A stretch of DNA of 13,517 bases from Hormoscilla sp. (GCA_051439505.1 JBFRWI010000155.1:1-13517), one strand, 5' to 3'; counted from the stretch's first letter, positions 1 to 13,517 are shown. Notes: a model not told the origin generated them from the sequence alone. Numbers and translations: made by a program.

Positions 1-160
1 TCATGACACCTACGGGTGAGCGCCAGCTCGTAGCTCTGTCGTCTGGCTTTAAGGAACGGAACGAATGGATTTTGTAGGACCGCGTGAGTTAGATGTAAAA
101 AGCTCCTTTAACTTGACCGAGGCAAACGTTACCCCTTTTTAGGGAGAGCCGAAAGGCAGC
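1..160 (+). ncRNA. HEARO/omegaRNA-like structured RNA (IS200/IS605 IscB-type scaffold), truncated at its 5' end by the window edge
   Basis: The motif order matches my recollection of cyanobacterial IscB omegaRNAs: GACACCTACGG..GCCAG..CGTAGCTCTGTC, TTAA..., AAAAGC..TAAC, CGAGGCAAAC.TTACC. Visible pairings are 5-8/37-40, 10-16/27-33 and 41-49/86-94. The 3' hairpins are CCCT-TTTT-AGGG (133-144) and GCC-GAAA-GGC (148-157). Not confirmed with a covariance model. Confidence 0.7.
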
Positions 161-166
161 AAAATA

Positions 167-196
167 GTCACTGGCCACGCAGCTAGTGGCTTTTTT
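167..196 (+). terminator. Rho-independent terminator
   Basis: 9-bp stem GTCACTGGC (167-175) / GCTAGTGGC (182-190) with two G-U pairs and a 6-nt loop, followed by T6 (191-196). Confidence 0.75.
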
Positions 197-235
197 GCGT
201 CGCGTCAACCGCCTAAGGAGCGGGATTTTCCGGAA
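197..235 (+). mobile_element. Possible IS200/IS605-type right-end hairpin of a non-autonomous element
   Basis: Short GC hairpin CCGC-CTAAGGA-GCGG (209-223) followed by GATTTTCC. It resembles the subterminal hairpins of IS605-family ends and lies directly after the omegaRNA-like sequence. Confidence 0.35.
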
Positions 236-251
236 ATTACCAGTTTTTTAG

Positions 252-257
252 TATACT
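252..257 (+). promoter_or_regulatory. Candidate -10 element (TATACT) for the TIR-WD40 gene
   Basis: TATACT in an AT-rich stretch about 75 nt upstream of ATG 333. No clear -35 box. Confidence 0.25.
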
Positions 258-290
258 GTAAGAAAGGGTAGCATCTCTATATCTTGGTAT

Positions 291-307
291 GAGAAACCGG
301 GTTTCTC
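291..307. repeat. Short palindromic dispersed repeat GAGAAACCGGGTTTCTC
   Basis: 8-bp perfect arms around a single G. AGAAACCGGGTTTCT is a palindrome I recognise as a common dispersed repeat in filamentous cyanobacteria. Confidence 0.65.
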
Positions 308-332
308 TGGTTTGGGTTTGTGGAGGTACCAT

Positions 333-3300
333 ATGACTTCAATGTTCGATGCTTTTATCTCTTACGGACGAGCTGATAGCAAAGCCTTTGCTAAAAGACT
401 TCAATCTCGCTTGTCACAACAAGGTTTTAATGTCTGGTTTGACTCCAAGGACATCCCCCTGGCGGTAGATTTCCAGAATGAAATAGATGATGGGATTGAA
501 AAATCACAGAACTTCCTGTTCATCATTAGTCCCCATTCTGTCAATTCGGACTACTGTCGCAAGGAAATTGAGCTAGCAGTTAAGCTGAACAAACGCATCA
601 TCCCACTGTTACACGTCATGGAAATTAGCCGGGAAACCTGGCAAGAAAGAAACCCGAATGACACGGCGTCCGAGTGGGAAGCTTACAAAGCGAAAGGGTC
701 GCACCATACGTACAATAATCCGAAGATGCACCCGATAATTAGCAAGCTCAACGGGTTGTATGTCCGAGAGGGGATAGACGATTTTGAGAAATCATTAGCA
801 GCTTTAATCGATTTACTCGGCCTTCATGCTGATTATATACAACAGCATACCCAGTTGTTAGTCAAGGCTTTGGACTGGGAGCGAAATCAAAAGCAAACCA
901 GCTACCTGTTGACCGGAGAAGAAACCCAGGATGCCTTAAACTGGCTCAAGCACCGCTTTAAGGAGGAGCAATATCCTTGTACTCCCACGGATCTGCACTG
1001 TGAGTTTATCACTGAAAGCATCAAGAATGGCAATAACTTGATGACCCAGGTGTTGCTTTCCTATGCTGATGAGGACCGGGGGACAATGGAGAAGCTTCGC
1101 AATAGTCTGAGGCGATCGGGGATGACGGTTTGGACGAATACAACTGATATTCAAACGGGGGAAGTATTTCCCGAAGCGATTAAACGCGGGATCGAACAGG
1201 CGGATAATTTGGTTTATCTGCTGTCCCCTGACTCGATAAACTCGACTTACTGTCAGCAAGAATTGGATTTAGCGGTGGAGTTAAATAAGCGGATTATTCC
1301 TGTACGGGTGCGAGAGACTGACCCGATGCAGGAACCGACGGCGCTGCGGGATTTGCATTATATTGACCTGACGGATAATGTCAAGGAAGAAGATTACCTG
1401 CGGGATGAAAGCGAACTGTTGAAGATTCTGCTGACTGATGAGGATTACTACAGGAAGCATAAAATGCTGTTGACAAAAGCCCTGAAGTGGCAGGAGCAGC
1501 AAAATAATCCTAGCATTCTCCTGCGGGGGTATAATTTGGGGAGTGCGGAAACTTGGTTGCAGGTGGCGCAAAAAAGGACGCAGCATCGACCTACGCCCTT
1601 ACAGGAAGAATTTATTGCTGAAAGTCAGCGGCGACCGGAGTTAGAGTCCCTGGATGTGTTTATTTCCTATTCCCGTGCCGATTCTGATTTTGCCAGGAAG
1701 CTGAACGATGATTTACAGATCCAGGGGAAGATGACTTGGTTTGACCAGGAAAGTATTGCGGAGGGTACGGATTTTGCCCAGGAGATTAAAAATGGGATTA
1801 AATCCTGTGACAATTTCCTGTTTATTATCTCACCGCGATCGGTAAAATCGCCCTATTGCGAGGATGAGGTGGAGTATGCAGCATCCTTGAATAAACGTTT
1901 TGTGACGGTGGTGCATCGGGAGGTGAATACGGAGGAGGATTTGCATCCCGAGTTGGGGAAGGTGCAGTGGCTTGATTTCCAGCATCAGGGGGATTTTAAT
2001 GCCAAATTTAACCAATTGGTGAGGACGCTAGATACGGACCGGGAACACCTGCGCAGTCATACTAAATGGTTGCAGCGGGCGTGGGATTGGGACCAGAAGC
2101 AGAAAAGTGAGGATTTGTTGTTGCGGGGGAACCAGTGTGCCGTTGCCCTAAACTGGTTGCTGGAAACGGAAAAACAACAGAAAAAGCCTGCCGCGACGAC
2201 CTTGCAGAAGGAATTTATTCAGGCGAGTCAGAGGGCGATGGAAGCGGCACGGGAAGAAGAAAAACGCCGACAAGCTGAAATGCTGCGTTTGCGAACGCAG
2301 GAAGCTGAAGCACGACTGGCCGAACAGAAAAAAACTGCCAGACTACAAATGTTTTCGCTTGGCGCTGTCAGTGTGGCATTGGTAGCTGCTCTTGGCGCTG
2401 GTGGGTTGGCTTTCGTACAGCAGCAGAAATTAGAAAAAGTCATTGAAGCTCAAATCAAATCTTTGGGTCGATTATCCTTGGTACTGACGAACTCAGATCT
2501 GAAGTTTGATGCTCTAGTTGAAGGCATCAGGGCAAAAACGCTACTGAAAAATTTGAATCCAGTTAGGCCAGAAACTCAGGAGCCAGTTTTGACCGCTTTG
2601 CAGCCAGCAGTTTATGAAGTTGGAGAAAAATATAGAGAGCGCGATCGGCTAATCGGGCATAATGATGAGGTCTACAATATTGCCTTCAGCCCCGATGGCC
2701 AGACCATTGCTTCTGCTGGTTTCGACAAAACGGTTAAACTCTGGAGCCAAGAAGGAAAACTGATCAACACTCTTGAGGGCCATGAAGATAAGGTCTACAA
2801 TATTGCCTTCAGCCCCGATGGCAAGACCGTTGCTTCTGCTAGTTATGATGGAACCGTCAAACTCTGGAACCTTCAAGGTCAAGAGCTTAAAACCTTCAAT
2901 GCGTCTGAAGTAAATTGGACCCCTGGCTTCAGACTCGATGGCAAGAATATTGCTTCCAACAGCGTCGCCTTTAGCCCTGATGGCCAGACCATTGCTTCTG
3001 CTAGTTATGACGGAAGCATCAAACTATGGAGCAAAGAAGGAGAACTGCTGAAGACCTTCGAGAAGCAGGAAGATCGTCTCAGCAGCATTGCCTTCAGCCC
3101 GGACGGCCAGACCATTGCTTCTGCTGGTGAGGGCAAGATAGTCAAACTCTGGAACAAAGAAGGACAACTGCTGTACAGTCTGGAGGGGCATGAAGATGCG
3201 GTCTACAGCGTTGCCTTCAGCCCGGACGGCCAGACTCTTGCTTCTGCTAGTTTGGACAAATCTGTCAAACTCTGGAACCTTAAAGGGGAACTGCTGCACA

Positions 3301-4604
3301 CCCTCCAGGGGCATGAAGATGGGGTCAGCAACGTCGCCTTCAGCCCCGATGGCAAGACTATTGCTTCTGCTAGTTGGGACCGAACCATCAAACTCTGGAG
3401 CAAAGAAGGAAAACTGCTGCACACCCTCCAGGGGCATAAAGATGGAGTCAGCAGCGTCACCTTTAGCCCCGATGGCAAGACTATTGCTTCTGCTAGTTTA
3501 GACAAATCTGTCAAACTCTGGAACCTTGCTCAACAACTGCAAACCCTCCACGGTGAGAACTATGGCGCTGTTTTAAGCCCAGACGGCAAAACCATTGCTT
3601 CTGATACTGGGGACGAAACCGTCAAACTCTGGAACAAAGAAGGAAAACTGCTGCACACTCTGAAGGGACATGAAGAATCGATCTACAGCATTACCTTCAG
3701 CCCCGACAGTCAGACCATTGCTTCTACTAGCTGGGACAATACAGTGAAACTCTGGAACAAAGAAGGAAAACTGCTGCATACTCTTGAGGATCATAAAGAG
3801 TTAGTCGAAAGCGTCGCCTTCAGTCCTGATGGTCAGATAATTGCTTCTGCCAGTCGGGACGAAACTGTCAAACTCTGGAATAAAGAAGGTCAACTGCTGT
3901 ACACTCTGAAGGGGCATAAACATTATGTTAAGAGTGTCGCCTTCAGCCCCGACGGTCAGACGATCGCTTCTGTTGATGTGTATACCGTTAAACTCTGGAA
4001 CCTTCAAGGAAAACTGCTACACACCCTAGAGCGGGATAAAGATGCCTTCTTCTATAGTGCTGTTTTCAGCCGCGACGGTCAGATCCTTGCTTCTGCCAGT
4101 TCAGACGGAACCGTCAAACTCTGGAACCTTCAAGGAAAAGAGCTGCACACCCTTGAAGGGCATAAAGACTGGGTCTCCCAAGTCGCCTTCAGCCCCGACG
4201 GCAAGACGATCGCTTCTGCTAGCAAAGACAAAACCGTGAAACTCTGGAACCTTCAAGGAGAACTGCTGCATACCCTAGAGGGGCATGAAGATGCAGCCTT
4301 CCACGTTGCCTTCAGTCCCGACGGCCAGACGATCGCTTCTGATAGTAGGGACGGAACCGTCAAACTCTGGAATCTTCAAGGTCAACTGCTGCAAACTCTC
4401 CAGCTATCTGAAGGTGGGGTTGAAATCGTCGGTTTTAGCGATGATAAGACCCTTGTTTCTGCTGGTGCTGTCAGGAAAGTGATTCTGTGGAATTTAGCAG
4501 ATTTAACTCTAGAATCACTCACGCAGGATGCTTGTGATTGGGTGGGGGATTATCTGAAGCACAATGCCCCAGAGGAGGATAAGAATCTCTGCGACGGATA
4601 TTGA
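333..4604 (+). CDS. Triple TIR-domain, single-TM, WD40-repeat protein (~1423 aa)
   Basis: ATG 333 is preceded by GGAGG (322-326). Three TIR domains begin DAFISY (348), QVLLSY (1047) and DVFISY (1653), each with an SP-x-S-x-x-S-x-YC-x-x-E motif. There is a hydrophobic segment at 2349-2417 and 15 WD40 repeats (GH...FSPDG..IASAS.D.TVKLW) at ~2650-4493. Confidence 0.95.
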   Translation: MTSMFDAFISYGRADSKAFAKRLQSRLSQQGFNVWFDSKDIPLAVDFQNEIDDGIEKSQNFLFIISPHSVNSDYCRKEIELAVKLNKRIIPLLHVMEISRETWQERNPNDTASEWEAYKAKGSHHTYNNPKMHPIISKLNGLYVREGIDDFEKSLAALIDLLGLHADYIQQHTQLLVKALDWERNQKQTSYLLTGEETQDALNWLKHRFKEEQYPCTPTDLHCEFITESIKNGNNLMTQVLLSYADEDRGTMEKLRNSLRRSGMTVWTNTTDIQTGEVFPEAIKRGIEQADNLVYLLSPDSINSTYCQQELDLAVELNKRIIPVRVRETDPMQEPTALRDLHYIDLTDNVKEEDYLRDESELLKILLTDEDYYRKHKMLLTKALKWQEQQNNPSILLRGYNLGSAETWLQVAQKRTQHRPTPLQEEFIAESQRRPELESLDVFISYSRADSDFARKLNDDLQIQGKMTWFDQESIAEGTDFAQEIKNGIKSCDNFLFIISPRSVKSPYCEDEVEYAASLNKRFVTVVHREVNTEEDLHPELGKVQWLDFQHQGDFNAKFNQLVRTLDTDREHLRSHTKWLQRAWDWDQKQKSEDLLLRGNQCAVALNWLLETEKQQKKPAATTLQKEFIQASQRAMEAAREEEKRRQAEMLRLRTQEAEARLAEQKKTARLQMFSLGAVSVALVAALGAGGLAFVQQQKLEKVIEAQIKSLGRLSLVLTNSDLKFDALVEGIRAKTLLKNLNPVRPETQEPVLTALQPAVYEVGEKYRERDRLIGHNDEVYNIAFSPDGQTIASAGFDKTVKLWSQEGKLINTLEGHEDKVYNIAFSPDGKTVASASYDGTVKLWNLQGQELKTFNASEVNWTPGFRLDGKNIASNSVAFSPDGQTIASASYDGSIKLWSKEGELLKTFEKQEDRLSSIAFSPDGQTIASAGEGKIVKLWNKEGQLLYSLEGHEDAVYSVAFSPDGQTLASASLDKSVKLWNLKGELLHTLQGHEDGVSNVAFSPDGKTIASASWDRTIKLWSKEGKLLHTLQGHKDGVSSVTFSPDGKTIASASLDKSVKLWNLAQQLQTLHGENYGAVLSPDGKTIASDTGDETVKLWNKEGKLLHTLKGHEESIYSITFSPDSQTIASTSWDNTVKLWNKEGKLLHTLEDHKELVESVAFSPDGQIIASASRDETVKLWNKEGQLLYTLKGHKHYVKSVAFSPDGQTIASVDVYTVKLWNLQGKLLHTLERDKDAFFYSAVFSRDGQILASASSDGTVKLWNLQGKELHTLEGHKDWVSQVAFSPDGKTIASASKDKTVKLWNLQGELLHTLEGHEDAAFHVAFSPDGQTIASDSRDGTVKLWNLQGQLLQTLQLSEGGVEIVGFSDDKTLVSAGAVRKVILWNLADLTLESLTQDACDWVGDYLKHNAPEEDKNLCDGY
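2650..4493 (+). repeat. Intragenic tandem WD40 repeat array, ~123-nt period, 15 units
   Basis: Recurring GCCTTCAGCCCCGATGGC..ACCATTGCTTCTGCTAG and GTCAAACTCTGGAAC blocks; 41-aa units. Confidence 0.95.
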
Positions 4605-4615
4605 GAAGTCTCCTG

Positions 4616-4669
4616 GCCCGCCGTGGGTTAAAACCCACGGCTAATAGCTTAAGTGGGTTAAAACCCACT
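4616..4669 (+). repeat. Double-hairpin REP/MITE-like repeat, copy A (may also terminate the TIR-WD40 transcript)
   Basis: Hairpins GCCGTGGGTT-AA-AACCCACGGC (4620-4641) and AGTGGGTT-AA-AACCCACT (4652-4669). The unit begins 12 nt after the stop codon. Confidence 0.85.
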
Positions 4670-4818
4670 CTCTAGCCTTGTCGCTGATTCGTGATTACCG
4701 CTTTAGTGATAGTCCTTGCTGGCTGAATGTCCCCATATTGCTACTCGGTTAATGCTAAAATACCTTGGCGGTCGAAACGCGATCGAGCGAAATAAAAGTA
4801 TCATAAAGGATAATCACC

Positions 4819-5148
4819 ATGTCAAAACTCAATGAATGGGGGAAGATAGTTGCCGGCACGATCCTCTTACTAATGTTAAACGCGATCGCCATAACAATCG
4901 GGTTGACAATCGGATCCATAATATACGAAAGTAGCATAGGGCAAACTCCTGTTGGCAGACTGCTAAATATGCTCCTCACAGCAGCTATATTGGGAATTAG
5001 CATATCGCAATTATTGTACGCAATTCCCATATGTCTGTGGCTGAAATATCAGGAGAAAATAGCCTTGCTGAAAGGGGCGATCGTCGGTGCAGTGATTACC
5101 GCTTTATTAAATGGCGGCTGCTGGTTAATAGCATTTGACATTTTCTAG
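4819..5148 (+). CDS. Small hypothetical membrane protein (109 aa, ~3 TM helices)
   Basis: AAGGA upstream of the ATG. Three hydrophobic segments. The C-terminal QLLY.IP..LW....KG.I.GAVITALLNGGCW resembles a conserved cyanobacterial hypothetical family. Confidence 0.85.
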   Translation: MSKLNEWGKIVAGTILLLMLNAIAITIGLTIGSIIYESSIGQTPVGRLLNMLLTAAILGISISQLLYAIPICLWLKYQEKIALLKGAIVGAVITALLNGGCWLIAFDIF

Positions 5149-5185
5149 AACTCTTGGTTATTATTGGTTATATTTAGATGTTTTT

Positions 5186-5273
5186 AGTCGGTTTTCAACC
5201 GACTTTAGCTATTAGCCGGGGGTTTGAACCCCCGGCGGGCTTTAGCTATGACGCGGGGGTTTGAACGACGGGC
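5186..5273 (-). repeat. Double-hairpin REP/MITE-like repeat, copy B (inverted relative to copy A) plus a degenerate partial third copy
   Basis: The reverse complement of 5186-5240 aligns to 4616-4669 at 48 of 55 positions. 5240-5273 repeats CTTTAGCTAT...CGGGGGTTTGAAC. Confidence 0.85.
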
Positions 5274-6650
5274 CCCCAGTTCCTCAAACACAAGTTGCGC
5301 TAACTTTTCTGCGGCCCCAGGTTGACCGCGTACAGCCCGCAGACGATCGGCCATCTGTTCCAACTTCTCGGGATGGGCCAAAAAGTCCAAAACCAAAGCT
5401 GCCACATCTTGGGACTGAAGCTGACCAACTAATTCAGGGACGATCGCCTCACCGGCCCAAATATTCGGCCAAGCAAATAAGCGACCTTGTCGGAGAACCA
5501 ACCAATTAATTAATTTAGCCAAACTTGAACCAAAAAAAGGTAAATTAGCGAGTAACCCAGGTAACCCATCCCAGGCCCGCATGGCATCCAACTGCTGGGT
5601 AGGCAGCAACACGATCATCGGCACGGCTAAGGCCCCCAATTGGGCCGTATTCGCCCCCACCGTAGTCAAGCATAACATACATTGAGATAAAATATCGTCA
5701 GCGGGAAATTCCGTCCAAAGTTCCACCCGTAAACCAGTTGGAGTTTGCAAACAAGGGCGATCGCCTGCCATCACCAACTCTCCCACCCCCGTCGGCCATT
5801 GTTGAATTAAAGGATTGCGATCGGGGTCGGCAAAAGCTGCTAAAGTGTCCATATCCAAGGTGGGTGCCACGGGAATAACGAACCGAGTTGTCCGCCGCTG
5901 CTTGTAAATCTCCTGGGCAACTGCTAAAGTCAGGGGAACGCCCTGAGATAGCTTGGCAGGTTTTGACCCAGGCAGCAATCCAATCAATTCTAATGGTCCC
6001 ATACCAATTTTCTCATCAAGCCCGCGCAGGCGGGCTTCGTCCTTGTAGCCCCACCCTTGAGGGTGGGGGTATGGAGGTAATTTCTCATCAAGCCCGCCTG
6101 CGCGGGCTTCGTCCTTGTAGCCCCACCCTTGAGGGTGGGGATAGGGGTGAGGGGGCACATCGGCCATCAAGTCCCCAACCACGGTAAACTTACTAGCAAA
6201 TTTAGGCTTGACAGGGGCAGCAATCTCTGGTTTAATCACCCCAAAGCGATCGATCCAACCATGCCAGCGGGCATCCCATTCGGCATAAACCACAGTGCGA
6301 TAACCCAGTCGCCTGGCAATAACCACCGGAAAAAATTGATCGCCTCCCAAGAAAACTACAACACCCCAGTTACTCCAGTCCCAATTGTCCGCCGTTTTCC
6401 CCCAAAGCAAAAATGAGATAAAATATTCGGGTCCTTGTACCCGATCGACTTCTCCATAGGAAAGGGCGATCGCGGCTTCCTTACCGGTAGCATGGGGACA
6501 AGGAGACAGTACCACCGAAATCCTTACCCTCACATCGGGGGACTGTTGGCGCAAAGCTTGCACCACAGGACGCACCCAAGTAGTCACTTCTCCCGGTCCA
6601 TTGGAGAGAATTAAAATATCAGCTATTGAATTTGAGACATTTATGGACAT
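5205..6650 (-). CDS. Lipid-A-disaccharide synthase (LpxB)-like GT-B glycosyltransferase (~481 aa)
   Basis: Motifs DILILSNGPGE, FLGGDQ, VGDLM, LIGLLPGSK, TTVGANTA.L and PNIWAGEAIVPEL are typical of the cyanobacterial LpxB-like paralog. The start is set at ATG 6650 because the extension to 6833 is antisense to the ankyrin gene. Confidence 0.88.
   Translation of the reverse strand: MSINVSNSIADILILSNGPGEVTTWVRPVVQALRQQSPDVRVRISVVLSPCPHATGKEAAIALSYGEVDRVQGPEYFISFLLWGKTADNWDWSNWGVVVFLGGDQFFPVVIARRLGYRTVVYAEWDARWHGWIDRFGVIKPEIAAPVKPKFASKFTVVGDLMADVPPHPYPHPQGWGYKDEARAGGLDEKLPPYPHPQGWGYKDEARLRGLDEKIGMGPLELIGLLPGSKPAKLSQGVPLTLAVAQEIYKQRRTTRFVIPVAPTLDMDTLAAFADPDRNPLIQQWPTGVGELVMAGDRPCLQTPTGLRVELWTEFPADDILSQCMLCLTTVGANTAQLGALAVPMIVLLPTQQLDAMRAWDGLPGLLANLPFFGSSLAKLINWLVLRQGRLFAWPNIWAGEAIVPELVGQLQSQDVAALVLDFLAHPEKLEQMADRLRAVRGQPGAAEKLAQLVFEELGARRSNPRVIAKARRGFKPPANS
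6009..6140. repeat. Two tandem copies (72-nt period) of a two-hairpin GTAG-type REP/SDR inserted in frame in the LpxB-like gene
   Basis: 6009-6068 and 6081-6140 are identical except for a 4-nt loop. The hairpins are AAGCCCGC-N4-GCGGGCTT and GTAG+CCCCACCCTTGAGGGTGGGG. The protein repeats PYPHPQGWGYKDEAR..GLDEK twice. Confidence 0.92.
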
Positions 6651-7128
6651 TATCGAAGCAGTAAAAAACAGCGACCTCTCTACAGTAAAAACCTTGATTG
6701 ACGAAGGTGCCGATGTCAACATCAAAGAAGAATCCGAAGGTTCCACCCCCTTAATCACTGCCGCCGCAGCTGGTAATAATGACATTCTCCAAGCATTATT
6801 AACAGCTGGTGCCGATGTGAATGGGACGGACAATGACGGTTGGACTCCCTTGATGGAAGCTGCTGCTCATGGTAATATAGATATGGTGGAAATTATCCTA
6901 GCCGCTGGCGCTGACGTGAATGCTAAAACTAACTTCGGCATGACCGCTTTAATGACTGCTGCTGCCAAAGGTCATCGCCCGATCGCCCAAACATTATTAG
7001 ACCGAGGTGCGGACCTCAAGGCTAAGGATAACAACAGTTGGACAGCCCTAATTTGGGCGGCATCGGAAAATAAAACTGAAATAGTAGAATTAATCAAAAA
7101 AGCCCGATCGCAGCAAGCTAAAGGCTAA
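6643..7128 (+). CDS. Ankyrin repeat protein (~161 aa, 4-5 repeats)
   Basis: Repeated G.TPL..AA..G...I...LL.AGADVN motifs. The likely start is ATG 6643 (MDIIEAVK) rather than TTG 6601. Confidence 0.93.
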   Translation: MDIIEAVKNSDLSTVKTLIDEGADVNIKEESEGSTPLITAAAAGNNDILQALLTAGADVNGTDNDGWTPLMEAAAHGNIDMVEIILAAGADVNAKTNFGMTALMTAAAKGHRPIAQTLLDRGADLKAKDNNSWTALIWAASENKTEIVELIKKARSQQAKG

Positions 7129-7229
7129 TGGCTAATGGTTAATTGCTAATTGCTAATTGCTAATTGCTAATTGCTAATGGACAACTAACAACTAACTTGG
7201 TGGGCAGTGCCCACCCTACCAACTAACAA
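7124..7229. repeat. Heptamer STRR tracts: (GCTAATK) x8 followed by ACAACTA repeats
   Basis: Eight 7-nt units at 7124-7179 (one is GTTAATT), ACAACTA x2 at 7181-7194, and CAACTAACAA again at 7220-7229. The tracts lie between convergent genes. Confidence 0.92.
7199..7219 (-). repeat. GTAG-family REP element
   Basis: The minus strand reads GTAG-GGTGGGCA-C-TGCCCACC, i.e. a GTAG tetranucleotide plus an 8-bp palindrome. Confidence 0.85.
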
Positions 7230-7232
7230 TTT

Positions 7233-7964
7233 TCAACCTACAAACCCCTGCCAAATTTTCTGGGCCGTATTTCTGATGAAAGGATTGCGGGATAGGGTTT
7301 GACGGAGGGCAGCGCGCGTGATTTGGGCAGAGAAAAACATCAGCACCCGCTTCACCATCTTCTTAGCTGGCCAGGGCAAAACCACCGCCAAAAAACCCGA
7401 GGCGATCGCCTCGGGGGGAGTATTATTATTTAGAGAGGCGATCGCACTACTAAGAGTGGGCAGCCAAACGACCCCCACAGCAACTCCCCAAGATAACCCA
7501 TTAATAAATTGCCTGCTTCTCCTATGCAGGGTACTTAACAATTGATTAATCAGCCAGTGGTGGGTCGCAACAATCTCCAAACAGTAAGGATGTTGTAGAT
7601 AATCCCGACGCACTTGGTTAATCACATCTCCATCCGCAGACAGTACCGTCCGCAACACGAATTGTCCCTGTCTGCTTCCTATCTGTTGACCGTCTTGCTG
7701 GTTAACTAAATAAGTACAAAAGGTCAGTCCAGACTGAATGCGGTTGCCATCATCGAACAGCGCCAACTTTTGCAGCGAGGCCACCAAACGCCAGGGAATT
7801 TGCAACCGTTCTCCCCGATATCGGGCTACTTGAATTGCCTGTAACACTGGCTGATTCAAATAGAAAATCAACTCCCCCTCTTCTATGCCAATGCATTGAG
7901 CTAAAGAATTATCTCGAACTTCTTGCCGCCGCCGGGCCAACCACCGCCAAAATTTTGCAATCAC
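7233..7964 (-). CDS. Hypothetical membrane protein (243 aa, two C-terminal hydrophobic segments)
   Basis: Open frame whose GTG start overlaps the upstream TGA (GTGA at 7961-7964). Hydrophobic segments FINGLSWGVAVGVVWLPTL and AIASGFLAVVLPW, followed by a basic C-terminus. Confidence 0.82.
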   Translation of the reverse strand: MIAKFWRWLARRRQEVRDNSLAQCIGIEEGELIFYLNQPVLQAIQVARYRGERLQIPWRLVASLQKLALFDDGNRIQSGLTFCTYLVNQQDGQQIGSRQGQFVLRTVLSADGDVINQVRRDYLQHPYCLEIVATHHWLINQLLSTLHRRSRQFINGLSWGVAVGVVWLPTLSSAIASLNNNTPPEAIASGFLAVVLPWPAKKMVKRVLMFFSAQITRAALRQTLSRNPFIRNTAQKIWQGFVG

Positions 7965-8740
7965 CTGCCGTAATCTCCCGGTCTAGTTGGGAAATCCGAT
8001 GGCTGCAATTCTATAGGTCTAAATGGCAAATCACTACCACCCGGACCTCGCTGAATAATCGCTTGGACTATATTCACCATAAATGCCAATATACCGTGCC
8101 ACTGCTGTTCTCCAGATGACACTCCCTGAGAGTGGATGCTGACGAGCGTCTGTCTGAATTCACTTGACAGCAGCTGTTCGTGGTAGCGGTTGATAATATC
8201 CCCATCTAGCTGCATTATCGTTTGGGCATAGATAATGTCCGTCGTTTCTGATTGCAAATCCGAGCTATCCAACGCGGATTTAAGTTCAATTATTTTCCGC
8301 AAGCCCCGTAGGAATCTCCCATTATCTAGCAGCCGTTGCAACTTTTGTTGCTCGTTAGGATCTCCGGGATTTGGCAATCTTTCCTGGGTATCGAATATAT
8401 CTGCGATCGGGTCTTGCACCAGCTGACGATACTCCCAAGCTAATTTTTTGCGTAAGTTTCTATAGCGAGGGTATAAAGCTAGTGGTATTTGCCTCTCCAC
8501 AAAGTATCTGTTGTCCATTTCTGAAGCCGGAATTTCATAGATGTATTGATACGCCTCCTCAGGAATAAACTTGTTTCCCGATATCTGAGCCACTATCATC
8601 GTATTTACCTCTAGGGCTGTGATGTCATTCATCACTTCACCCAAAGACCGAATAAATTCCTTAAACCTCTCCTGCAACCTATTCGTTTCTTTCTCAAATC
8701 TATCGGGTTGTTCCTCGATTTCCGTATTCGGCATCGGCAT
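7961..8740 (-). CDS. Hypothetical protein (259 aa)
   Basis: ATG with AGGAG 7 nt upstream. Globular-looking sequence containing LEVNT and QT.MQLDGDI...H motifs. Confidence 0.88.
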   Translation of the reverse strand: MPMPNTEIEEQPDRFEKETNRLQERFKEFIRSLGEVMNDITALEVNTMIVAQISGNKFIPEEAYQYIYEIPASEMDNRYFVERQIPLALYPRYRNLRKKLAWEYRQLVQDPIADIFDTQERLPNPGDPNEQQKLQRLLDNGRFLRGLRKIIELKSALDSSDLQSETTDIIYAQTIMQLDGDIINRYHEQLLSSEFRQTLVSIHSQGVSSGEQQWHGILAFMVNIVQAIIQRGPGGSDLPFRPIELQPSDFPTRPGDYGR

Positions 8741-8854
8741 CTACATCTCCTGGTTTGATAAATTACTATTCCCAATCTGAACGATCTCTTGAGAGCATGT
8801 CAACTTTGTCAATAAGGATTTTGGCTCTTCAACATAATTACCTGCTTCTGAGGT

Positions 8855-8887
8855 CAACTGACCACTGACAACTGACCACTGACAACT
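8855..8887. repeat. Heptamer STRR tract (CMACTGA) x4.7
   Basis: CAACTGA CCACTGA CAACTGA CCACTGA CAACT. Confidence 0.85.
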
Positions 8888-8906
8888 TCTCCCTTTCTCA
8901 GTAATT

Positions 8907-8936
8907 GTAAGCATTCAGCGATCGCTGAATGCTTAC
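8907..8936. repeat. 30-bp perfect palindrome centred on HIP1 (possible terminator or RNA-stabilising hairpin)
   Basis: GTAAGCATTCA-GCGATCGC-TGAATGCTTAC, 20 nt downstream of the stop codon of the acidic-protein gene. Confidence 0.85.
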
Positions 8937-8955
8937 CTTTTGGGGCGATCGAGTG

Positions 8956-11673
8956 CTAACGCTTTTTCTTTGACTGCTGGGAAGAAGGCGACTCTACCAG
9001 TTCGAGATCTGCAAATGGATCCTCTAAATTTCCTACATTTACATCATCATCGAACAGCGAATCGAGATCGTCTGCTTCTTCGCCCCCAGAATTGATATCT
9101 GACTCCTCGTCGGACTCAGCAAATAATTCCGCCAAGGGGTCGAATTCCTCTTCACTCTCGAAATCGCTAGCTGGCGCCGGTGCATCGTTCGTATTTGCTA
9201 ATAAAGCCGCTAGCGGGTCATCCGACTCTTCATCATAACTGCTATCGTCCTTTGTTGTTGCTGTCGCCTTAGTGCCATTGCTTTGGGATGAATCCCACAT
9301 TTGGGGTTGTTCGCCAAACATATCTGCATCGAAATCATCTAGGTCCGATTCTTCCGTATCGAACATCGACCCTGGCGTTTCCTCTGCTGTCTGGGATGCA
9401 GCTGAAGAGAACGCATCATCTAGATCTTCGCCGCCCAGATCTGCACCCGTCGTGCCCGGGTATGGCTGAGGTTCGTCAAACCCCGCATCTGCATCCCCGT
9501 CATTATCGAATACGCTCATCAAAGCCGCATCATCGTCATCATCGAAGGGATTGGACTCTGAGGGCAATTCTAATTCCTGGGACTCCGCTAGTGCTGCCGA
9601 TTCACCCCAGAGGTTTTCTAACTCCTGGTTCTGTTCCATCTCATTTATCCCCAAGGCATCGTCATCCCCTTCTGGCATCTCCAGCAACTCCGGTGCTTGC
9701 GTCTCTGGGGTTTCCGACGAGTCCCACAGAGAGTCTAACTCTTCAGGAGAGGCACTCTCGTCTACCTCTAACTCTTCTGCCACTTCCATGCCAGATGAAC
9801 CAAATACATCTGCTAATGCTTCATCATCCCCATCCATTGGCAAGGCATATTCATCAATTTCTTCATTTGGGACTGCCATTGCTTCCTCTCCAGTTTCCCC
9901 TTCTTCCCCGAGGAAGTCTAGGTCCTCATTCGATTCCCACTCATCCTGTTGGCCTGCTGAAGAAGCGGCTGCTGGATCGTCCTCTAAAACCGTTGGCCAT
10001 TCAGCCGTTGAGTCTGCTTCCCAGGAAGTTTCCGGTTCTTCCCAGCTAACTGCTAACTCTTCTTCGCCAGTACCCATGAGATCGGCAGATGCTTCATCAT
10101 CTATTCCCAGTGCCAGAGACTCTGCTTCTGTATCCGACGGCAACTCGGGCTCATCCTCCCAGCTGGATTCTAACTCTTGTTCCGTTTCCAACGCGCCCAG
10201 GATCTCGGCTGTTTCGTCCTCTTTTATCTCTGTGGACCCCGATGCTTCTGTCTCTAGGGCACCCATAATCTCTACTTCCGAATCTTCTATTACCGGTTCA
10301 TCCTCCATTGCTGGCTCGACTAAGGTCTCTGCCAAGGGGTCGGGTGCCATTGGTTCTGGTTCCGGTTCGTCTGCCAATAATTCGGTATCATCCCAGCTGG
10401 ATGCTAACTGTTGTGTCCCATCCATCATCCCTAGGTCTGCTAACGGATCGGACTCCATTGACTCAACGAATGTATCGGGGTCGCCATCTGTAGCTGTTTC
10501 CTCGAACGCTACTGGTTCTTCCGAGGGCGGAGTTTCCAGTAATTCCGTTTCATCCCAGGTCGATGCTAAATCTGGCGGTGTCTCCAACTCCTCGTCCAGA
10601 CCATCTGTAGTATCGTCATCCAGAGCGATATTTTCTGATGCTTCTGAAGAACTCAGGTCACTTTCATCCCATGTCGAGGCTAAATCTGGGGATGCCTCCA
10701 ACTCCGAGTCCAGACCATCTGTAGTCTCGTCATCTAGAGCGAGATTTTCTGATGCTTCTGAGTCTGTCAGGTCGCTTTCCTCCCAGGTCGATGCTAAATC
10801 TGGGGATGTCTCCAACTCCTCGCTCATCCCATCTGTAGTTCCTTCCTCCAGATCGAGATTTTCTGATGCTTCTGACTCACTCAGGTCACTTTCTGGGGCT
10901 GTTTCATCTTCCCGAGAGCCCCATGCCGCTGCTGCCGCTGCCGCCATCCCTACTACTGCTGCCGTTCCTGCTGCCACTGCTGCTGTCTTCAGGGCCGAAT
11001 TTCCCCCGGCGTCCTTTTCTGCTGAGGGTGCTGCTGTTTCGGGGGCCTCTGTTACAGAGGCCAAATCATCTGCCGATCCATCTAACTGGAAGGCCGCCAT
11101 CACCTCGGCGTCATCATCTGCATTCGTCGGGAGTGAGTCTTCTGTTTCGGTGTTTGAACTCACTGGGGAAGTGACTGGTTCCTCTGGGTGCGCCCCTAGG
11201 TCTGGCTCCGACCAAGCTGCCGATCTCGTGCTGCTACCTGGGGCGATCGCATCTGGTTGTATACTTTTTAGTTCTGGTGAATGGGTTTTGCCATCTTGGG
11301 CCGCTACCGTCTGCTGTGTCATTCCCACCCACAGTTCCAGCAGTTTCTGTAAACTGGAGATATTTCTTTCTATTATCTGACCGCTGGCCTGCATCTGGCT
11401 GACGTGAAAATCCCGCAGTTCGGCAAACTTCTCGCCTTCGAGGAATTTGCTACCGATTTCCGTTTCGATCTTGCCCTCTACAATGTTCAGCCTCGTGCGC
11501 ATTATCTGAGAACTATCCCCCTTTTCCCTTGCCTGGGAACCGCTCTCGGGGTTTGACGAGGCGATCGTCGTCGTAATTTCCAACTCGATCGACTGTCCTA
11601 ATGCCGTTTTCAGGGCATCTACTATTCTACCTTCCTTGAGCGCTGCTTTGAACTCTTCGCTTGTTGCTGCCAT
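8956..11673 (-). CDS. Hypothetical protein (~905 aa): ~120-aa N-terminal domain plus a very long D/E-rich disordered region
   Basis: Likely ATG at 11673 (MAATSEEF) after the purine-rich GGGAAGGGGA. It has an Ala-rich hydrophobic stretch (~10921-10990), three 38-aa repeats, an acidic tail and a KKKR end. Confidence 0.88.
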   Translation of the reverse strand: MAATSEEFKAALKEGRIVDALKTALGQSIELEITTTIASSNPESGSQAREKGDSSQIMRTRLNIVEGKIETEIGSKFLEGEKFAELRDFHVSQMQASGQIIERNISSLQKLLELWVGMTQQTVAAQDGKTHSPELKSIQPDAIAPGSSTRSAAWSEPDLGAHPEEPVTSPVSSNTETEDSLPTNADDDAEVMAAFQLDGSADDLASVTEAPETAAPSAEKDAGGNSALKTAAVAAGTAAVVGMAAAAAAAWGSREDETAPESDLSESEASENLDLEEGTTDGMSEELETSPDLASTWEESDLTDSEASENLALDDETTDGLDSELEASPDLASTWDESDLSSSEASENIALDDDTTDGLDEELETPPDLASTWDETELLETPPSEEPVAFEETATDGDPDTFVESMESDPLADLGMMDGTQQLASSWDDTELLADEPEPEPMAPDPLAETLVEPAMEDEPVIEDSEVEIMGALETEASGSTEIKEDETAEILGALETEQELESSWEDEPELPSDTEAESLALGIDDEASADLMGTGEEELAVSWEEPETSWEADSTAEWPTVLEDDPAAASSAGQQDEWESNEDLDFLGEEGETGEEAMAVPNEEIDEYALPMDGDDEALADVFGSSGMEVAEELEVDESASPEELDSLWDSSETPETQAPELLEMPEGDDDALGINEMEQNQELENLWGESAALAESQELELPSESNPFDDDDDAALMSVFDNDGDADAGFDEPQPYPGTTGADLGGEDLDDAFSSAASQTAEETPGSMFDTEESDLDDFDADMFGEQPQMWDSSQSNGTKATATTKDDSSYDEESDDPLAALLANTNDAPAPASDFESEEEFDPLAELFAESDEESDINSGGEEADDLDSLFDDDVNVGNLEDPFADLELVESPSSQQSKKKR
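10550..10893 (-). repeat. Three intragenic tandem 114-nt (38-aa) repeats
   Basis: TTTTCTGATGCTTCTGA occurs at 10631, 10745 and 10859. The peptide unit is ESDL..SEASEN..L...TTDG...ELE..PDLASTW. Confidence 0.92.
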
Positions 11674-11955
11674 GATGATTTCCCCTTCCCATATATCGGG
11701 CTTGTTTTTTCCCTCCGGCGTTAGCTGCCGCACCCCACCTGTTGCTGAATCTGCCTACTTTCCTTATGCTACTCTACGGTAGTCCCCGTCCTTGGCCCCG
11801 CCAGGGCCAGTTTACCATTCCCAGCCCTCTGACCGCGAGTAAGTGGTGCTCGGCATCTCTTACTCGGGTGCTGCGATGTCTATGTTCTTTGGTCGGTGCG
11901 ACTGACCACAACTGTTTCCTATCTTATCCTATTTTACAGAGAGTTAAAAGTTATT

Positions 11956-13242
11956 ATGTCAGAGAGCTTATTTGCTGATGCCAGTCTGAGACTGGAAAAA
12001 GCCTTAAAACATGTGGAAATTTCCCCTGATGCGATCGAGCACTTAAAGTTTCCCAAGGCTAGTTTGAGAGTGTCGATCCCGGTGCGGATGGATGATGGTT
12101 CCTTGCGTGTTTTCCAGGGCTATCGGGTCCGGTATGATGATACCAGGGGACCGACTAAGGGGGGCATCCGCTATCATCCGCATGTTTCTATGGATGAGGT
12201 GCAATCCTTAGCTTTTTGGATGACCTTTAAGTGTGCGGTGCTGAATTTGCCCTTTGGCGGGGCCAAGGGGGGCATCACGGTCAACCCCAAGGAGTTGTCT
12301 AAGCTGGAGTTGGAACGGTTGTCTCGGGGCTATATCGATGCGATCGCGGATTTTATTGGCCCCGACATTGACATTCCGGCACCGGATGTCTACACGAACG
12401 AGACGATCATGGGTTGGATGATGGATCAATACAGCATCATCCGGCGACAGTTGACACCGGCGGTGGTGACGGGCAAACCCATTACCCTGGGAGGGAGTGC
12501 GGGCCGCACTCAGGCCACGGCCATGGGAGCTTTGTTTGCGATCGCAGCCATTATGCCGAAGTTCAACCAGTCTCCTCAGGATACCACGGTAGCGGTGCAA
12601 GGTTTTGGCAATGTGGGGGCGACCCTAGCGGAGTTACTCTCCAATGCTGGCTATAAGGTGGTGGCGGTGAGTGATTCTCACGGGGGGATTTATGCCAAAA
12701 AGGGGTTAGATATTCCCAGTGTCAGAAGATACAAGGAAGCCACTAAAGGCATACAAGCTGCCTACTGCGAGAAAACTGTTTGCAATATTGTCGAGCATGA
12801 AGTGATTAGCAATGCCGATCTGTTGACCTTGGATGTGGATATGTTGGTGCCTGCGGCTTTGGAAAATCAAATTACCGAGCAAAATGCTTCGGATATTAAG
12901 GCTAAATATATCTTTGAACTGGCCAACGGACCGATTACTTCGGGGGCTGATGATATTTTAGCAAGGAAAGGGATTCAGGTTTTTCCTGATATTTTAGCTA
13001 ATGCTGGTGGGGTGACTGTAAGTTATTTTGAATGGGTGCAAAACCGCAGCGGACTCTATTGGACGGCGGCGGAAGTAAATCAGCGGTTGCAAGCTAAGAT
13101 GGTAGAGGAAACTGAAAATATCTGGGCGATCGCGCAAAAAGAGGGTGTTTCCATGCGGACTGCTGCTTACATCCATGCCCTGCATCGGATCTCAGAGGCG
13201 ATCGATGCTAAGGGGACGCGGGCCTATTATCTCAGTCGCTAA
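11956..13242 (+). CDS. gdhA: Glutamate dehydrogenase (Glu/Leu/Phe/Val dehydrogenase family, ~428 aa)
   Basis: Motifs GPTKGGIRYHP, LPFGGAKGG (catalytic Lys), DIPAPDV, VQGFGNVG (Rossmann fold) and PDILANAGGV.VSYFEW. The likely start is ATG 11956 (MSESLF). Confidence 0.95.
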   Translation: MSESLFADASLRLEKALKHVEISPDAIEHLKFPKASLRVSIPVRMDDGSLRVFQGYRVRYDDTRGPTKGGIRYHPHVSMDEVQSLAFWMTFKCAVLNLPFGGAKGGITVNPKELSKLELERLSRGYIDAIADFIGPDIDIPAPDVYTNETIMGWMMDQYSIIRRQLTPAVVTGKPITLGGSAGRTQATAMGALFAIAAIMPKFNQSPQDTTVAVQGFGNVGATLAELLSNAGYKVVAVSDSHGGIYAKKGLDIPSVRRYKEATKGIQAAYCEKTVCNIVEHEVISNADLLTLDVDMLVPAALENQITEQNASDIKAKYIFELANGPITSGADDILARKGIQVFPDILANAGGVTVSYFEWVQNRSGLYWTAAEVNQRLQAKMVEETENIWAIAQKEGVSMRTAAYIHALHRISEAIDAKGTRAYYLSR

Positions 13243-13308
13243 AGTTTCCCGATCGCGTAAGCCAGGCGGATCGCCTGTCCGGGAATTATTCGCCGATCCT
13301 TTGAGGAA

Positions 13309-13336
13309 AATCATGGAAGCGATCGCTTCCATGATT
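13309..13336. repeat. 28-bp perfect palindrome centred on HIP1
   Basis: AATCATGGAA-GCGATCGC-TTCCATGATT, downstream of gdhA. Confidence 0.85.
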
Positions 13337-13437
13337 GTGAACTTGCCGAAATTGCAGCCGTCAGCGACTCGGTTGAGTGATGATGGAAGGAAATAAGTTA
13401 AAATGATAATGCAGCAATCGGTAGGAGATTTTCAACC

Positions 13438-13517
13438 ATGACCATTGCACAGATAAAAACCCCGATCGTTTACCCGGAACCAGACGGCGAACCTATGGCA
13501 GAAAGCGACGCAGCCCG
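13438..13517 (+). CDS. Uma2 family (DUF820) putative endonuclease, 5' end only
   Basis: AGGAG at 13423-13427. Translates MTIAQIKTPIVYPEPDGEPMAESDAA; YP..DG.PMAE is the characteristic N-terminal motif of cyanobacterial Uma2 proteins. The frame runs off the window. Confidence 0.8.
   Translation, partial: MTIAQIKTPIVYPEPDGEPMAESDAA

Follow-up and report, generated by a model that had tools for sequence, protein, structure and literature searches.

Positioning of membrane-associated machines in cyanobacteria is, to our knowledge, poorly understood. The acidic landmark proteins HubP of Vibrio and FimV of Pseudomonas are each built from one chain, with a periplasmic LysM domain, a transmembrane (TM) helix and a C-terminal TPR-like domain. 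In scaffolds of the PopZ type, a small folded domain is joined to a disordered region, acidic and proline-containing, to which clients could be recruited. We analyzed a three-gene operon in a window of Hormoscilla sp. DNA (the window being the whole 13,517-nucleotide stretch). Its features are as follows.

7233–11673, minus strand: three-gene operon, A-B-C
8956–11673, minus strand: gene A (A2 type), open reading frame (ORF) of 905 aa with a folded N-terminal domain and a 780-aa acidic tail
11299–11673, minus strand: A domain, residues 1–125 (AlphaFold2); G67 at 11473–11475, H90 at 11404–11406
8959–11298, minus strand: A tail, acidic and low-complexity by composition, predicted disordered
10548–10893, minus strand: 114-bp (38-aa) repeat, three copies within the A tail, 84% matches (Tandem Repeats Finder)
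8741–8955, no strand: A-B spacer, 215 bp
7961–8740, minus strand: gene B, 259 aa, soluble; LEVNTM strand motif, then helical insert, then shared module
8261–8572, minus strand: B helical insert, about residues 57–160 (AlphaFold2 model)
8078–8239, minus strand: B shared module, residues 168–221, AQTxxQLDGDIINRY...H203; G180 at 8201–8203, H203 at 8132–8134
7233–7964, minus strand: gene C, 243 aa, GTG start; shared module, then predicted membrane helices
7506–7667, minus strand: C shared module, residues 100–153, RTVLSADGDVINQV...H135-H-W; G112 at 7629–7631, H135 at 7560–7562
7431–7487, minus strand: most hydrophobic stretch of C, about residues 160–178, predicted membrane helix (Kyte-Doolittle)

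The A-B spacer holds a 7-bp tandem repeat (8855–8887), a 28-bp perfect palindrome (8908–8935) and, ahead of B, an AGGAG ribosome-binding-like site. A terminator scan gave no terminator-like match in this spacer, and promoter and terminator scans gave results at chance level. The start of C overlaps the stop of B through the shared letters GTGA, as an earlier sequence-only reading of the window had noted.

HubP and FimV resemble the operon in having a cytoplasmic arm that is very long, acidic and of low complexity and is tethered to the membrane, a tether that is predicted here, and a link to type IV pili is a possible further likeness, given the coexpression of the orthologue A1305 with pilT in Synechococcus PCC 7002. 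In contrast, the operon proteins match no FimV, LysM or TPR model (Pfam, NCBIfam), the anchor and arm lie on separate genes with no periplasmic domain apparent, and the operon is regulated opposite to the pil genes in Nostoc. The A2 protein shares with PopZ-type scaffolds a small folded domain and an acidic, proline-containing, disordered and possibly client-recruiting region. However, it has no homology to PopZ (Pfam, NCBIfam), its predicted fold is alpha/beta whereas the PopZ assembly domain is helical, and the operon has several paralogues and a dedicated membrane subunit. A1305 is annotated "Surface protein SdrI, putative," and has, like such proteins, long Asp/Glu/Ser-rich low-complexity sequence; unlike Sdr/MSCRAMM proteins, which are marked by an export signal, Ig-like adhesin domains and a sortase anchor, the operon proteins have no such domain match (Pfam, NCBIfam), and all 70 A2 N-terminal domains lack a hydrophobic or TM-like segment. 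The label looks composition driven.

Family assignment and the YbaB/EbfC fold

The proposal that the domain belongs to no named family was supported by family, sequence-profile and fold searches. Pfam, NCBIfam, PADLOC and PHROG gave no significant match for the operon proteins; PADLOC defence models specifically gave none for the three window proteins and one weak match (E 0.01) among four orthologues. The best E value in a sequence-profile search of the PDB was 0.38 to 1.2, neither A nor B gave a fold-search match reaching E ≤ 0.001 or Z ≥ 8, and the B helical insert had no PDB match at Z ≥ 8. The ESM Atlas yielded no usable match for B and only leads of 0.79 to 0.80 for an A1 protein (A1 being the bare-domain paralogue described below), which was also unmatched in plasmids and phages, as was B in plasmids. 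We did not adopt the labels "CheZ" and "J domain-containing" that 4 of the 120 listed B homologues from Nostoc carry: neither precomputed domains nor Pfam scans of a further 40 B members support them. Among papers searchable without a subscription, bioRxiv supplements aside, none carried the tags or accessions sought, of which the alr/all tags were guesses. The A/B/C domain is a family without an entry in the libraries searched. Its representatives at 50% identity number at least 781; among the best 150 of these 781 matches, relatives outside the cyanobacteria were neither seen nor excluded.

YbaB structures headed both fold searches with the A domain: 1j8b and 1pug in Foldseek (E 0.23 to 0.66) and 3f42 in VIA-align (Z 5.2, root mean square deviation 4.2 Å, 81 aligned), where 1ybx and 5yrx scored 4.1 and 3.8. 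Like these members of YbaB/EbfC (PF02575, which also includes STIC2), A is predicted to have a helix, a three-stranded sheet and a long helix at similar size. However, a Z score of only 5.2 is joined by no sequence or profile similarity. PF02575 matched neither the window proteins nor 61 A, 40 B and 57 C members, and hhalign against 30 YbaB sequences gave probabilities of 0.1 to 1.2%, no better than reversed controls. The operon differs further in its invariant histidine, in its four paralogues with tail, insert or membrane helices and in its patchy distribution, canonical YbaB being found in 41/41 genomes. YbaB/EbfC is thus a weak match to the predicted A fold, with sequence support absent. 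The YbaB/EbfC fold runs alpha1/beta1/beta2/beta3/alpha'/alpha2 and is typical of tweezer-shaped homodimers that bind DNA or a client helix. A YbaB hit that came eighth in the genome scan was rejected because it reduced to a brief helix match lying out of register.

The module common to A, B and C

The sequence-only reading had placed one motif in all three proteins, and, read on the minus strand, the six codons that it assigned to the glycine and histidine do encode G or H. The claimed identical G-to-H spacing holds for the window, at 23 in each protein, but not family-wide: it is 23 in 58/61 A and 31/40 B sequences and 24 in 46/57 C sequences. The full pattern matched 3 of 18,161 stop-to-stop ORFs of at least 80 aa in the genome, exactly these three proteins, a result weak on its own because the pattern was fitted to them. 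Profiles were more informative. With A-family profiles, B ranked second of the 18,161 ORFs (E 0.04 to 0.05 for the A1 and all-A profiles, 0.68 for the A2 profile), and the B and C profiles each ranked the other third, aligned via the motif itself. Leave-one-out profiles found B from A and C at E 0.0025 and C from A and B at E 0.07, each as the best nontraining match; the window's own A protein was not recovered by the B+C module profile at E ≤ 500.

The pairwise HHalign comparison suggested by the sequence-only reading was strong for B and C (probability 89.5, E 2e-6), but those involving A were modest: 51 for A1-C, 25 for A1-B (reversed control 18), 11 for A2-C and 4 for A2-B. Profiles of the module only were then judged by how many orthologues outscored every one of 18,155 decoy ORFs. 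The C profile placed 90/104 B orthologues above all decoys, the A profile 41/104 B and the B profile 43/96 C. The B+C profile placed 15/75 A1 and 13/70 A2 proteins there, and the weakest directions were A to C (3/96) and B to A2 (0/70). In most directions, most orthologues fell within the top 1% of decoy scores. A chance resemblance between unrelated genes would account for the weak directions and for the 4 to 51% probabilities with A, but it is highly improbable given the cross-family ranks of 2 and 3, the leave-one-out matches and the placement of most orthologues among the top 1% of decoys. These profiles show that A, B and C truly share a paralogous unit, the strand-strand-helix module of roughly 55 aa, and the cross-family profiles and hhalign support the ancient paralogy originally proposed.

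The histidine is present in 61/61 A, 40/40 B and 56/57 C sequences and the glycine in 40/40 B and 56/57 C, with T35 and H90 invariant across the 61 A sequences. Near the histidine lie conserved T, D-G-D, N and Q, the D before G being only 44% conserved in A, and the residues that follow it vary by family (HxxQV, HxEGV, HYWL). The upstream strand motif (LTFCT, LEVNT, LEITT), also proposed as common to the three, is conserved inside each family but never in register between families. Homology of this strand is no more than plausible because no cross-family alignment puts the three strands in register.

Subunit architecture, synteny and distribution

The canonical operon is A1-A2-B-C, of which the window genes are a reduced form. 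The three-gene system described from the window is a conserved operon, but its canonical fourth gene, A1, had been missed; A1 was found neither in this genome nor in four Hormoscilla genomes. Gene A is the sole A-family gene in this genome and groups with a tailed Roseofilum A2 (SH-aLRT 92) in a quick tree, for which thinning at 75% identity had reduced 143 rows to 87. A1 consists of the domain alone, to which A2 adds the acidic tail, B a helical insert and C predicted membrane helices. Composition and hydropathy agree with the earlier division into one membrane, one soluble and one acidic-armed subunit with an arm of about 780 aa.

AlphaFold2 predicts the A domain at a mean pLDDT of 82.9, in the order helix-helix-strand-strand-strand-long helix. 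The window A tail is 30.8% D+E and 1.7% K+R. It contains 14 tryptophans, most of them in acidic surroundings, and, close to its end, DP[LF]xxL motifs. Orthologous tails have a median of 442 aa (range, 92 to 1440; n = 69) and 13 to 38% D+E, and 46 of the 69 carry the acidic-tryptophan motif [DE]3-W-[GDE]-[DE], against a mean of 1.7 and a maximum of 4 in shuffles. The B insert is modeled mostly at a pLDDT of 84 to 97, the B model being unreliable within the shared module, and none of 104 B orthologues has a TM-like segment. Two loci encode a minimal B of 183 to 207 aa. At least one such segment is present in 85/96 C orthologues, two in 55 and none in 11. The window C protein peaks at a Kyte-Doolittle 19-residue mean of 1.67, barely above the threshold of 1.6, and has a second, weaker hydrophobic stretch after the first; this marginal peak and the 11 orthologues lacking a segment count against a membrane scaffold. 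Noise kept mean-field couplings computed for A (Meff 174) and B (Meff 107) from settling the topology.

The neighbourhood is conserved across 80 named loci, ordered AABC in 49, ABC in 18, BC in 7, AAB in 4, AB in 1 and B in 1. C follows B in 70/75 loci with room, and an A gene lies upstream in 57/57. The operon is often downstream of psbP-maf, and no pilT-like gene was found among the 80 neighbourhoods. In a sample of 300 other genomes, A was present in 34 and B in 26, all 26 with A. C was present in 26/26 B-positive genomes, credibly in 0/8 A-only genomes and in 0/20 A-negative genomes; B and C were thus never seen without A. An unlinked C is still kept in two genomes and in 4/4 Moorena genomes tested. 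Subunit sets vary, Nostoc loci having no A2 and this lineage no A1. A occurs alone, with no detectable B or C, in 8 of the 34 A-positive genomes, and therefore the domain does not strictly require the membrane anchor. That A functions without this anchor there also weighs against a scaffold.

Expression and a possible scaffold

Transcript levels descend from A to C in orthologues. In Nostoc punctiforme, Npun_R4877, Npun_R4876 and Npun_R4875 fell together from 217, 63 and 4 at 0 h to 47, 11 and 0 at 12 h. The operon was down 4- to 5-fold in motile hormogonia, and pilT1, pilT2 and pilB were up 20- to 170-fold; this opposite regulation argues against a general motility role, in a genus without A2. 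Peptides confirmed Npun_R4877 as A1. Its detection in the culture-medium proteome was not counted as export because that list has hundreds of proteins. The PCC 7002 orthologues, identified by gene order as A1305, A1306 and A1307, have expression medians of 124, 64 and 46, and the A1305 protein has been detected. Spearman correlations were 0.69 for A1305 with A1306 and only 0.26 for A1306 with A1307; A1306 also tracks maf (0.65) and psbP (0.60). In a published PCC 7002 network, A1305 has degree 2, both edges leading to the two pilT genes (Spearman 0.80 and 0.81).

We tentatively propose, at a probability of about 0.45, that this operon of distant paralogues encodes a heteromeric scaffold that is tethered to a membrane and recruits through an acidic-tryptophan arm. 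A, B and C would assemble via the shared module at the membrane's cytoplasmic face. C is the predicted anchor, B a likely adaptor and A probably the more abundant subunit, and partner proteins would be recruited by the acidic arm of A. We infer coassembly from co-occurrence, the B/C overlap and coexpression, and counted in its favour that YbaB, the nearest fold, is described as an obligate-type dimer in PMC11480477. The likeliest named client would be the type IV pilus retraction ATPase PilT, a doubtful identification, which would make this a multichain system working like HubP and FimV. It is similarly doubtful that four paralogues form a landmark complex in which C and B nucleate many A subunits and the acidic-tryptophan arm captures PilT-type motors.

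A ligand or catalytic site could just as well explain the invariant histidine and the conserved T, D, N and Q, an observation that speaks against a scaffold. The module might then be a ligand-binding or catalytic unit whose histidine binds a metal or cofactor, or takes a phosphoryl group, at an oligomer interface, while the tails, at 13 to 38% D+E, buffer Ca2+-type cations. This is unlikely: no enzyme, phosphotransfer family or fold match was found, the residues after the histidine are family specific and the D before G is poorly kept in A, and cation buffering leaves the conserved tryptophan motif unexplained. Rather unlikely, too, is that the paralogues are cotranscribed but form no single complex, each acting separately or only in the pairs A1 with A2 and B with C. 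One family with A1 and A2 but no B or C, the perfect co-occurrence of B and C, which are also the closest pair by profile, and widely differing transcript levels fit such pairing, but A accompanies B and C in 26/26 genomes and lies upstream of B in all 57 loci with room.

It is quite improbable that the proteins are distant relatives within the YbaB/EbfC fold that serve membrane-protein biogenesis as client adaptors, in the manner of the Alb3/Alb4-binding chloroplast protein STIC2. The top rank of YbaB in both A fold searches, the frequent psbP-maf upstream and the vegetative-cell transcript in Nostoc would suit it. However, the fold scores lie within the background range, hhalign reached 1.2% at most, the rank 8 hit was an out-of-register helix and canonical YbaB is already present in every one of the 41 genomes.

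A modular four-paralogue operon is kept by about one in nine sampled cyanobacterial genomes, and N. punctiforme and, judged by gene order, PCC 7002, both of them genetically tractable, express its orthologues. If the proposed scaffold is real, such a modular, membrane-tethered assembly would be a new kind of part. If the landmark complex is also real, it would set where and when type IV pili retract and would be an independently evolved, multichain counterpart of HubP and FimV.

Genes of the window and their shared module

The window is an entire 13.5-kb contig of a 6.47-Mb genome. Genes A, B, and C have a gene of the glutamate dehydrogenase family on one side and an ankyrin gene on the other, and gene B's nearest named relatives among the matches listed were Hormoscilla loci (76-79% identity). 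The features are as follows:

5205-6833, minus strand, LpxB-related gene (weak TIGR03492 match, E 1.8e-4)
6601-7128, plus strand, ankyrin-repeat gene, its 5' end overlapping or abutting that of the LpxB-like gene (divergent pair)
7233-7964, minus strand, gene C, ORF of 243 aa
7961-8740, minus strand, gene B, ORF of 259 aa
8956-11673, minus strand, gene A, ORF of 905 aa

By eye only, positions 312-4604 (plus strand) encode a 1430-aa protein in which TIR-like domains seem to recur, together with a hydrophobic stretch and a WD40 propeller. Within the LpxB-like gene, a palindrome-rich DNA repeat of 66 bp occurs in two in-frame copies (6009-6146; 72-bp spacing) that contribute two PYPHPQGWGYKDEAR-type peptides, and a 34-bp repeat is present twice at the gene's end (5203-5273). 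Heptamer tandem repeats lie downstream of the ankyrin gene (7117-7180) and in the A-B spacer (8855-8887).

The sequence-only reading had proposed that A, B, and C share one unnamed domain, marked by a motif with identical G-to-H spacing. All six codons that it quoted encode G or H as stated, the B/C overlap is GTGA, and the spacing is 23 in all three proteins of the window; across the C family, however, it is 24 in 46 of 57. The pattern matched only A, B, and C among 18,161 genome ORFs, and as it had been fitted to these three, we derived a profile for each family from its orthologues: 75 A1 (bare-domain A), 70 A2 (A with an acidic tail, the window's type), 104 B, and 96 C. With the A profiles B ranked 2nd of 18,161 genome ORFs, and the B and C profiles each ranked the other 3rd, the aligned stretch being the motif. 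Probabilities from hhalign were 89.5% for B-C, 51% for A1-C, 25% for A1-B, 11% for A2-C, and 4% for A2-B; four of the five pairs beat all 30 block-shuffled controls, A2-B failing, and the A1-B score was barely above its reversed control. Module-only profiles were scored by the orthologues placed above the best of 18,155 decoys: 90/104 for C to B, 41/104 for A to B, 43/96 for B to C, and 15/75 for B+C to A1, but 3/96 for A to C and 0/70 for B to A2. In leave-one-out searches of the genome, B (E 0.0025) and C (E 0.07) were the best non-training matches, and the window's A was not recovered. Paralogy of the three modules is well supported, with B-C as the closest pair; the A-to-C and B-to-A2 directions are weak. 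Homology of the upstream strand motif is plausible.

Operon architecture and distribution

Gene order was scored in the best 80 of 240 confirmed B loci, contig ends included, and was AABC in 49, ABC in 18, BC in 7, AAB in 4, AB in 1, and B in 1. Synteny across genomes was borne out in these loci: C followed B in 70 of the 75 with room, and A lay upstream of B in every one of 57, 42 of which carried two A genes. The complete unit is A1 (~150 aa), A2, B, and C. Of 73 loci with a neighbor on the upstream side, 37 had maf just before the operon, and psbP also often precedes it; the LpxB-like gene is downstream of the operon in 8 related loci. A quick tree held A1 and A2 largely apart (5 label changes versus 29 shuffled) and clustered the window's A with a tailed A2. 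Since the window's genome and 4/4 Hormoscilla genomes hold a single A gene, A1 was likely lost in this lineage.

Among 300 other sampled genomes of the phylum, A was found in 34 and B, searched with a single-sequence query, in 26. All 26 B-positive genomes had A and C, and C was retained even where unlinked from B. In the 8 A-only genomes the B profile found 0/8 and the C profile gave no credible match; C was absent from 20/20 A-negative genomes searched. The spread is patchy (8/35 in genome family f6, 0/18 in f7), where absence means not found in the genomes searched and related genomes are not independent. Family f9 (loci L145-L150) retained A1 and A2, but searches found neither B nor C; in 4/6 of these loci the A genes sit immediately behind maf.

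Protein anatomy and expression

AlphaFold2 modeled the A domain (pLDDT 82.9) as two short helices, three strands, and one 40-residue helix; in B the helical insert was confident and the shared module poorly modeled. The proposed division into a membrane anchor, a soluble subunit, and an acidic arm fits TM-like segments in 85/96 C orthologues, their absence from A and B, and the acidic A2 tails (92-1440 aa), but the window's C is marginal (1.67 versus a threshold of 1.6). Some A2 orthologues have tails of <100 aa, and others reach 1,580-2,090 aa, nearly all acidic tail (L156 3895-10158; L079; L085). The motif [DE]3-W-[GDE]-[DE], picked after inspecting the commonest 4-mers, occurs in 46/69 tails versus a shuffled mean of 1.7, indicating that the tail carries a conserved short motif and is more than charge. 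Trp residues also occur in comparable acidic contexts in the window's tail (for example SWEDE, EWES), which includes three 38-aa repeats.

In Nostoc punctiforme, B is ACC83222.1/B2J070, peptides of B2J071/Npun_R4877 match A1 (PMC12188702 Data Set S1), and gene order (PMC6495340 supplement 1) agrees with loci L007/L109. During hormogonium induction, R4877/R4876/R4875 dropped from 217/63/4 (0 h) to 47/11/0 (12 h), and in the sigJ mutant they remained high; pilT1, pilT2, and pilB rose 20-170-fold in the same series (PMC6495340). The perfect 28-bp palindrome at 8908-8935 (center GCGATCGC), right behind the A stop, could stabilize or attenuate the transcript and play a part in the A>B>C gradient.

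In PCC 7002, maf (A1304) and rpaA (A1308) enclose three genes, the arrangement also seen in loci L134/L006, with A1305 labeled "surface protein SdrI" (PMC5062996); A1305-A1307 were assigned by gene order and label, not sequence comparison. A1305 protein was detected (PMC11962424). Correlations over 42 conditions were 0.69 (A1305-A1306), 0.46 (A1305-A1307), and 0.26 (A1306-A1307). In the PMC5062996 network (edge, Z of at least 4.5 in 75% of 500 runs), A1305 had two edges, to pilT A0697 and pilT A1212, which are linked to each other and so constitute one signal. Among 15 rows compared, Spearman values with A1305 were 0.80 and 0.81 for these pilT genes, 0.66 for pilB, 0.63 for hypB, and 0.12 for pilA.

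Candidate function

We tentatively favor, at roughly 45%, a putative membrane-tethered heteromeric scaffold, in which C would be the membrane anchor, B the adaptor, and A present in excess, the A2 arm recruiting clients through its acidic-Trp motifs; its binding, localization, and clients we infer. The working modes of HubP/FimV and PopZ serve as analogies for how it may act; membership tests placed the proteins in neither group. A link to PilT is doubtful: it draws on a single data set, and the Nostoc series (pilT up, operon down) speaks against it, though Nostoc lacks A2.

The near-invariant His (A 61/61, B 40/40, C 56/57) could instead mark a ligand or catalytic site, which we consider unlikely. 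Pairwise or separate action of the paralogues, set beside the A-only genomes and the consistent A-B-C co-occurrence, appears similarly improbable. A YbaB/STIC2-like adaptor is less probable again: YbaB/EbfC was the best fold match for the A domain, and STIC2 provides an example of a dimer with this fold binding client proteins (PMC11480477), but the match was weak and failed profile comparison. Chance resemblance of the motif, despite the weak profile directions, is very improbable given the ranks and decoy tests.

As the sequence-only reading had anticipated, family libraries and a PDB sequence search gave no match naming A, B, or C, and literature searches by locus tags and accessions found nothing; the domain and operon are real and undescribed. 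A minimal version suited to structure work occurs in family f13, where C, unlinked, is shortened to ~140 aa and has a single hydrophobic helix at its C terminus (L157 1007-1465; L158 1216-1653), and B has 183-207 aa. The operon's function is testable in two model strains.
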